In this document: positions 1 to 64,000 of the stretch, piece by piece
How the letters are laid out: every line of letters begins with the position of its first letter
Numbering within the stretch: the stretch's first letter is position 1
Source of the DNA: Planctomycetota bacterium
GTDB lineage: Bacteria > Planctomycetota > UBA1135 > UBA2386
Assembly: GCA_046290465.1 (NCBI GenBank)
Contig: JBKAGP010000001.1
Span: 5,856,001 to 5,920,000 of the forward strand
Reading direction: 5' to 3'
DNA: 64,000 nucleotides
Translations under genes and position numbers: made by a program
Notes under the pieces: generated by a model
Seen by the model: only the letters and a program-made list of their open reading frames with translations
Database searches by the model: none
What the model was told of the DNA's origin: nothing

Positions 1-599
1 TGCTGCCGATGATCACCACCCGGTCGGAGGTGGTGCGCTGCCGCGAGGTGCTGGACCAGCTGACCGCCGACCTGCGCGCCAACAACGTCGCGTTCGACTC
101 CCGCATCGAGCTGGGCGTGATGGTCGAGGTGCCGGTGCTGGTCTCGGTGCTGCCCGACATCCTGCCGGTCGTCGACTTCGTGTCGGTCGGGACCAACGAC
201 CTGGTGCAGTACCTGTTGGCGGTCGACCGCGACAACCAGCGCGTCGCCAAGATGTACGACCCGTTCCACCCCGGCGTGCTGCGCGTGCTCGCGCAGATCG
301 CCGAATACGCCAAGGCGGCGGGCAAGAGCGCGTCGATCTGCGGCGAGATCGCGGGCGACCAGTGGTTCACGCCGATCCTGGTCGGCCTCGGCTATCGGGA
401 ACTGTCGATGGCGCCGGTGTTCCTGCCGCGCGTCAAGCTGATGCTGCGCAGCTTCTCGCTCGACGAGTGCCGGGCACTCGCGGCCCGCGCGCTGTCGCTG
501 CACGCGACGACGGCGGTGCGCAAGCTGGTGCACGAGGAGATCCTGCCGCGCTGGTCGGCGCAACTCGCGGGTGCGGACGACGGGAGCGCGTCCGCATGA
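1..599 (+). CDS. ptsP: PEP-protein phosphotransferase (PTS enzyme I), C-terminal part, 5' truncated by window
   Basis: Motifs GVMVEVP, DFVSVGTNDLVQYLLAVDR, YDPFHPGVL, SICGEIAGD and ELSMAP of the EI PEP-binding domain; ptsI vs ptsP cannot be resolved without the N-terminus. Confidence 0.92.
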   Translation, partial: LPMITTRSEVVRCREVLDQLTADLRANNVAFDSRIELGVMVEVPVLVSVLPDILPVVDFVSVGTNDLVQYLLAVDRDNQRVAKMYDPFHPGVLRVLAQIAEYAKAAGKSASICGEIAGDQWFTPILVGLGYRELSMAPVFLPRVKLMLRSFSLDECRALAARALSLHATTAVRKLVHEEILPRWSAQLAGADDGSASA

Positions 600-1531
600 G
601 CCAGCGGCCGCTGCGACGTGGCAACTGGTCGGTGCAGGAGCTCGAGCGGCTGCGCCTGTTGCTGCCTCACCGCGGCGTCGAGCAGACCGCCGCCCTGCTG
701 CGGCGTTCGTCGGACAGCGTGCAGCGCAAGGCGTTGGACCTGCTGCGGGTGCCGCAGCGAAAGGGACCGTGGACCAACAGCGACGACCTGCAGCTGCGCC
801 AGGCCTGGGGAGCGCTCGAGCCGCGCATGCTCGCGCCGATGCTCGGCCGGCCGACCGGCGACGTGCGGCGCCGCGCCGACGAGCTGCGCCGTTCGCTGCG
901 GCGGGGGCCCTGGTCGCGCGAGGAGCGTCGCATGCTGAAGAAGCTCTACGGCACGCGGCACGATGAGGACCTCGAGGTCTGCCTGCTGCGCGAGCGCGGG
1001 GAGATCCGTTCGGTCGCCAAGGAACTGTGCCTGGCCAAGGACAAGCGCTTCCAGGCCGGCCAGCAGCGGCCGGCGCGGGAGCGGGACGGTGTGGCCGACG
1101 GCGTCGTCGTGGCCGGCCCGGGCCGTTCGCCGATGCCGCGGTGGACGTCGGAGGAGGTTCGTCGGTTGCGCGAGCTGTATCCGGATCACGACAACCTGAC
1201 GGTCGCGCGCGAGCTCGGCCGCACCGTGACGAGCGTCGCCAACAAGGCCTACCAGCTCGGCATCAAGAAGAGCGCCGAGCTGTTGGCCGACATCGGTCGT
1301 TCGAACATCTCGCATCGCTACCAGGACGAGGCGGAGCTGGCCGCGGGGCCGGTCGGGACTTCGTCCGGCGGCGGGGCGGTGGAGGGAGGATCGGTCGAGG
1401 ACGGGGCGGCGCAGGATGGGCCGGCGCAGGACCGGCCGGTGGGCGACGGGCCGGCGGACCGCGTGGCGGCGGATCCGGCTGCCGAACAGCAGCGGGGCCA
1501 GGTCGGCCGGGCCGCCGACCACGGCGCCTGA
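596..1531 (+). CDS. Protein with four tandem Myb/SANT-like (W-led HTH) repeats and a low-complexity acidic tail
   Basis: ATG at 596 overlaps the EI stop (ATGA); repeats GNWSVQELERL, GPWTNSDDLQL, GPWSREERRML and PRWTSEEVRRL...VARELGRTVTSVANKA. Confidence 0.75.
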   Translation: MSQRPLRRGNWSVQELERLRLLLPHRGVEQTAALLRRSSDSVQRKALDLLRVPQRKGPWTNSDDLQLRQAWGALEPRMLAPMLGRPTGDVRRRADELRRSLRRGPWSREERRMLKKLYGTRHDEDLEVCLLRERGEIRSVAKELCLAKDKRFQAGQQRPARERDGVADGVVVAGPGRSPMPRWTSEEVRRLRELYPDHDNLTVARELGRTVTSVANKAYQLGIKKSAELLADIGRSNISHRYQDEAELAAGPVGTSSGGGAVEGGSVEDGAAQDGPAQDRPVGDGPADRVAADPAAEQQRGQVGRAADHGA

Positions 1532-1690
1532 TCGGCCGGTGGCAGCGGGCTCCGGGGTCGCGACGGGCCGGATCGGGGATGTCCCGGATCGCAACGCGAT
1601 TTCCAACCGGCACTCAACCTGTGCCGGTCCACAAGCCGATGCACCCGGAGCGCCGCCACCAACCGGGCCGGCGCACACCGAGGTTACGCC

Positions 1691-2080
1691 ATGGAAATCG
1701 TAGGGAAGAAGAGTCAGGGCCTGAGCGTTACTGCGCTCAAGGACGACAAGACCGTCATCATCTCGTTCAACGACCGGAGCCTGAACTTCTACGTCACGGA
1801 CTCCCTGAAGGAATCGCTGAAGGAGACGATCAACGCGAAGATCGAGGAAGGCTACGAGCACTTCGTGCTCAACCTCGACAACGTGAAGATCATCGACTCG
1901 TGCGGTGTCGGCCTGATCATCGTGGCCAACAACGTGACGTCGTCGCGCAGCTGCAAGCTCTACCTGAGCAACATCAAGCCGTTCATCGTCAAGATCTTCG
2001 AGATCATGCGCATCTCGAAGCACCTGGCGATCTACGACAAGGAAGACGACGCCCTGCAGGCGATCAAGAACGGCGGCTGA
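1691..2080 (+). CDS. STAS-domain anti-sigma-factor antagonist
   Basis: VLNLDNVKIIDSCGVGLI motif with the conserved phospho-acceptor Ser; GAGG SD upstream. Confidence 0.9.
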   Translation: MEIVGKKSQGLSVTALKDDKTVIISFNDRSLNFYVTDSLKESLKETINAKIEEGYEHFVLNLDNVKIIDSCGVGLIIVANNVTSSRSCKLYLSNIKPFIVKIFEIMRISKHLAIYDKEDDALQAIKNGG

Positions 2081-2162
2081 GCCGCCAACGGCATCTGTTG
2101 ATTCGCCTCGTGGTGGTCCGCCGGTCTCCGGCGCCTCCAAGCCCGGTCGGCGAATTCCGACG

Positions 2163-3749
2163 ATGAACGCCACCATCCTGATCCTGGCCGCAGAACCGAC
2201 GGTCGCCGAGCTGCGGCGACGGTTCGAGGAGGCCGGGGCGATGGTGGACGTTGCGTGTACCGTGCCGGACGTCGTCGCGCGGCTCGAGTCCGCAGCGCCG
2301 CACGCGGTGGCGCTGCACGCGGCCTTCGTCGGTGACGACCTCGACGCGGTGGCGCGGGCCTGTGAACTCGCCGGTGTCGAGCGCGTGCTCGCGATCGACA
2401 GAGCGCCGCAGCCGGTGCACTACGAACGTGCGATGGCGATCGGGGCGCTCGGCGTGCTGGCTGCCGCCGGACCGATCGGCGACGTGCGCAACGTGTTGGC
2501 GCGGCTGCAGCAGCGCTGCGAGCATCGCGGCCGGCAGCGCGGCGAGGTCGAGCGCTGGCGGGTCCAGTCCGAGGAGCTCCGCCGTCGATGCAAGCAGCAG
2601 GCCGAGAAGTTCCAGGAGACGCAGGAGACCTTCTATCTCGACCTGTCACGCATGATGACGATCATCACGAACATCATGGACGGCATCGTGTTCGTCGACC
2701 GCGGCGGCAACGTCACGTTGATGAATCCGGTGGCCGAGGACCTGCTCGGCATGAAGTCCTTCGTCGCGATCGGCAAGTCGATCACCGCGCTGCAGGGCCA
2801 GCGTGAGCTGCTCGACGCCCTGGTCGCCGACCACGAGCGGGTCGAGGTCCGCGACGAGAAGGAGGCCTTCCGCACGGTCGAGGTGCACCACAGCGAGCAG
2901 GACCTGCTCTACATCAAGTGCATGACCAGCCGGGTGCTCGACTATCGCGGCCAGCCGGCCGGCACGCTGACCGTGCTCCGCGACGTCACCGCCGAGTTCA
3001 AGACGGACCAGCTCAAGAACCAGTACCTGTCGATCGTCGCGCACGAACTGCGCACGCCGCTGACCGGCATCAAGACGTTCGCCACGATGATGGCGAAGGG
3101 CACGCTGGGCGGCCTCAACGACCGTCAGGAGCGGGTCTGCGAGTCGATCAAGGAGCAGTCGGTGCGGCTGGAGCACCAGATCGACAAGCTGATCAACCTC
3201 GGCAACCTGGAGTCGGCGGACTACGGGCAGGACCGCGAGGTGGTCGATCTGCAGGATTTTCTCGCCGGGATGCTGCTGCCGTTCGAGCAGCCGGCGCGCG
3301 ATCGTCGCATCGAACTGGAGCTCTGCTGCGACGTCGACGAGGCGTCGCTGTTCGCCGATCGCAGCGACCTGCGACGGGCGTGCCAGGCGCTCATCGAGAA
3401 CGCGGTCAAGTTCGCCCAGGACGAGGGCCGCGTCGAAGTCGCGGTGCGATCGGAGGGTGACGGCCTGCGCTTCCACGTGCGCGACGACGGCATCGGCATC
3501 GACCCGCGCTACCAGCGCCGCATCTTCGAGAAGTTCTTCCAGGTCGAGGACCCGCTGACCAGGCACCACGGCGGTGCCGGGCTCGGCCTGTTCGTGGCCC
3601 GCGGGATCGTCGAAGCACACGGAAGCCGCATCGAAGTCTCCAGTCAGCTGGGGCAAGGTGCCGATTTCTCCTTCATGCTCCCCATCTACCGCCCCGAGCA
3701 TGCCGGGGTCGGGGCCGGGGACGCCGACCGACTGAGTGAGGGCACCTAG
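2163..3749 (+). CDS. PAS sensor histidine kinase with degenerate N-terminal receiver-like domain
   Basis: PAS (DGIVFVD...LMNPVAE), H-box AHELRTPL, N-box ENAVKF, G boxes DDGIGI and GAGLGL; no transmembrane segment. Confidence 0.93.
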   Translation: MNATILILAAEPTVAELRRRFEEAGAMVDVACTVPDVVARLESAAPHAVALHAAFVGDDLDAVARACELAGVERVLAIDRAPQPVHYERAMAIGALGVLAAAGPIGDVRNVLARLQQRCEHRGRQRGEVERWRVQSEELRRRCKQQAEKFQETQETFYLDLSRMMTIITNIMDGIVFVDRGGNVTLMNPVAEDLLGMKSFVAIGKSITALQGQRELLDALVADHERVEVRDEKEAFRTVEVHHSEQDLLYIKCMTSRVLDYRGQPAGTLTVLRDVTAEFKTDQLKNQYLSIVAHELRTPLTGIKTFATMMAKGTLGGLNDRQERVCESIKEQSVRLEHQIDKLINLGNLESADYGQDREVVDLQDFLAGMLLPFEQPARDRRIELELCCDVDEASLFADRSDLRRACQALIENAVKFAQDEGRVEVAVRSEGDGLRFHVRDDGIGIDPRYQRRIFEKFFQVEDPLTRHHGGAGLGLFVARGIVEAHGSRIEVSSQLGQGADFSFMLPIYRPEHAGVGAGDADRLSEGT

Positions 3750-4124
3750 ATGGAAAGAACCGTTCTGATCATCGAAGACGAGAAGCTGATCATCGTCTCC
3801 ACGCAGATGGTGCTCGAGGCGGCAGGATTCCGCGTCGAGTCCGCGATGAACGGCGAGGACGGCATCTCGAAGGCGCGCACGCAGTCGCCCGACCTGATCC
3901 TGCTCGACATCATGATGCCGGGCATCGACGGCTGGGAGACGCTGACGCGCCTCAAGCGGGACGCCGAGACCTCGAACATCCCGGTGGTGATCTTCACGGC
4001 GCGCGAGCACTCGCGCGGCCACCAGAAGAGCGCCGAGATGGGCGCCGCGGACTACTTCCGCAAGCCGTTCGAGCCCGACGAGCTGATCGAGCTGGTCGAG
4101 AAGCACTGCGGCCAGCAGGCCTGA
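3750..4124 (+). CDS. Single-domain response regulator (CheY-like)
   Basis: IIEDE, PDLILLDIMMPGIDG, FTA and KPF motifs. Confidence 0.95.
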   Translation: MERTVLIIEDEKLIIVSTQMVLEAAGFRVESAMNGEDGISKARTQSPDLILLDIMMPGIDGWETLTRLKRDAETSNIPVVIFTAREHSRGHQKSAEMGAADYFRKPFEPDELIELVEKHCGQQA

Positions 4125-4159
4125 ACCCGTTCGCGCCGCTTCAGGCGCCCCGTTCCGTC

Positions 4160-5149
4160 ATGCAGCTCGGCGTCGTATCGCTGTGGTCCCTGCTGGAGGC
4201 GTGCCGCGCCGGCAGTGAGGAGGAGCAGCGCGAGGCCGCGGCGACGGCCGCCATGGTGGTGCAAGACCACGTCGGCGAGCGTTCGCTGACGCTGGAGTTG
4301 CGCGACTCCGTGCTCGTCATCGACGACTTCCCGGCCGTCAGCGGGGTCGACACGTTCGCCGCGACCCACGGCCTGCTCGGCTTCCTGCGCGACGCCGGGG
4401 TGCAGTGGGTGCGGTTTGCGCGGGACGTCGACGCCGACGCGCTGCGCGCCTGGGCCGCGCACGTGGTCGTTGGCGACGCACCCACGGCGTGGCCGGCCGG
4501 CGTCGAGGTGCGGCTGCGCTGTGAGCCGACCTCGACAGATCTGGTCCGGCCGCAGGCGCCGCGCGCGGCGATCGACGTGCCCGACTCCCGCCTGCGTTCG
4601 GTGTTCCTGCAGCACCGCCTGATCGCGGGTCTGCCGCGGATCGCCGGCGTCGACGCGGCGACCGCCAAGCTGGTGATCCAGGGCGTGGTCGATCGCCTGC
4701 TGCAGGTCGAAGGTGGGCTCGAGCCGTTGATGCTGCTGCAGGAGGACGAGTCGGTGCTGCAGCGCAGCACGGCGGTCGCGGTGCTGACCGTGGTGATCGC
4801 GCGCTGCGCCGGCTGGCCGCTCGAGCAGCTCGCCGACGTCGGTGCGGCCGGTCTGTTGCACGACCTCGGCAGCGTGCTCGACGAGCGCGCGCCGGGAACC
4901 GCCGCGTTCCGATGGCTGCTGGACTGCGGCGACGACGACTTCTGGCTGCGCAGCGCACTCTGCGCCCGCCGTTGGCGCGACGGCGAGCAGGCGATGGCCG
5001 ACCCGGCCGGGCCGCTCGCGATCATCGCGATCGTGCGGCTGGCGGTCGCCGCACACGGAGGCGGCGCGGCCGCGATCGACGCGGTGGGCGAGCGCGGCGA
5101 CGTGCCGCCGGCGCTCGTCGCGATCGCGCGCCAGGCGATCGCCGCCTGA
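4160..5149 (+). CDS. Degenerate HD-domain (HD-GYP-like) protein
   Basis: AGLLHDLG motif preceded by RSTAVAVL; no GYP motif. Confidence 0.6.
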   Translation: MQLGVVSLWSLLEACRAGSEEEQREAAATAAMVVQDHVGERSLTLELRDSVLVIDDFPAVSGVDTFAATHGLLGFLRDAGVQWVRFARDVDADALRAWAAHVVVGDAPTAWPAGVEVRLRCEPTSTDLVRPQAPRAAIDVPDSRLRSVFLQHRLIAGLPRIAGVDAATAKLVIQGVVDRLLQVEGGLEPLMLLQEDESVLQRSTAVAVLTVVIARCAGWPLEQLADVGAAGLLHDLGSVLDERAPGTAAFRWLLDCGDDDFWLRSALCARRWRDGEQAMADPAGPLAIIAIVRLAVAAHGGGAAAIDAVGERGDVPPALVAIARQAIAA

Positions 5150-5169
5150 GCGCGATCGCCGCGGTGGCG

Positions 5170-6438
5170 CTACTCGTGGCGCAGGGCGTCGACCGGGTCC
5201 ATGTTGGCGGCGCGCCAGGCCGGGTAGAGGCCGAACACGACCCCGACCATCGCCGAGATGCCGAACGCGAGCATCACGTGCTGCGGCAGGATGATGGTCT
5301 TCTGCTGGAACCAGAGCGTGATCAGGAACGGCAGGATCACGCCGAGCGTGACGCCGACCACGCCGCCGAGCGCGGACAGCACGCCCGACTCGACCAGGAA
5401 CTGCTGCACGATGTGCTTCTTCTTGGCGCCGAGCGCGCGTCGGATGCCGATCTCGCGGGTGCGTTCGGTGACCGTCGCGAGCATCACGTTCATGATGCCG
5501 ATGCCGCCGACCAGCAGGCTGATCGAGGCGATCACCGCGAGCACGATGTTGAACATGCGCTTGCTCTCCTCCTCCTGCTTGAGCAGTTCGAGCGGCACCG
5601 TCACGATCACGTCGCCCTTCTCGCGGATGCTCTTCGCGAGCAGGTCGCGCATCACGCGGGCCCCGTCGGGCACGTCCTCGGAGGTCGGCATCTTGACCTT
5701 GACCTCGGCGAGCTCGACGCGCTCGCGCGAGAACGAGCCGCCCGAGCGGGTCGTGTTGACGTCGCCGAAGCGCCGCTGGTGCGTGTGCAGCGGCACGAAC
5801 ATGCACTCGTCGTACGGCGTGCTGCCGGCGCCGGCGGTGCGCCCCTGCTCGTCGAGGATGCCGACGACGCGGTAGCGGTCGTCGCCGCTGACCAGCACGG
5901 TCTGGTCCATCGGGTTGTCGAGCGGGAACAGCAGCCGCGCCAGGGTCGCGCCCAGCACGCACACGTTGGCCAGCCGTCGGTCGTCGATCTCGGCCAGCCA
6001 GCGGCCCTCGCGGACCCTCATGTTGGTGATCGGCAGGAAGCTCGGCTCGGTGCCGACGATGATCGACGTGTGGAAGTTCTCGCCGCGCATCATCGGTCGC
6101 TTGACCTCGCGCACGCGTGCGACCTGGGCGCTCGGGATCGACGCCTCGATCAGGTCGGCCTCGGCGTAGAGCAGGCCGTAGGCGAGCGCCGACCAGGTGC
6201 TCGCCGAGCTGCTCGACGCCGTCTCCGCCGGCTTCTTGCTGCGCGCGATCAGGTTGGTGACGCCCATGTCCTGGAAGCGCTCGAGCGCGTCCTGCTTGGC
6301 GCCTTCGCCGACCGCCAGCATCGCGATGACCGACGCCACGCCGAACAGGATGCCGGCCGTCGTCAGCGCGCTGCGCAGCTTGTGCAGCATCAGGCTCTTG
6401 AGGCCGAGGCGCACGATGCGCCAGGTGTCGCGGATCAT
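5170..6438 (-). CDS. MacB/FtsX-family ABC transporter permease
   Basis: KLRSALT, GGIGIMNVMLATVTERTREIGIRRALGA and PAWRAANMDPVDALRHE. Confidence 0.95.
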   Translation of the reverse strand: MIRDTWRIVRLGLKSLMLHKLRSALTTAGILFGVASVIAMLAVGEGAKQDALERFQDMGVTNLIARSKKPAETASSSSASTWSALAYGLLYAEADLIEASIPSAQVARVREVKRPMMRGENFHTSIIVGTEPSFLPITNMRVREGRWLAEIDDRRLANVCVLGATLARLLFPLDNPMDQTVLVSGDDRYRVVGILDEQGRTAGAGSTPYDECMFVPLHTHQRRFGDVNTTRSGGSFSRERVELAEVKVKMPTSEDVPDGARVMRDLLAKSIREKGDVIVTVPLELLKQEEESKRMFNIVLAVIASISLLVGGIGIMNVMLATVTERTREIGIRRALGAKKKHIVQQFLVESGVLSALGGVVGVTLGVILPFLITLWFQQKTIILPQHVMLAFGISAMVGVVFGLYPAWRAANMDPVDALRHE

Positions 6439-7190
6439 GCGTGGCCCTCCGCCCGGCCGGACGCAGTCATCTTGCGGTCGTTCTCAATCAGCTTCTCGAC
6501 CTCGCCGTCCTTCAGCCACAGCGTGCGGTCGGCGCGTTCGGCGACCGCCGGGTTGTGCGTGACCATCACGATCGTGACGCCGTCGGGGCGCAGGTCGTCG
6601 AACAGGTCGAGGATCTCGCTCTCGGTGTTGCTGTCGAGGTTGCCGGTCGCCTCGTCGGCGAGCAGGAACAGCGGGTCGTTCATCAGCGCGCGTGCGATCG
6701 CGACGCGCTGCTGCTGGCCGCCGGACAGCTCGAGCGGCTTGTGCTCGAGGCGCTGGCCGAGGCCGACGCGGTCGGCCAGGTACTCGGCCTTCTTGCGCGA
6801 TTCGGGGCCCACGCGTCCCTGGTAGAACAGCGGCACCTCGAGGTTCTCGAGCACCGTCAGCTGCGGGATCAGGTTGAACGACTGGAAGATGAAGCCGATC
6901 TCGGTGCCGCGCACGTTGGAGAGCGCGTCGTCGTTGAGCTTGCTGACGTCGCGGCCACCGACGCGATACTCGCCGGTGGTGGGGCGGTCGAGGCAGCCGA
7001 GCAGGTTGAGCATGGTGCTCTTGCCGGAGCCCGAACGGCCCATGATCGTCAGGTAGTCACCGCGGTGGACCTGCATCGACACGCCGTTGAGGGCGCGCAC
7101 GACGTTGTCGCCCATCTTGTAGTGGCGGTGGACGTCGACGAACTCGGCGATGATCTCGCTGCTGTTGCTGGCGGGGTCGCTCACGAGCAC
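6435..7190 (-). CDS. MacB/LolD-type ABC transporter ATP-binding protein
   Basis: Walker A GRSGSGKST, signature LSGGQQQRV, LLADEATGNLD. Confidence 0.95.
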   Translation of the reverse strand: MLVSDPASNSSEIIAEFVDVHRHYKMGDNVVRALNGVSMQVHRGDYLTIMGRSGSGKSTMLNLLGCLDRPTTGEYRVGGRDVSKLNDDALSNVRGTEIGFIFQSFNLIPQLTVLENLEVPLFYQGRVGPESRKKAEYLADRVGLGQRLEHKPLELSGGQQQRVAIARALMNDPLFLLADEATGNLDSNTESEILDLFDDLRPDGVTIVMVTHNPAVAERADRTLWLKDGEVEKLIENDRKMTASGRAEGHA

Positions 7191-9289
7191 TACTCTCCGC
7201 CTCGCCGGTCGCCGCCACCGCCCGGGCCGCCGCCGCCGGGGCCACGGCCACCGCGCCCGCCGCGGCTGCCCATCGCCTTGCGCATCGCATCGCTGAGCTT
7301 CTGCGCCTCGTCGAGCTTGCCGTTGTCGATCGCGCTGATGATCGCCTTGAGCTTCTGCGTCGACTTCTCGAGCTGCTCACCGCTGAGGTAGTTGCTCATG
7401 TTGCCGATCGTGCTCACCAGGCGTGCCTTGGCCTCGCCGAGCTCCTCGGCCGACATCTCCGGGTACTTCTTGCGCGGGCCGCCGCGACGGCTGCCGCCGC
7501 GCTCCCGGCCGCCCCGCTGGCCGTCGCCGCGCTCGGTCTCCTTGGTGAGCTGGTCGCCGCTCGGCTTCTTGACCGGCGCCGGCTCCGGCGCCGCGGGCTG
7601 GTCGAACTTCGGGTCGGCCTGGCCGCCCGGCGGCGTGCGGTAGATCTGGTCGCCTTCGGTGAGGCCCTCTTCGACGACGACCTTCTCCTGGTTGTTGGCG
7701 CCGACCTGGATCGCGACGGCGACCGGGCCGTCGGCCGTCTCCTTCCAGACGTAGTTGACGGCGCGGTCGCGCCGCACCGCCTGGATCGGGATCGTCAGCA
7801 CGTTCGGCACCGTGTCGACGGTGATCGTGGCGGCGGCCTTCATGCCGGCCTTCAGCGACTCGTCGCGGTTGATGCCGTCGAGCATCACCTCGGTGGTGTA
7901 GACCTTCTTGTCGTTGCCGGACCAGCGGCTGGCCGAGTCGGCGACCGGTGCGACGTAGGTCACGCGGCCGGTCAGGATCTCGTTGGGGCGGACCTCGGCG
8001 CTGATGTGCGCGGGCATGCCGCGACGCACCTTCTCGACCATCGCCTCCTGCACCTTGATCTTGCACTTCAGCCGGCTGTTGTCCGGCAGGATGATGATCG
8101 TCTGGTACTGGCGCACGCTGGTGCCCTCCTCGACCGGTTCGCTGTCGCCGCGGCCGCGGGACACCTTCGAGTAGACCACCAGGCCCTCGCCGGGCGAGTA
8201 GATCACCGAGTTGTCGATCTGGCGGTTGAGCGTCGACAGACGGTCGCTCGCGATCTCGAACTCCTTCTGCTTGGCGTCGATGTCGAACTGCGAGTTCTTG
8301 CGCTCGGCGTCGTTCTTCGCGGTGACGCGTGCGACCTCGAGTTCGGCGTTCTCGAGGTTCTGCCGCATCTCGATCTTGTCGCGCTGCAGCGTGTAGTTGA
8401 TCAGCAGCTCGAGGTCGTTCCACGCGATCGTGACCTTCGACGCCTGGCTCTGGAACGCCAGTACGTCGCGCTCGAGCTCGTTGCGGGTGATGAACTGCTT
8501 GCTGGCGAGGCGGCGGCTGTGGGCGGCCGTGTCCTCCTTGACCTTCAGGTCCGCCATCGCGAGGCGGATCGTGTCGGCCTGCTGCAGGATCTTGTTGGCC
8601 ATCTCGCCCATGTCGCGCTGCAGCGGGTCGCCCGCTTCGCCGTCGACGGTCAGCAGCGTGCGCACCTTGGGGATCAGGCCGGCGTAGTTCTGCGGATGCA
8701 CGTGCGCGACCAGCTGCGAGCCCTCGGTCGCCGCGGCGATGGTCGTGCCCTGGCCCTCCTTCGGCTCCGGCGGATTCACCAGCTCCTCGAGGCGCTTGAC
8801 CATGTCGGCGTTCTTGCCCTCGGAGCCCTGGCCGTCCTTGGCGCCCAGCAGCTTCTGCAGCTCCATCGCGGAGATCTGGCGCTGCGACTCGGCCGTGTTC
8901 AGGTTGGCTTGCAGCTCCTTCTCGAGGATCTCCTGCGCGGTGCGCGCCTGCTCGAGCGCGTTGCGCGCCTTCTCGACCGAGATCTCCTGCGTGGCGCGCT
9001 TCTCGACCAGCTCGGTGACGTCGAGCTCGACCAGCTTGTCGCCCTTCTTGACCAGGGTGCCTTCGGGGATCAGGCTCAGGATCGTGGCGCTGCCTTCGAT
9101 CTGGGACTTGACCTCGACCTCGTTGACGGCGACGAGCTCGCCGCCCTCCTTGACGTTGATCGGCAGGTCTTCGCGGCTCACCTTGTAGAGGTTGACGCGG
9201 TTGTCGGACTTCGTCTCGTTCCCGCCGCACGCCGCGAGCATCGCGGCGGTGGTCAGGAGGAAGGCGACGTGGTTCGTGCGGGAACGCAT
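7190..9289 (-). CDS. Periplasmic adaptor (HlyD/MacA-like) lipoprotein with long coiled coil and Gly/Arg-rich tail
   Basis: Lipobox LAAC; lipoyl-like halves EGTLVKKGDKLVEL and IYSPGEGLV; lies in an operon with the ABC genes and TolC. Confidence 0.88.
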   Translation of the reverse strand: MRSRTNHVAFLLTTAAMLAACGGNETKSDNRVNLYKVSREDLPINVKEGGELVAVNEVEVKSQIEGSATILSLIPEGTLVKKGDKLVELDVTELVEKRATQEISVEKARNALEQARTAQEILEKELQANLNTAESQRQISAMELQKLLGAKDGQGSEGKNADMVKRLEELVNPPEPKEGQGTTIAAATEGSQLVAHVHPQNYAGLIPKVRTLLTVDGEAGDPLQRDMGEMANKILQQADTIRLAMADLKVKEDTAAHSRRLASKQFITRNELERDVLAFQSQASKVTIAWNDLELLINYTLQRDKIEMRQNLENAELEVARVTAKNDAERKNSQFDIDAKQKEFEIASDRLSTLNRQIDNSVIYSPGEGLVVYSKVSRGRGDSEPVEEGTSVRQYQTIIILPDNSRLKCKIKVQEAMVEKVRRGMPAHISAEVRPNEILTGRVTYVAPVADSASRWSGNDKKVYTTEVMLDGINRDESLKAGMKAAATITVDTVPNVLTIPIQAVRRDRAVNYVWKETADGPVAVAIQVGANNQEKVVVEEGLTEGDQIYRTPPGGQADPKFDQPAAPEPAPVKKPSGDQLTKETERGDGQRGGRERGGSRRGGPRKKYPEMSAEELGEAKARLVSTIGNMSNYLSGEQLEKSTQKLKAIISAIDNGKLDEAQKLSDAMRKAMGSRGGRGGRGPGGGGPGGGGDRRGGE

Positions 9290-9291
9290 GT

Positions 9292-10896
9292 TTATTCGGC
9301 GCTGGCCGGCATCGGCAGGGTCAGGTCGAACCGCAGCCCCTGGGGGGAGAGGCGCACGGCTTCGAGGTCGTTCATGAGTTGCAGGCGCGCGATCGCGTAA
9401 TCGACGATCGCGGCGTTGCGGTTGAGTTGGGCGCTGAGCAGCGAATCCTGCGCGTCGAGCTTGTCGAGCGCGGGCACGCGGCCGGCGGCGTAGAGGTCGG
9501 TGGTCGCTTCGACGCGCTGCTCGGCGAGGTCGACCGCAACCGTCTGGATCTCGAAGCTGTCGAGCGCCGCCTGGATGTTGCGCAGCGAACGGCGCACGTT
9601 GGCGGTCAGCGTGTCCTCGGCCTGTTCGCGCGCCCGCAGCGTGCGGTCGAACGTGATCAGCTGGCTGCGGTAGGCGTTGCGCAGCGGGATGCGGTCGAGG
9701 AACAGGTTGAGGTCGACGCCGGCCGACCAGTCGATCTGCGACCAGTCGAGGTTGAGGCCAGCGCCTTCTTCGGAGGGCACCGAGATCGCGGCGGTGAAGT
9801 CGAGGCCGAAGTTGAGCGCGTTCTCGGCGATCAGCACGCGGCGGCCGACGTCGGCGACCTCGTCGATGGTCGTCTGGTAGTCGTAGCGGCGACGCAGCGC
9901 CAGGCGCACGGCCGTGTCCTGGTCGAGGTCGACCTCCTGCACGCCCTGGTCGACCAGGCGCTTCAGCTCCTCGGGGTCGAGGGTGATCTGCGCGGTCACC
10001 GGCAGGCCGAGCGTCAGCTTGAAGCTGTCGAGCGCGTTCTGCAGGCGGTTGGCGGAGCTGACCCGCTGGGCGTCGGCGCTGTACTCACTCTGCTGCGCGC
10101 GACCGAGGTCGACGATCGTGCGGCGGCCGGCGTTGTAGAGCTCCTCGATCTGTTGGCGCGACAGCCGGAAGCTGCTGTAGTTGGCCTCGACGTTGTTGAG
10201 GTCGGCCATCTGCTGCACGACGTTCCAGTAGTCGGCGACCAGGTCGATCGCGAACTGCGAACGGAAGCGCTCGAAGTCGCGGATCGCGTAGATGACGTTG
10301 CGCTCGGCCTGGGTCAGCGGCTCGCGCGCGATGTGGCGGCCGGCGCCGCGCAGCAGCGGTTGGGTGACGGTCAGGTTGAGGATCGAGCCACCGTCGAACT
10401 GGCCGCCGTTGAGCACGCCGCGCAGGAACGTCTGCACGAAGCTGGTCACGATCGACGTGCCGGCCGGGGTGTCGGCCGAGGCGGCCAGGTCGTCGCTCAG
10501 CGAGACGTCCGCGGCGGTGTCCGAGGTGCCGTCGACGTTGGCGCTGAAGCCGCCGCCGAAGCGCACGCGGAAATCGTTGAGCGTCGTCGTCAGGCTGAGC
10601 GCCGCCAGGTAGAGGGTCTCCTTCTGGCGCTGGAACTCACGGCTGTTCTCGGCGGCGACGTCGAGCGCGTCGGCGAGCGACAGCTGGATCGGTTCGCGGG
10701 TGGTCAGCAGGCGCCGGCGCAGCGTGTCGACCGGCCGCTCGACGACGAACTCGCGCTGTTCGCCGAGCACCTGCTCGGTGGCCTTCTCGAGCACGCCGTA
10801 GACGGCGCGGTCGGCCCACTCCCGGTTGCCTTCGGGAGAGTAGCAGGAGGCCACCGCGATGACGGTGACGAACGGGAGGATGCGGGATGCGTGCAA
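9292..10896 (-). CDS. TolC-family outer membrane efflux lipoprotein
   Basis: Lipobox-like VASC; LSLADALDVAAENSREFQ and YNAGR / YAAGR repeats; start (TTG 10896) is an estimate. Confidence 0.85.
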   Translation of the reverse strand: MHASRILPFVTVIAVASCYSPEGNREWADRAVYGVLEKATEQVLGEQREFVVERPVDTLRRRLLTTREPIQLSLADALDVAAENSREFQRQKETLYLAALSLTTTLNDFRVRFGGGFSANVDGTSDTAADVSLSDDLAASADTPAGTSIVTSFVQTFLRGVLNGGQFDGGSILNLTVTQPLLRGAGRHIAREPLTQAERNVIYAIRDFERFRSQFAIDLVADYWNVVQQMADLNNVEANYSSFRLSRQQIEELYNAGRRTIVDLGRAQQSEYSADAQRVSSANRLQNALDSFKLTLGLPVTAQITLDPEELKRLVDQGVQEVDLDQDTAVRLALRRRYDYQTTIDEVADVGRRVLIAENALNFGLDFTAAISVPSEEGAGLNLDWSQIDWSAGVDLNLFLDRIPLRNAYRSQLITFDRTLRAREQAEDTLTANVRRSLRNIQAALDSFEIQTVAVDLAEQRVEATTDLYAAGRVPALDKLDAQDSLLSAQLNRNAAIVDYAIARLQLMNDLEAVRLSPQGLRFDLTLPMPASAE

Positions 10897-11035
10897 GGTC
10901 AGGACAGGCTCGGCGAACGATCTTGGGACGACCGTAGTAGGTCTGGCCCACTGTTTTTTCTCCCCTCGCCGAGGTGTGTTACTACGATACGACGCGTTGC
11001 GAACCGGTCCGGGCGGGCCATGGAGCAGCGGGGGC

Positions 11036-11740
11036 ATGCTGAGCATCTTGATCACCGCGGGACCGACCCGCGAACACCTCGACGACGTTCGATTCCTGAG
11101 CAATGCAAGCTCGGGACGAATGGGCTGTGCGCTGGCCGAAGCGGCCATGGCAGCAGGCCATCGCGCCACGATCGTGCTCGGCCCGGTCGAGGTCACGCCG
11201 CCCGCCGGCGCCGCCGTCCGTTCGGTCACCTCCGCGCTCGAGATGCAGGCTGCCGCTGCGGACGTATTCGCGACATCCGACATCGTGATCGCCGCGGCGG
11301 CCGTCTCCGACTGGCGGCCGGTGGCGCGCGCTGCCGGCAAGCCGGCGCGCCAACCCGGCCGCATCACGGTCGAGTTCGAGCCCAACCCCGACATCGTCAA
11401 GGGCCTGGCTGCGAACAAGGGTGACCGGATCGTGTTCGGCTTCGCCCTCGAGTCGGTCTCCGCGGGCATGCCCGCGGCGATCGAACGCGGTCGTCGCAAG
11501 ATCGTCTCCAAGGGGCTGGATGCCGTGGTCGTGAACCTGCACGACACCATCGGCAGCGACCAGGCCGAGTTCGTGCTGTGCTACGCCGACGGGCGCGAGC
11601 AGCCGTTGCCTCGCTGTGACAAGCGCCAGGCGGCGGAACTGCTGGTGCGCGCCGCGGTCGAGGCGTGGCAGGCGCAGAACGGTTCCGAACCGGGTCGACC
11701 GAACGGGACCAGCAGTCCACCAGAGGACCTACTCAAGTGA
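11036..11740 (+). CDS. coaB: Phosphopantothenoylcysteine synthetase (stand-alone CoaB domain)
   Basis: LITAGPTREHLDDVRFLSNASSGRMG, AAAVSDW, NPDI and GFALE motifs; no CoaC domain. Confidence 0.9.
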   Translation: MLSILITAGPTREHLDDVRFLSNASSGRMGCALAEAAMAAGHRATIVLGPVEVTPPAGAAVRSVTSALEMQAAAADVFATSDIVIAAAAVSDWRPVARAAGKPARQPGRITVEFEPNPDIVKGLAANKGDRIVFGFALESVSAGMPAAIERGRRKIVSKGLDAVVVNLHDTIGSDQAEFVLCYADGREQPLPRCDKRQAAELLVRAAVEAWQAQNGSEPGRPNGTSSPPEDLLK

Positions 11741-14406
11741 GCAGAAAGAAGGACCACGAGGCCGAAGCGGCCCCGAAGCGCGGCACGCGCTTCGTCCCCA
11801 CCGAGGACGTGCCGCTGCCCGGCCTGTCGCCGCGCGCCCGCGAAGTGGTGGCGTTGGCGCTCTGCGGCGTCGCGCTCTACTCGATGCTGTGCCTGGCGAC
11901 GTTCCGGATGGCGGATCTCGACGGCGCGATCCCGACCGGCGGCATGCAGAACCTCGGCGGCTCGTTCGGCTACTACCTGGCGATCGGGTTCACGCGTGCG
12001 CTCGGGCTCGCCGGCTGGGTGCCGTTCCTGATGCTGCTGGCCTACGCGCTGCTGATGTTCCTCGGCCGCAGCTGCAGCCGCCTGACCATCAAGCTGCTCG
12101 GCATCGTCTGCTTCTCGGCGATGCTGGCGATCCTGTTCGCCGGCCACGACGGCCTCGCGGGCGTGCGAGACGCGACCCCGTACGGCGCCGGTGGCGTGTT
12201 CGGCTCGGTGGTCTCGCCCAAGCTCTACTCGGCCTTCGGCGGCACGGGCCGCGTGCTGATCCTGGTGTTCGGCGCGCTGGTGTCGCTGCTGATCGCGACC
12301 GAGTGGATGTTCTCCGAGCTGCTGCTGCGCGCCTACGCGGCGATCGAGCCGCCGGTGCGCCGCTGGTTCGGACGTGCGGTCGTCGCCGGCATCGGCGAGG
12401 TCGAAGAGCTCGAGGAGGAGGCCGAGGCCAAGCCGAAGCGTCGTCGTTCGCGCAAGAAGCCGGTCGCCGAGGAGGTCGAGGAGCCGGAGGAAGAGGTCGA
12501 GGAGGAAGAAGAAGAGGAAGAGGTCGAGGAAGAGGAGGAGGCCGAAGAAGCAGAGGAAGAAGAGGCCGAGGAGGAGGAAGAGGACGAGGAAGAGGCAGAT
12601 GAAGAAGAAGAGGAGGAGCCGGCGCCGAAGGCCCGCCGTTCGCGCAGTGGCCGCAAATCGCGCAAGGCGGCGGCAGAGGAGTCGGAGCCCGAGCCCGAGC
12701 CCGAGCCCGAACCGGAACCGCCCAAGCCCAAGCCGATCGTGATCGTGCGGCCGAAGCCGCGCAAAAAGCGCAAGAAGGTCGCGGCGCAGAGCACGCTGCC
12801 GTTCCAGGACTACCCGTTCCCGCCGATGGAGCTGTTCCAGGAGCCGCAGATGGGCGACCTCGGCGCGACCTCGGAGGTGCTCGAGAAGGGCGGTGCCGCG
12901 ATCGTCAACAAGCTCGCCAACTTCAAGATCGAGGCGCAGGTGGTGGCGGCGTCGGTCGGCCCGGCGGTCACCCAGTACGAGCTGCGGCTCGCCGAGAGCA
13001 TCCGCGTCAACAAGATCGTCGGCTTCGAATCGGACCTCGCGGCGGCGCTCAAGGCCTACTCGGTGCGCGTGGTCGCGCCGATCCCGGGCAAGGACACGGT
13101 CGGCGTCGAGGTTCCCAACGAGGAGCGCGAGAAGGTCTACATGCGCGACCTGCTCGACATGTTCGGCCGCGCCGACGACCATGCGATCCCGCTCTACCTC
13201 GGCAAGGACGTCGCCGGCAACCCGATCGTCGAGGACCTGGCGCGCATGCCGCACCTGCTGATCGCCGGCACCACCGGGTCCGGCAAGTCGGTCTGCATCA
13301 ACACGATCCTGCTGTCGGTGCTGATGACCCGCACGCCGCAGCAGGTCAAGCTGATCCTGGTCGACCCGAAGATGGTCGAACTGCAGGCCTACAAGAAGGT
13401 GCCGCACCTCTGCTGCGAGGTCGTCACCAACATGAAGAAGGCGCCGGGCGTGCTGCAGTGGGCCGTCGACGAAATGGAGAATCGCTACGCGATGCTGTCG
13501 GCCGCGGGCGTCAACCACATCAAGAACTACAACCGCCTCGGCGAGACCGAGCTGGCCAAGCGGCTCGGCCGCGATCCGGACCCGGACCGCGTGCACCTGA
13601 GCTACATCGTGATCGTCATCGACGAGTTCGCCGACCTGATGAACGTCGCCGCGAACGAGGTCGAGGACCTGATCCAGCGCCTCGCGCAGAAGTCGCGCGC
13701 CGTCGGCATGCACGTGATCCTGGCGACCCAGCGCCCGTCCAGCGACGTGATCACCGGCATCATCAAGGCCAACCTGCCGTGCCAGATCGCGTTCAAGGTC
13801 AACCGCCGCATCGATTCGCGCGTGATCCTCGACGTCAACGGCGCCGAGAAGCTGCTCGGCCACGGTGACATGCTCTACATGCCGCCGGCGGGCGGCGCGC
13901 TGCTGCGTGCGCAGGGCACGTTCGTCTCCGACGAGGAGCAGCACGCGGTCGTGAAGTACCTCGAGGACCAGGGCCAGCAGCCGGCGTTCAACCCGGAGCT
14001 GATGCAGCGCCAGTCGAGTTCGCGGCCGTCCTCGGCCGACAAGGACGAGCGCTACCACGAGGCCGTCGAGGTGATCGTTGGCCAGCAGCGCGGCTCGGCG
14101 ACGCTGCTGCAGCGGGCGCTGTCGGTCGGCTACACGCGGGCGACGCGCCTGCTGGAGCTGATGGAGGACGACGGCATCGTCGGTCCGTTCGTCGGCTCGA
14201 AGTCGCGCGAGGTGCTGCTGACGCTCGAGGAGTGGCACGCGCGCCGCGAGGCCGAGGAGCAGGCTGCCGACGACGACGAATACGAGTACGTCGAGGTCGA
14301 GGAGGGCGAGGAAGTGGAGGTCGCCGACGGCGACGACGTCGGCGAGGAGGTCGAGGCCGACGCCGGCGAGGCCGTGACGGATCCGCAAGACGACGAGCGC
14401 GATTGA
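11737..14406 (+). CDS. ftsK: DNA translocase FtsK
   Basis: N-terminal TM domain, acidic linker, MPHLLIAGTTGSGKS, IDEFADLM, ATQRPS and gamma domain; GTG overlaps the coaB stop. Confidence 0.96.
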   Translation: MSRKKDHEAEAAPKRGTRFVPTEDVPLPGLSPRAREVVALALCGVALYSMLCLATFRMADLDGAIPTGGMQNLGGSFGYYLAIGFTRALGLAGWVPFLMLLAYALLMFLGRSCSRLTIKLLGIVCFSAMLAILFAGHDGLAGVRDATPYGAGGVFGSVVSPKLYSAFGGTGRVLILVFGALVSLLIATEWMFSELLLRAYAAIEPPVRRWFGRAVVAGIGEVEELEEEAEAKPKRRRSRKKPVAEEVEEPEEEVEEEEEEEEVEEEEEAEEAEEEEAEEEEEDEEEADEEEEEEPAPKARRSRSGRKSRKAAAEESEPEPEPEPEPEPPKPKPIVIVRPKPRKKRKKVAAQSTLPFQDYPFPPMELFQEPQMGDLGATSEVLEKGGAAIVNKLANFKIEAQVVAASVGPAVTQYELRLAESIRVNKIVGFESDLAAALKAYSVRVVAPIPGKDTVGVEVPNEEREKVYMRDLLDMFGRADDHAIPLYLGKDVAGNPIVEDLARMPHLLIAGTTGSGKSVCINTILLSVLMTRTPQQVKLILVDPKMVELQAYKKVPHLCCEVVTNMKKAPGVLQWAVDEMENRYAMLSAAGVNHIKNYNRLGETELAKRLGRDPDPDRVHLSYIVIVIDEFADLMNVAANEVEDLIQRLAQKSRAVGMHVILATQRPSSDVITGIIKANLPCQIAFKVNRRIDSRVILDVNGAEKLLGHGDMLYMPPAGGALLRAQGTFVSDEEQHAVVKYLEDQGQQPAFNPELMQRQSSSRPSSADKDERYHEAVEVIVGQQRGSATLLQRALSVGYTRATRLLELMEDDGIVGPFVGSKSREVLLTLEEWHARREAEEQAADDDEYEYVEVEEGEEVEVADGDDVGEEVEADAGEAVTDPQDDERD

Positions 14407-14511
14407 TCTTCCCGGCCGCTACTGCTTGTGGGCCCGACCGGCGAGCAGTAGATTCTGTCGCGTAGCGTCCGGTGGTGTCGGACGTAGAGCGCAACTGCCC
14501 GGGAGGGGCAC

Positions 14512-16596
14512 ATGACTGTGAATACGCTGGGCTCTGAATCCCGGCTCGGAGGCGATTCGTTCGCGCCGGGCTCGTCGCGTGGCTCGCGCACCGTCGCGGA
14601 GTGGCTGTGGCCGTTCCTGGTCGGAGGCGTCGCGCTGTTCTCGATCTCCGCGCTGTTCTACTACCACTTCCACCGCGCGGAACTCGAACCACAGAGCTTC
14701 CTGCAGCAGGTATTCGCCGGCCTCTACGACACCTTCGGGTGGGCGCCGTCGGTGGTGTTCTTCCTGCTGGTGTTCGCCTGGTCGCTGATCTGGTTCGTGA
14801 CCGGCGTGCTGGAGAAGCCGGTCTCGCGCGTCGTGCGCCTGCTGGTGATGGCGGTCATGCTCGGGGTGTTCTTGAACCTCGGCGACGGCGGCGTCGTCTC
14901 CGAACCGCACAAGGGCGCGTTCGGTGCCTGGTTGGCCGGCCGGCTGGTCGGCGCGATCGGCTACGTGCCGAGCCTGGTGATGGTCTGGGTGACGACGTTC
15001 GCGTCGCTGCTGCTGGCCACCGACTGGTTCTTTAGCGAGTGGTTCGAGCGCTCGCGCAAGGCGGCGACGTTCGAGGTCGGCGTCGAGGAGCAGGTCACCG
15101 ACCACCTGCGCGGCCTGTCCGAGATCGCCAACCGTCCGGAATCGACCGAGGCCGGCGCGGCCAGCGCCGCCGTGACGATCGACGCCGGCGACGCGCCCGC
15201 AGACGGAGCCGCGGTCGGCGCCGACGAGCAACGGGACGACGATGGCCCGGAGCGACAGGACGCCGCCGGCGGGGATCCTGCCGAGCCCGAAGCGGCTGCC
15301 GAGCCGGTCGTGCACGTCGAGCGACGCCTCAGCTACGCCGAACGACGGCGCCTGCGCGCCGAGCGCGATGCCGCCCAGGCCGAGCCGCCGGTGCCGGTGC
15401 CGCGCCCCGACCCGCAGCCGGCAGAGGAGCCGTCGTCCCGCCCCGATCCGGAGCCGGCGGAGCTGGCGCGCGCGGTCGGCTCTGCCCTCGACGAGCTGGC
15501 CGAGAACGCACAGGCGGGCGGCGCTGCGGTGTCCGAGGACGAGCTCGCGGGGCTGTTCGGAGACGCGTCCGCAACGGCCGAGGACGACGACGACGTGGTG
15601 GTGGTCGCGCCGGAGCACGTCGAGGCCGAGGAGATCGAACTGGTCGACGAGGACCCGGACGAGGACGAGGACGCCGAGGCCGTCGACGACGACGAGATCG
15701 CGGCGGACGAGATCGCCGAGGAAGGCGACGACGAGTCCGAGGACGCCGAGCTGGGTGAGCTCGACGAGGACGACGAATCGGACGACGCCGACGAGGACGA
15801 CGACGAGGAAGAGGAAGAAGAAGAGGACGAGGACTACGGCGAGGAGGACGTCGACGAAGACGACGAGGAGTCGGCGGAGCTCGAGTCGGACGACGACGAG
15901 GTCGAGGACGAAGAACTCGAAGACGAAGAGTTCGAGGACGAGGAACTCGACGACGACGACGACGACGAAGAAGAAGAAGAAGAAGAAGAAGAAGAAGAAG
16001 AAGAAGAAGAAGAAGAAGAGGAAGAGGACGAGGACGAGGACGAGGACGAGGAAGGCGAGTACGCGGAGTACGACGAGGACGAGGAACTCGAGGAAGGCGA
16101 CGAGGAGGAGGACGAGTCCGACGCGGACGATGCCGACGACTCGGGCGATGACGAAGTCGAACTCGAGGCCCAGCTCGACGACGAGGAGGCCGACGACGAG
16201 GAGGCCGACGAAGACGAGTTCGAGGCCGATGAGGACGACGACGACGACTTCGTCGAGTCGACGGCCGACGCCCCGACCGAACCCAAGGAGACCGTCGTCG
16301 CGATCCCGCGTCCGGACGAGATGCCCGAGCCGGTCCAGCCGACCCCACCGGTGAGCCCGGCTGCCCGCGCCGAAGCCGAGCCGCAGCCCGAGCCGTCGGC
16401 CCCTGGCCGCCAGCAGAAGCTGTTCGGCGGCGGCGTCGACGAGGACCTGCTGGTCGAGGCCCGCGAACTGCTGCGTTCGGGCCGACGGCCGACCGCAGCG
16501 CTGCTGCAGCGCAAGCTGCGCATCGACTACGAACTGGCGCAGGACGTGATCCACGAGCTGGAGGCGCGCGGGCTGCTGGCGGAAGACGAGGCGTGA
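14512..16596 (+). CDS. FtsK-like protein: TM domain, very long acidic linker and gamma-like winged helix, with no ATPase motor
   Basis: LLATDWFFSE resembles LIATEWMFSE in the adjacent FtsK; C-terminal LLQRKLRIDYELAQDVIHELEARGLL is gamma-like; no Walker motifs. Confidence 0.8.
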   Translation: MTVNTLGSESRLGGDSFAPGSSRGSRTVAEWLWPFLVGGVALFSISALFYYHFHRAELEPQSFLQQVFAGLYDTFGWAPSVVFFLLVFAWSLIWFVTGVLEKPVSRVVRLLVMAVMLGVFLNLGDGGVVSEPHKGAFGAWLAGRLVGAIGYVPSLVMVWVTTFASLLLATDWFFSEWFERSRKAATFEVGVEEQVTDHLRGLSEIANRPESTEAGAASAAVTIDAGDAPADGAAVGADEQRDDDGPERQDAAGGDPAEPEAAAEPVVHVERRLSYAERRRLRAERDAAQAEPPVPVPRPDPQPAEEPSSRPDPEPAELARAVGSALDELAENAQAGGAAVSEDELAGLFGDASATAEDDDDVVVVAPEHVEAEEIELVDEDPDEDEDAEAVDDDEIAADEIAEEGDDESEDAELGELDEDDESDDADEDDDEEEEEEEDEDYGEEDVDEDDEESAELESDDDEVEDEELEDEEFEDEELDDDDDDEEEEEEEEEEEEEEEEEEEEDEDEDEDEEGEYAEYDEDEELEEGDEEEDESDADDADDSGDDEVELEAQLDDEEADDEEADEDEFEADEDDDDDFVESTADAPTEPKETVVAIPRPDEMPEPVQPTPPVSPAARAEAEPQPEPSAPGRQQKLFGGGVDEDLLVEARELLRSGRRPTAALLQRKLRIDYELAQDVIHELEARGLLAEDEA
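15949..16017 (+). repeat. (GAC)6(GAA)17 in-frame trinucleotide microsatellite
   Basis: Read directly; encodes a poly-Asp/poly-Glu run. Confidence 0.95.
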
Positions 16597-16704
16597 CCGC
16601 GCGCCGGCGCGCCCGGAATCCGGCCGCCGGGGTGCGAAAAGTGCGCGCGCATCCGATGCCTTCGGAGCGGCCTGCTGGTGGGGCTGCGCGTTCGTTCGTC
16701 CCCG

Positions 16705-16736
16705 CTTTCCCCAGGCTTGTCCACAGGGTGTCCACG
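16705..16736 (+). promoter_or_regulatory. Three co-oriented DnaA-box-like 9-mers upstream of dnaB
   Basis: CTTTCCCCA (16705), TTGTCCACA (16717) and GTGTCCACG (16728) compared with consensus TT(A/G)TCCACA. Confidence 0.6.
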
Positions 16737-16789
16737 GGTCGCAGCCTTGCGTCGGCGCGTGGGCACGGTAACTAGGACCGGCTCAGCGG

Positions 16790-18139
16790 ATGGTGGACTT
16801 CAAGCAGAACTTCGACGGCCGCGGCGTGCCGCAGAACCTCGACGCCGAGCGCTCGGTGCTCGGTGCGCTCCTGTTGCACACGGACGCCGTCGTCGACGTC
16901 ACGTTCCTCAAGCCCGACGACTTCTACCTGCCCAAGCACCAGCAGATCTTCCAGGCGCTGCTGACGGCCTACAACACGCGCACGGCGACCGACCCGATCG
17001 TCGTCGGCGAGGAACTCGACCGGCAGGGCAAGCTCGACGAGGTCGGCGGCCATGAGCAGCTGATGGACCTGATGGAAGGGGTCATCACGGCGGCGGGCGT
17101 CGTCTACCACGCCGAGATCGTGCGCGAGAAGGCGATCGCGCGCCGGCTGCTGGAGACCTGCCTCGACGTCGCGCGGCGCACCTACGACAACGAGAGCGAG
17201 GCCAAGGAGCTGCTCGACGAGGCGGAGCGCAAGATCTTCGAGATCTCGGGCATGGACAAGAGCGGCGACGCGGTCAGCATCGCCGACGTGCTGCAGCTGA
17301 CGTTCGAGAAGATCGACCGGCTGCGCGAGCGCGAGGGGCGCCTGACCGGCCACGCGACCGACTACTACGACTTCGACGACATGACCGGCGGCCTGCAGCC
17401 GGGCGAACTGGTGATCATCGCGGCGCGTCCGTCGATGGGAAAGACCACGTTCGCGCTCAACCTGACCGAGCGTGTCTCCAACCACGGCAAGGGCATCGCG
17501 TTCTTCTCGCTCGAGATGTCCAACCAGCAGGTCATCCAGAACATGCTCTGCTGCCGCTCGCAGATCGACGGTTCGGCGATGCGCAAGGGCCGGATCACCG
17601 ACCAGCAGTACAAGCGGCTGCAGGAGGAGGCGGCGAAGCTCTACGAGACGCCGATCTTCATCGACGATACGCCGGGCATCTCGATCACGCAGCTGCGCGC
17701 CAAGGCGCGCCGCCTGAAGCAGAAGCACGGCATCGACATGATCGTCGTGGACTACCTGCAGCTGATGACCGGCGGCGGCCGCTTCGAGAGCCGCCAGCAG
17801 GAGATCTCGGCGATCTCGCGTGGTCTGAAGAGCGTGGCGCGGGAGCTTTCCGTGCCGGTGTTGGCGCTGTCGCAGTTGAATCGTGACGTCGAGAACCGCG
17901 ATGATCACCGGCCGCGCATGAGTGACCTGCGCGAGTCCGGCGCGATCGAGCAGGACGCCGACGTGATCCTGCTGCTGCACCGTGACGACTACTTCAATCC
18001 GACCGAAGAGAACCGCGGCCTCGCCCAAGTCATCATCGCCAAACAGCGCAACGGCCCGACCGGTGAGGTCGCGCTGCGCTTCTTCCGCGAGTACATGCGA
18101 TTTGAGAACTACACGCGCAGAGCCGAGCCGATGCAGTAG
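16790..18139 (+). CDS. dnaB: Replicative DNA helicase
   Basis: AERSVLG, AARPSMGKT, FSLEM, VDYLQLM, SQLNR, SDLRESGAIEQDAD and KQRNGPTG. Confidence 0.98.
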   Translation: MVDFKQNFDGRGVPQNLDAERSVLGALLLHTDAVVDVTFLKPDDFYLPKHQQIFQALLTAYNTRTATDPIVVGEELDRQGKLDEVGGHEQLMDLMEGVITAAGVVYHAEIVREKAIARRLLETCLDVARRTYDNESEAKELLDEAERKIFEISGMDKSGDAVSIADVLQLTFEKIDRLREREGRLTGHATDYYDFDDMTGGLQPGELVIIAARPSMGKTTFALNLTERVSNHGKGIAFFSLEMSNQQVIQNMLCCRSQIDGSAMRKGRITDQQYKRLQEEAAKLYETPIFIDDTPGISITQLRAKARRLKQKHGIDMIVVDYLQLMTGGGRFESRQQEISAISRGLKSVARELSVPVLALSQLNRDVENRDDHRPRMSDLRESGAIEQDADVILLLHRDDYFNPTEENRGLAQVIIAKQRNGPTGEVALRFFREYMRFENYTRRAEPMQ

Positions 18140-20816
18140 CGGAGCGGCCGCGCGTCTGCTCGCGGCCGCAGCGCTGTCGGTGGCCCTGTTCGCGGATGTG
18201 GCCATGGCGCAGCAGCCGGCCCCGCAGCAGCCGGCCCCGCAGCAGCCGCAGGGGCCGGGGGCCCGCGTCGATCGGCCGCTGCCGACGATCAGCGGCGAGC
18301 TGTACTTCGAGGCCGCCGTGCAGGCCTTGAAGGGCAAGTCCGTGCGTTCGATCCAGGTCACCAAGGCCGACCGGCAGAGCGCCTCGGTGACGCCGCTCGA
18401 CCAGGCCAGCGCCGAGTCGATCGTGCGCGGCCTCGAGACCCGCATCGGCCAGCCGTTCGAGCCGCGCAAGGTGTCGGCCGACTGCGCCGCGCTGTGGACC
18501 GAGCGGCGCCTGGTCGTGCGCGCCTACGCCGAGGAGGTCGACGGCGAGGTCGTCGTGACCTACCAGGTCGACCTGCAGGTCGAGCGCTACGAGAGCGTCG
18601 TGTTCGCCGGCCAGAAGCACCTCGAACTGCCCGAGATCTACGCGCTGATCGGCTACTACTCGGGCCGCCGCACGACCCGCACCGAGGCCGAGGCGATGCG
18701 CAAGCTGCTACTGGCGCGCTACCGGCGCGATGGCTACGCGTTCTGCAACATCCAGCTGGTCGACCTGCCCGCGTTCGACGACACGCCGACGCAAGAGGAG
18801 CTCGGGTCGCCGCGGCAGCGCCTGCGGATCCTGATCGAGGAAGGCCCGAAGGTGACGGTGCGCGACATCGACTTCGTCGGCAACCGGTCGTTCCCGGCGG
18901 ATCCGATCCTCGGCCTGTTCGGCACCGACAACTACCTGATCCGCGACGCGCGCATCGACAGCGACCCGGCGCGCGGCTTCGTGCGCGGCGGCGCGTTCAG
19001 CCGCGAGGTGCTCGAGGAGGACCTCGACCGGCTGCGCCTGTTCTACCGCAGCCGCGGCTTCCTGGAGGCGACCGTCGACCTCGCCGACGTGCGCTTCAGC
19101 GAGGACCGCACCAGCGTCGACCTGTCGTTCGTGATCGTCGAGGGCCCGCGCTACCGGATCCGTTCGGTCAAGGTGCAGCACGTCACCGTCGACCAGGAGC
19201 CGCTCGGCGTCGAGCCGCTGTATCCGGCGAGCGAGGTCGAGCAGGTGCTCAAGGTCGCACCCGGCGAGTTCTACGACCACGACCGGCTGCAGCGCGACCA
19301 GCTGAAGATCGAGGAGTTCTACGGCCGCCGCGGCCATCCGTCGGTCAGCTTCCCCGGCATGCGCCAGGCGCTGCGGCAGGGTTGTCGGGTGTTCACGCCG
19401 CTCGAGATCTACGCCGAGGGCCCCGAGGTCGACATCGTCTTCCAGGTCAGCGAGGGCTCGCCCAAGACGCTGCGCGACGTCGTGATTCGCGGCAACCGCT
19501 TCACGCGCGACCCGGTCATCCGGCGTCGCTTCCGGGTGCTGCCGGGCGAACGCATCGACATGCTCGAGGTGCGCCGGGCGCTACGGCGGATCGAGAACAC
19601 GCGGTTCTTCCAGGATCCGGTGACGCTGCAAGGGCCACGGCTGCAGCTGGAGCCGGTCGCGGGCGACCCCGACAAGGTCGACATCGGCCTCGACGTGCAG
19701 GACGGCCCGACCGGCGAACTGCGCTGGGGGGTCGGCATCTCGACCGGCATCGGCGCGCAGGCGCAGATCACCTTCAACAAGCGCAACTTCGACCTGTGGA
19801 ACCCGCCGAGCAGCGCCAACCCGATCACCGCGATCGAGGAGATCCTCGACGCCAAGGCGTTCCACGGCGGCGGCCAGAACCTGTCGATGCTGCTCGCGCC
19901 GGGTAGCCGGCAGAGCCAGTTCTCGATGACCTACGTCGAGCCCGACATCTTCGGCGACCACCTCGACACCTATGCGCTACGGATCACCGGCCAGCGCCGC
20001 ATCCGCCGCCTCCCCGACGGCTACACGTCCGACGTGCTCGGCGGCGAGGTCGGGCTGTCGCGCAACTTCACCGAGTTCTTCAATGCCGGCGTGTCGGTCC
20101 GCCAGGAGACCGTCGAGATCGACAGCCTGGCGCAGGACGCGACCCAGCTGGCGTTCGATGCCGAAGGCCAGACCGAGCTGCGCGGCGCGCGCATCAGCAT
20201 GCGCTACCGCGACTACGACGACCTGCTGCGGCCGACCGAGGGCGTCGACCTGGGGCTGTCGTTCGAGGTCATCGGCGGCCCGTTCGGGGCGGCCGAGGAC
20301 CTGACCAAGTGGGAGCACCGCGCCGACGTCTACCTGCCGATCGCCGAGAACGAGATGGGCCACCGCACGGTGTTCCACTGGCGGCAGTTCTTCGGCTACG
20401 CGCAGGAGTTCGGCGGCAGCGACGACGTGTTCCTGACCGAACGGTTCTACATGGGCGGCGGCAACCTGCGCGGGTTCGACTTCCGCCGCGCCGGCCCGAC
20501 GCAGTTCCAGCGGCCGCTCGGCGGCGAGGCGATCTACACGTCGAGCTACGAGGTCTACTTCCCGCTGGTCGCGACGCGGCTCGAGGGCGAGGTGCGCGAC
20601 CGCGAACTGCTGCGCTGGGTGGTGTTCACCGACATCGGCTTCCTCGGCCTCGGCCTCAGCGACCCGACCTTCGGTGAGATGCGCGCCAGCTCCGGCGTCG
20701 GCCTGCGCATCGAGATCCCGTACCTCGAACTGCCGATCGCGCTCGACCTCGGTTGGCCGTGGCTCTACGAGGAGTCGGACGACCGCCGCCAGCTCTACTT
20801 CTCGATCAGCCGATGA
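18102..20816 (+). CDS. bamA: Omp85/BamA outer membrane protein assembly factor
   Basis: Signal peptide, POTRA repeats, FYMGGGNLRGF barrel motif, C-terminal LYFSISR; start uncertain (TTG 18102 chosen). Confidence 0.9.
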   Translation: MRTTRAEPSRCSSGAAARLLAAAALSVALFADVAMAQQPAPQQPAPQQPQGPGARVDRPLPTISGELYFEAAVQALKGKSVRSIQVTKADRQSASVTPLDQASAESIVRGLETRIGQPFEPRKVSADCAALWTERRLVVRAYAEEVDGEVVVTYQVDLQVERYESVVFAGQKHLELPEIYALIGYYSGRRTTRTEAEAMRKLLLARYRRDGYAFCNIQLVDLPAFDDTPTQEELGSPRQRLRILIEEGPKVTVRDIDFVGNRSFPADPILGLFGTDNYLIRDARIDSDPARGFVRGGAFSREVLEEDLDRLRLFYRSRGFLEATVDLADVRFSEDRTSVDLSFVIVEGPRYRIRSVKVQHVTVDQEPLGVEPLYPASEVEQVLKVAPGEFYDHDRLQRDQLKIEEFYGRRGHPSVSFPGMRQALRQGCRVFTPLEIYAEGPEVDIVFQVSEGSPKTLRDVVIRGNRFTRDPVIRRRFRVLPGERIDMLEVRRALRRIENTRFFQDPVTLQGPRLQLEPVAGDPDKVDIGLDVQDGPTGELRWGVGISTGIGAQAQITFNKRNFDLWNPPSSANPITAIEEILDAKAFHGGGQNLSMLLAPGSRQSQFSMTYVEPDIFGDHLDTYALRITGQRRIRRLPDGYTSDVLGGEVGLSRNFTEFFNAGVSVRQETVEIDSLAQDATQLAFDAEGQTELRGARISMRYRDYDDLLRPTEGVDLGLSFEVIGGPFGAAEDLTKWEHRADVYLPIAENEMGHRTVFHWRQFFGYAQEFGGSDDVFLTERFYMGGGNLRGFDFRRAGPTQFQRPLGGEAIYTSSYEVYFPLVATRLEGEVRDRELLRWVVFTDIGFLGLGLSDPTFGEMRASSGVGLRIEIPYLELPIALDLGWPWLYEESDDRRQLYFSISR

Positions 20817-21367
20817 GCGGCGAACGGACCTTCCGCCGGCTCGACCGCGAGGTGCTGGTCGACAACCGCTGGCACCGCTACTGCCGCGACCGCTACGTGC
20901 AGCGCGACGGCTCCGAGGGCGAGTACTACTACGTCGACATGCCGGGCAGCAGCGCCACGATCCCCGTGTTCGACGACGGCACGATGGTGCTGATCCGCGC
21001 GCACCGCTACCTGCTCGGCCTCGACCTGTGGGAGTTTCCGATCGGCGGCATGAAGGACGGCGAGGACCCGCTCGAGGTCGCCCGCAAGGAGCTGCGCGAG
21101 GAGGCGGGGCTGCTGGCCGACGACTGGACGTCGCTCGGCCACTTCGCTCCGTACAAGGGCGTCTCCAACGAGCGCTGCCACTTCTTCCTGGCGCGCGGCC
21201 TGCACGGCGTGCCGCAGGACCTCGAAGCGAGCGAACAGATCAGCGTGCACCGCATGCCGATCGACGAGGCGCGGCGCACGCTGCTCGGCCAGGCCTGTGG
21301 CGACGGCCAGTCGATGGCGGGGCTGCTGCTGCTCGATCGCTGGCTGGCCGCGGGCAACCACCTGTGA
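20813..21367 (+). CDS. NUDIX hydrolase (ADP-ribose pyrophosphatase-like)
   Basis: Nudix box GGMKDGEDPLEVARKELREEAG. Confidence 0.92.
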   Translation: MSGERTFRRLDREVLVDNRWHRYCRDRYVQRDGSEGEYYYVDMPGSSATIPVFDDGTMVLIRAHRYLLGLDLWEFPIGGMKDGEDPLEVARKELREEAGLLADDWTSLGHFAPYKGVSNERCHFFLARGLHGVPQDLEASEQISVHRMPIDEARRTLLGQACGDGQSMAGLLLLDRWLAAGNHL

Positions 21368-22149
21368 GCGGCGCGCAGCTGCGGGACTTCGAGCGGGCCG
21401 AGCGCGCGCTGCACGCCGCGATGGAGCTGGCGCTGCGGCACGCGCGGGCCGGCGTCGAGGTCGACTACAAGGAGGGCGGCAGCCCGGTGACGATCGCCGA
21501 CCGCGAGATCGACGACCTGCTGCGGCGTGAGCTGGTCGAGCCGGGGGACGGCTGGCTGTCCGAGGAGAGCGAGGACGAGCCGTCGCGGCTGCAGCGGCAG
21601 CGGGTGTGGGTGGTCGACCCGCTCGACGGCACCCGTTCGTTCGTCTCCGGCCGCAAGGACTACTCGGTCTCGATCGCGCTGCTGGTCGACCGGCAGCCGG
21701 TGCTCGGCGCCGTCGGCAGTCCGGCCAACGGGGTCACCGTGGTCGGCGGGCCCGGGCACGGCGTGCAGGTGCACGGCGAGCCCGAGTGGCGGCTGCGCGC
21801 GGTCTCCGACCGGCCGCGGGTGGTGATGTCGCGCAGCGAGATGAAGCACGGCGAAGCCAGACACCTGGAAGGTGCGCTGCCGGTCCAGCCGGTCGGTTCG
21901 GCCGCCTACAAGCTGGCGCTGGTCGCGGCCGGGTTCGCCGACGCTACCTGGACGATGTGGCCCAAGCACGAGTGGGACGTCGCCGCCGGCGCGGCGCTGG
22001 TGCTCGGCGCCGGCGGCGAGGTCTGGCTGCCGCGCGGCGGCCACCTGCTGTGGAACCGCGCGCGGCCGCGGTTCGTCAGCTTCGCCGCGGCGCGGCCGGG
22101 TTTCCGCGAACTGGCCGAACGCTACGTGCGCGGGCGCGACCGAACCTAG
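21364..22149 (+). CDS. Inositol monophosphatase / CysQ-family phosphatase
   Basis: PVTIAD, LSEE, WVVDPLDGT and EWDVAAG motifs. Confidence 0.9.
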   Translation: MSGAQLRDFERAERALHAAMELALRHARAGVEVDYKEGGSPVTIADREIDDLLRRELVEPGDGWLSEESEDEPSRLQRQRVWVVDPLDGTRSFVSGRKDYSVSIALLVDRQPVLGAVGSPANGVTVVGGPGHGVQVHGEPEWRLRAVSDRPRVVMSRSEMKHGEARHLEGALPVQPVGSAAYKLALVAAGFADATWTMWPKHEWDVAAGAALVLGAGGEVWLPRGGHLLWNRARPRFVSFAAARPGFRELAERYVRGRDRT

Positions 22150-22186
22150 GCGTCGGTGCGGTCGATTGGGCTTTTGGCCCGACCGG

Positions 22187-24040
22187 CTACCAGAGCTGCA
22201 CCGTCGACCGGTCGCCCAGATACGGCGCGCTGCCGTCGTTGGGCGCCAGCAGCAGCTGGGCGAACACCGTGGCACCGGCCAACGCCGGCGACGGCGGCAT
22301 CGTCCACGCGACCCGCGCCACGCCGGTCTCGCGGTCCGGGGTCGGCTGCACGACGAACGTCGAGCCGAGGTCGAGGTGCAGTTCGCCGAGGCCCGGGATC
22401 GTCGTCGGCGGTCCAGGCGGCGCGAACCCGGCGATCACCACCGCGTCGCGCAGCGGCGTCGTCGAGAACACGATCTCGGCGCCGCGCGGCTGCACCCGAC
22501 GGAAGTGCGGGAACTGCTGCATCGACACGATCTCGGCCAGCATGCCGCAGGCGGCGATCCGCTGGCCGTCGAGCAGGTAGCCGACCTCGCTGTTGGCGAA
22601 CGGTGCCAGCGCGTGCGGCCCCAGGTCGAGGTGGTGCCATCGACCCGCCTGGGCGCCGATGCCGTGCGCGTGGTCGCCGTCGACGACCAGCGCGGTCGTG
22701 CGCCAGATCCGGAACAGCGGAGTGCCGGTGCCGGTCCGCGGCGTCGCGATCCAGCGCGCCTGGTCGCCGTCGAACGCGAACAGCGAGGCGCCGTCGTGGG
22801 CGAGCAGCGGCGCGCTGCTCGGATTGCCGGCCAGGCCCTGCACGGGCCGGCCGAGCGGCACGAACTGGCCGCTGTTGGCCGCGAACGCGTAGCAGTCGCT
22901 GCTCGCCTCGAGCGCGATCGTGGTCGTCGTGGCCAGGGGCGCGCGGCCGATCGTCGCCGCGGGGGCCGCGTGCCACGACGCCGTCACCGCGCTGAACGCG
23001 TGGGTCAGGCCGCCACCGTCGGTGGCGTAGGCGGCCGAGGCTCCGGCCGCCGAGCCGATGCTCGCGATCGGCAGCGTCTGGGTCTGCTGCCGCAGCGCGC
23101 TGTAGCCGCGCACGCCGGCGGCGTCGTGCAGCAACGCGGTCGCGAGCCCGGTCTCGATCGAGGTCGCCGCCGCGCCGACCGGCACCACGTCCGCGGTCAC
23201 CGCCGAGTACGCGTGCAGCGAACCGTTGCTGTCCAGCAGCGCGAACAGGTCGCTGCCGGCGACGACGCCGGCGTTCGGCAGCGAGAACGTCGTGAACGAG
23301 CCGACCAGGCCGCTGTAGGCGAAGCCGCCCTGGCCGTCGTGCCACAGGCCCCAGTCGTCGCCGCGTTGGAAGGTCGCGTTGGCGAGCGTGGGGGACTTCG
23401 ACCAGCTGCGGGTGTGCGCCGAGAACGCGTAGACGCGTGCGCCGACCGCGAAGCCGGCGGTGCCGTCGGTGTCCAGCGACTGGAGCTGACCGGCGCCGGT
23501 GTCGTGCCAGCGGCCGTCGAACGCGGACATGCCCCACAGCCGGGTGCCGCTGTGCACGACCGCGACGTGACGGCGCACGCTGCCGCTGGCATTGGCTGCC
23601 AGGGCGCGCGTCACCCAGCGGCCGGTGAACGCGCTGAACGCGTGCAGGGCCGCGCCGTCGCGGACCAGCACGATCGAGTCGTTCTTGGCGTTGGCGCCGT
23701 TCCACAGCACGGCGTTGGGCGAGACCTGCAGGTCGCTGCGCTGGCCGTCGTAGGACGAGATCGCGACGATCCGATGGCCGTCGAACAGCACCGCGCAGTC
23801 GTTGAACAGTTCGAGCGTGGCGGTCGGCGACTTGTCCATGTGGTGCCAGCGGCGCGTGATCGACGAGAACAAGTGCAGCGTGTCGCCCCCGTCGTAGCTG
23901 ACCAGCTTGCCCTGCCCGCGCACGGCCGCGGCCGCGATGCCGCCCGCCGGTCGCAGCTCGGCCCACGCGTTCGGGGACTGGGCCGTGCACGGCAGCGTCG
24001 CGGCGAGCGCGGTGGCGAGCAGGCGGAGCGGCGACGGCAT
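22187..24040 (-). CDS. Secreted beta-repeat (propeller-like) protein with shared C-terminal domain
   Basis: Signal peptide MPSPLRLLATALAATLPCTAQ; about 12 repeats of the AFSAxTGRW type. Confidence 0.75.
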   Translation of the reverse strand: MPSPLRLLATALAATLPCTAQSPNAWAELRPAGGIAAAAVRGQGKLVSYDGGDTLHLFSSITRRWHHMDKSPTATLELFNDCAVLFDGHRIVAISSYDGQRSDLQVSPNAVLWNGANAKNDSIVLVRDGAALHAFSAFTGRWVTRALAANASGSVRRHVAVVHSGTRLWGMSAFDGRWHDTGAGQLQSLDTDGTAGFAVGARVYAFSAHTRSWSKSPTLANATFQRGDDWGLWHDGQGGFAYSGLVGSFTTFSLPNAGVVAGSDLFALLDSNGSLHAYSAVTADVVPVGAAATSIETGLATALLHDAAGVRGYSALRQQTQTLPIASIGSAAGASAAYATDGGGLTHAFSAVTASWHAAPAATIGRAPLATTTTIALEASSDCYAFAANSGQFVPLGRPVQGLAGNPSSAPLLAHDGASLFAFDGDQARWIATPRTGTGTPLFRIWRTTALVVDGDHAHGIGAQAGRWHHLDLGPHALAPFANSEVGYLLDGQRIAACGMLAEIVSMQQFPHFRRVQPRGAEIVFSTTPLRDAVVIAGFAPPGPPTTIPGLGELHLDLGSTFVVQPTPDRETGVARVAWTMPPSPALAGATVFAQLLLAPNDGSAPYLGDRSTVQLW

Positions 24041-24186
24041 CGTGGCGACGATACGGGATCGCGCCGACGGCGCGAGGCGGGCGGCGGCGTCGGCGTCGTC
24101 TGATTCCTGTATCCGAACGGCCGCTGCCAAGGTCGGTTGCGCCCGGATTGGGCCCGGCGCCGTCGTTGCGTCGATGCTGTAACGGG

Positions 24187-25035
24187 ATGGAGACGCGTAC
24201 CTCAGACCTCTCTCGCGTGTTTGCGCGACTGATCCAGGCTCGCCAGGTCGAGCTGCCGCCGATGCCGGGCACGGCCGCGGAGGTGCTCGACGTCTGCCAG
24301 CAGGAGGATGCCGACGCGGCGCGCCTGTCGGCCGTGATCCACAAGGACCAGACGGTCGCCTCCAACGTGCTGCGCGTCGCCAACTCGGCGGCCTACTCCG
24401 GCCAGGTGCCGTGCTCGTCGCTGCAGCAGGCGGTCAGCCGGCTGGGCATGCAGATGGTCACCGAGATCACCATGGCGGTGTCGGTGCGCGGCCGCATGTT
24501 CACCAACGAGGCCTGCGCCGAATTGCTCGACTCGCTCTGGAAGCACTCGGTGATGACCGCGTTCTTCACCAAGGAGATTGCGCGCATGCGCCGGCGCAAC
24601 GTCGAGATCGCGTTCCTGTGCGGCCTGCTGCACGACGTCGGCAAGGCGGTGCTGCTCGGCAGCGTCGACCGCGTGCTCGGCAGCGAGGAGCTGACCGTGC
24701 CGCGCGACGAGCTCTACGAGGCGCTGCACGAACAGCACGTCGAGGCCGGGCTGCTGCTCGCCGACGAGTGGAAGCTGCCGGCGCTGGTGGCCGAGGCGAT
24801 CGCCTGCCACCACGACAACCATCTGGCCAAGAGCCACGCCGACATGGCGATGACGGTGTGCCTGGCCGACCACCTGAGCCACCTGATCGCGCCCAGCCAG
24901 CTGGCGGCGCCGCCGTCCGAGGAACAGCTGCGCGCGCACGACGTGCTGGTCGGACTCAACATCTACCCGGACGAGTTGGACCAGCTGCTGGCGATGCGGG
25001 AACGCGCGCTGGAGGTCACCGAGGGGTTGCAGTGA
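24187..25035 (+). CDS. HDOD-domain protein
   Basis: LPPMP, VLRVANSAAY, AVSRLG, GLLHDVGK, WKLP and IACHH. Confidence 0.92.
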   Translation: METRTSDLSRVFARLIQARQVELPPMPGTAAEVLDVCQQEDADAARLSAVIHKDQTVASNVLRVANSAAYSGQVPCSSLQQAVSRLGMQMVTEITMAVSVRGRMFTNEACAELLDSLWKHSVMTAFFTKEIARMRRRNVEIAFLCGLLHDVGKAVLLGSVDRVLGSEELTVPRDELYEALHEQHVEAGLLLADEWKLPALVAEAIACHHDNHLAKSHADMAMTVCLADHLSHLIAPSQLAAPPSEEQLRAHDVLVGLNIYPDELDQLLAMRERALEVTEGLQ

Positions 25036-26480
25036 GCGGCGCGCCAGGGCAGCCGGGTCGACCGCGTCCCGAGCAGTGGGACGTGGTCGTGATCGGCAGC
25101 GGCCCGGCCGGCCAGAAGGCGGCGATCCAGGCCTCCAAGGCCAACCGCCGCGTCTGCCTGGTCGAACGCGAGGTCGGCGTCGGCGGCGCCTGCGTGCACC
25201 GCGGCACGATCCCGAGCAAGACGCTGCGCGAGACGGCGCTGCACCTGTGCGAGATGCGCAAGCGCGTCGGCCGCCACGTGCGCATCGAGATGCCGCACGA
25301 CCTGCAGCTGGTCAGCCTGATGGATCGCATGGAGAGCGTGGTCACCGCGCACGTCGACTACCAGGGCCGCCAGATGATGCGCAACGGTGTCGAGCAGATC
25401 CACGGCCGCGCCCGCTTCGAGGACGCCAACACCGTGGTGGTGCAGGGCATCCGCGGGGACGAGCGCGTGGTGCAGGCCGGCACGATCGTGATCGCGACCG
25501 GCTCGCGGCCGCGCACCCCGGACAACGTGCCGATCGACCACGAGCACGTCTACGACAGCGACTCGATCCTCAGCATGGCCTACCTGCCGGAGTCGCTGAC
25601 CGTGCTCGGTGGCGGGGTCATCGCGGCCGAGTATGCGACGATCTTCGCGTCGCTCGGCGTCGCCGTGACGATGATCGACCGCGCGCCGCGGCCGCTCGGC
25701 TTCCTCGACGGGGAGATCCTCGACCGCTTCGTGCACACCTTCGAGGGGCGCGAGGGCTGCACGTTCCTCGGCCGGGCGAAGTTCGAGTCGGTCGAGTGGG
25801 ACGGCGTCAAGGAGGTCGTCACCACGCTCGAGAACGGCTGGAAGGTACGTTCGCAGAAGTTGCTGTGCGCGCTCGGCCGGGTCGCCAACGTCGAGGAACT
25901 GCGCATCGAGAACGCCGGCCTGACCACCAACGCGCGCGGCCACATCGAGGTCGACGGCGACTGCCGCACGGCGGTGCCGAGCATCTACGCGGTCGGCGAC
26001 GTGATCGGGCCGCCGTCGTTGGCTTCGGCGTCGATGGAGCAGGGCCGCCGCGCGATGCGCTCGGCACTGCACATGGACCACGCGGTCGACCACGACCTGC
26101 TGCCGTCGGGCATCTACACGATCCCGGAGATCTCGACCGTCGGCTGCAGCGAGGACGAGGCGCGCACCCAGGGCCGTTCGGTCCTGGTCGGCCGCGCGAC
26201 CTTCCGCGAGCTCGCCCGCGGCCAGATCTCGGGCACGCAGGACGGCATGCTCAAGCTGGTGGTCGACCCCGAAACGCAGCGCATCCTCGGCTGCCAGATC
26301 ATCGGCGAGGGCGCCACCGAACTGGTGCACCTGGCCCAGCTGGCGATGATCAACGGCAACGACGTCGGCGTGTTCGTCGACAACATCTTCAACTTCCCGA
26401 CCCTGGCCGAGGCCTACCGGGTCGCGGCGCTGGACGTCGTCGGGCAGGCGAACCGGCCGCAGCCCGAGCACGTCGACTGA
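25032..26480 (+). CDS. sthA: Soluble pyridine nucleotide transhydrogenase
   Basis: GSGPAGQKAA, GGACVHRGTIPSKTLRE (CxxxxT), IYTIPEIS and FNFPTLAEAYRVAAL. Confidence 0.92.
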   Translation: MSGAPGQPGRPRPEQWDVVVIGSGPAGQKAAIQASKANRRVCLVEREVGVGGACVHRGTIPSKTLRETALHLCEMRKRVGRHVRIEMPHDLQLVSLMDRMESVVTAHVDYQGRQMMRNGVEQIHGRARFEDANTVVVQGIRGDERVVQAGTIVIATGSRPRTPDNVPIDHEHVYDSDSILSMAYLPESLTVLGGGVIAAEYATIFASLGVAVTMIDRAPRPLGFLDGEILDRFVHTFEGREGCTFLGRAKFESVEWDGVKEVVTTLENGWKVRSQKLLCALGRVANVEELRIENAGLTTNARGHIEVDGDCRTAVPSIYAVGDVIGPPSLASASMEQGRRAMRSALHMDHAVDHDLLPSGIYTIPEISTVGCSEDEARTQGRSVLVGRATFRELARGQISGTQDGMLKLVVDPETQRILGCQIIGEGATELVHLAQLAMINGNDVGVFVDNIFNFPTLAEAYRVAALDVVGQANRPQPEHVD

Positions 26481-26490
26481 GTCCGGCCAG

Positions 26491-27267
26491 CTACCGGTCG
26501 AACATCTCGTCGAACCAGTAGACGTCGCCGTCGCTGCGCCAGACCGTGCCGCGGTCGCCGTCGCCGGGCGCGATCCGCTGCAGGCCCGCGGTCGGCAGGC
26601 CGCCGAGCACCAGGCCGCCGACGCCGCTGCGCGCGACCACGTCGCCGATGCCCTTCAGGTGCGACTGGCCGACGAGCACCACCGGCAGGCGGTCTTTGTG
26701 CCGGCGGCACGCCGCCGCGACGGTGCGGGCGATGTATTCGTCGCGGCGTGCGAGCGGCAGCCGCGGGGTCGGTTCGAGCGCGAACACGGGGATGCGGTGC
26801 TGCCGGGCGAACGTGAGCAGCGAACGGAAGAACCACGGGTCGAGCTCCGGGTCGTCGAGCCACGAGCCGCTCCAGCGGGTGCGCATGCCCGAGCGCAGCG
26901 CGCGCATGTCGATCCGTCCCTCCAGGTAGTCGTCGACCATCGGCTGGTCGCGCACGCCGATCGCCTCGAGCCCGAGCAGGAGGTCGGCGCCGTCGCGCAC
27001 CAGTTGGTCGAGCAGTTCGGTCTGCAGCGCGTGCAGCCGCGAGTGGCGGTGGTGGTCGCCGAGCCACAGCGCACCGGCCGCGCGCGCGCGGCGCAGCAGC
27101 GCGTGGCGGTCGACCGCCTCGACCAGCCGTTGGCCGGCGGCGTCGGCGAAGCTCTGCCGGTAATCGCGGAACGCCGCACCCGGACCGTCCGGCCAGTCGA
27201 ACCGCGTGGGCGAGCAGGCGCCGACGAACGTCAGCGTCGTGATGACGGCGAGCTTCGATGCAGGCAT
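26491..27267 (-). CDS. ChaN/PhuW-like lipoprotein
   Basis: Lipobox VGAC; WLGDHH...HALQ, LGLEAI, RDEYIA and VLVGQSH motifs. Confidence 0.65.
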   Translation of the reverse strand: MPASKLAVITTLTFVGACSPTRFDWPDGPGAAFRDYRQSFADAAGQRLVEAVDRHALLRRARAAGALWLGDHHRHSRLHALQTELLDQLVRDGADLLLGLEAIGVRDQPMVDDYLEGRIDMRALRSGMRTRWSGSWLDDPELDPWFFRSLLTFARQHRIPVFALEPTPRLPLARRDEYIARTVAAACRRHKDRLPVVLVGQSHLKGIGDVVARSGVGGLVLGGLPTAGLQRIAPGDGDRGTVWRSDGDVYWFDEMFDR

Positions 27268-27289
27268 GATGCCGCTGGCAAGGATCCCG

Positions 27290-27991
27290 ATGACGAACAT
27301 GAAGCGCAAGGTAGGTGTCGTTCTCTCAGGCTGTGGCTTCCTCGACGGAGCCGAAATCCGCGAAGCCGTGCTGACGCTGCTGGCGCTCGACAGCCACGAC
27401 CTGGAGGCGGTCTGCGTGGCGCCCGACCGGGACCAGCTGCACGTGGTCGACCACCTGCGCGGTGAGCCGGTCTCTGACGAGGTGCGCAACGTGCGCGTCG
27501 AGGCGGCTCGGATCGCGCGCGGGGACGTGCTCGATCTGGCCGAGGTGCACGCCGACGACCTCGACGCGATCGTGCTGCCGGGCGGCTTCGGCATGGCCAA
27601 GAACTGCAGCGACTTCGCCAGCAAGGGCGCGGAGGCGACCGTCGACCCAGAACTCGCCGGCCTGCTGCGCGCGATGCACGCCGCCGGCAAGCCGATCGGC
27701 GCGATCTGCATCGCTCCCGCCGTGGTTGCCGCGGTGCTCGGTGAGGCGGCCCACCCGGTGTTGACGATCGGCAACGACGCCGGCACCGCGGCGGCGCTCG
27801 AAGCGATGGGGGCGCACCACCACGACACGCCGGTCGACACGCCGGTGATCGACCAGCAGAACCGCATCGTCAGCGTCGCGGCCTACATGTACGACGCGCG
27901 CCTGAAGGACGTGTCCGCCGGCATCCACAAGCTGGTGCACAGCCTCGTGCAGCTGCTCGACGGCACCACCGCGGTGAGGACCTGCCGATGA
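27290..27991 (+). CDS. elbB: ElbB/ES1 (DJ-1/PfpI family) glyoxalase
   Basis: VVLSGCGFLDGAEIREAV, RNVRVEAARIARG, PGGFGMAKN and ICIAP. Confidence 0.93.
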   Translation: MTNMKRKVGVVLSGCGFLDGAEIREAVLTLLALDSHDLEAVCVAPDRDQLHVVDHLRGEPVSDEVRNVRVEAARIARGDVLDLAEVHADDLDAIVLPGGFGMAKNCSDFASKGAEATVDPELAGLLRAMHAAGKPIGAICIAPAVVAAVLGEAAHPVLTIGNDAGTAAALEAMGAHHHDTPVDTPVIDQQNRIVSVAAYMYDARLKDVSAGIHKLVHSLVQLLDGTTAVRTCR

Positions 27992-28767
27992 AGACGTTCT
28001 CGTTGAAGGGGCGTCGCTGCCTGGTTACCGGCGGTGGTTCGGGCATCGGCGAGGGCATCGCGCACCGGCTGGCCGCCGCCGGCGCGGCCGTGGCGGTGGT
28101 CGGCCGCCGCCGCAAGAACCTCAACCGGGTCGTCAAGGACCTGCAGGCGAACAAGGCGACCGCGGTCGCCGTGACCGGCGACGTCACCGACGAGGCCGGC
28201 ATCCGTCGCGCCGTCGACCGCGCCGCCAAGGCGCTCGGCGGCCTCGACGTGCTGGTCAACAACGCCGGCGTCGGCGGGCCGAACGCGTGTGCGCTCGACG
28301 GCCCAGAGCGCTGGGACGAGGTCGTGCGGCCGAACCTCGACGGCGCGTTCTTCACGTCGCGGGCGGCGCTGAAGCACCTTCCCGACGGCGGCCGCATCGT
28401 CAACATCAGCTCGGTGCTCGGTCGCTTCGGCGTGCCGGGCTACACGGCCTACTGCGCCAGCAAGCACGGCGTCATCGGCCTGACCAAGGCGCTGGCGCTC
28501 GAGCTCGCGCCGCGCGAGATCACCGTCAACGCGATCTGCCCCGGCTGGGTCGATACCGACATGGCGACCGACGGCCTGCAGCTGATGGCCGACGGCATGG
28601 GCATCGAGCTGGACGAGGCGCGGCGCCAGGCGATGGCGATGGTGCCACTGGGGCGCATCCTGCAGCCGGACGAGATCGGCGACCTGGTCATCTACCTCGC
28701 GTCGAAGGCGGCGCGCGGCATGACCGGCCAGGCGATCAGCCACTGCGGCGGCCAGGTCATGTGGTAG
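27988..28767 (+). CDS. Short-chain dehydrogenase/reductase
   Basis: TGGGSGIG, NNAG, YCASK and ICPGWVDTDM. Confidence 0.95.
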   Translation: MKTFSLKGRRCLVTGGGSGIGEGIAHRLAAAGAAVAVVGRRRKNLNRVVKDLQANKATAVAVTGDVTDEAGIRRAVDRAAKALGGLDVLVNNAGVGGPNACALDGPERWDEVVRPNLDGAFFTSRAALKHLPDGGRIVNISSVLGRFGVPGYTAYCASKHGVIGLTKALALELAPREITVNAICPGWVDTDMATDGLQLMADGMGIELDEARRQAMAMVPLGRILQPDEIGDLVIYLASKAARGMTGQAISHCGGQVMW

Positions 28768-28898
28768 CGCGAGCTGCCCGAATCGAGACTGCGACGATGG
28801 CATCGGCCGAACGCCGCCGAGGCGTTCGCCGACCGGTCGGCCTCTGATTCGCTGCAGGGTAGCCTTGCTCGCCGGGCTCCTGCCTCGGCACCAAGCCC

Positions 28899-29873
28899 AT
28901 GCGCCCTGCCGAGATCCTCTGCCTCGCCGCGTTCGCCGCCCTCGCCGGCTGTGCGTCGACGCCACCGTCCGTCGCGGACGAGTGGCGCGCCGACCAGCGT
29001 GCGCGGCTGTTGCGCGAGCACCGTGCCCGGTCGCTCGACGACGCGCTCATGGAGGTGATCGCGCGGGCCCCCTCTCCCTCCCGTCGTCCTGCGAGCCAGC
29101 AGGACCCCGAGCCCAAGAAGCTCGACCAACGCCTGCCGCAGCGGCAGGGGCACGGTCGGCGGTCGTTCCGCCACACGTGGCAGCCGCTGCAGGCGACGGT
29201 CGACGTGGGCGCGGGCAACGTCATGGCGCGCGCGAACGGAACCCGTCTGAATGACCGCACCGACGCGGTGTTCGCGCGCGCCCGGATCGACACCGGTACC
29301 GGCGCCGCCCTGCATGCCGAGTACTGGGGCAGCGATCCCGAGCTGTTCCGCGGCTCGATGATCAACGACGGCGTCGCGCCCCGCATGGCCGACGCCGAAC
29401 TGTCGGGGTTCGACGTGTTCCCGCACGTCCGCTTCGACTGGCAGCCGGCCGAGCACTGGACCGTGCCGGTGCGGGTCGGCGCGTTCCTCGACTGGCAGCA
29501 GCTCGACCACCAGGCGGCGCGCGTCGAGCGCGAGTGGCTGTCGGTGGGGCCGAGGCTGGTGCTGGAGCCGACCTACCATGTGCTGCACGACGAACGCGCT
29601 TCGCTGCAGCTGTTCGGCCGCGTCGCCGGCGACGTCGGCCCGGCGTGGTTCGCCGAGGAGTTCGTCAACGGCGACGACCGCGACGTGACCGCGCGGTGGG
29701 CCGGCGAGGTCGGCTGTGGCGTGCGCGGCGTCTTCGGCGCGATGCACGCCGAGGTCGGCTACCGGCTGCAGCACGTGACGTTCGGCAGCAGCCAGGGCGA
29801 TCTGTTCGGCTCGCCCTCGCGGACCGAGCTGCAGCGCCAGCAGCTGTTCGTCGGCTTCGGCCTGACCTACTGA
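28899..29873 (+). CDS. Putative outer-membrane beta-barrel protein with lipoprotein signal
   Basis: Lipobox LAGC; amphipathic strands; C-terminal FVGFGLTY beta-signal. Confidence 0.65.
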   Translation: MRPAEILCLAAFAALAGCASTPPSVADEWRADQRARLLREHRARSLDDALMEVIARAPSPSRRPASQQDPEPKKLDQRLPQRQGHGRRSFRHTWQPLQATVDVGAGNVMARANGTRLNDRTDAVFARARIDTGTGAALHAEYWGSDPELFRGSMINDGVAPRMADAELSGFDVFPHVRFDWQPAEHWTVPVRVGAFLDWQQLDHQAARVEREWLSVGPRLVLEPTYHVLHDERASLQLFGRVAGDVGPAWFAEEFVNGDDRDVTARWAGEVGCGVRGVFGAMHAEVGYRLQHVTFGSSQGDLFGSPSRTELQRQQLFVGFGLTY

Positions 29874-29892
29874 GCGCGGCGTCGGTGGTGGA

Positions 29893-29951
29893 CGGGCGCC
29901 GGCTCGATCTGGCCGGCGCCCGGTTCCAGCAGCTGCGGCGACCGCAGCTGC
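29893..29951. terminator. Twin GC-rich hairpins between convergent genes
   Basis: 11-bp stem 29893-29903/29912-29922 and 10-bp stem 29929-29938/29942-29951; no U-tract. Confidence 0.5.
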
Positions 29952-29958
29952 GGCCAAC

Positions 29959-32640
29959 CTAGTTGCGGATCAGCGCGCGGCCGCCGTCCGACGAGACGAA
30001 GCCGAGCGCGTTGGCCGCGGGATCCCACAGGTACCACTGGTGGAAGATCTCGAGGCCGAGCAGCGAGCCCTGGTTGGGCACGGTGATCGGACGCTGCGCG
30101 ACGCCGGCGACGTTGGTCGTCGTCGCCTCGAGCACCTCGGCCGAGACCAGCAGGTCACAGTTGGGCGCGCCAGGGATCGCGAGCGGCAGCGGCTGGCCCT
30201 GCGAGAACTGGTCGCTGAGGCCGGACGCCAGCACCGCGAACGTCGACGGCGGGGCGCTGACGACGCTCGGCTGGTAGGTCACGCCGAGCTGCGGGGTGCC
30301 GATCACGCCCATCTTCGGGATCACGAAGTTGTTGGCGTTCTGGCAGGTGACGATCCACGACGGCCGCTGGATCAGGCCCGACTGGCTCCAGTTCGGCGTG
30401 CCGTTGGCGGGGTCGCGCCAGAAGCCGACGCCGGTGGCGCCGCTGGTCAGCGTGTTGAGGTAGACGTTGTTGCTCGACGTGTTGAAGCCGAGGTAGTAGG
30501 TGCCGGTGACCAGCACCGGCTGCGCGAACGTCGCCGTGTAGAAGCCGGGCGTCGCGCTGACCACGACGGTCGTGTTGGCGACCGGGGTGGCGGCGGGCTC
30601 GCCGTTGTCGTCAAGGTAGATGCTGGCCGGGACCGTGACGTTGCCGCCAGTGGTGCCGGTGTAGATCTGGAAGCCGGTGACCTCGTAGGTCGCCTGGTTC
30701 ACCACCTGGTAGCAGTAGTCGTTGTCGCGGAGCGTGTTCGACAGCGTGCCGCCCGAGCCGTTGCGCACCGGGCAGTTGACCGCCGGCGCCGGGATCGAGC
30801 TCTCGCAGCCGGCGCCGAACGGCGCGAACGCCGGGACCTCCGGGTAGGGGATGCCCTTCTGGATCGAGGCGGCCTCGAGCTCCGAGTAGTGCGGCGTGCC
30901 GTTGAGCAGGTTGCCGTCGTCGTCGTCGGCGATGAACACCTCGAGCACCGCGTTCTCGCGGGTGGTGGCGTCGGCGACGATCGAGCCGAGCACGACGTCC
31001 TCCGAGATCTGGATCGCGGCGGCGGTGCCGACCGACGAGCGCAGCGCCTCGCGGAAGCGCCAGGCCCAGCCCATCCAGACCTCGCCGGCGCCGTGCGGCG
31101 ACACGCCCGACGTGTACGGCCAGACGCGGTTGTTGTTGCCGTTGCGGATGCCCTGGCCGGGGCTCTGGAAGCCGCTGCCGAGGATCGGGCTGTCGACCTG
31201 GTACATCCCGATGATGTCGCCCCAGCCCTCGCTCAGGCCTTCGGCGACCGAGTTCGCGATGCCGCCGTAGCGGTCGTCGAGGCCGTGGCCCCACTCGTGC
31301 GCGACGACCGTCGAGAACGCGGTGTTCGAGCAGCCGCCGCCGGCCTGGTAGTAGTTGGTGTTGTTGCCGCCGTAGGTGGCGTTGCAGGTGTTGTTGATGT
31401 TGACGTTGATGCCGACGTTGTCGGCGGTGTTGAGCTGCGACGTGTTGCCGAGGATCGAACGCGCCCACTCGTTGCTGCGGTCGGTCCAGTAGCTCGCCGT
31501 GGTGTGCGCGGCCTGCGCCGTCGACGCCGTCGACGACAGCAGCTGGATCGTCGCGTTGATACCCGGCTGCACCGTGACGCTGCCGCTCGGGGCGCTGCTG
31601 CCGCTGACCTGCGCGTGGTGGCGGCCGTTGAGGCCGTTGATCGTGATCGTCACCGGCGCGTTGATGTCGATGACGAACTCACCGTTGTCGTCGGTCTCGA
31701 CCGCGCCGACGCCGGGCACCGACAGCTCGAGGCCGGGGAACGGGATGTTCTGCAGGCCGCTGAACGCGTCCGCGCCGGTGCGCGTCCACGCCATCACGGT
31801 GACCGTCGTCGGGATCGGCGCGGCCGGGTTCTCGACGACGCTCGGCGCCTCGATCAGCGTGACGCTCGGGCCGTCGACCTCGGGTCGGACCGGCTGGTAG
31901 CTGCAGCTGGACAGGCCGCAGTCGTGCTTGTCGTTCTGGAAGTGCAGCACGCGGCCGGTCTGCGCGTCGACGTAGTAGCGACCGAACTTGCCGGTGTCGC
32001 CGCCGTCGATCTGGTGCACCGCGACCTCCCAGGCGAGGAAGAACGGCGCCAGCTGCGGGCTGGTGGTGTCGCCCCAGATGACCAGCCGCGGGGCCGGTGC
32101 GTTGCCGTTCGGCTCGCCGCCGAGCGCGTCCCACGCGGTCGCCTGCGCGACCTCGGAGGGGATCGTCGGGATCGTGTTGAAGTTGGCCGGGATCGGCCAG
32201 GCGCGGCTGCCCATCATCGCGACGACGCCGCTCATGTTGATGCGCACGTCGGCGCGGCCTTCGATCACCGGGACGCCCTGGAAGACCTGGTCGAACGTGA
32301 ACGACCAGGTGCGGCCCATGCGCGCGCCGATGATCTCCTGGAACGTCGAAGTGCCGAGGCCGAGCACGTCGGCGTGGTCGCGGAGCACGCGGTTGGCGTG
32401 CACGCGCGCCGCTTCGAGCGAGTTGCGGCCCCAGTCTTCGATCTTCAGGCCGGTGCCGTAGATCGTGCCGGGGGTGCCGGTGGCCGGATGCCACTTGACG
32501 ATCCAGCGGCCGCCCTGGGCCTGCTCGAATCGTTCGAAGACGGCCTTGCTCGTCAGCGGGGTGGTGGCGGGGGACTGCTCGTCTTGCGCGAGCAGGGAAG
32601 GTACGGCGAGGTACAGACTCGCCAGTGCGAGGTATCGCAT
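29959..32640 (-). CDS. Secreted zinc metallopeptidase (M4/M36-like) with propeptide and shared C-terminal domain
   Basis: Signal peptide, FTP/PepSY-like pro-region (YVDAQTGRVL), HEWGH plus SEGWGD. Confidence 0.85.
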   Translation of the reverse strand: MRYLALASLYLAVPSLLAQDEQSPATTPLTSKAVFERFEQAQGGRWIVKWHPATGTPGTIYGTGLKIEDWGRNSLEAARVHANRVLRDHADVLGLGTSTFQEIIGARMGRTWSFTFDQVFQGVPVIEGRADVRINMSGVVAMMGSRAWPIPANFNTIPTIPSEVAQATAWDALGGEPNGNAPAPRLVIWGDTTSPQLAPFFLAWEVAVHQIDGGDTGKFGRYYVDAQTGRVLHFQNDKHDCGLSSCSYQPVRPEVDGPSVTLIEAPSVVENPAAPIPTTVTVMAWTRTGADAFSGLQNIPFPGLELSVPGVGAVETDDNGEFVIDINAPVTITINGLNGRHHAQVSGSSAPSGSVTVQPGINATIQLLSSTASTAQAAHTTASYWTDRSNEWARSILGNTSQLNTADNVGINVNINNTCNATYGGNNTNYYQAGGGCSNTAFSTVVAHEWGHGLDDRYGGIANSVAEGLSEGWGDIIGMYQVDSPILGSGFQSPGQGIRNGNNNRVWPYTSGVSPHGAGEVWMGWAWRFREALRSSVGTAAAIQISEDVVLGSIVADATTRENAVLEVFIADDDDGNLLNGTPHYSELEAASIQKGIPYPEVPAFAPFGAGCESSIPAPAVNCPVRNGSGGTLSNTLRDNDYCYQVVNQATYEVTGFQIYTGTTGGNVTVPASIYLDDNGEPAATPVANTTVVVSATPGFYTATFAQPVLVTGTYYLGFNTSSNNVYLNTLTSGATGVGFWRDPANGTPNWSQSGLIQRPSWIVTCQNANNFVIPKMGVIGTPQLGVTYQPSVVSAPPSTFAVLASGLSDQFSQGQPLPLAIPGAPNCDLLVSAEVLEATTTNVAGVAQRPITVPNQGSLLGLEIFHQWYLWDPAANALGFVSSDGGRALIRN

Positions 32641-32799
32641 AGAACCAGTGACCTGAGGGGCGGGCGCTGGAACCGTGTCACCGAAGGGACCCGGTCGGTG
32701 GGTCGACCGTGGGGAACGGTCGGGGGGAGAGGAGCAGGGATACGCAGTATCGCCTCCAAGCGTAGCACGTGCAACGTGCCCGGGCGGCGCGGGTCCACC

Positions 32800-33600
32800 T
32801 CAGGCGAGCAGTTCCATCACCCGCCCGCGGTTGCCGTCGGCGATGCGTTGTCCCGCAAGCGTCAGGTCCGACAGGATGCGCGCCCGCGTGCTCTCGGCGA
32901 CCTCACGGGCGACGTCGACGTCCTCGATGCGGGCCCGCGCCTCCTCGGCGTGGATGCGTTCGGTCGCCAGCTGCTGCTCCTGCCGGGAGAACGTGTTGTC
33001 GAGCGCGCCGAGCTGTGCGCGCTGGTTGGACAGCCGGTCCTGAGCGGCGTCGAGCGCGGCGATCGAGCCCGGGTCCGACACGTCGAGTCCCTGCACGCCG
33101 AGCGCGGCCGCGCCGGCGTCGGCGATCTCGACGTCGGTGTCGCCGCCGTCGCCGTCGGTGATGCGGATCGCTCCCGCACCCTGGACCGATCCGTCGAGCA
33201 GGTTGCGCCCGCCGAAGTTCGCGCCGCGCGCGGTCTGGTCGAGCTGCGCGGCGAGCTGGTCGTACTCCTGCTGGATCACGTCGCGGTCGGCAGCCGACAG
33301 CGTGCCGTTCTGGGCCTGGATGCCGAGTTCGCGCATCCGACCGATGGTGTCCTGGCTGGTCTGCAGCGACGCTTCCGCGGTGCGCACCAGGCTGCGCCCG
33401 TCGGCGAGGTTGCGCTCGCCCTGCGCGTTGCCGCGCACCGCGGCTTCGAGCCGCTTGCTGATCGCGAGGCCGGCGCTGTCATCGGCGGCGCGCACGATGC
33501 GGCGGCCGGCGGCCAGCCGCTCACGCGTGCGCTCCTGCAGCGCTTCGAGCTGCTCGCGGTAGCGTTGCTGGTAGTCGGTGCGCTGGATCGAAAGGGTCAT
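32800..33600 (-). CDS. fliC: Short flagellin-family protein (266 aa)
   Basis: RIVRAADDSAGLAIS, RMRELGIQAQNGT, NFGGRNLLDG, RAQLGALDN and ARIEDVDVARE; SD GAGGAG. Confidence 0.85.
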   Translation of the reverse strand: MTLSIQRTDYQQRYREQLEALQERTRERLAAGRRIVRAADDSAGLAISKRLEAAVRGNAQGERNLADGRSLVRTAEASLQTSQDTIGRMRELGIQAQNGTLSAADRDVIQQEYDQLAAQLDQTARGANFGGRNLLDGSVQGAGAIRITDGDGGDTDVEIADAGAAALGVQGLDVSDPGSIAALDAAQDRLSNQRAQLGALDNTFSRQEQQLATERIHAEEARARIEDVDVAREVAESTRARILSDLTLAGQRIADGNRGRVMELLA

Positions 33601-33644
33601 CGGCGTCGCTGCTCCTCGCCGGGTGTGCTGCCGGCCACTGCACG

Positions 33645-33672
33645 AAATCGGCACATCTCAGCGGGCCCTTGA
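33645..33672 (-). promoter_or_regulatory. sigma28/FliA-like promoter of the flagellin gene
   Basis: Minus strand TCAAG-N15-GCCGATTT compared with consensus TAAA-N15-GCCGATAA. Confidence 0.7.
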
Positions 33673-33713
33673 TCGAGGCGTCCCGGTCTGGGATCGGGGT
33701 AGCATTCGTCGCC

Positions 33714-35705
33714 ATGATCCGACCTCTCGCCCTCGTCGGTGCGCTTTGCGCGCTCGCCACCGCCCAGTCGCCGCTCGAGACGACGTTCCCGCCGCTGGCT
33801 GGCCAGAACCAGTTCGTGGTGACCAACACCCCGACCCCGATCACCGGCCTGTTCGACCTGACGGTGACCGAACCGCAGGGCGTCGTGCTGACGTCGGTCG
33901 ACCTGCAGATCAACACCACGCACGGCACCAACGGCCAGTTCGCGGTGTGGCTGACCGCGCCCGGCAGCAGCCACGTCGGCAACGAGCAGAACCCGGCGGC
34001 GTGGACGCTCGCGTCGACCGCAGCGCTGGTCCACAACGGCGGCCGGGTCACCTTCCAGCTGCAGACGCCGATCGCGCTCGGGCCGGCGACCTACGGGGTC
34101 GCGTTCCACATGATCGAGGCCAACCCGGCCTACTGGGGCGGTGCGACCTCGGGCACGCTGCCGCCGACCTACGCCAACAACGAGCTGACGATCGACCTGA
34201 GCGCGGGCCGCATGCGCACGTCGGACGCGCTCGACCCGTTCGCCGTCGGTGGCAACGGCTTCTCGCCGCGGCAGATGTCGATGGGCCTCGCCTACACGGT
34301 CGGCTCGACCAGCGTCGACTTCTCGTCGGACGTCACCGGCGGCGGCTCGCCGCTGGCGGTGCAGTTCACGTCGATCGCGACGTCGGGCGCGCCGGGCGGG
34401 ATCCTCGCCTACATCTGGGACTTCGACGGCGACAACAACCCGGACTCGACGGCGCCCAACCCGACGCACACCTACACGCAGTGCGGCACCTACACGGTCA
34501 GCCTGTCGATCGTCGACGCGACCGGCACGTTCACCGAGACCAAGGTCGACTACATCGTCACCGACGTGGTCACGCCGTCCTTCACCAACGAACTGATCGC
34601 GCCGGGCGTGGTGCAGTTCACCGATACGTCGACGCCGACGCCGACCAGCTGGGACTGGGACCTCGACGGCGACGGGCTGGTCGACTCCAACCTGCAGAAC
34701 CCGACCTTCACCTACCCCAACCTCTGTGACGAGATCACCGTGTCGTTGACGGCGACGCGGCTGTGCCAGCCGCCGGTGACGGTGACGCGCACGATCGCCG
34801 CGGCCTCGACGGTCGAGACGACGTTCCAGGGCGGCCTGATCACCGCCACCGGGGCGACCGGCGCGGCCAACTACTTCGACGTCGCGGTGCAGAACCCGTT
34901 CGGCGTGACGCTGTGCGGCATGCACGTCAACACCGGCCTCGCCGCCGGCACGCCGCTGACGGTCAACCTCTACCAGACCGAGACGAGCTACGTCGGCAAG
35001 ACCGACGACGCGACGCAGTGGCGCCTGATCGCCAGCGAGACCGTCAACGCGGTCGGAGGCGCGCGCACGTTCGTGCCGTTCGGTGCGCCGGTGCACCTCG
35101 CCACCGGCAGCTTCGGCCTGTGCATGGAGCACGTCGGGGCGTCGCCGACCTACACCAACCTCGGCGGTCCGCTGGTGGTCGGCAACGCCGACCTGACGCT
35201 GACCGCGGGCCTGACCCAGGCCGAGCCGGTGTTCGACCCGCTGTCGACGACCTGGTCGCCGCGCGTCGCCAACGTCGCGCTGCACTACTCGACGACCCAG
35301 TCCAACAGCACCGCCGGTTACGGCTACGTGGGCTCGGGCTGCGCCGGCACGCTCGGCGTGCCGACCAACGTGTCGACGACGCAGCCGGTGCTCGGTGGCC
35401 AGGCGACGATCACGATCGACAACCTGCCGACCAACATCGGCGTCATGCTGCTCGGCATCGCCCGCAGCACGCCGCCGCTCGACCTCGGCTTCCTCGGCAT
35501 GCCCGGCTGTCCGCTGCACCACAGCGGCGACGTGCTGCAGACGATCGTCGGTGCGGCGAACACCGCGGTGTTCCCGTTCCCGGTGCCGAACAACGTCGTG
35601 TTCATCGGCTCGCAGTTCTACACGCAGGCGGCCAGCCTGGACCCGGGCGTCAACCAGCTCGGCCTGGCGCTGTCGGACGCGGCGGTGATGCTCGTTGGGC
35701 AGTAG
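33714..35705 (+). CDS. Secreted PKD-domain protein with duplicated beta domain and shared C-terminal domain
   Basis: Signal peptide; two PKD motifs (WDFDGD..NPTHTY, WDLDGDG..NPTFTY); two ETTF...FD domains. Confidence 0.85.
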   Translation: MIRPLALVGALCALATAQSPLETTFPPLAGQNQFVVTNTPTPITGLFDLTVTEPQGVVLTSVDLQINTTHGTNGQFAVWLTAPGSSHVGNEQNPAAWTLASTAALVHNGGRVTFQLQTPIALGPATYGVAFHMIEANPAYWGGATSGTLPPTYANNELTIDLSAGRMRTSDALDPFAVGGNGFSPRQMSMGLAYTVGSTSVDFSSDVTGGGSPLAVQFTSIATSGAPGGILAYIWDFDGDNNPDSTAPNPTHTYTQCGTYTVSLSIVDATGTFTETKVDYIVTDVVTPSFTNELIAPGVVQFTDTSTPTPTSWDWDLDGDGLVDSNLQNPTFTYPNLCDEITVSLTATRLCQPPVTVTRTIAAASTVETTFQGGLITATGATGAANYFDVAVQNPFGVTLCGMHVNTGLAAGTPLTVNLYQTETSYVGKTDDATQWRLIASETVNAVGGARTFVPFGAPVHLATGSFGLCMEHVGASPTYTNLGGPLVVGNADLTLTAGLTQAEPVFDPLSTTWSPRVANVALHYSTTQSNSTAGYGYVGSGCAGTLGVPTNVSTTQPVLGGQATITIDNLPTNIGVMLLGIARSTPPLDLGFLGMPGCPLHHSGDVLQTIVGAANTAVFPFPVPNNVVFIGSQFYTQAASLDPGVNQLGLALSDAAVMLVGQ

Positions 35706-35720
35706 CGTAGAGTGCGCGGC

Positions 35721-38483
35721 ATGCGTGCTCCGCTGCCCGTGCTGTCCTGCCTGCTGCTGTGCCTGCTGACCTGGCTGTCGGGGGCCGCCCCCCTGACGGC
35801 GCAGGTTCCCGACCCCACGCCGTCGACGCCGTTCGAGATGGCGCCGGGGGTCCGCTACGACCCGGCCATCCCGACGCTCGACGCGGTCACCGGCCACGCG
35901 TGGGGGACCGAGATCTCGGCGCACCGCGACGTCGAGGACTACATCCGTGCGCTGCAGCGGGCGGCGCCCGACCGGGTCGAGATCGTCGGCTACGGTGAGA
36001 CCTGGCAGGGACGTTCGCTCTACTACGTCGTCGTCAGCAGCCGCGAGAACCACCGGCAGCTGCCCCGGATCCGGGCCGGCATGCAGCAGCTGGCCGACCC
36101 GCGAACGGTCGAGCCCGACCAGGTCGACCGGCTGCTCTGCGATCTGCCGGCCGTTGGCTGGCTCGCCAACTGCGTGCACGGCGACGAGCCGTCGGGGACC
36201 GACGCGGCGCTCTACGTGCTCTACCACCTGCTGGCGGCGCAGAACGATCCGATGGTCGAGCAGATCCTCGAACACTGCGTCGTGCTGGTCGACCCGCTGC
36301 AGAACCCGGACGGCCGCGACCGCTTCGTGTTCTACACGCGTGGGGCGCGCGGCCGCTGGGCGGACCCGACCCCGACCGCGGCCGAGCACAGCCAGCCGTG
36401 GCCGAGCGGTCGCACCAACCACGCGCTGTTCGACATGAACCGCGACTGGTTCGCGATGACGCAGCCGGAGACCGAGGGGCGGGTGCGCGCGTTCCTCGAC
36501 TGGTGGCCGTTGGTCTACGTCGACCTGCACGAGATGGGCGGCAACTCGACCTACTACTTCCCGCCGCCGGCGTCGCCGGTCAACGAGTCGATCACCGCCG
36601 AGCAGCGCGCGTGGCTGCGTCGCTACGGCAAGAACAACGCGCGCTGGTTCGACCGCTTCGGCTTCGACTACTTCACGCGCGAGGCCTACGACGCGTTCTA
36701 TCCCGGCTACGGCGACAGCTGGCCGATGGCGCACGGCAGCATCGGCATGACGTTCGAGATGGCGAGCGCGCGCGGGCTGGTCTACCGGCGCACCGACGAG
36801 GGCCTGCTGCGCTACCGCGACGGCGTGCGGCGGCACTTCGTCGCGTCGATGGCGACGCTCGAGACGCTGGCCAACAACCGCCTCGAGGCGCAGCGCGCGT
36901 TCGTCGCGCACCGGCGCCGGGGCATGCAGCTCGGTCGCACCCACGACGTGTTCGAGTACGTGCTGCCGGCGCGTGGCGACCGCACGCGGCTGGCGCGGCT
37001 GGCCAACCTGCTGCTGCGGCAGGGCGTCGAGGTGCACCGGGCGACCACGCAGCTGGTCAGCTCCGCGGCGGTGCGCACCGGCGAACTGCCGCACGCGCGG
37101 CACACGTTCCCGGCGGGCTCGTTCGTGGTCCGCATGGCGCAGCCCGCCAGCACGCTGGCGCACCTGCTGCTGCAGCCGCACTTCGACATGGAGAGCGGGT
37201 TCCTGCGCGAGCAGCAGCTGCGCAAGGCGCGCCGGCAGCGCGGCCAGTTCTACGACCTGACGGCGTGGTCCCTGCCGCTGCTGTTCGGCGTCGAGTGCTT
37301 CGCGTCGGCCGGGCCGTGCACCGGCGAGGTCGAGCGTCTGCGCCCCGGCCAGGCGACGTCCGGTGCGCCGGCGCTGCGCGAGCGGCCGCCCGAGGTCGCC
37401 TACGTGGTGTCGTGGGGACAGAACGGCGCGGCCGCGATGCTGGTCGACCTGCTGCGCGCCGGCGCCAAGGTCAAGTGCATCGACCGACCGTTCACGCTCG
37501 CCGAACGGTCGTTCCCGGCCGGTTCGTTCGTGGTGCGCGTGCACGCGCAGCCCGAGGCGCTGCGCGCCGGCCTGCACGCTCAGATGCGGCAGCTGGCCCG
37601 AACGCACGGCGTGACCCCGATGTGTGCCGACAGTTCCTGGATCGAGGACGGGCCGAGCTTCGGGACGCGCGAAGGCCACCTGCTGCGCGCGCCGCGCGTC
37701 GCGATGGCCTGGGACGAGCCGGTCAACACCTACTCGGCCGGCTGGCTGCGCTACCTGCTCGAGCAGCGCTACGGCCTGCCGGTGACGGCGCTGCGCACGC
37801 GCGACCTGACGCGCACCGACCTCGACCGGTTCACGGTGCTGGTGCTGCCCGAGGGCCGCTACCAGGGGGAGCTGCAGGGGGCCGGCTGCAAGGCGATCCA
37901 GGGCTTCGTGCGGCGCGGCGGCGTGCTGGTGACGCTCGGCTCGGCGACCCGCTGGCTGTCGGGCAAGGACGTCGGCCTGCTCGCGACCGGCGCCGAGCCG
38001 CGCGACCGGCCGAAGGGGCCGTCGAAGGAGGGCGGCGCCGAGAAGGGAGCGAAGCAGGGCGGCGAACGGCAGCGCGATGCCGAGGCTGCGTTCGACTACG
38101 ACGCCGCGGTGCGTCCCGACGAGGAGGCACCGCCGTCGACGCCGGGCGCGATCCTGCGCGTCACCGTCGACGACCGCCACTGGCTCGGCTTCGGCTACGA
38201 CGGCGAGGCCAGCGTCGTGCACGACAGCTCGCACATCCTGACGCCGATCAAGCTCGACCGCGGCACCAACGTGGTGCGCTACGCCGACGAACTGCTGCTG
38301 CTGCGCGCCGGCTTCCTGTGGGACGAGAACCGCAAGCAGCTGCCGGAGAAGGCCTACCTGGTGCACCAGCCGCACGGCCGTGGCCACGTGGTCGCGTTCG
38401 CCGAGGACCCCAACGTGCGGGCCTTCGCCGACGGCCTCAACCTGCTGCTGATGAACGCCGTGCTGCTGACCGCGGGCCGCTGA
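35721..38483 (+). CDS. Secreted M14 zinc carboxypeptidase family protein
   Basis: VHGDE, NPDGRDR, DMNRDW and DLHEMG motifs; signal peptide. Confidence 0.9.
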   Translation: MRAPLPVLSCLLLCLLTWLSGAAPLTAQVPDPTPSTPFEMAPGVRYDPAIPTLDAVTGHAWGTEISAHRDVEDYIRALQRAAPDRVEIVGYGETWQGRSLYYVVVSSRENHRQLPRIRAGMQQLADPRTVEPDQVDRLLCDLPAVGWLANCVHGDEPSGTDAALYVLYHLLAAQNDPMVEQILEHCVVLVDPLQNPDGRDRFVFYTRGARGRWADPTPTAAEHSQPWPSGRTNHALFDMNRDWFAMTQPETEGRVRAFLDWWPLVYVDLHEMGGNSTYYFPPPASPVNESITAEQRAWLRRYGKNNARWFDRFGFDYFTREAYDAFYPGYGDSWPMAHGSIGMTFEMASARGLVYRRTDEGLLRYRDGVRRHFVASMATLETLANNRLEAQRAFVAHRRRGMQLGRTHDVFEYVLPARGDRTRLARLANLLLRQGVEVHRATTQLVSSAAVRTGELPHARHTFPAGSFVVRMAQPASTLAHLLLQPHFDMESGFLREQQLRKARRQRGQFYDLTAWSLPLLFGVECFASAGPCTGEVERLRPGQATSGAPALRERPPEVAYVVSWGQNGAAAMLVDLLRAGAKVKCIDRPFTLAERSFPAGSFVVRVHAQPEALRAGLHAQMRQLARTHGVTPMCADSSWIEDGPSFGTREGHLLRAPRVAMAWDEPVNTYSAGWLRYLLEQRYGLPVTALRTRDLTRTDLDRFTVLVLPEGRYQGELQGAGCKAIQGFVRRGGVLVTLGSATRWLSGKDVGLLATGAEPRDRPKGPSKEGGAEKGAKQGGERQRDAEAAFDYDAAVRPDEEAPPSTPGAILRVTVDDRHWLGFGYDGEASVVHDSSHILTPIKLDRGTNVVRYADELLLLRAGFLWDENRKQLPEKAYLVHQPHGRGHVVAFAEDPNVRAFADGLNLLLMNAVLLTAGR

Positions 38484-39707
38484 TCAGCGCGTGCGGCGCG
38501 GCAGGTAGATCGAGTTGACGCGGCGGTAGGTGCCGAAGTTGGCCATCAGCGCGCTCAGCGCGTCGGCGTCGAAGTTGATCGTCGCGTAGTCGCTGGCGCC
38601 CTGCAGCGTCATGTTGCCGGTCACCACGACCGAGCCGTTGATCTCGCTCGGCGCGCGCATCGTGAAGTTGCCGTCGACGTAGAGCATGCCGCTGAACAGC
38701 GAGTTGTTGCCCGAGTTCATCGTCATGTTGCCGTTGACGACGATCAGCCCCGAGCCGGTCAGCGGCAGCGCCGAGTCGATGTTGAAGGTCGATCCGAGGT
38801 CGACGATGATCAGCGCGTTGTCCGGCACCGGGTTGGGGAAGTCCGCTTGGTTGGTGACGACCATGTCGGCCATCGACGACAGCTCGGCGAACGTCAGCCC
38901 GAACACGGCCTCGTAGCTGTCGTCGTAGGTCGTGCCGCCGGACAGCCCGGGCGTGCCGGTGACGCGGTTCTGGTTGCTCGGCCCGGTCGTCGGGGTACCC
39001 GATCCCTGCGGGTAGTAGATGCCCGCCATGTCGCCGCCGACTACACGGCCATTGGTGTTGATGTGGCACGAGTTGCCGTCGGCCACGTTGATCGCCGCCT
39101 GGCCCGGCAGGTTGATCACCGCGCGCAGCACGTCGGTCTCGGTCATCTCGGTCGCCAGCACGACGTTCGGCTCGACGTTGAAGTCGACGTTCTCGTCGAA
39201 GCGGCGGTAGACGTAGCCGACGCTGCGCAGGCGCCACGCGGTGCCGGCGCTGCCGCCGGCCTTCGGCGCCGAGATGTCGTTGCACTCGAACTGCTGCCGC
39301 CACGCCAGGCGGTCGGGGTCCGGGTCGGCGTCCCACTCCTTCCAGACCTCGTAGCGGGCCCAGAGGTTGCCCGACACCTGGAAGTCGCGCACCAGGCCGA
39401 TGTCGGGGTCGTCGGTGTCGAGCACCTGCGGGATTGCCACCGTGTCGAGCACCGGTTCGAAGGCGGTGACCGGTTGCGAGGTCTGCCGGCGCAGCCAGCT
39501 CAACCCCTCGGTCAGCCCCGAACGTGCCGCCATCACCGCCTGGTAGTTGGTGATGAACAAGGTCCGGTTCTGCGTGATCTGCGACTTCAGGGTCAGCGTG
39601 CCCGTGAGCACGATCCCGACCACGACCGTCGTGAACATCAGCGCGAAGATCAGGGCCGTACCGCTCTCGCCGTCGCGGTGGCCTTCCTGACGATGGTTGT
39701 CCTGCAT
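38484..39707 (-). CDS. PilX/pseudopilin-like protein with class III signal and beta-solenoid-like C-terminus
   Basis: ESG/TALIFALMFTTVVVGIV prepilin-like N-terminus; AARSG motif; G-x-I/L-x-V-x-G-N repeats near the C-terminus. Confidence 0.7.
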   Translation of the reverse strand: MQDNHRQEGHRDGESGTALIFALMFTTVVVGIVLTGTLTLKSQITQNRTLFITNYQAVMAARSGLTEGLSWLRRQTSQPVTAFEPVLDTVAIPQVLDTDDPDIGLVRDFQVSGNLWARYEVWKEWDADPDPDRLAWRQQFECNDISAPKAGGSAGTAWRLRSVGYVYRRFDENVDFNVEPNVVLATEMTETDVLRAVINLPGQAAINVADGNSCHINTNGRVVGGDMAGIYYPQGSGTPTTGPSNQNRVTGTPGLSGGTTYDDSYEAVFGLTFAELSSMADMVVTNQADFPNPVPDNALIIVDLGSTFNIDSALPLTGSGLIVVNGNMTMNSGNNSLFSGMLYVDGNFTMRAPSEINGSVVVTGNMTLQGASDYATINFDADALSALMANFGTYRRVNSIYLPRRTR

Positions 39708-39729
39708 ACAGACCTCAGCTGTGTCGGGC

Positions 39730-39757
39730 TTATCGACACCGGCGGGTCCGAGCTTGT
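39730..39757 (-). promoter_or_regulatory. sigma28-like promoter upstream of the PilX-like gene
   Basis: Minus strand ACAAG-N15-GTCGATAA, same spacing as the flagellin promoter. Confidence 0.6.
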
Positions 39758-39826
39758 GGGCGATCTCGTGACGGTACCGATTCGAGCCGCGTGCATCGCG
39801 GCGGCGAGCCGGCATGATGTGCGCGC

Positions 39827-40843
39827 GTGAGCCACGACGCCGACAGCACCGAACGGTCCACCGGGCACACCGCCGCGGCGCTGCTGTCGTTCGTGGTCGC
39901 CGTCGGCCTGCTCGGGGCCAAGTTCTGGGCCTATTGGCGGACCGGCTCGCAGGCGATCTTCGGCGACGCGCTCGAGTCGATCGTCAACGTGTTCGCGGCG
40001 CTGGTCGCGCTGAGCGTGCTGCGCTACGCCGTCCGGCCGGCCGACCGCGACCATCCCTACGGCCACGGCAAGATCGAGTTCTTCTCGGCGGCGTTCGAGG
40101 GCGGACTGATCTTCTGTGCGGCGCTGGTGATCCTGTGGCAGGCCGGCGATGCGTTCGTGCGCGGGGCGATGCCGCGCGAGCTCGACTTCGGCGTGCTGGT
40201 GACGTTCGTCGCCGGTCTGGTCAACGGCCTGCTCGGCCTGTTCCTGGTCCGCTACGGCACCCGCCACGGTTCGCCGGCGCTGGTCGCCGACGGCCAGCAC
40301 GTGCTGTCGGACTTCTGGACCAGCGTCGGCGTCGTGCTCGGCCTGATCGTCGTCAGGCTGACCGGGATCGCGTGGCTCGATCCGGCGATCGCCGCGGTGA
40401 TGATGGTCTGGCTGCTGATCACCGGCTGGCGGATCGTCAGGCGCGCGATCGGCGGCCTGCTCGACGCCGAGGACCCCGAACTGCTGGCGACGGTCGTCGA
40501 CGGCCTCAGCGATCGCTTCGGCGACGGCGTGATCCGGGTGCACCACCTGCGCGCGATCCGCGCCGGCAGCTTCGTGCACATCAGTGCGCACCTGGTGGTG
40601 CCGGAGTTCTGGAGCGTGCAGCGCGCGCACGACCTCGCCGAGGCGCTCGGCGAGCACGTCGCGACGACGCTGCCCCGCGACGCCGCGGTCGACTTCCACA
40701 CCGACCCGTGCGAACGCACGTGGTGCGCGATGTGCGACCTCGAGGAGTGCAGCGTGCGGCAGCAGCCGTTCGCGCGGCTCGAGCCGCTGACCGTCGACGA
40801 GGCGGTGCGGCCGGACGACGCCGTGCACCTGAACGAACCGTAG
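39827..40843 (+). CDS. Cation diffusion facilitator (FieF-like) transporter
   Basis: DALESIVN, PADRDHPYGHGKIE, ADGQHVLSD and Cys-rich C-terminal tail. Confidence 0.93.
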   Translation: MSHDADSTERSTGHTAAALLSFVVAVGLLGAKFWAYWRTGSQAIFGDALESIVNVFAALVALSVLRYAVRPADRDHPYGHGKIEFFSAAFEGGLIFCAALVILWQAGDAFVRGAMPRELDFGVLVTFVAGLVNGLLGLFLVRYGTRHGSPALVADGQHVLSDFWTSVGVVLGLIVVRLTGIAWLDPAIAAVMMVWLLITGWRIVRRAIGGLLDAEDPELLATVVDGLSDRFGDGVIRVHHLRAIRAGSFVHISAHLVVPEFWSVQRAHDLAEALGEHVATTLPRDAAVDFHTDPCERTWCAMCDLEECSVRQQPFARLEPLTVDEAVRPDDAVHLNEP

Positions 40844-40879
40844 GGATCCGGCTCGGGTCGGCTACGGTGGGGCGGCCCC

Positions 40880-40911
40880 GCCCTGGTCGAATGGGGCCCT
40901 GGTCGAATGGG
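40880..40911 (+). repeat. Perfect 16-bp tandem duplication GCCCTGGTCGAATGGG x2
   Basis: Read directly in the intergenic region. Confidence 0.9.
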
Positions 40912-40919
40912 ATCGGGAC

Positions 40920-40956
40920 AAATAAAACCCGGTGGGCGCCGTCCTACGCGCCCACC
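40920..40956. terminator. 9-bp GC hairpin with adjacent A-tract
   Basis: GGTGGGCGC/GCGCCCACC stem preceded by AAATAAAA (U-rich on the minus strand). Confidence 0.45.
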
Positions 40957-40963
40957 CTCCGAC

Positions 40964-42868
40964 ATGCCCCTCACCGCACCGCAAGCCCTCGAACGCTTCC
41001 GCCGCCGACTGCGGGCCGCCGCGTTCGTCAAGGGCGCGGCGGTCGGGCTGTTCGCGGCGGCGGCGCTCTGCGCGGCCGCGCTGCTCGGCGCCCGGCTCGG
41101 CGAGGTGGCGCTGCCGACGTTCGCCAGCGGCTCTGCGCTGTGGGCGGCGGTCGCGGCCGTCGGCCTGCTCGCCGGTCTGCTGTCGCTGCCGGGCTCGCTG
41201 CTGGGCCCACGCGTCGACGACGACCTGGCGGTCGAGCACCTGGAGGCGCGGCTCGGCACCGACGGCCTGCTGCTGGCGGCGGTCGACGGCGTCGAACTCG
41301 AGCCAGCCTGGCGCGCGCGCCTCGAACGGCACCTCGAGCGGACCGACACAGCGCTGCCCGGCATCGCGTGGCGCAGCCTGTGGCTGCGGCCCTGCTGTGC
41401 GCTGCTGGTGCTCGGCGCGATGCAGCTGCTGCCGCCGATCGAACCGCCGCCGGCCCCGGTCGAGGCCGCCTCGATCCAGGTCCAACGGCTCGCCGAGCAG
41501 ATCGAGCAGCTGGCACAGCGCACCCAGTTCGACGGCACGGCTGCCGCCGAGTTGCGCGAGCAGGTCGGCGACCTGCAGCGGCGCGTCGCGGCGGGCGAGA
41601 CCGGCGTCTGGCGCGACCTCGACCAGCTGGCCGAACGCGTCGACCGCGAGCGCCGGCTGGCCGGCCTCGAGCCGCAGCCACCGGGCGGCGGTGCGGCGCG
41701 GGAGCAGGGCGGCGGCAGCGCCGCGACCAGCGGCGGCGAGCCCGAGGTCGGCGGTGCGGCGGCCGCGCCCGAGGCCGGAGCGCTCGCCAACGGCCTCGAG
41801 CAACTGGCGGCCGCCGATCCCGACCAGTTCGGCGAGCTGCTCGCCGGTCTGCCGGAGGGCCTGCAGGAACAGGTCGCCGCGGCGCTCGGTGCCGACGGCA
41901 ACGTCGATCCCGAACGGCTGCCGGCCGACGAACAGGGCCGCGACCAGCTCGGCGCGGCGCTCGGCGAGGCGGCGAAGGCCGCGCTCGAAGGCCTCGAGCC
42001 GCAGCGCGCCGCCGAGATGGCGGACCAGCTCGCCGGCCTGGCGCAGGAGTTCCTCGGTGGCGATGGGGCCGTCGACACCCAGCAGCTCACCGACAAGGTC
42101 GCCGAGGCCGCGTCGCAGCTGACCGACCTCGGCCTGCTCGAGGCGATGCCGGAGTTCCTGCAGGAGGCGCTGTTGAAGGCGGCGATCGAGACCGGCCTGT
42201 CCGGGATCCAGGACGTCGACCTCGACAAGCTCAAGCAGCTGCTGCCTGACGATCTCAGCGAACTCGAGGACCTCGCACGCAAGGTGGCCGAGCTGGCCGA
42301 AGGTGCGAGCGGCGGCGAGCAGCCGTCCTCGCCGTCGCTGCCCGATCTGTCGAAGCTGGCGCCGGAGACGAAGCGGCAGCTCGCGGGTCTGGCCGAAGGA
42401 CTGCGCGAGCAGTTCGGCGCGGGCGGGTCGCGTGGCGGCGGCAGTGGCGGCGACCAGCGTGGCGGCGACCAGCGTGGCGGCGAGCAGAGCGGCGGCAACC
42501 AGGCCGTTGCCGGCGCGGCAGCCAGCAACGATCCCGGCGCGGCCGGTCCGGGACCGGGCGACGCCTCGGCGCTGGCCGGTGCGGCCGGCGGCCACGATGC
42601 GCTGCGCATGACCGAGCAGACCGAGGGCGGCGGCGGAACGCGCGAGTTCGTGCTGCCCGGTCGCGATCCGGTGGAGGATCCGTTGCCCGGCGAGTGGACG
42701 CCGGTCTCGGTCGAGAAGGCGGCCCCCGAGGTCGCGGCGGCAGAGCCCGCCGGGCCCGGCAGCGACGGCGCGACCGCGAAGGGCACGCCGACCTGGCAAC
42801 TGCGGTTGATGCCGCGGCACCGCGACGTGGTGCGACGGTTCTTCGCGGACAAGAAGAAGAAGCAATGA
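40964..42868 (+). CDS. Membrane-anchored coiled-coil / Gly-rich hypothetical protein, first gene of MoxR operon
   Basis: N-terminal TM helices; C-terminal PRHRDVVRRFF motif typical of MoxR-associated proteins. Confidence 0.75.
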   Translation: MPLTAPQALERFRRRLRAAAFVKGAAVGLFAAAALCAAALLGARLGEVALPTFASGSALWAAVAAVGLLAGLLSLPGSLLGPRVDDDLAVEHLEARLGTDGLLLAAVDGVELEPAWRARLERHLERTDTALPGIAWRSLWLRPCCALLVLGAMQLLPPIEPPPAPVEAASIQVQRLAEQIEQLAQRTQFDGTAAAELREQVGDLQRRVAAGETGVWRDLDQLAERVDRERRLAGLEPQPPGGGAAREQGGGSAATSGGEPEVGGAAAAPEAGALANGLEQLAAADPDQFGELLAGLPEGLQEQVAAALGADGNVDPERLPADEQGRDQLGAALGEAAKAALEGLEPQRAAEMADQLAGLAQEFLGGDGAVDTQQLTDKVAEAASQLTDLGLLEAMPEFLQEALLKAAIETGLSGIQDVDLDKLKQLLPDDLSELEDLARKVAELAEGASGGEQPSSPSLPDLSKLAPETKRQLAGLAEGLREQFGAGGSRGGGSGGDQRGGDQRGGEQSGGNQAVAGAAASNDPGAAGPGPGDASALAGAAGGHDALRMTEQTEGGGGTREFVLPGRDPVEDPLPGEWTPVSVEKAAPEVAAAEPAGPGSDGATAKGTPTWQLRLMPRHRDVVRRFFADKKKKQ

Positions 42869-43881
42869 CGACGATGTTGACGGCCGAACAGGTCGGGCGC
42901 GGGCAGCAGCTGCTGTCGGCGATCCGCGACGGCGCGAACGCGGTGCTGCTCGGCCAGAACGACCTGGTCGAGCTGTGCCTGATCGCGCTGTGCGCGCGCG
43001 GACACCTGCTGCTCGAGGGCCAGCCGGGCCTCGGCAAGACCGAACTGGTCAAGGCGCTGGCGAGGCTCACCTCGCTGGACTTCAAGCGCCTGCAGTTCAC
43101 GCCGGACCTGCTGCCGAGCGACATCACCGGCGGGCCGATCCTGCAGGAGCACGGCGGCGAGCGCCGGCTGGTGTTCCGGCCGGGGCCGCTGTTCGCCAAC
43201 CTGGTGCTCGCCGACGAGATCAACCGCAGCTCGCCGAAGACGCAGTCGGCGCTGCTCGAGGGCATGCAGGAACGTTCGGTCACGGTGCTCGGCGAGACCC
43301 ACGCGCTGCCGCGGCCGTTCTTCGTGCTGGCGACGCAGAACCCGATCGAACTCGAGGGCACCTACCCGCTGCCGGAGGCGCAGCTCGACCGCTTCCTGTT
43401 CAAGGTCGAGGTGCCGCCGCTCGACGCCGACACGATGGCGACGATCCTGACCAGCCGCCGCCGCGGCGAGCCGCCCGCGGTCGACGCCGCGGTGGCGGCT
43501 GGCGAACTCGACGAACTGTTCGCGCTGGTCGACCAGGTGTTCCTGCCCAACGCGATCGCCAGCTACATCGCGCGGCTGGTCGCCGCGACCCACCCGGACC
43601 GGGCTTCGGCGCCGGCGCACGTGCGCGAGGCGGTCCGCTACGGTGCGTCGCCCCGCGCGGCGATCGCGATCGGCGAGGCGGCGCGCGCTGCGGCACTGCT
43701 CGCCGGCCGGCCGAACGTCGACTTCCAAGACGTCGAGCGCGTCGCGGTCGCGGCGCTGGCGCACCGCCTGGTGCTGCAGCACAGCGCGGTGGTCTCCGGC
43801 ACGACCGCGCGCGCGACCGTCGAACAGCTGCTGCAGGACGTGCCTGCCGTGGCGCGGCCGCTGCCGGAGGAAGTGCAGTGA
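42865..43881 (+). CDS. moxR: MoxR-family AAA+ ATPase
   Basis: HLLLEGQPGLGKT, RLQFTPDLLPSDITG, LADEINR and ATQNPIELEGTYPLPEAQLDRF. Confidence 0.96.
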   Translation: MTTMLTAEQVGRGQQLLSAIRDGANAVLLGQNDLVELCLIALCARGHLLLEGQPGLGKTELVKALARLTSLDFKRLQFTPDLLPSDITGGPILQEHGGERRLVFRPGPLFANLVLADEINRSSPKTQSALLEGMQERSVTVLGETHALPRPFFVLATQNPIELEGTYPLPEAQLDRFLFKVEVPPLDADTMATILTSRRRGEPPAVDAAVAAGELDELFALVDQVFLPNAIASYIARLVAATHPDRASAPAHVREAVRYGASPRAAIAIGEAARAAALLAGRPNVDFQDVERVAVAALAHRLVLQHSAVVSGTTARATVEQLLQDVPAVARPLPEEVQ

Positions 43882-45578
43882 TGCGACCACTCGTGAGGGC
43901 ACTGCTGCTCGGCCTGGTCGTGCTCGGTTCGATCCGTTCGCAGGACGTGCACGTCGTGCATGCCGACGAGAACGGCGTCGAAGCGGTGCGCCTCGAGGCG
44001 TTCGTCTCGGGTGGCAGCGAACGCGGCGTCGGCCTCGGCTGGATCCGGTTCGAGCTCGAGAACCTGTCCGAACGCGCCTACGCGATCTCGGTCGAACTGT
44101 CGTCGCGCCGCTTCTCGCGCAACGACGTCGCCACCCGCAAGGGGGTCACGCTCGAGGCCCACGGCCGCAGCAGCTTCTTCCTGCCGGTCACGGTGCCGCC
44201 GGACTCCGGGCGGGTGGTCGTCGAGGTCGACGGCAGCCAGTACGAGGCCGGCATCAACTTCGCGCGCGGTCGCGGCCACGTCGGGTTGTTCGTGTCGGAC
44301 CAGTCGGGCACCGGTTCGTTCGGGCTCGCGGTGCTCGAAGCGATGCCGTCGGACACGGCGAACCCCAAGCCGTACGTGACGGGCAGCGACGCGCTGCCGG
44401 CCGACTGGCGCTTCTTCACGTCGTTCTCGGCGGTCGTCGTCGACGGCCGCGCGCGGCTCGGGGCCGAGGTGCAGGACGCACTGCGGCGCTACGCGTACGT
44501 CGGTGGCAGGGTGGTCGTGGCCACGCCGTCGCTGCTGCCGGCCGGACCGCTGCGCGACGCCGTCGGCGATCGCGCCGGGGTGCGCGACCACGGCATGGGC
44601 CAGCTGGCCGCGATCGGCGCGCTCGGCGGTGACACTACCCGGATGCGGCAGGTGCTCGCCGAGATGCGCCGGCTCGGCGACGGCGTGTGGCCGGCGCCGT
44701 ACGACCTGTTTGCCGAACAGGACATCGCCGGCCTCGGCAAGGCGCCGGTGACGGCGTTCCTGCTGGTGATCCTGCTGTTCGCGATCCTGGTCGGGCCGGT
44801 CAACTTCTGGGTGCTCAAGAAGCGCAAGCAGCCGCTGCTGGCGCTCGTCACGGTGCCGGTGCTCGGCTTCGGCACGACGTTCGTGATCCTCACCTACGGG
44901 ATCTTCCACGACGGCTTCGGGGTGCGCGGGGTGACCCGCAGCTGGACGCTGCTGGACCAGGTCGAGCACGAGGGCGCGACGATCAGCGCGCGCACGCTGT
45001 TCGCCGGTCTCGCGCCGAGCGACCTGACGACCGAGCAGCAGTCGATGGTGCTGTCGGGGCGCGCCGGCCTCAGTCGTCGCGACGGGCCGGATCGCTGGCA
45101 CTGGGACGGCGACCGCGGCGTGCTCGGCGGTGGCGTGCTGCCGTCGCGCACGATCACGCCGCTGCTGTCGGCGCAGCAGGGGCCCGTGCGCGAACGGCTG
45201 ACCGTGCGCCGCAGCGGCGACGCGCTCGAAGTGCTCGCCGACGGTGGCCTGAAGCCGGTCGGCAACATGGTGCTGCGCGACCTCGACGGCGACTACTGGG
45301 CCGGCACCGACGGCCGGCTGACGCGCACCGACGCAGTCGACGGCGCAGCCAAGTTCCTCGGCATGCTGCGCGAGTCACGCCAGGTCCGGGTCGACGCCGG
45401 CGACCGGACCACGCGCCTCGAGCTGCCGGCGGTGCTGCCACGGTGGGGCGCGCGCGGCACCTACGCGACCAAGGTGCAGGCGGCGCCGTGGATCGACGAG
45501 CACGGCATGACGATCGAGTACGACGGCCAGCAACACTGGGTGTTCGGCCGCATGCACAGCCAGGACTTCGTGCAATGA
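43881..45578 (+). CDS. Exported/membrane hypothetical protein
   Basis: Signal peptide; two central TM helices (ILVGPVNFWVL); translationally coupled. Confidence 0.75.
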   Translation: MRPLVRALLLGLVVLGSIRSQDVHVVHADENGVEAVRLEAFVSGGSERGVGLGWIRFELENLSERAYAISVELSSRRFSRNDVATRKGVTLEAHGRSSFFLPVTVPPDSGRVVVEVDGSQYEAGINFARGRGHVGLFVSDQSGTGSFGLAVLEAMPSDTANPKPYVTGSDALPADWRFFTSFSAVVVDGRARLGAEVQDALRRYAYVGGRVVVATPSLLPAGPLRDAVGDRAGVRDHGMGQLAAIGALGGDTTRMRQVLAEMRRLGDGVWPAPYDLFAEQDIAGLGKAPVTAFLLVILLFAILVGPVNFWVLKKRKQPLLALVTVPVLGFGTTFVILTYGIFHDGFGVRGVTRSWTLLDQVEHEGATISARTLFAGLAPSDLTTEQQSMVLSGRAGLSRRDGPDRWHWDGDRGVLGGGVLPSRTITPLLSAQQGPVRERLTVRRSGDALEVLADGGLKPVGNMVLRDLDGDYWAGTDGRLTRTDAVDGAAKFLGMLRESRQVRVDAGDRTTRLELPAVLPRWGARGTYATKVQAAPWIDEHGMTIEYDGQQHWVFGRMHSQDFVQ

Positions 45579-46510
45579 CGGCTCTCCTCGAAGTGCAGAA
45601 CCTCGAGCGTCGCTACGGCAACGTGCGCGCCGTGCAGGACCTGTCGTTCCGGATGGACCACGGCCAGATCATGGGCTTCGTCGGGCCGAACGGCGCCGGC
45701 AAGACCACGACGATGCGGATCGCGGCGACGCTCGACGTGCCCGACGGCGGCGACGTGCGGATCGAAGGCACGTCGGTGCTGGTGGAGCCGCGCCTGGCGC
45801 GCATGCGGATCGGCTACATGTCCGATCAGTTCCACCCGTACCCCAACCTCGACGTGCTGCAGTACCTCGACTTCTTCGCCAGGGCCTACGGCCTGAAGGG
45901 CAAGCAGCGGGTGCGCATGGTCGCCTCGGTCGCCGAGTTCTGCGGGCTGTCGAGCTTCTCGGACCGGCCGGCCACCGGCCTGTCCAAGGGCATGGGCCAG
46001 CGCCTGCACCTGGCCAAGACGCTGCTGCACGATCCGGGCCTGCTGATCCTCGACGAGCCGGCGTCCGGTCTCGACCCGCGCGCGCGCATCGAGTTCCGCG
46101 CCCTGCTCAAGGAGCTGGCCGCCAACGGCAAGGGCATCCTGATCAGTTCGCACATCCTGCCGGAGCTCGGCGAGATGTGCGATTCGGTCGTCGTCATCGA
46201 GAAGGGCCAGCGCATCGTCGCCGGCACGATCGGCGACATCCAGCGCGAGGCGCAGCTCGAGCAGGCGATCGTCGCGCGGGTCGTCACCGACGGCGATGCG
46301 TTCGAGCGCTTCCTGGTGACCCAGCCGATGGTCGGCGAGGTGCTGGTCGACGGCCCGCGGGTGCGGTTCCAGTTCGTCGGCGACGACGAGGACCTGAGCC
46401 AGCTGCTGGCGCGCTGCGTCGAGCAGAAGCTGCCGCTGGTCGAGTTCGCCCGCGCCGAGGCCGACCTCGAAGACATCTTCCTGAAGACCACCAAGGGGAG
46501 GCTGCAGTGA
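45575..46510 (+). CDS. ABC-2-type transporter ATP-binding protein
   Basis: GPNGAGKTT, LSKGMGQR and LDEPASGLDP. Confidence 0.95.
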   Translation: MTALLEVQNLERRYGNVRAVQDLSFRMDHGQIMGFVGPNGAGKTTTMRIAATLDVPDGGDVRIEGTSVLVEPRLARMRIGYMSDQFHPYPNLDVLQYLDFFARAYGLKGKQRVRMVASVAEFCGLSSFSDRPATGLSKGMGQRLHLAKTLLHDPGLLILDEPASGLDPRARIEFRALLKELAANGKGILISSHILPELGEMCDSVVVIEKGQRIVAGTIGDIQREAQLEQAIVARVVTDGDAFERFLVTQPMVGEVLVDGPRVRFQFVGDDEDLSQLLARCVEQKLPLVEFARAEADLEDIFLKTTKGRLQ

Positions 46511-48219
46511 GCGCCGCCGACATTCCCGAGCGGCCGGCGCAGCCGGCCGTGCCGACGACCAGCCTCGGCCCGTTCGCGCGTCTCTCGGACGTGCTCAACC
46601 CGATCCTGGTGCGCGAGGTGCAGCAGGCGATCAAGGGGCGGGTGTTCCCGCTGACGATCCTGGTCGCGCTGGCGATCAGCGTCGTGATCGCGTCGGTGGT
46701 CGCGTCCGACGAGGTCTCGGCGTCGTCCGGACGCCGCGCCTTCGACGCGGGCTTCGCGACGCTGGCGCCGCTGCTGCTGTTCGTGGTGCCGATGCAGGCC
46801 TACAACTCGATGCGCACCGAGCTGAAGGGCGGCATCGTCGAGCAGCTGCTGATGTCGCGGCTGAGTCCGGGCCGGGTGCTGTTCGGCAAGCTGCAGGCGG
46901 CGATGGTGCAGTTCCTGCTGTACGTGTCGATCCTGTCGCCGCTGCTGGCAACCAGCTACCTGCTGCGCGGCGTCGACCTGTTGACGATCGTCGTCAGCCT
47001 GTTCTTCGCGCTGGTGGCGTGCGTCGCGGCGACCGCGTTCGCGGTGTCGTCGGCGGCGCAGGCGGTGGTGCCGGCGCTGCAGCCGATCGCCAACCTCGGC
47101 ATCGCCTTCGGCCTCGGGCTCGCGACGTTCGGCGCGGTCGCCGGGATCGTCGGGGGCGAGTACGCGCAGGGCATGGGCTACCTGCTGCGCAGCAACCAGG
47201 TCGGCATGGTGATCTCGGCGCTGGTGCTGGCCGCGGTCCTGTCGACGACGCTGTCGTGGCTGGCGGCGCGCAGCTACCTGCTGCACACCTTCGAGAACAA
47301 GTCGTCCGGGTTCCGGCTGTTCCTGTGGTCGCTGCCGGTGGTCGGCTACGGGTGGATGCTGGGCTTCGTCGAACCGGGCGACTGGCAGTACGTGTTCCCG
47401 GGCATGTCCGTCGGCCTGGTGTTCGCCGCGATCGCGTTCGGCGTGTTCATGGTGACCGAGCAGCAGGAGTTCTCGCCGCGGGTCTACCACCACGTGCCGG
47501 TCTCGCGCGGGCTGGCGATGCTGGCAACGCCGTTCCTGCCGGGTCGGGACCGCGGCCTGTTGTGCTTCAGTGCGTTCTCGATCGTGCTGCTGCTGGTCGG
47601 TCTGCTGTTCTGGCCCTCGTCCAGCGGCTTCTTCGGGATGGCGCAGCACGCTGGGCGCATCGGCCTGATGGCGCTCGCCTACGGCATGGTCTACCTGCTG
47701 ATCGGGCGCTGGCTGCGCGCGCGTCTGCCGAACACCGTGCAGGCCAGCCAGGCCGGCCGCGTGGTGCTGCCGGTAGTGCTGGTCGTGTTCTGCATCCTGC
47801 CGCTGCTGATCGACGGGCTGACCCGCGCGCGCGGCGTCGACGACTGGCACCTCGGCCACGTCATGAACCCGTTCTGGACCATCTCGCACTTCACCGCGTC
47901 GCGCTGGAACCGCGCGATGCCGTTCGTCGTCGGCGTGCTGATCGTCGCGACGCTGGTGCAGGTGCCGATCTGGTTGCGCGGCATGCGCGAGGTGGCGCAG
48001 GCCTCGGCCGAGCGCCGCACGCGGCGGAGCGGGGCGCTGGCGGATCCGACCGATGGGCGCGAGCCGGCGCACGCTGGTGTGGTGGCTGGCACTGCCCAGC
48101 CGGACACCGTCGAGACGGACATTGCCCAGCCTGACATTGGCGCGCCCAAGATCGCCGAACGGGATGACGCCGAACGGGATGACGCCGAACGGGATGATGC
48201 CGAACGGGGCGATGCCTGA
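46507..48219 (+). CDS. ABC-2-like multi-pass permease
   Basis: NPILVREVQQ, EQLLMSRLSPGRVLFGKL and many TM helices. Confidence 0.8.
   Translation: MSAADIPERPAQPAVPTTSLGPFARLSDVLNPILVREVQQAIKGRVFPLTILVALAISVVIASVVASDEVSASSGRRAFDAGFATLAPLLLFVVPMQAYNSMRTELKGGIVEQLLMSRLSPGRVLFGKLQAAMVQFLLYVSILSPLLATSYLLRGVDLLTIVVSLFFALVACVAATAFAVSSAAQAVVPALQPIANLGIAFGLGLATFGAVAGIVGGEYAQGMGYLLRSNQVGMVISALVLAAVLSTTLSWLAARSYLLHTFENKSSGFRLFLWSLPVVGYGWMLGFVEPGDWQYVFPGMSVGLVFAAIAFGVFMVTEQQEFSPRVYHHVPVSRGLAMLATPFLPGRDRGLLCFSAFSIVLLLVGLLFWPSSSGFFGMAQHAGRIGLMALAYGMVYLLIGRWLRARLPNTVQASQAGRVVLPVVLVVFCILPLLIDGLTRARGVDDWHLGHVMNPFWTISHFTASRWNRAMPFVVGVLIVATLVQVPIWLRGMREVAQASAERRTRRSGALADPTDGREPAHAGVVAGTAQPDTVETDIAQPDIGAPKIAERDDAERDDAERDDAERGDA
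48154..48213 (+). repeat. 15-bp tandem repeat GCCGAACGGGATGAC x4 (degenerate), encodes AERDD
   Basis: Read directly at the permease C-terminus. Confidence 0.9.
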
Positions 48220-49036
48220 ATCGTCGGCCGCGCTCGACCAGCAGGTCGCCGCGGTCGCGACCGCGTACCGCCTGTCGCTCGCCGGCACGCGGCACCGCGG
48301 CCGGATCGGCCAGCGTCGCGGCAGCGGCCCCGGCAGTTCGCTCGAGTTCCACGACTTCCGGGACTACGCGCCCGGCGACGACCTGCGCCACGTCGACTGG
48401 TCCGGCTACGCGCGCACCGACCAGCTGCGCGTGCGCCTGCACGAGGCCGAGGTCGCGCCGATCGTCGAGGTCCTGCTCGACACGTCGCGATCGATGGCGA
48501 GCACCGACGGCAAGCTGCAGACGCTGCGCGGCCTCGGCAGGGCACTCGCGGCGTGGTCGCGGGCCGAGGGCTCGCGCGCCCGCGTGCTGGCGCTCGGCGG
48601 TGGCGAGGTCGAGCTGTCGCAGCTGGTCTGCGACGGCGACGAGCAGCCGCGGGCGCCGCGCGCGCCGCTGCGGCCCGGCAGCGTGCGGGTGCTGGTGACC
48701 GATGGTCTGTGGCCGCACGATCCGGCGCCGCTGCTGCGCGCCGTCGCCGCCAACGCGTCGCGCTGGCTGTGCCTGCAGCTGCTCGATCCCGAGGAGCGGT
48801 CACCGAGCGAAGGACCGGCGCACACGTTCGTCGACTGCGAGACCGGCGCGCGCGCGACGCTGCACCTCGACGCGGCGGCGCTGCGGGTCTACCACCAGCG
48901 CCTGGCGCGGCTGTGTGCCGGCCTGCGCGAACAGGTCGTGCGGCTCGGCGGTGACTTCGCGTCGGCGACCGCCGACGAACTCGGGGTCGTGTGCCGGCGC
49001 GACCTGTTGCCGGCGCGGGTGGTGGAGCCGGCATGA
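48212..49036 (+). CDS. DUF58 family protein
   Basis: GSSLEFHDFRDYAPGDDLRHVDW and LDTSRSM. Confidence 0.92.
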   Translation: MPESSAALDQQVAAVATAYRLSLAGTRHRGRIGQRRGSGPGSSLEFHDFRDYAPGDDLRHVDWSGYARTDQLRVRLHEAEVAPIVEVLLDTSRSMASTDGKLQTLRGLGRALAAWSRAEGSRARVLALGGGEVELSQLVCDGDEQPRAPRAPLRPGSVRVLVTDGLWPHDPAPLLRAVAANASRWLCLQLLDPEERSPSEGPAHTFVDCETGARATLHLDAAALRVYHQRLARLCAGLREQVVRLGGDFASATADELGVVCRRDLLPARVVEPA

Positions 49037-50772
49037 CGTTCGCCGCACCGCTCGGCCTGCTGGCGCTGCTCGCCGTCCCGGCGATCGTGGTGCTGCACCT
49101 GTTCCGCAACCGGCTGCCCGAACGCACCGTCGCGGGCCTGTTCCTGTTCCCGGCAACGCCGGTCGTCACCGACGGCGGCCGCACCCGCACGCGTTTGTGG
49201 CGCTCGCCGTCGCTGTGGCTCGAGTGCCTGGCCGCGACACTCGCGGCGCTGTGGCTCGCCGGGATGACGTTCGGCGGTCTGCTGCCGCGGCACCTGATCG
49301 TCGTGCTCGACGACTCGGCTTCGATGGCCGCGCGGCAGGCGCACCAGCGGGCCGAGGCGGCGCTGCTGGCGCTCGGCGACGACCTCGGGGCCGACGACCG
49401 CGTCACCGTCGTGCGCACCGGCCGGCCGGCGGCGATCGTGGTCGGTCCGCGCGCCGCCCGCGCGCAGCTCGAGACGTTCGTGCCGACCTGGGCGCCGGCG
49501 CGTCCCGGCCACTCGCTGCAGCCGGCGCTCGACCTCGCCCGGCAGTTCGCCGGCACCGTCGACGAGATCGTCTGCGTCACCGACCGCGAACCGCAGCTGC
49601 CGATCGACGACGTGCGCCTGATCGCCTGTGGCGTCGCCACCGGCAACGCCGCGATCACCTCGCTGCAGCGGTTGCCCGGGGACGGCGGCGATCGCCTGCG
49701 CGTCACCGTGGTCGGCTACGGCGCCGTCGGGGGCGGCGAACTGGTGGTGACGGCGGACGGCCGCGAACTCGGGCGGCCGCAGCTGGAGCTGGCCGCGGAC
49801 GGCCGACCCCGGCGGGTCGAACTCGCGCTGCCGCCGGACGTCGGCGAGGTCCAGGTCGCCCTGCCCGACGACGAACTGCTGCTCGACAACGTCGCCTGGT
49901 CGCTGCCGCCGCGGCCGCGCACGGTCGCGGTCTGCGACCAGCTGCCGACCGCGTCGCGCGCGGCGCTCGAGCTCGATCGGGTGTTCGACGCGATGGCCGG
50001 CTGGCGCGACGAACCGCGCCCGGAGGCCGCCCAGGTGGTGCTGCGCGCCGAGCCTGGTCCGACCCGTGCGGGGCAGCTGCAGCTGGTGCTGCGCCAGACC
50101 CCCGGGCCGCCGCGCGGCCACCGCGGCCCGTTCGTGATCGACCGTTCGCATGCGCTGTGCGTCGGCCTGACGCTCGACGGCGTCGGCTGGCAGGCCGGCG
50201 GCGGCGACCTGCCGGGCCAGGTGCTGATCGCGAGCGGCAGCAAGGTGCTGTTGTCGGAGGAGCTGACCGACGACGCGCGCCGGCTGCATGTCGACGTCGA
50301 CGGCCGGGCCGGCAACCTGGTGCGCGCGCCCGACTGGCCGATCCTGTTCGCGAACGTGCTCGAGCTCGGGCGGCGCGAGGTGCCGGGCTGCGAACGGCGC
50401 GAACTGCGCTGTGGTGAAGAGCTGCGCTACCGCGTCGGCCTCGGCGACACCGGGGCGGTGCTGCGTTCGCCCGCAGGCGAATGGCTCGGCAAGGTCGAGG
50501 ACGGTGCGATCACCTACGACACCGAGGCGCCGGGCGTGCATCGCGTCACCGCCGTATCGGGCGCGCCGCTCGACGAGGTCGCGGTGCAGTTCGTCGACGC
50601 CGGTGAGAGCGACCTGCGCCGCGCGTCGTCGGTCGACCGCCTGGCCGAGGCCGCGGTGCGCGAGGCTGCCGCGGCGCGCGTCGACCCGTCGTCGATGCGA
50701 CGGTTGCTGGCGGTGCTGCTGTTGGCGGTGCTGCTGCTCGACTGGTGGTGGTTGCAGCGGAGGGGCGGATGA
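49033..50772 (+). CDS. BatA-like N-terminal / vWA domain protein
   Basis: MTFAAPLGLLALLAVPAIVVLHL, DDSASM MIDAS, ESDL and C-terminal TM with DWWW. Confidence 0.85.
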   Translation: MTFAAPLGLLALLAVPAIVVLHLFRNRLPERTVAGLFLFPATPVVTDGGRTRTRLWRSPSLWLECLAATLAALWLAGMTFGGLLPRHLIVVLDDSASMAARQAHQRAEAALLALGDDLGADDRVTVVRTGRPAAIVVGPRAARAQLETFVPTWAPARPGHSLQPALDLARQFAGTVDEIVCVTDREPQLPIDDVRLIACGVATGNAAITSLQRLPGDGGDRLRVTVVGYGAVGGGELVVTADGRELGRPQLELAADGRPRRVELALPPDVGEVQVALPDDELLLDNVAWSLPPRPRTVAVCDQLPTASRAALELDRVFDAMAGWRDEPRPEAAQVVLRAEPGPTRAGQLQLVLRQTPGPPRGHRGPFVIDRSHALCVGLTLDGVGWQAGGGDLPGQVLIASGSKVLLSEELTDDARRLHVDVDGRAGNLVRAPDWPILFANVLELGRREVPGCERRELRCGEELRYRVGLGDTGAVLRSPAGEWLGKVEDGAITYDTEAPGVHRVTAVSGAPLDEVAVQFVDAGESDLRRASSVDRLAEAAVREAAAARVDPSSMRRLLAVLLLAVLLLDWWWLQRRGG

Positions 50773-53510
50773 TCCAGTTCGTGCGTGCCGAGGCGTTCTT
50801 GTTGGCGCCGCTGTTCGTGCTGGTGCTGCGCGGTCGCATCTGGCCGCGGCCGCTGCTCGGCACGCTGCGCCTGCTGGCGCTGCTGGCGCTGTGTGGCGTG
50901 CTCGCGCAGCCGTCGTTCGGCACCGTCGCCGACGGCCGCGACGTGGTGTTCGTCGTCGATCGGTCGCGCTCGATGCCGGCCGGCCACCTGGCCGAGGCCC
51001 GGGAGTTCGCGCGCGAGGTCGTCGCCGCGCAGCAGGCCGGCGACCGCTTCGCGGTGGTCGAGTTCGCGCGCGAGGCGGCCATCGTCAGCCACCTGTCGGA
51101 CACGCTGCGCTGGTCCGAGGCCGAGCGCACCTTCGACCGCGACGGCAGCGACCTCGGCGGGGCCTTGACCACGGCGCTCGGCCTGGTGCCCGACGGCCGC
51201 AACGCGACGCTGGTGGTGTGGAGCGACGGCGAAGTCGCGCGCGAACGGGTCGACGCGCTGGCGCGGCTGGCAGAGCGCCGCGGCGTCCGCATCGACGTCG
51301 AGCCGGTCGGACGCGCGTTCGGTCGCGACGCGGCGGTGCACGACGTGCGGGTGCCGCCCGAGGTGCCGATCGACGCGCCGTTCGCGCTGAACGCGACGGT
51401 GGTCGCCACCGCCGACGGCCCGGCCCGATGGCACCTGCTGCTCGACGGCGAGTCGGTGCGGCGCGGCACCGCGCAGCTGCGCACCGGCCGCAACGCGCTG
51501 CAGCTGCCGCTGGAGCTGGGCGAGCCTGGTGAGCACACCGTCGCGCTCGAGGTGCAGCTCGAAGGCGACGCCGTGCCCGAGAACGACCGCGGCCTCGGCG
51601 TGGTGCGGGGCCTGACCCGCACCCGCGTGCTGTGCGTGACGCCGGGTGGGCGCGAGGACCGGCTCAGCCGTTCGCTGCGCACGGCCGGCATCGACGTGGT
51701 GGTGGCCGCGCCCGAGGTCGCGCCGCTGACCCTGGCCGAGCTCGACGGCTTCGAGGCGGTGGTGCTCGAGGACGTGCCGGCGAGCGCGCTGCCGACCGGC
51801 GCGATGCAGGTCGTGCGCAGCTGGGTGCGCGACCTCGGCGGCGGCCTGCTGATGACCGGCGGCCACCAGAGCTTCGGTGTCGGCGGCTACCACCAGTCGC
51901 CGATCGAGGAGGTGCTGCCGGTCACGCTCGAGATCCGCGACGAGCAGCGTCGCTTCGGCCTGGCGATGGCGGTGGCGCTGGACCGCTCGGGCTCGATGCA
52001 GGCGACCGCCGGCGACACCACCAAGATGCAGCTCGCCAACCGGGGCGCTGCCGGAGCGATCGAGTTGATGGCGCCGACCGACGCGGTCGCGGTGCTCGCC
52101 GTCGACACCGAGGCGCACGTCGTGCTGCCGCTGACCGCCGTCGACGACAAGGAGGGCATCCAGCAGCAGGTGCGCGCGATCGAGTCGAGCGGCGGCGGCA
52201 TCTACGTCGGGGCCGCGCTGCACGAGTGCGCGCGCCAGCTCAGCGAGGCCGAACAGGAGGGCCGCCACATCGTGCTGTTCGCCGACGCCAGCGACGCCGA
52301 GGAGCCGCTCGACTACCTCGAGTTCGTGCCGAAGCTCGCCGCCGACGGCATCACGGTGTCGGTGATCGGGCTGGGCTCGCCGTCCGATCGCGACGCGCCG
52401 CTGCTCGAGGAGATCGCCGAACTCGGCAACGGCCGCTGCCAGTTCGTCGCCGACGCGACCGAGCTGCCGCGGGTGTTCGCGCAGGAGACCATCGAGGTGA
52501 CGCGCAGCGCGCTGGTCGAGGAATCGACCGAGCTGCGCGTCGAGCCGACGCTGCAGCTGCTCGGCCAGCTGCCCGACGAGGCGCCGCCGGTCGGCGGCTT
52601 CTCGGTCGCCTGGATCCGCGACCGCGCCGACCGCGACATCACTACGCTCGACGAGCACGACGCGCCGCTGCTGGCGCACTGGCAGGTCGGCCTCGGCCGC
52701 GGGGCGGCGTTCCTCGGCGAGGCCGACGGGGCGCTGACCGGTGCGTGGGGACAGTGGGACGGCTACGCCGACCTGTTTTCGGCGGTGGTGCGCTGGCTGT
52801 GCGGCGGCGCTCCCGGCGGGGTCTACGTCGATGCGCGGCGCGAACGCGACACCGCCGTCTACTCGCTCGAAGTCGAACCCGAACGCGCCGCCGTGCTCGA
52901 TGGCATCGACGGCGTGCACACGACGCCGGATGGCGCGACCGGCCCGCTGCGGTTCACCCGTCTGCAGCCGGGCCGCGTCGAAGCGCGCGTGCCGCTGGTG
53001 CAGGAGGGCGTGCATCGCGCCGCGGTCCGGATCGGCGGCGAGTCGCTGCGGCTGCCGCCGCTGGCGCGGCCGTTCTCGCCCGAGTGGGAACTGCAGCCTG
53101 ACCCCCGCTACGGCGAGGTCACGCTGCGCGGCCTGACGCGCCGCACTGGCGGCAACGTGTCGCCGGCGAGCGCGCAGGTGCTCGCCGGCCCGCGCCGCAG
53201 CCGCGGCCGTCAGCAGCTGGGGCCGTGGCTGGTGTCGGTGGCGCTGCTGTTGCTCGTCGCGGAGATCGCGAGCCGGCGGCTGCTGCTGCACGTGCCGACG
53301 CCGCGCTTCCTGCAGCGTCGGGCCACGAAGGAGCGAGCCGCGGCGGCGAGCGCCGGGGCCGTGCCGGCGAAGCGCGCGGCGAAGCCCGCAGCGGGTGCGC
53401 CCTTGGGCAGCGGCCAGGGAGACGACGACGGCGGCGACGACGGCGGCGGCGAAACCGGTCTCTTGTCGGCGCTCGAGCGCGCCCACAAGCGCGGCGGTCG
53501 CAGGGTCTAG
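50769..53510 (+). CDS. Double vWA plus glutamine-amidotransferase-like membrane protein
   Basis: DRSRSM and DRSGSM MIDAS motifs; GGGLLMTGGHQSFGVGGY...IEEVLPV; C-terminal TM. Confidence 0.88.
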   Translation: MIQFVRAEAFLLAPLFVLVLRGRIWPRPLLGTLRLLALLALCGVLAQPSFGTVADGRDVVFVVDRSRSMPAGHLAEAREFAREVVAAQQAGDRFAVVEFAREAAIVSHLSDTLRWSEAERTFDRDGSDLGGALTTALGLVPDGRNATLVVWSDGEVARERVDALARLAERRGVRIDVEPVGRAFGRDAAVHDVRVPPEVPIDAPFALNATVVATADGPARWHLLLDGESVRRGTAQLRTGRNALQLPLELGEPGEHTVALEVQLEGDAVPENDRGLGVVRGLTRTRVLCVTPGGREDRLSRSLRTAGIDVVVAAPEVAPLTLAELDGFEAVVLEDVPASALPTGAMQVVRSWVRDLGGGLLMTGGHQSFGVGGYHQSPIEEVLPVTLEIRDEQRRFGLAMAVALDRSGSMQATAGDTTKMQLANRGAAGAIELMAPTDAVAVLAVDTEAHVVLPLTAVDDKEGIQQQVRAIESSGGGIYVGAALHECARQLSEAEQEGRHIVLFADASDAEEPLDYLEFVPKLAADGITVSVIGLGSPSDRDAPLLEEIAELGNGRCQFVADATELPRVFAQETIEVTRSALVEESTELRVEPTLQLLGQLPDEAPPVGGFSVAWIRDRADRDITTLDEHDAPLLAHWQVGLGRGAAFLGEADGALTGAWGQWDGYADLFSAVVRWLCGGAPGGVYVDARRERDTAVYSLEVEPERAAVLDGIDGVHTTPDGATGPLRFTRLQPGRVEARVPLVQEGVHRAAVRIGGESLRLPPLARPFSPEWELQPDPRYGEVTLRGLTRRTGGNVSPASAQVLAGPRRSRGRQQLGPWLVSVALLLLVAEIASRRLLLHVPTPRFLQRRATKERAAAASAGAVPAKRAAKPAAGAPLGSGQGDDDGGDDGGGETGLLSALERAHKRGGRRV

Positions 53511-53807
53511 GGTCGTCCGTCCGACAGACGTGGCATGCTGCGCGGCCGTCGCCGCCCGTCGCGGCGTTGCTGCTCGTCGACAGGATGTCTGGAACATGCC
53601 TTCGTCGCAGCGCCTTGCGACCAACGACGCCGACCCGCGGATCATGCCCCGTCTGCCAGCTGCACGACACGGGCAGCGCGTGGCGTGGCGGACGTCGTCG
53701 GGGTGCCGTCGACCAGGGTGAAGTTCGCCATGGAAGCCTTACCCGCACGCGAACGCGTCGCGCCATGCGCGCTATCCTCGTGCGCCACCATCTGGAAGGA
53801 CCCATAC

Positions 53808-54290
53808 ATGAAGCCACTGCCCGCGCTCGTTGCTGCCGTCGCCCTGTCGTCGTTCACCGCCGCCCAGACCCAGGACGTCGGCCTGACCATGGACGGCGGT
53901 CTGTTGACCGTCATCTACGGCCAGGACTGCGGTCCGGTCGCCTGCACCCCGTTCACCGCCGGCCCCGTCGGCGTCGGCACCACGCGCAGCGTCACGCACT
54001 ACAGCGCGCCGCAGACGCTCTACGCGGTCGCGCTCGGATTCCCGGGTGCTTGCGTGCAGGTGCCCGGCTTCGACAACTCGCTGCTGCTGCAGAGCCCGGT
54101 CGTGATCGGCTGGGGGCTGACGTCGGCGCCGCCGTTCGTGCCGCTGCCGTGCCAGCAGGGCTTCGCCTCGGCGTCGTTCTCGATCCCGAGCACGGCGCCG
54201 ACCGGGGTCGTGTTCCGGATCCAGTCGTTCGGCGAGTCGCTGTCCGGCGGCTTCGCGTTCGGTCCGGCGCTCGAGACGACGACGATCTGA
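53808..54290 (+). CDS. Small secreted protein consisting mostly of the shared C-terminal-type domain
   Basis: AGGA SD; signal peptide MKPLPALVAAVALSSFTAAQ; YGQDC...SIPS...FRIQ pattern. Confidence 0.75.
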   Translation: MKPLPALVAAVALSSFTAAQTQDVGLTMDGGLLTVIYGQDCGPVACTPFTAGPVGVGTTRSVTHYSAPQTLYAVALGFPGACVQVPGFDNSLLLQSPVVIGWGLTSAPPFVPLPCQQGFASASFSIPSTAPTGVVFRIQSFGESLSGGFAFGPALETTTI

Positions 54291-54384
54291 GCGGCGAGTA
54301 ACGAACGCGTACTTCCTGGGCGCCGCCGCGGCTTGCGGCGGTTCGGAGGTTGCGCCGACGTCCAGGTGCGCAACACTGCGCTGC

Positions 54385-57630
<3,246 letters not shown>

Positions 57631-57637
57631 ACTCCGT

Positions 57638-57829
57638 GAACTGACCACTTGGCTGTTGGTGGCCGCGGCGACCGTGGAAGGTTGCTCGCGACTCTGGTCC
57701 GCAATTCGTGAGGAACCGCCGGGCTTGGCCCTCCGGAACCGCCGTAACGCCAGAACATGGCCTTGCCGGCGGCTCTGGGGGCCGTGGCTGCCTTGTTGCG
57801 CGGCGGACCAACAGCCAAGTGATCAGTTC
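57638..57829. mobile_element. MITE/REPIN-like non-autonomous element (192 bp)
   Basis: 23-bp inverted repeats (1 mismatch) at 57638-57660 and 57807-57829; same core as the ends of the element at 60070-61250. Confidence 0.8.
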
Positions 57830-57882
57830 GTCGATGAGGGCGTGCATCCGTTTGGTCGGTGGGGGCGAAGGAGCCGGATGCC

Positions 57883-58092
57883 ATGCAGGACATCATGCTC
57901 ACCGACCCGGCCGCGACCCTTCGTCGTGCTCGGCTGCTGTTCTGGATCGCCGCGTTCTTGTCGCTCGGATTCGCGCTCGGTCTGTGGGCGATCGGAAACG
58001 AGGGCGAGGCCCTGTTCGTCGGTGCCTGGCCGCCCGGCATCCTGGCTGTCGGTGCGGTCCTGACGCGCCGTGCGCGGAGGACCGGGTCGTGA
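57883..58092 (+). CDS. Small membrane protein
   Basis: AGGAG SD; two hydrophobic segments; ALFVGAWPPGIL motif. Confidence 0.6.
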   Translation: MQDIMLTDPAATLRRARLLFWIAAFLSLGFALGLWAIGNEGEALFVGAWPPGILAVGAVLTRRARRTGS

Positions 58093-58226
58093 TTGTCTGG
58101 ATCGGACTGTTCGGCTTGATGGTCGCGTGCCTGGTTGCATTCGCGGCGGCGCTGACGGTGATGGCTGGCGCACGTCGGCGAGTTCCTGTGCGGGCAGAGC
58201 GCTCGTGGCCGTTCGACGCACTTTGA
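58089..58226 (+). CDS. Possible small single-TM protein
   Basis: GTG overlaps the previous stop (GTGA); hydrophobic N-terminus. Confidence 0.4.
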   Translation: MIVWIGLFGLMVACLVAFAAALTVMAGARRRVPVRAERSWPFDAL

Positions 58227-58275
58227 TCGCATCGGAAGGCCCCGGCCCGGTCGTGGATCTCCGGCGACACCGGTC

Positions 58276-58304
58276 TTGACGCGGACTTCATCGGGCTCGA
58301 TGCT
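58276..58304 (+). promoter_or_regulatory. Possible sigma70 promoter of selC
   Basis: TTGACG-N17-GATGCT ending 14 bp before the tRNA. Confidence 0.5.
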
Positions 58305-58318
58305 GGCCGCCCCCACAC

Positions 58319-58417
58319 GGGAGTGCATCCGAGCTGGTGTTCGGCCTGGTCTTCAAAACCTGTGGGGTCCTTCCTAGAGAGGGGCTCGGTGGGTTCGATT
58401 CCCATGCATTCCCGCCA
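58319..58417 (+). tRNA. selC: tRNA-Sec (anticodon UCA)
   Basis: 8-bp acceptor stem, 5-bp T stem with TTCGATT loop, 6-bp D stem with 4-nt loop, loop CTTCAAA, long variable arm, GCCA end. Confidence 0.95.
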
Positions 58418-58528
58418 TTCCGCCCGCCCGCAGCACTGTGGTGCCGCGGTTGACGGACGCTCGAATGGCAGCCGCCCCGCACTTCGGCGGGTGCGGCGCG
58501 CTGGCCTCCGCGGTAGGTTGCGATGACG

Positions 58529-58861
58529 ATGCGTGCCCTGATCTCGAAGTTGTCGCTCTCGAAGTTGTCGCTCTCGGCGTTGCTGTTGTTCGCCGCTTGC
58601 CAGATCTCGGAACCCGTGGTCGAGCCAGCCGTGCCGGCCGGAGCTGCGGTCGTCGAGACGATGGACGCTGCTGGCTACACCTACCTCAAGCTCGAGTCGG
58701 GCGAATGGTATGCCGTGCGCGAGACCGAACTCGCGGTCGGCGATCGCGTCGAGATCGATGCCGACGCGATGGCGATGAAGAACTTCACCAGCAGCACGCT
58801 GAATCGCACGTTCCCGCTGATCTACTTCGCGTCAGGCCTGCAGAAGGTCGGCGGCGAGTAG
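58529..58861 (+). CDS. NrfJ-like small OB-fold lipoprotein
   Basis: Lipobox FAAC; VVETMDAAGYTY...MKNFTSSTLNRTFPLIYF motif; 15-bp duplication in the signal peptide. Confidence 0.7.
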   Translation: MRALISKLSLSKLSLSALLLFAACQISEPVVEPAVPAGAAVVETMDAAGYTYLKLESGEWYAVRETELAVGDRVEIDADAMAMKNFTSSTLNRTFPLIYFASGLQKVGGE

Positions 58862-58873
58862 CACGGCGTCACC

Positions 58874-59278
58874 TTGACGACGCAGCTGCGCGTAGCGACC
58901 CGGGGCCAGGGGCTCACGGAGATCACCCGCGAGGTCGTGGCGGCGGTCGCCGCATCGGGCCTCCAGGAAGGTCTCTGCACTCTGTTCGTGCAGCACACTT
59001 CGGCGAGTCTGCTGATCCAGGAGAACGCCGACCCGGACGTGCAGCGTGACCTGCAGGCGTTCTTCCGGCGGCTGGTGCCCGAAGGCGATCCGCTGTGGAC
59101 ACATACGGCAGAAGGCCCGGATGACATGCCGGCCCACGTGCGCGCCGCGCTGACTTCGACGAGCCTGTCGATCCCGGTGGTCGAGGGCCGTCTGCAGCTC
59201 GGCACGTGGCAGGGGGTCTACCTGTGGGAGCACCGTCGGCATGGATCCGAGCGGCGCGTGCTGGTCCACGTCCGGTGA
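58874..59278 (+). CDS. yjbQ: YjbQ/UPF0047 secondary thiamine-phosphate synthase family
   Basis: HTSASLLIQENADPDV, EGPDDMPAH and LGTWQG. Confidence 0.93.
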   Translation: MTTQLRVATRGQGLTEITREVVAAVAASGLQEGLCTLFVQHTSASLLIQENADPDVQRDLQAFFRRLVPEGDPLWTHTAEGPDDMPAHVRAALTSTSLSIPVVEGRLQLGTWQGVYLWEHRRHGSERRVLVHVR

Positions 59279-59298
59279 CGAAGCGGTATCCTGGCCGC

Positions 59299-60066
59299 AT
59301 GATCGCGTTTGCCCTCGTCGGTCTCCTCCTCGTGTCGTCGCCCGCGTTCGCGCAGGGCAAAGGCCAGCAGTCGGGTCAGAAGTCCAGCCAGCAGGATGCG
59401 TCGAGCAAGAAGCTCGAAACCTGGCCGGACAAGCTCGCCAAGCAGAAGGTCAAGGCGTTCCAGAAGGCGCTGAAGGCGAAGAAGGTCAGCATGGCCGACC
59501 GCAAGCGCGCCTTGACCGAGCTGAAGGGCGGTATCAGCACGCACCTGGTCAAACCACTGGCGAAGTTCATCGAGACCGACAGCTCGATCGTGCTGAAGCG
59601 CGAGGCCGTCGAGATGCTCGGCGACCAGACCGGCAAGCGGACCAAGAAGGCGGTGCTCGACCTGCTCGGCAACGCCCGCGTCACCGGGAATCCGCAGGTG
59701 CACGCAGGCTTGATCCGGGCCCTCGGCCGGTCCGACTACACGTCCAAGGACTGGAAGGAGATCGCCGACGTATTCGAGTCCGACTACGACACCGAGCGCG
59801 TGCCGGTGCACGAGGCGATCCTCGAGCTCGTCCGGCGGCACAAGGAGAAGCAGGCGATCCCGTTGTTGCTCAACAACATGGATGAGCCGAGCGCCAAGAA
59901 CGTCGACGCCGCCGACAACCCGCCGGCCGAGTACTGGAAGGCCCGGTGGCATTCCTGGGCCGCTTGGAAGACCAAGGTCAAGGAGGCCATGAAGGCGATC
60001 ACGGGCCAGGACTTTGGCAGCGCCAAGGAAGCCAGGGCCTGGCTGAAGAAGAACCCCCTCAAGTAG
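59299..60066 (+). CDS. Secreted helical (HEAT-like) basic protein
   Basis: Signal peptide ending AFAQ; strong codon bias; AITGQDFG..W motif. Confidence 0.75.
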   Translation: MIAFALVGLLLVSSPAFAQGKGQQSGQKSSQQDASSKKLETWPDKLAKQKVKAFQKALKAKKVSMADRKRALTELKGGISTHLVKPLAKFIETDSSIVLKREAVEMLGDQTGKRTKKAVLDLLGNARVTGNPQVHAGLIRALGRSDYTSKDWKEIADVFESDYDTERVPVHEAILELVRRHKEKQAIPLLLNNMDEPSAKNVDAADNPPAEYWKARWHSWAAWKTKVKEAMKAITGQDFGSAKEARAWLKKNPLK

Positions 60067-60069
60067 GAC

Positions 60070-61250
60070 CTGATCACTTGGCTGTTGGTGCCCTCGCGCG
60101 AGTGGCACCAAGAGGCGCACATTGGTCCGCATTCAAACCGATCGCGCCCCGCTCAGGCTCATCGGATGGATGCTGCGCGGACCCCAGTCCTGCTGCCAGC
60201 GCAGCACCTCGACCGACCGCAGCCGGCGCGGCAGCAACCCGAGCACGACCGCGGACGCCAGCATCGGATGGTCGCGGTTGAATCGCTTGCGCACGTAGTT
60301 GCGGTAGACGGCGAACAGGTCGAGCTGCGCCTTGAGCCAGCGCGCGGCCTTGGACACCAGCCACGACTTGCGCCGCAGGCGGCCGCAGTTGTCGCGCGAC
60401 ATCGCGATCGTCGCGTTGATCGGGAACAGCGGGTTGCGGATCGTGCGCGCCTCGGTGCCGGCCGTGGTCGTGTGGGTGGCGCGGTCGCCGAACACCTTCT
60501 TGCACGACCTCGCGTAACTCGCCTTCTTGTCGGTGTGTAGCCCGAGCCGTCCGGTGCACCGCCGGTCGAGCTCGCGCAGCACGCCTTCGACGCACTCGCG
60601 GCTGCGGTCGGGCCGGCGGCCGTGCTGCTGTTCGTGGGCGTCTTGCCATGCCCGCCGGGTCGTGCCGCGTCGGGCGAGCCGGCGGATCGGCGCCGTGTCG
60701 GCTGCGACCAGGAACCACGACTTCCGCTCGATCAGGATCGGCACCGTCAGGGTGCGGATCGACGAGCCTTCGTCACGTCTCCTCCTCGTCGAGCACGTAG
60801 TCGCCGCCCGACGGCAGGCGCTGCGAGAGGTTGCGGTGCAGGCCCGCGCAGGTGCGGGCGATCTTGCGCATCTTGCGCTGCACCCCGGAGCACGACAGCT
60901 CGAGCAGGCGCCCCGCCTGGCGCAGGCCGATGCCGCTCGTCAGCAGGTCGAACAGGCGGGCGTTGGTAGCGGGCCTGCGGTCGCGGTAGTCGTGACGGAA
61001 CGTCTGGCGTGAGAACGTTCTACGGCAGGCGGGGCAGCGATAGCGCTGCTCTGGCGCGGTGCGGCAGGCGGCGCGGAACGAGCCCCATCGGGCGAATCGC
61101 CGGGGCGGGGTGGTGAAGGCGGAGCAGTCCTGGTGCGGACAACGGGGTGGCTCGAAGGTCATGCGGTGTCGTGGCGATGCGCCACGACACTGGGGCCCGC
61201 GTTCGCTGGCGGTGGCAGCGAATCCGCGGGACCAACAGCCAGGTGATCAG
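60070..61250 (-). mobile_element. IS1-like insertion sequence (1181 bp)
   Basis: 20-bp inverted repeats CTGATCACTTGGCTGTTGGT (60070-60089) and ACCAACAGCCAGGTGATCAG (61231-61250) flank the transposase; no target duplication visible. Confidence 0.8.
60133..61162 (-). pseudogene. IS1-like transposase (Zn ribbon-HTH-RNase H fold) split by a 1-nt frameshift
   Basis: CPHQDC...RYRCPACRRTF, HTH, VLDEEET*, then EGSS...LHTDKKASY...GRLRRKSW in the next frame; removing one base (TGAC to TAC) restores 342 aa. Confidence 0.8.
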
Positions 61251-61255
61251 TTGCC

Positions 61256-62935
61256 TCAGTGGACGTGGATGTGGCGGCCGCCGTTCTCCTCGGCCAACGG
61301 CTTCAGGAACGCCGTGTCGTTCTGGTCCCCGAACGTGATGCAGTGGATCGCGATCTTGCGCAGGTTGTTGGCTTCGCGAACGCGCTTCCGGATCTCTTCC
61401 TTGTCGGTGACCGGGCCGGCGGTCGGCGCGCCGTCGGTGATCACGTAGAGGGTGTCGAAGCCGGCGGCGTAGTACTTGTCGTAGAGGCCGCGACCGCCGA
61501 AGCCGAGCGCGGCCTCGAGCGCGTCGTAGAGGTTGGTCGGTCCCTGTGGCCGCAGGCCGTCGAGGAAGTTGCCGAGCAGGTCGTCGCGCGCCTCGTCGTC
61601 GAGTTCGACCAGCGCCGGCCGCTTGCCCTCGGCGCGCCAGATGCGCACGTCCTCGCTGAACACGACGAAGTTGCAGAGGGCGCCGTCGGGCAGCGACATG
61701 ACCAGCTTCTTCAGCTCGGCGACGACGAGCCTGGCCTTGGTCGTCTTGGTGCCGGCGCCGCCGACGGCGGTGGTGCCGGTGGGCTTGATCTCGGCCGGTT
61801 CGGCCATCGAGCCGGAGAAGTCGAGCACGAACAGTACGCGGTCCGACTCGATGGTGAGGTCGAAGAACTTGTCGTAGCGGTTGTCCTGCTGCGGCTCTTC
61901 GCCGGGCTTCGGCTTCGGCCGCACCTGGAAGCTCGCGCCCTCCTGCTTCCAGAACGCCTTCCACGGCGCGATGCCGCCGCGCACGACGCTCTGGCCGGTG
62001 AGCCCTTCGAGCAGCTTGTGCAGCCGGACGTCCATCGCCCACGGGTCCTTCTTGCGCTTCAGTTCGGCGTCCAGGCCCGCGATCAGCGCCGGGATCACGT
62101 CCTTGCAGCGCAGGTTGGCCAGCGAGAACGCGGCGGCGCTGCGAACCTGCCAGACCTTGTCGCGCTTCAATAGCGCGCCGAGCTTCTTGATCACCTGGTC
62201 GCGCTGCTGTCGCAGCTCGCCGGTCGGGTCCTTGCCCTCGGTCTCGTCGACGTGCGGTCGCATCGCCGAACCGATCGCGTTGCAGGCGGCGATGCGCACG
62301 TTGGGCTCGCGGTCCTTGAGCAGGTCGATCAGGGTCGGCACCAGATCGAGCTCGGCGTCCTTGGCCATCGCGTTGACGGCGTGCACGCGCAGCTCGTTCG
62401 GCATCGAGCCGCAGGCGCGCATCAGTTCGAGCTTGGCCTCGAGGCTCGGGTGGCCGGCGAGCACCTTGAGCACGACGACCGCGTGGCGCTGGTCGTCGTT
62501 CTCCTCGCTGGCGCGGATGCTCTTGGCGCGCAGCTTCTTCAGCAGCCAGGGCAGGATGCTCGGCTCCCGCATCGAGCGCAGGTGCCGCTGCGCCATCGCG
62601 CGCACGCGCCACGGCTGCACTTCGCGCTGGAACGCGACCGCCTCGGTCGGGTTGCCCGGCATGACCGGCTGCACGGTGGCGACCTCGAACAGCAGCCTGG
62701 CGTCGACGAACGTGTTGCGGCTCGCGACTGCCGCCATCAGGCGATCGGCGTCGTCGACGACCGTGCGGTCGGTCAACCCGTCCTTCTGAAAGCGCACCGC
62801 GCCCGCCTTGTAGTCGACCAGCCAGGCGCGCAGTTCGGCGCCCGGGTCCTGGCTGGCGAGTGCCTGGCTACCGCCGTCCGCGGCGGCGAGCGTCGCGGCC
62901 AACAGGATCGGAACGAGCGGCAGCGTGCGCTTCAT
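61256..62935 (-). CDS. Secreted HEAT-repeat plus vWA domain protein
   Basis: Signal peptide; LLKDREPNVRIAACNAIG and WQVRSAAAFSL HEAT repeats; DFSGSM, TNLYDAL and TDG MIDAS. Confidence 0.88.
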   Translation of the reverse strand: MKRTLPLVPILLAATLAAADGGSQALASQDPGAELRAWLVDYKAGAVRFQKDGLTDRTVVDDADRLMAAVASRNTFVDARLLFEVATVQPVMPGNPTEAVAFQREVQPWRVRAMAQRHLRSMREPSILPWLLKKLRAKSIRASEENDDQRHAVVVLKVLAGHPSLEAKLELMRACGSMPNELRVHAVNAMAKDAELDLVPTLIDLLKDREPNVRIAACNAIGSAMRPHVDETEGKDPTGELRQQRDQVIKKLGALLKRDKVWQVRSAAAFSLANLRCKDVIPALIAGLDAELKRKKDPWAMDVRLHKLLEGLTGQSVVRGGIAPWKAFWKQEGASFQVRPKPKPGEEPQQDNRYDKFFDLTIESDRVLFVLDFSGSMAEPAEIKPTGTTAVGGAGTKTTKARLVVAELKKLVMSLPDGALCNFVVFSEDVRIWRAEGKRPALVELDDEARDDLLGNFLDGLRPQGPTNLYDALEAALGFGGRGLYDKYYAAGFDTLYVITDGAPTAGPVTDKEEIRKRVREANNLRKIAIHCITFGDQNDTAFLKPLAEENGGRHIHVH

Positions 62936-62980
62936 GGGCGAAACGCTACCGGGTCCCGCCGGCGGCGGGAATGGGCTCCG

Positions 62981-64000
62981 CTACCAGTGGCTGCCGATCG
63001 TGAACGCGACCGCATCGGTCGCCGAGACCTGGCCGAGCACGCCCGGCTGGGACAGGTCCACGGTCAGGAAGTGGTGGTGCACGATCTGGCCGACCAGCGC
63101 CGGCTGGTTCGGGATCGTCAGGCGCGCGTCGGCGACCTGGCCGAGCTGGGGCGGGACGGTCACCAGGATCGGGTCGACCAGCAGCGAGCAGAACGGCGCC
63201 GCGTTGGCGAACAGCGAACCGAGCGGCACGCCGATCGGCGTGAAGCCGTAGACGGCGACAGCGGTGTGGCCGATCGGGATCGCGGTCGCCAGCGTGCGCG
63301 CCTGCCGGCCGAGCCAGGCACCGGAGCGGACCTTCAGCGTGGCGGTCAACGACGCCGAGGTGCAGAAGCCGTTGGCATACTCGAACGGGATCGCCGGACA
63401 CGTCGGTTCGACGCGCGCGACGAACATCGTCTCGACGCCGTCGAAGCGGCTGAACGCGCCGACGCACAGCACGGTGCCGTCGCTGCGCACCGCGAGGTCG
63501 TGCACCATCGCATCGGCACCGCTGCCGATCGCGTGCCAGGACGTGCCGTCCCAGCGCGCGATGTTGGCGGCGGGCACGCCGCCGGCCGCCGAGAAGCTGC
63601 CGCCGACCAGGAGGTCGCCGTTCGGCATCGCCGCGAGGCAGGTCGGTCGCTGCGTCGGGTCGTTGACCGGAAAGCCCGATCCCGGTTGGGACCAGCCGAC
63701 GCCGTCGAACGTCGCGATGCCCGACATCGGAGTGGTGCCTGCTTGCGTGATGTCGCCGAGCACGACCAGGTTGCCGGTGGTGGTGACCGCCAGGTCGCGC
63801 GGGGGCGCGTCGACGTCGCCGCCGACGGCAAACCACTGCTGCGCGACGTAGGTCGCGAGGTGTCCGACCGGGCCGCCGGTCTGCGACAGCTCGCCGCCGA
63901 ACACGATCGTGCCGTCCTCGAGGCGCGTGATCGCGGTGACGCTGCCGGTGAACTGCGGGTCGTAGTCGAGCCAGGTCAGCGTGTCCGGATCCCACGCGGC
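62981..64000 (-). CDS. Beta-propeller repeat protein with shared C-terminal domain, 5' truncated by window
   Basis: Repeats VGGSFSAAGGVPAANIARWDGTSW; frame open to the window end. Confidence 0.82.
   Translation of the reverse strand, partial: AAWDPDTLTWLDYDPQFTGSVTAITRLEDGTIVFGGELSQTGGPVGHLATYVAQQWFAVGGDVDAPPRDLAVTTTGNLVVLGDITQAGTTPMSGIATFDGVGWSQPGSGFPVNDPTQRPTCLAAMPNGDLLVGGSFSAAGGVPAANIARWDGTSWHAIGSGADAMVHDLAVRSDGTVLCVGAFSRFDGVETMFVARVEPTCPAIPFEYANGFCTSASLTATLKVRSGAWLGRQARTLATAIPIGHTAVAVYGFTPIGVPLGSLFANAAPFCSLLVDPILVTVPPQLGQVADARLTIPNQPALVGQIVHHHFLTVDLSQPGVLGQVSATDAVAFTIGSHW

Follow-up and report, generated by a model that had tools for sequence, protein, structure and literature searches.

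In the window (the whole 64,000-nucleotide stretch of planctomycete DNA that was analysed), the gene that follows ftsK encodes an FtsK paralogue in which an FtsK-type transmembrane (TM) domain and a gamma-like C-terminal end are present and the motor is absent. This architecture is real, and with a probability of about 0.55 we regard the protein as a functional motorless FtsK, most likely one that works with FtsK at the membrane as its partner or adaptor. It is a candidate FtsK partner in cell division or chromosome segregation, and would be expected to co-localise with FtsK. An earlier note, made from the letters of this DNA, had described ftsK followed by a motorless, hyper-acidic paralogue, and this description was confirmed by open reading frames (ORFs), Pfam, BLASTP, hhalign and linker composition; the interpretation that it offered is, as a whole, partly supported. 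Its suggestion that the factor may be undescribed agrees with our literature search, in which no description of a motorless FtsK paralogue of this kind was found. The host genome is a single 6.59 Mb contig, and no match to FtsZ was detected in it, as the earlier note had expected of a planctomycete.

Locus and domain architecture

The genes of the locus are arranged as follows:

11033..11740, + strand: coaB-like gene (phosphopantothenate-cysteine ligase type, DFP domain; Pfam DFP 172.2 bits)
11665..14406, + strand: ftsK, full-length DNA translocase, 913 aa in the longest frame (four Pfam domains, NCBIfam PRK10263)
14407..14511, + strand: 105-nt spacer with a Shine-Dalgarno-like GGGAGGGG at 14501-14508, just 5' of the ATG (read from the sequence)
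14512..16596, + strand: motorless FtsK paralogue, 694 aa (ORF; 108 relatives)
16790..18139, + strand: dnaB, replicative helicase, the downstream neighbour (Pfam DnaB_C 353 bits, DnaB 101.6 bits)

The ftsK product exceeds the Pfam cut-offs for FtsK_4TM (70.3 bits), FtsK_alpha (96.9 bits), FtsK_SpoIIIE (200.7 bits) and FtsK_gamma (77.2 bits), matches NCBIfam PRK10263 with an E-value of 9e-127, and contains the Walker A motif GTTGSGKS (13267-13290) and GYTRA (14128-14142). Its true start is uncertain because the GTG at 11665 lies within the last part of coaB; the earlier note had correctly recognised two genes, with a start at position 11737 that falls inside the longest ftsK frame. The start of the paralogue, MTVNTLG, is kept among its homologues. 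The two ORFs are co-directional and probably share one transcript, and scans of 11400-16900 on the + strand yielded no terminator-like or promoter-like sites above shuffled expectation. Four public runs recorded or guessed as RNA (the label is a guess for X16, X17 and X18) were compared with 13600-15600. X16 and X17 each contain one identical 188-nt contig (15082-15269), and X18 contains two contigs (15015-15436) with four differences each, but contigs cannot show transcripts; X19, which is on record as RNA, mostly contains pieces that are less than 90% alike over the ftsK part. In none of the four runs does a contig bridge the spacer between ftsK and the paralogue. Neither transcription nor co-transcription is therefore claimed from the reads.

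The paralogue comprises the following elements:

14584..15066, + strand: FtsK-type membrane domain at the N-terminus, residues about 25-185 (LLATDWFFSE closes a set of four long hydrophobic helices)
15079..15117, + strand: conserved juxtamembrane motif GVExxVTDHLRGL, residues 190-202 (helix 192-206 predicted in the model)
15322..15366, + strand: basic helix motif RRLSYAERRRLRAER, residues 271-285, within the linker (model helix 275-289, pLDDT about 74)
15559..16299, + strand: hyper-acidic disordered linker, residues 350-596 (imperfect GAC/GAG repeats; pLDDT <50)
16303..16314, + strand: IPRP motif, residues 598-601 (conserved in 31 sequences)
16438..16587, + strand: degenerate FtsK-gamma-like three-helix domain without a wing, residues 643-692 (Pfam FtsK_gamma positions 3-52 of 63)

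The Pfam scan proposed in the earlier note returned both end domains, FtsK_gamma at residues 643-692 (24.8 bits, E 1.8e-5; 30.2 bits when scanned genome-wide) and FtsK_4TM at residues 70-180 (11.8 bits, E 0.19), each below its curated cut-off (30.6 and 23.1 bits, respectively). The FtsK_alpha and FtsK_SpoIIIE motor domains with their Walker A/B motifs had no match in the paralogue at E<=1 and none in the ORFs of 22 scanned relatives (7 + 15), and no meaningful NCBIfam match was obtained for the paralogue. The relationship of the N-terminal domains was detected by BLASTP between FtsK and the paralogue (27% identity over 181 columns, E 2e-7) and by hhalign of 31 paralogue against 28 lineage FtsK N-domains (probability 97.1%, E 6.7e-11, 149 columns). 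Among the 31 family members, FtsK_4TM was matched in 12 and FtsK_gamma in all at E<=0.1. Judged from these alignments, an N-domain homology beyond chance is supported, with the window protein itself not reaching the curated Pfam threshold. The ends of the two membrane domains, LLATDWFFSE in the paralogue (residues 167-176) and LIATEWMFSE in FtsK (209-218), were found as quoted in the earlier note, as were the gamma strings DYELA and GYTRA.

The membrane domain is the best-conserved part of the family; its hydrophobic segments are present, and it is modelled by AF2 with pLDDT values of 82-96. A Foldseek search with the whole model gave no convincing match to it (from rank 10 onward the probability was at most 0.87 and the rmsd at least 8 Å, except for two small winged-helix matches); we know of no solved structure of an FtsK N-domain. 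In the juxtamembrane motif, no variation is seen among 31 sequences at G190, V191, E192, V195, T196 and L202.

Gamma-like end, membrane domain and acidic linker

The gamma-like domain is modelled as helices 644-655, 662-669 and 673-685 with no strands, and residues 644-685 have a pLDDT of about 90. Foldseek ranks 1-9 are all FtsK gamma structures (2ve8, 2j5p, 2ve9, 2j5o), with TM-scores by target of 0.61-0.73 and rmsd values of 1.1-2.3 Å over 45-55 columns; the E-values of 0.3-0.66 reflect the length of the query. In the model, then, the C-terminus has the three-helix bundle fold of the solved gamma domains. In its turn between helices α2 and α3, GYTRA of FtsK (822-826) is replaced by DYELA (672-676), and the turn together with the recognition helix reads DYELAQDVIHE. 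In E. coli, the recognition-helix residues R1300, E1303 and E1306 are reported to read KOPS (PMC2680272). Alignment to 2j5p and 2ve8 places D678 at R1300 and H681 at E1303, with E1306 kept as E684, and the window FtsK has R, E and E at these positions. The paralogue ends in RGLLAEDEA, seven residues past the last helix, and thus has no wing; Pfam FtsK_gamma positions 53-63 are unmatched. The wing, which has a role in DNA contact, is retained by other families and by the more distant members of the paralogue's own family.

As the FtsK gamma is described as a KOPS-reading, XerD-activating module (PMC2680272; PMC5052618), the gamma end of the paralogue could itself bind DNA at KOPS-like sites, or XerD, and act as a terminus anchor or a motor-independent Xer activator at the membrane. 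Such a role would suit the near-canonical winged gammas of many motorless proteins from other families (40-84 bits; for example GYTRAAR...GSREILL in L080 and GYARATK...ARDVLV in L018), and for Xer activation there are two XerC/D-like recombinases in the genome (309 and 295 bits), together with an invariant R659 and a common R658 in the position of the TEKRKA motif, which has been linked to XerD (PMC2965235). In the window protein, however, DYELAQDVIHE, with its D for R1300 and H for E1303, occupies the surface that is reported to contact both KOPS and XerD (PMC5052618), recognition-helix positions vary within the family, and the protein as a whole, with its net charge of -198, would repel DNA. 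With the wing lost and two of the three KOPS-reading positions changed, the paralogue is unlikely to read KOPS or to tether DNA in the window's clade, where sequence-specific DNA reading by the gamma module is not expected from its residues. The membrane-DNA tether that the earlier note listed among three roles is therefore not upheld, and we rate a membrane-to-DNA tether or Xer activator as unlikely overall.

A regulator of FtsK, also among the roles listed in the earlier note, is possible: through the shared membrane domain the paralogue would mix into FtsK assemblies as a negative regulator, leaving fewer motors per complex or delaying hexamer formation. Regulation by paralogues that lack a motor or are inactive, and so poison the assembly, is known for oligomeric ATPases; the domain is homologous to that of FtsK, the motor is absent, and the same probable operon implies that FtsK and the paralogue would be made together. 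However, an identity of only about 22-27% between the N-domains is low for mixed assembly, and such a regulator leaves the conserved linker motifs and the gamma-like end unexplained, so we consider it quite improbable. Co-folding of the N-domains of FtsK (residues 10-199) and the paralogue (residues 22-210), run without controls, gave a score of 0.00 and a mark of 0.32, which counts neither for nor against contact.

The linker between the two end domains contains a long acidic tract. Residues 350-596 (247 residues) contain 29% Asp and 39% Glu, that is 68% D+E, and no Lys or Arg, with a longest Glu run of 20. The earlier note had called the linker Asp/Glu/Pro-rich; the Asp/Glu part holds for this tract, and Pro-richness is confined to the flanking residues 211-349 (12% Pro) and 597-642 (26% Pro). 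Tandem repeats with periods of 3, 6 and 12 extend over 15762-16247. In the basic motif, R278 and R279 are nearly invariant, and RRxSYxERR-like motifs occur in other family members; as a phylum-wide feature, a basic linker motif was rejected, as 11 of 23 ORFs have basic segments and these differ in position. In the IPRP motif, P599 and R600 are invariant and I598 and P601 nearly so.

With this composition the paralogue could be a DNA mimic that occupies DNA-binding proteins, perhaps the FtsK motor or gamma, or an electrostatic spacer that holds the nucleoid off the membrane. Net acidity (D+E minus K+R) is found in 22 of the 23 motorless ORFs listed, and several unrelated families have D+E fractions of 0.24-0.36 (L078, L080, L082, L084 and L014). 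However, because D+E spans 0.11-0.36 among the families, with 0.11-0.16 in L071, L075, L077, L083, L085 and others, hyper-acidity is not a conserved property, and the triplet repeats are prone to slippage, the tract changing in length in a 97%-identical variant. Acidity is also seen in FtsK of the same genome, both in its linker (37% Glu) and in its C-terminal tail (48% D+E), and so looks like a general trait of linkers in this lineage rather than a special function. The DNA mimic proposed in the earlier note is thus weakened by the lack of conserved acidity, and we give it, or a spacer, very little credence.

Conservation, selection and spread

The paralogue N-domain is present in 108 database proteins with 40-89% identity, nearly all of which carry PF09397, and the family alignment has 34 invariant columns. 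The order coaB-ftsK-paralogue-dnaB is recurrent in the lineage, with the coaB-like gene upstream of ftsK in most loci. The ftsK motor is encoded upstream in 40 of the 47 lineage loci; six of the seven misses lack enough upstream sequence, and one (L041) has 3.7 kb of it without ftsK. Linkage to dnaB, found in 41 of the 47, holds in this lineage only: in the 15 loci of other families, dnaB did not occur within the approximately 2.5 kb fetched downstream, so the position between ftsK and dnaB given in the earlier note is specific to the lineage.

In comparisons with L024 and L054, dN/dS was 0.15 and 0.28 for the N-domain and 0.20 and 0.19 for the gamma domain, well below 1, which indicates purifying selection on both end domains as estimated from these pairs; values for distant pairs (0.5-1.0) were set aside because dS, near saturation at that distance and biased by 69% GC, is unreliable. 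Sequence change has been faster in the paralogue than in ftsK and dnaB, implying looser constraint: in the same loci, the paralogue N-domain is 38-77% identical and the ftsK motor 74-91% (the distant L069, with 27% and 55%, excluded). A decaying duplicate, gene-call artefact or misassembly, which Pfam scores below the cut-offs and low-complexity repeats in the coding sequence might have suggested, is refuted by an intact frame with conserved start, motifs and end in more than 100 proteins from many assemblies, by the synteny and dN/dS values above, and by the one-contig genome and the recurrence of at least half of the sampled words from this stretch in 9 public runs; the earlier note had itself named restriction to this assembly, or termini unlike FtsK, as grounds for abandoning its view, and neither was found.

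A second gamma occurs in about 112 of 401 Planctomycetota genomes, and roughly 290 have a single one. In a sample of 19 genomes, one from each of 19 other families and each with at least two gamma matches, the second gamma belongs to a TM + gamma-only ORF in 15 families, directly after ftsK in 14, so that the architecture that the earlier note had proposed looking for beside ftsK is found in many related genomes. In 14 of the 19 genomes, it shares the strand of the ftsK gamma and lies 1.3-3.0 kb further downstream; in G119, G174 and L041 the gene does not adjoin ftsK. Distant members exceed both Pfam cut-offs (gamma 83.8 and 4TM 48.9 bits in L018; 64.7 and 32.4 bits in L013), and FtsK_gamma scores in relatives range from 29 to 84 bits. 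In a gamma tree, 20 motorless and 18 FtsK gammas are split by one branch, which has 96/86 support and is present in 94% of bootstrap trees; the tree has long branches and was built from 72 columns, with five rows dropped and two mis-cut. The best explanation suggested by this tree is a single old origin of the motorless gammas in an ancient ftsK duplication. A word-based search with L018 for motorless forms outside the phylum, of too little depth to establish that they are lacking elsewhere, returned full-length FtsKs apart from four proteins: three with TM + gamma, one of which is the query record (the labels being Planctomycetes for one and none for two), and an unlabelled one of 493 aa with gamma only. 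Loci with the gene carry the submitter labels Phycisphaerales, Phycisphaeraceae or Phycisphaera, and the pair is present in a metagenome-assembled genome labelled Phycisphaera mikurensis (L095). High-completeness families (for example f7, with 40 genomes) have a single gamma, save one genome with an adjacent, identical-scoring second copy. Since the gene is not universal, it is no core requirement of FtsZ-less division.

Possible role in division and comparison with known systems

FtsK is a key division protein in the FtsZ-less PVC bacteria. Among the classical division genes, it is reported as the only one that is both conserved throughout the phylum and apparently essential (PMC6952346, PMC12283558, PMC5147048), as the only essential dcw gene of P. 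limnophila and, in Chlamydia, as an early organiser of the divisome (PMC12283558, PMC6952346); in E. coli its division function is ascribed to the N-domain and linker (PMC12283558). In the role of FtsK partner or adaptor, the paralogue would be taken by its membrane domain to the membrane site of FtsK and would act there through the conserved membrane domain, the juxtamembrane helix and the short linker motifs as interaction surfaces, with the tethered gamma-like module as a protein-binding or weak DNA-binding end. P. limnophila is reported to have a single FtsK homologue (PMC6952346), and binary fission is described for Phycisphaerales and Brocadiales and budding for Planctomycetales (PMC5147048). 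Together with the submitter labels and the single-gamma families described above, these reports hint that the paralogue might be a dedicated part of an FtsZ-independent division and segregation machine in non-budding lineages (Phycisphaerae-type and several uncultured classes, with family codes matched to named classes by inference), scaffolding or nucleating an FtsK-based divisome via its membrane domain and lost in the budding Planctomycetia, a tentative extension that we rate as rather unlikely. How planctomycetes divide without FtsZ is an open question, and the paralogue is among very few concrete candidates for a partner.

With FtsK/SpoIIIE proteins (those of E. coli and P. aeruginosa and the adjacent ftsK product), the paralogue shares a four-helix membrane domain ending in (L/I)ATxW(F/M)F, a long low-complexity linker and a C-terminal gamma-type helical domain. 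It differs in lacking the alpha/beta RecA-type motor and Walker A, in its wingless gamma with two of three KOPS-reading positions changed, and in its acidic linker, that of E. coli FtsK being Pro/Gln-rich. It is thus a natural experiment in which the membrane and linker functions are separated from the FtsK motor.

A gamma-type fold outside a motor is also present in isolated E. coli gamma and in the XerD-gamma fusion (PDB 5DCF), which is reported to be self-activating (PMC5052618). According to the same source, the turn between helices 2 and 3 of 5DCF contacts XerD; in the paralogue this turn is changed from IGYNRA to IDYELA, and the domain, unlike isolated gamma, is membrane-tethered. FtsK-type membrane domains without a motor are likewise found in 4TM-only proteins of the ESM Atlas (151-423 aa, PF13491 only), which differ from the paralogue in the absence of a gamma domain; their clusters, from Actinomycetota, Campylobacterota and Bacteroidota, are a lead only, with scores of 0.81 or TM <0.7.

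The closest counterparts are the motorless TM + gamma proteins of other families, named 'DNA translocase FtsK 4TM domain-containing protein' at NCBI (for example P0111, and also a Phycisphaerae-labelled GYFQAAK group). They have the same architecture in the same place directly after ftsK, and their gammas lie on one side of the single tree branch. However, their N-domains are just 24-30% identical to that of the window protein, dnaB is not downstream, and they exceed the Pfam cut-offs, keep the wing and often have R or K at the place of R1300. Across the families, the gamma of the motorless proteins changes by degrees, from canonical at one extreme to the wingless and recharged form of the window's clade at the other.

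The ftsK gene and its motorless neighbor

Two co-directional genes, read from their open reading frames, occupy the interval: ftsK and then a paralogue with an FtsK-like membrane domain, an acidic linker and a gamma-like end.

Features of the pair and its neighbors
Upstream of the pair: coaB-type gene
11665-14406, + strand: ftsK, complete, 913 aa in the longest frame
105-nt spacer between ftsK and the paralogue: GGGAGGGG at its end, five bases 5' of the paralogue ATG
14512-16596, + strand: paralogue, 694 residues
Downstream of the pair: dnaB and a BamA-like gene

No terminator-like site was found on the + strand of the spacer. The ftsK product is matched by the Pfam domains FtsK_4TM, FtsK_alpha, FtsK_SpoIIIE and FtsK_gamma (70.3, 96.9, 200.7 and 77.2 bits, respectively) and by the NCBIfam FtsK equivalog (E 9e-127). 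The paralogue has only two Pfam matches, FtsK_gamma at the very C-terminus (residues 643-692, 24.8 bits, E 1.8e-5, below the cut-off of 30.6) and a faint FtsK_4TM (residues 70-180, E 0.19), with no Pfam match to the motor domains. The strings quoted in the earlier note, which had proposed a motorless FtsK paralogue, were found where it placed them. The window genome, a single 6.59 Mb contig, contains exactly two gamma matches, both within this interval. Elsewhere in the window, an HlyD-type membrane-fusion protein gene (7190-9289, - strand) encodes a long Gly/Arg-rich C-terminal tail, GGRGGRGPGGGGPGGGGDRRGGE, and is adjoined by a TolC-like outer membrane efflux gene (9292-10893). At least half of the words sampled from positions 13600-15600 are present in nine public runs labeled as algae, coral, aquaculture or marine metagenomes, or as coded organisms; one of these runs may come from the sample of origin, and the labels suggest a marine, host-surface-associated lineage for the window genome.

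The N-domains of FtsK and the paralogue align across the whole membrane domain (181 columns, 27% identity, E 2e-7), and in a comparison of 31 paralogue N-domains with 28 FtsK N-domains of the same lineage hhalign returned a probability of 97.1% (E 6.7e-11, 149 columns). The AlphaFold model of the paralogue, built on 31 sequences, contains a confident helical membrane domain (residues ∼28-185, block pLDDT 82-96), a juxtamembrane helix (residues 192-206) and a confident C-terminal three-helix bundle without strands (residues 644-685, pLDDT ∼90). Foldseek ranks 1-9 for this model were solely solved FtsK gamma domains (2ve8, 2j5p, 2ve9 and 2j5o; rmsd 1.1-2.3 Å over 45-55 columns), with E-values of 0.3-0.66 because the query is long. 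Two distant members of the same architecture, L018 (gamma 83.8 bits, 4TM 48.9 bits) and L013 (64.7 and 32.4 bits), exceed the curated Pfam cut-offs for both domains, providing a transitive link between the window protein and the FtsK domains.

The earlier note called the protein possibly undescribed, and we found no description of a motorless FtsK paralogue with membrane and gamma domains in the openly available full-text articles searched. Passages of papers on planctomycete division speak of a single FtsK (PMC12283558, PMC6952346, PMC5147048). One relative is named 'DNA translocase FtsK 4TM domain-containing protein' at NCBI and most others 'hypothetical protein'. In the ESM Atlas the paralogue groups with three Planctomycetota clusters carrying PF09397 only (scores 0.92-0.96). 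Other ESM Atlas clusters, of 151-423 aa proteins with FtsK_4TM only, come from Actinomycetota, Campylobacterota and Bacteroidota. Other phyla may have FtsK membrane domains that lack a motor in a different form.

Conservation in the lineage and reach across Planctomycetota

A search with paralogue residues 1-200 (E<=0.001) matched 108 proteins with N-domain identities of 40-89%, nearly all of them 400-713 aa long, from Planctomycetota metagenome bins and with precomputed PF09397. An alignment of 31 of them has 34 invariant columns, a conserved end domain and short motifs preserved within a linker that varies elsewhere (GVExxVTDHLRGL, RRxSYxERR, IPRP and RQQxLF); at E<=0.1, Pfam finds gamma in all 31 and 4TM in 12. 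Among 47 loci of related genomes, all window-lineage loci being from uncultured bins, an ftsK motor lies directly upstream of the paralogue in 40 (six of the other seven are truncated by contig ends) and dnaB directly downstream in 41 (five of the other six are truncated, and one is the distant L069). The remaining locus without the motor, L041 (3775-5064), has 3.7 kb of upstream sequence without ftsK and is a linkage exception. Nei-Gojobori dN/dS values against the closest locus, L024, are 0.15 for the N-domain, 0.20 for gamma, 0.16 for the ftsK motor and 0.03 for dnaB, and against L054 they are 0.28, 0.19, 0.11 and 0.10; for more distant pairs they are unreliable. Misassembly or a decaying duplicate, which the earlier note had named as refuting its proposal, is ruled out by the 108 relatives in which the architecture recurs, the conserved motifs, the synteny beside ftsK, the low dN/dS and the one-contig genome. 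The paralogue is a real, conserved gene that adds a new architectural variant to the FtsK family; its function is putative.

In 401 phylum genomes, strong matches to a single-sequence N-domain search were confined to the GTDB family of the window genome (4/4), with weak matches (24-30% identity) in other families; each weakly matched locus that was read consists of ftsK followed immediately by an ORF with TM, linker and gamma and no motor. A PF09397 scan of 401 Planctomycetota genomes (>=90% complete) found at least one gamma in 395 and, by hand count, at least two in ∼112: 8/8 in the same family, 41/45 in the rest of the order, where the four exceptions all belong to family f3, and ∼63/348 elsewhere. 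We sampled the loci of 20 genomes, one per family, comprising 19 with at least two gamma matches and one f3 control with one. The same architecture beside ftsK, which the earlier note proposed looking for, was seen in 14 of the 19, where the second gamma follows the ftsK gamma 1.3-3.0 kb downstream and shares its strand. In G174 the second gamma is on a contig separate from that of ftsK, and in four (G027, G066, G014 and G051) it is something other than a TM and gamma ORF. Linkage exceptions with paralogue and ftsK on different contigs are G119 (contigs C8 and C10) and G174 (C11). In G014 (C69:81323-82412), ftsK is followed by two small gamma-only frames (144 and 143 aa, 32.0 and 28.1 bits) at the place of the single TM and gamma gene of other families, possibly an alternative motorless arrangement. 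In G488 (C1:9077-9572), 310 bases separate two gamma matches with identical scores, and the second of them falls in a 123-aa frame; this looks like a local duplication or assembly repeat at the ftsK end.

In the 15 motorless ORFs of other families, the C-terminal gamma (above cut-off in 13) is the sole FtsK domain besides 4TM (E<=0.01 in five, above cut-off in two); the Pfam scan found a motor in none, and nearly all have several N-terminal hydrophobic segments. None of these 15 loci has dnaB downstream within the ∼2.5 kb fetched and seven have a coaB-like gene upstream of ftsK; therefore, what is conserved is the pair of ftsK and the motorless gene, and the position between ftsK and dnaB mentioned in the earlier note holds for the lineage only. 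Submitter labels of loci with the GYFQAAK subgroup of motorless proteins are Phycisphaerales, Phycisphaeraceae and a Phycisphaera mikurensis MAG. When 20 motorless and 18 FtsK gamma domains were placed in one tree, a single branch separated the two sets (support 96/86, present in 94% of bootstrap trees), although the tree has 72 columns and long branches, the extraction pattern dropped three motorless and two FtsK rows, and two rows were cut short. On this tree, one old duplication would fit better than repeated recent duplications.

Proposed role and the acidic linker

The best conserved part of the paralogue is the FtsK-type membrane domain with the juxtamembrane helix. In E. coli FtsK the division role is reported to reside in the N-domain and linker (PMC12283558). 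The window genome has no match to FtsZ and a complete ftsK, as the FtsZ-less, FtsK-keeping context of the earlier note anticipated. Passages of PMC12283558 and PMC6952346 report ftsK as the sole essential dcw gene of P. limnophila and FtsK as an early organizer of the chlamydial divisome. Because of the conserved membrane domain, the N-domain role in E. coli, the missing FtsZ match and the importance of FtsK in division, we infer that the paralogue would act at the membrane as an FtsK partner or adaptor, co-produced with it. The gene offers a concrete handle on FtsZ-less division.

Asp and Glu account for 29% and 39% of residues 350-596, which contain no Lys or Arg and have pLDDT <50 in the AlphaFold model; the protein as a whole has a net charge of -198, and its longest Glu run is 20. 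The DNA of this tract (15559-16299) consists of imperfect GAC/GAG repeats. Tract length varies among near-identical variants: the database protein P0003 shares 97% identity with the paralogue in the first 417 residues, has indels within the repeats and is shorter by 14 residues overall. The window FtsK is likewise acidic, which is unusual for FtsK and parallels the paralogue: its linker (12487-12618), encoded by GAGGAA repeats, is 37% Glu, and an extension of ∼60 residues past gamma (residues 853-913, 14221-14403) is 48% Asp plus Glu. Two rival readings take the motorless protein as a DNA mimic or as a poison subunit.

The gamma end compared with KOPS-reading domains

The third rival is a DNA or XerD tether. 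In E. coli FtsK, the recognition-helix residues R1300, E1303 and E1306 are reported to read KOPS (PMC2680272), and XerD is reported to be contacted by the ends of gamma helices 2 and 3 and the intervening loop, a surface that also binds DNA (PMC5052618). Compared with the solved gamma domains of E. coli and P. aeruginosa, the window FtsK keeps R, E and E together with GYTRA, whereas the paralogue (IDYELAQDVIHELE) has D, H and E at the three KOPS positions, and its turn residues G, N and R are all replaced. It ends seven residues past the last helix, so the gamma wing is absent. In the 31-sequence alignment the recognition-helix positions vary, and conservation is seen in the hydrophobic core, in RR at 658-659 and in LLQRKLRI. 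Wingless and with D and H at two of the three KOPS positions, the paralogue is unlikely to be a KOPS-reading tether, which speaks against the membrane-DNA tether of the earlier note. In contrast, the motorless proteins of other families retain a wing and frequently carry R or K at the first KOPS position. The gamma ends thus form a series across the phylum from canonical to degenerate, with the window paralogue at the degenerate end, and the canonical motorless forms of other families may act as KOPS-reading tethers.

Follow-up and report, generated by a model that had tools for sequence, protein, structure and literature searches.

IS1 is 768 bp long, its ends start with GG, and its 232-aa transposase, with a zinc finger, a helix–turn–helix (HTH) region and an RNase-H core in that order, is encoded by insA and insB through a programmed −1 frameshift. 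Some subgroups of the IS1595 family have Asn as the third residue of the catalytic triad. A different arrangement is that of the RAYT/REPIN systems, in which a HUH/Y1 enzyme, usually single-copy and vertically inherited, is paired with short non-autonomous intergenic repeats. Target duplications of 8–9 bp are described for IS1 in the available part of PMC12903888, and a single open reading frame (ORF), an N-terminal zinc finger and 8–9-bp duplications are described for IS1595/Merlin elements in the available part of PMC8101967.

Here we analysed a 64,000-nt stretch of planctomycetal DNA (the window), for which an earlier note, made from the sequence alone, had described an atypical IS1-like element. 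We consider it likely that this element is a frameshifted copy of a mobile, IS1-related family that current family models do not capture and that is accompanied by MITEs. The family resembles IS1 in the order of its three domains, in the alignment of both Asp motifs and of a downstream R..RL.RK...SK motif, and in the 9-bp duplications of relatives, and its tblastn matches on plasmids are IS1 transposases. It differs from IS1 in that Asn replaces the catalytic Glu and, at D+3, Glu replaces the conserved Trp; strand 3 is followed by 24 inserted residues, the C terminus is extended (342 versus 232 aa), and a single 342-aa ORF takes the place of insA/insB. The element is approximately 1.2 kb long, with ends reading N-GAA-CTG. 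With IS1595/Merlin it shares the single ORF, the N-terminal zinc finger and duplications within the same size range, but its duplication is usually 9 bp and the motif after its third catalytic residue is IS1-like. The RNase-H core also resembles those of IS256-family ISCth4, IS21-family IstA and retroviral integrases (Z 11–14 over approximately 150 residues), although at 8–15% identity this is a likeness of fold only. With RAYT/REPIN systems the family has in common a transposase paired with short intergenic repeats and one long-lived syntenic copy under purifying selection; it differs in its integrase fold, terminal inverted repeats, several copies per genome and 9-bp duplications.

Profile searches agreed with the earlier proposal of an unclassified IS1-like family. 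A Pfam search of the transposase returned nothing significant, and the NCBIfam IS1 model (NF033558) matched residues 37–133 only, with 33.2 bits against a cut-off of 100; the NCBIfam IS1/IS1595 Zn match was likewise below its cut-off. Among 70 aligned homologues, 63 matched the NCBIfam IS1 model weakly (best E 2.9e-12), none was recognized at E 0.01 by PF03400 or by Pfam's catalytic-domain model for IS1595, and one matched the NCBIfam IS1595 model (E 0.0013). The nearest named ESM Atlas cluster (score 0.94) has PF03400, DDE_Tnp_IS1, in 79% of its members, and the 30 nearest clusters have neither a common Pfam family nor names. The family departs from IS1 in its triad, model score and gene organization, and from IS1595 in its catalytic domain. 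Homologues of the transposase numbered at least 928 clustered proteins, or 1,130 representatives at 50% identity (both at E 0.001), and the database homologues with names were from Planctomycetota. In the host's own taxonomic family, 42 of 72 genomes contained such elements, as did, patchily, 6 of 12 congeners; phylum-wide they occurred in 8 of 251 genomes, all from the host's order, with more distant relatives in Pseudobacteriovorax.

The element and its copies in the host genome

Repeats and copy comparison place the element at 60070..61250 (minus strand) between conserved CTG/CAG cores. It carries 23-bp inverted repeats that are 91% complementary, one upstream (61228..61250, minus strand) and one downstream (60070..60092, plus strand) of the transposase gene. 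The earlier note had the ends start CTGATCAC, but relatives with a visible duplication have ends 4 nt further out, and by comparison with them the whole IS probably spans 60066..61254 (minus strand), 4 nt beyond the CTG. It was also said to fit exactly between two stop codons. This proved inexact, because the CTG/CAG repeats lie 3 and 5 nt from the stop codons of two convergent genes; with the longer ends, the left end shares 1 nt with a TAG and the right end leaves a gap of 1 nt. The left gene (59299..60066, plus strand) has its stop codon abutting the IS, and the right gene (61256..62935, minus strand) encodes a 559-aa protein that by eye has the appearance of HEAT repeats and a vWA domain and is present in 14 of 14 congeners. 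We dropped the position flush against convergent genes as a special feature, since the available part of PMC13548323 reports the same for most IS families.

The transposase of the window copy lies in two frames, not the single frame of the earlier description. The 5′ frame (60773..61162, minus strand) encodes the Cys4 zinc ribbon, the HTH and Asp125 (codon 60788–60790) and stops early, whereas the 3′ frame (60133..60772, minus strand) encodes the remainder of the RNase-H core, with the codons of Asp211 (60529–60531) and Asn249 (60415–60417), and a C-terminal extension. An extra base at 60774 (minus strand), missing from the other three genomic copies, brings a stop right after the DEEET motif and so separates the zinc-ribbon/HTH half from the catalytic half. 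Because this base is private to one copy, the break is not an IS1-type frameshift organization. Contigs of four other sequencing runs all lack the base, but they collapse the copies, so it may be either a true mutation or an artefact of assembly. As described, the window copy contains D(EEET), (HT)D(KKASY) and INATIAMSR. Searches of the IS and MITE against Rfam gave no match, and the search for promoter or terminator consensus sequences found none.

The host assembly (6.59 Mb, 70% GC) holds four full copies of the IS, at C1:1-1177, C1:123781-124959, C1:6110739-6111918 and in the window. They are dispersed and 98.0–98.7% identical to one another, which answers in favour of near-identity the earlier question of whether paralogues are near-identical or divergent and syntenic. 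An intact 342-aa ORF is present in the copies at C1:123781 (at C1:123868-124893) and C1:6110739, and the other two are broken. The assembly starts exactly at the repeat of the copy at C1:1-1177, which has four single-base deletions, suggesting long-read errors at a contig end. An internally deleted, one-ended IS remnant lies at C1:4360878-4361000.

Seven MITEs of 186–196 bp in the genome share the repeats of the IS. One of them lies in the window at 57641..57826 (186 bp, strand not assigned) and corresponds to the companion element of 192 bp in the earlier note. Their repeat cores are conserved, and their interiors are 85–94% alike or less. An eighth, a 96-bp mini-MITE with both repeats, is found at C1:5852084-5852179. 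We rejected a REPIN-like hairpin: the folding of a complete MITE scores z −7.7, whereas once the repeats are taken away just one of seven interiors falls below z −2, the pairing coming mostly from the terminal repeats. Neighbouring genes at C1:6110739, 1294337, 5961490, L319 and L239 end on a TGA inside the repeat, so that the IS or MITE supplies their stop codon. At L153:800-1300 and L178, a duplicated unit of approximately 280 bp stands beside a 120-bp MITE, in an intergenic region that measures approximately 95 bp in the host genome. The window also contains a selenocysteine tRNA gene at 58319–58413 (plus strand; 72.8 bits against a gathering score of 47).

In two of the other runs, X19 and X2, contigs extend from the window flanks into the IS at the same place, and those of X19 run across the window MITE too. 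The X19 flank, from a strain approximately 2% diverged, differs from the host at 99 of 5,078 bases. Ratios of read depth point to about 2.5 copies in X2 and 4.5 in X19. No empty allele from the same species was seen over C1:5911000-5924000 in the four runs, for which 15 of 57 joints were listed. Repeat-pattern scans yielded 38 genome and 51 metagenome stretches, of which none encoded the transposase or came from the host species and three held short MITEs. In congeners the IS site was empty in 12 of 12 that could be measured, out of 14, and the host gene pair there is separated stop to stop by 14–83 bp, compared with at most 8 bp here.

An Asp-Asp-Asn transposase

The AlphaFold2 model of the transposase (pLDDT 95.7) comprises HTH helices at residues 64–112 and a core with the integrase/RNase-H fold, in which strand 1 carries D125, D211 follows strand 4 and N249 opens helix 246–258. 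MMTV integrase (Z 14.3, rmsd 3.1, 152 residues aligned) and IstA (Z 12.9, rmsd 3.2, 152 aligned) matched the core, and the top Foldseek match of the model was ISCth4; no solved structure matching the transposase by sequence was found. The zinc-ribbon residues C8, C13, C43 and C46 are near-invariant in an alignment of 267 proteins.

Comparison with four IS1 InsB sequences by hhalign gave a probability of 86.7 and E 4.4e-6, with both Asp motifs and the R..RL.RK...SK motif lined up. As hhalign opens a short gap just before IER, we paired N249 by counting back from the shared downstream motif, and by this count it falls on the catalytic Glu of the IS1 IER motif. Among sequences of the 267-protein alignment with a residue at this position, Asn was found in 118 of the 119 close homologues and in 105 of the 115 distant ones, and Glu was not among the five commonest residues. 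The third residue is also Asn in 108 of 110 loci. The possible D-D-N triad that had been noticed in a single sequence is therefore real and family-wide (223 of 234 homologues).

Two glutamates next to the first Asp are kept with similar constancy: E128, in the position where IS1 has Trp, in 118 of 119 close and 112 of 129 distant proteins, and E131 in 116 of 119 and 118 of 130. Either E128 or E131 may supply the third carboxylate. A rewired active site, in which a glutamate relocated to strand 1 complements the Asp-Asp-Asn residues, we regard as about as likely as not. Three proteins of a distant branch (P0254, P0264 and P0269) have DG for DE after the first Asp, with the third position still Asn, and His residues in the helix that follows the triad.

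Target duplications and their probable loss

We scanned 111 loci outwards from the conserved CTG anchor, dropped 19 that had no confident repeat and kept 92 elements, of which 4 belong to the host genome and 88 to others; a few of the anchors kept are probably wrong. Duplications of 9 bp (8–9 of 9 positions matching between 9-mers 4 nt outside the CTG) flanked 17 of the 92, and none of 18,455 shuffled cross-genome pairs reached 8 of 9. The carriers were 8 of 21 elements in G015 and 6 of 11 in G033, with a single one in each of G011, G020 and G081. All 17 have D125, E128, E131, D211 and N249, indicating that the Asn enzyme makes duplications of IS1 size. A missing duplication is thus not a trait of the family, as the note had supposed; of the features that it took to speak against its reading, 8–9-bp duplications were found in relatives, and the canonical DDE triad was not, Asn standing in place of the Glu. 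The ends of family elements read N-GAA-CTG, N-GATA-CTG or GGACT-CTG. In G011, a member of the host's genus, MITEs whose end 4-mers are non-GAA like those of the host are flanked by duplications (8/9, 8/9 and 7/9) outside the 4-mers.

Most elements (71 of 92) match at 5 or fewer of the 9 duplication positions. At the window copy the absence of a flanking direct repeat stood up to inspection, the 9-mers at the family's duplication position matching in 3 of 9, and across the host genome duplications were found at 0 of 11 elements (mean match 2.7 of 9; gapped score 3.7 against a null of 3.4). The most probable cause is that they eroded afterwards. Decay, recombination between copies and adjacent deletion are documented ways of losing a duplication in the available part of PMC11708052. 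Three observations are consistent with these causes: five informative sites among the four host copies support all three possible splits; the host gene gap is shorter than in congeners; and a stop codon starts 5–10 nt outside 53 of 142 duplication-less ends, the count in a control window being 18 of 142 (when each genome contributes one element, 22 of 68 compared with 9). The near-perfect repeat cores do not fit easily with simple decay. As a trace of recombination we looked for cross-matching 8–9-mer flanks between copies and found none in the host genome, G033 or G058; in G015 there was a single 7/9 match. In another genome, G329 (L369–L376), eight copies have conserved ends that often lie directly against TAG or TGA triplets, and none of the eight has an exact duplication of 7 bp or more.

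From these data, a course of events can be proposed. The transposase would bind the repeat core, cut 4 nt outside it and join the ends to the target with a 9-bp stagger, probably replicatively as in IS1. D125 and D211 would bind the metals, Asn249 would add a weak third ligand, and the missing carboxylate would come from one of the two conserved β1 glutamates, E128 or E131. Intact copies would move the MITEs in trans. The insertions in the host genome may be older than their approximately 98.5% identity suggests, with recombination between copies homogenizing the interior while adjacent deletions and drift would erase the duplications and diversify the outermost 4 nt, so that in the end the termini come to lie against neighbouring stop codons.

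Alternative readings and significance

A different account of the host elements is that their lineage has its own chemistry, in which the ends are the CTG/CAG and blunt insertion into a loose palindrome (S-A-R then Y-T-S) leaves no duplication, as with the eukaryotic Spy elements. The uniform lack of duplications at the 11 host elements agrees with it, as does the sharp fall of conservation outside the CTG, where position −1 is A in 14 of 22 ends, −2 is A in 18 of 22 and −3 is G or C in all 22, and the last 4 nt vary far more than the 98.5%-identical interiors. Exact removal of the copy at C1:6110739 between CTG and CAG gives an EF-G-like gene an in-frame stop again, seven codons beyond its last conserved residues and at about the position of the stop in orthologues, which the 4-nt model does not; at C1:5961296, with flanks taken by inspection, exact removal restores a stop too, although a restored frame has a one-in-three chance per site. 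Against blunt insertion, the bases outside the CTG are similar to the N-GAA termini of relatives, congeners have the same outer 4-mers with 9-bp duplications beyond them, and a MITE pair of 94% identity has four of five outer bases in common at both ends, so that these bases travel with the element. Duplication-less copies, moreover, are the majority even in genomes with perfect duplications. We keep a blunt-inserting lineage as a reading because of the unexchanged flanks, the variable outer 4 nt and the restored stop at C1:6110739, but think it very doubtful. The other question is one of naming, as the family could be an ordinary member of a described subgroup (IS1 of the ISMhu11 type, or an IS1595 subgroup with D-D-N) that is too divergent for the public models. 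The weak but widespread NCBIfam IS1 matches, the PF03400-rich Atlas cluster and duplications of the size that IS1 itself makes all fit such a member; the IS1 score far below its cut-off over part of the protein, the near absence of matches to the catalytic-domain models and the nearest Atlas clusters without a common Pfam family do not, and the IS1595 motif, as given in the available part of PMC12561309, differs after the third residue where the IS1 motif aligns. No description of the family was found in a literature survey that covered, ISfinder apart, mainly listings and abstracts outside subscription journals, so that the family may have an existing name, a reading that we hold to be unlikely.

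Partial domestication is the third possibility, in which copies stay put and transposase and repeats are retained for a role in the host, such as local rearrangement or the spreading of MITE hairpins at gene 3′ ends, as a functional analogue of RAYT/REPIN. The earlier idea of such a system is not borne out by synteny at the window site, which is empty in all measurable congeners; domestication may apply to some copies. In two species (G009, L303:4392-5597, and G002, L304:4348-5562), an intact, duplication-less IS lies at the same junction between convergent genes; the two transposases are 87% identical (dS 0.52, dN/dS 0.15), close to four neighbouring genes (84–90% identical, dS 0.43–0.72, dN/dS 0.12–0.21). 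Singleton changes are mostly synonymous, with 15 synonymous and 8 nonsynonymous in G033 and 47/13 and 104/48 in G015, where approximately 26% of sites are synonymous; the two intact host copies differ by 7.5 synonymous and 3.5 nonsynonymous changes (p ~0.01), and dN/dS among the pairs of paralogues listed for G015 and G058 was 0.06–0.28. The window IS and MITE are common to the diverged strain, and MITE repeat cores are conserved while the interiors diverge. Purifying selection on private changes together with the syntenic pair is more than plain selfish decay predicts. On the other side, that pair is the only clear vertical one among 110 loci, the distribution is patchy, copy numbers reach 11 and 21 in single genomes with perfect duplications, and two of the four host copies are broken. 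In G033, 50 of 78 site pairs are incompatible, as expected of conversion from active copies, and the available part of PMC12428005 reports that IS1 transposase acts in cis; conversion and cis action can explain the selection signal without benefit to the host.

A junction after a TPR gene near fliD-fliS-fliT-like genes (L316–L349) carries an IS of the family in five genomes. Deep synteny at this flagellar cluster was rejected as proof of domestication, because the four IS tested are not one clade (AU p 3e-6, from 38 rows and a quick tree without a mixture model, 21 of 59 rows being left out). The site was occupied by the IS in 2 of 30 loci fetched regardless of IS and by varied genes elsewhere, and such varied, non-monophyletic occupancy indicates an insertion hot spot. 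At L323 the junction holds an unrelated gene with the look of an Rpn-type transposase. The proposal that the window element belongs to a RAYT/REPIN analogue does not hold, given the integrase/RNase-H fold, near-identical and dispersed paralogues, a site empty in every measurable congener and mostly unstructured MITE interiors. We conclude that the IS family is mobile and not a RAYT/REPIN system, and that partial domestication of some copies is improbable, if conceivable. Equally improbable, in our estimate, is the fuller picture of an IS1-related family with a rewired site, some copies of which were captured by the host and kept working in place between convergent genes across speciation with MITE partners, as a DDE-type counterpart of RAYT/REPIN; its upkeep by the host is the weaker half of this picture.

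A catalytic Asp-to-Asn change has been read as the end of mobility, for example in PGBD3 (available part of PMC3459987), and replacement of a triad Asp or Glu by Asn is usually taken for inactivation. Here a whole family with Asn still leaves 9-bp strand-transfer footprints, and the ways in which two-metal catalysis may be reconstructed can be examined in this natural case. The analysis also puts a name to mobile elements overlooked by annotation, which comprise at least 928 clustered proteins and reach 21 copies in one genome. The purifying selection on private changes and the one stationary pair make it a tractable case of either the upkeep of a selfish transposase or its domestication.
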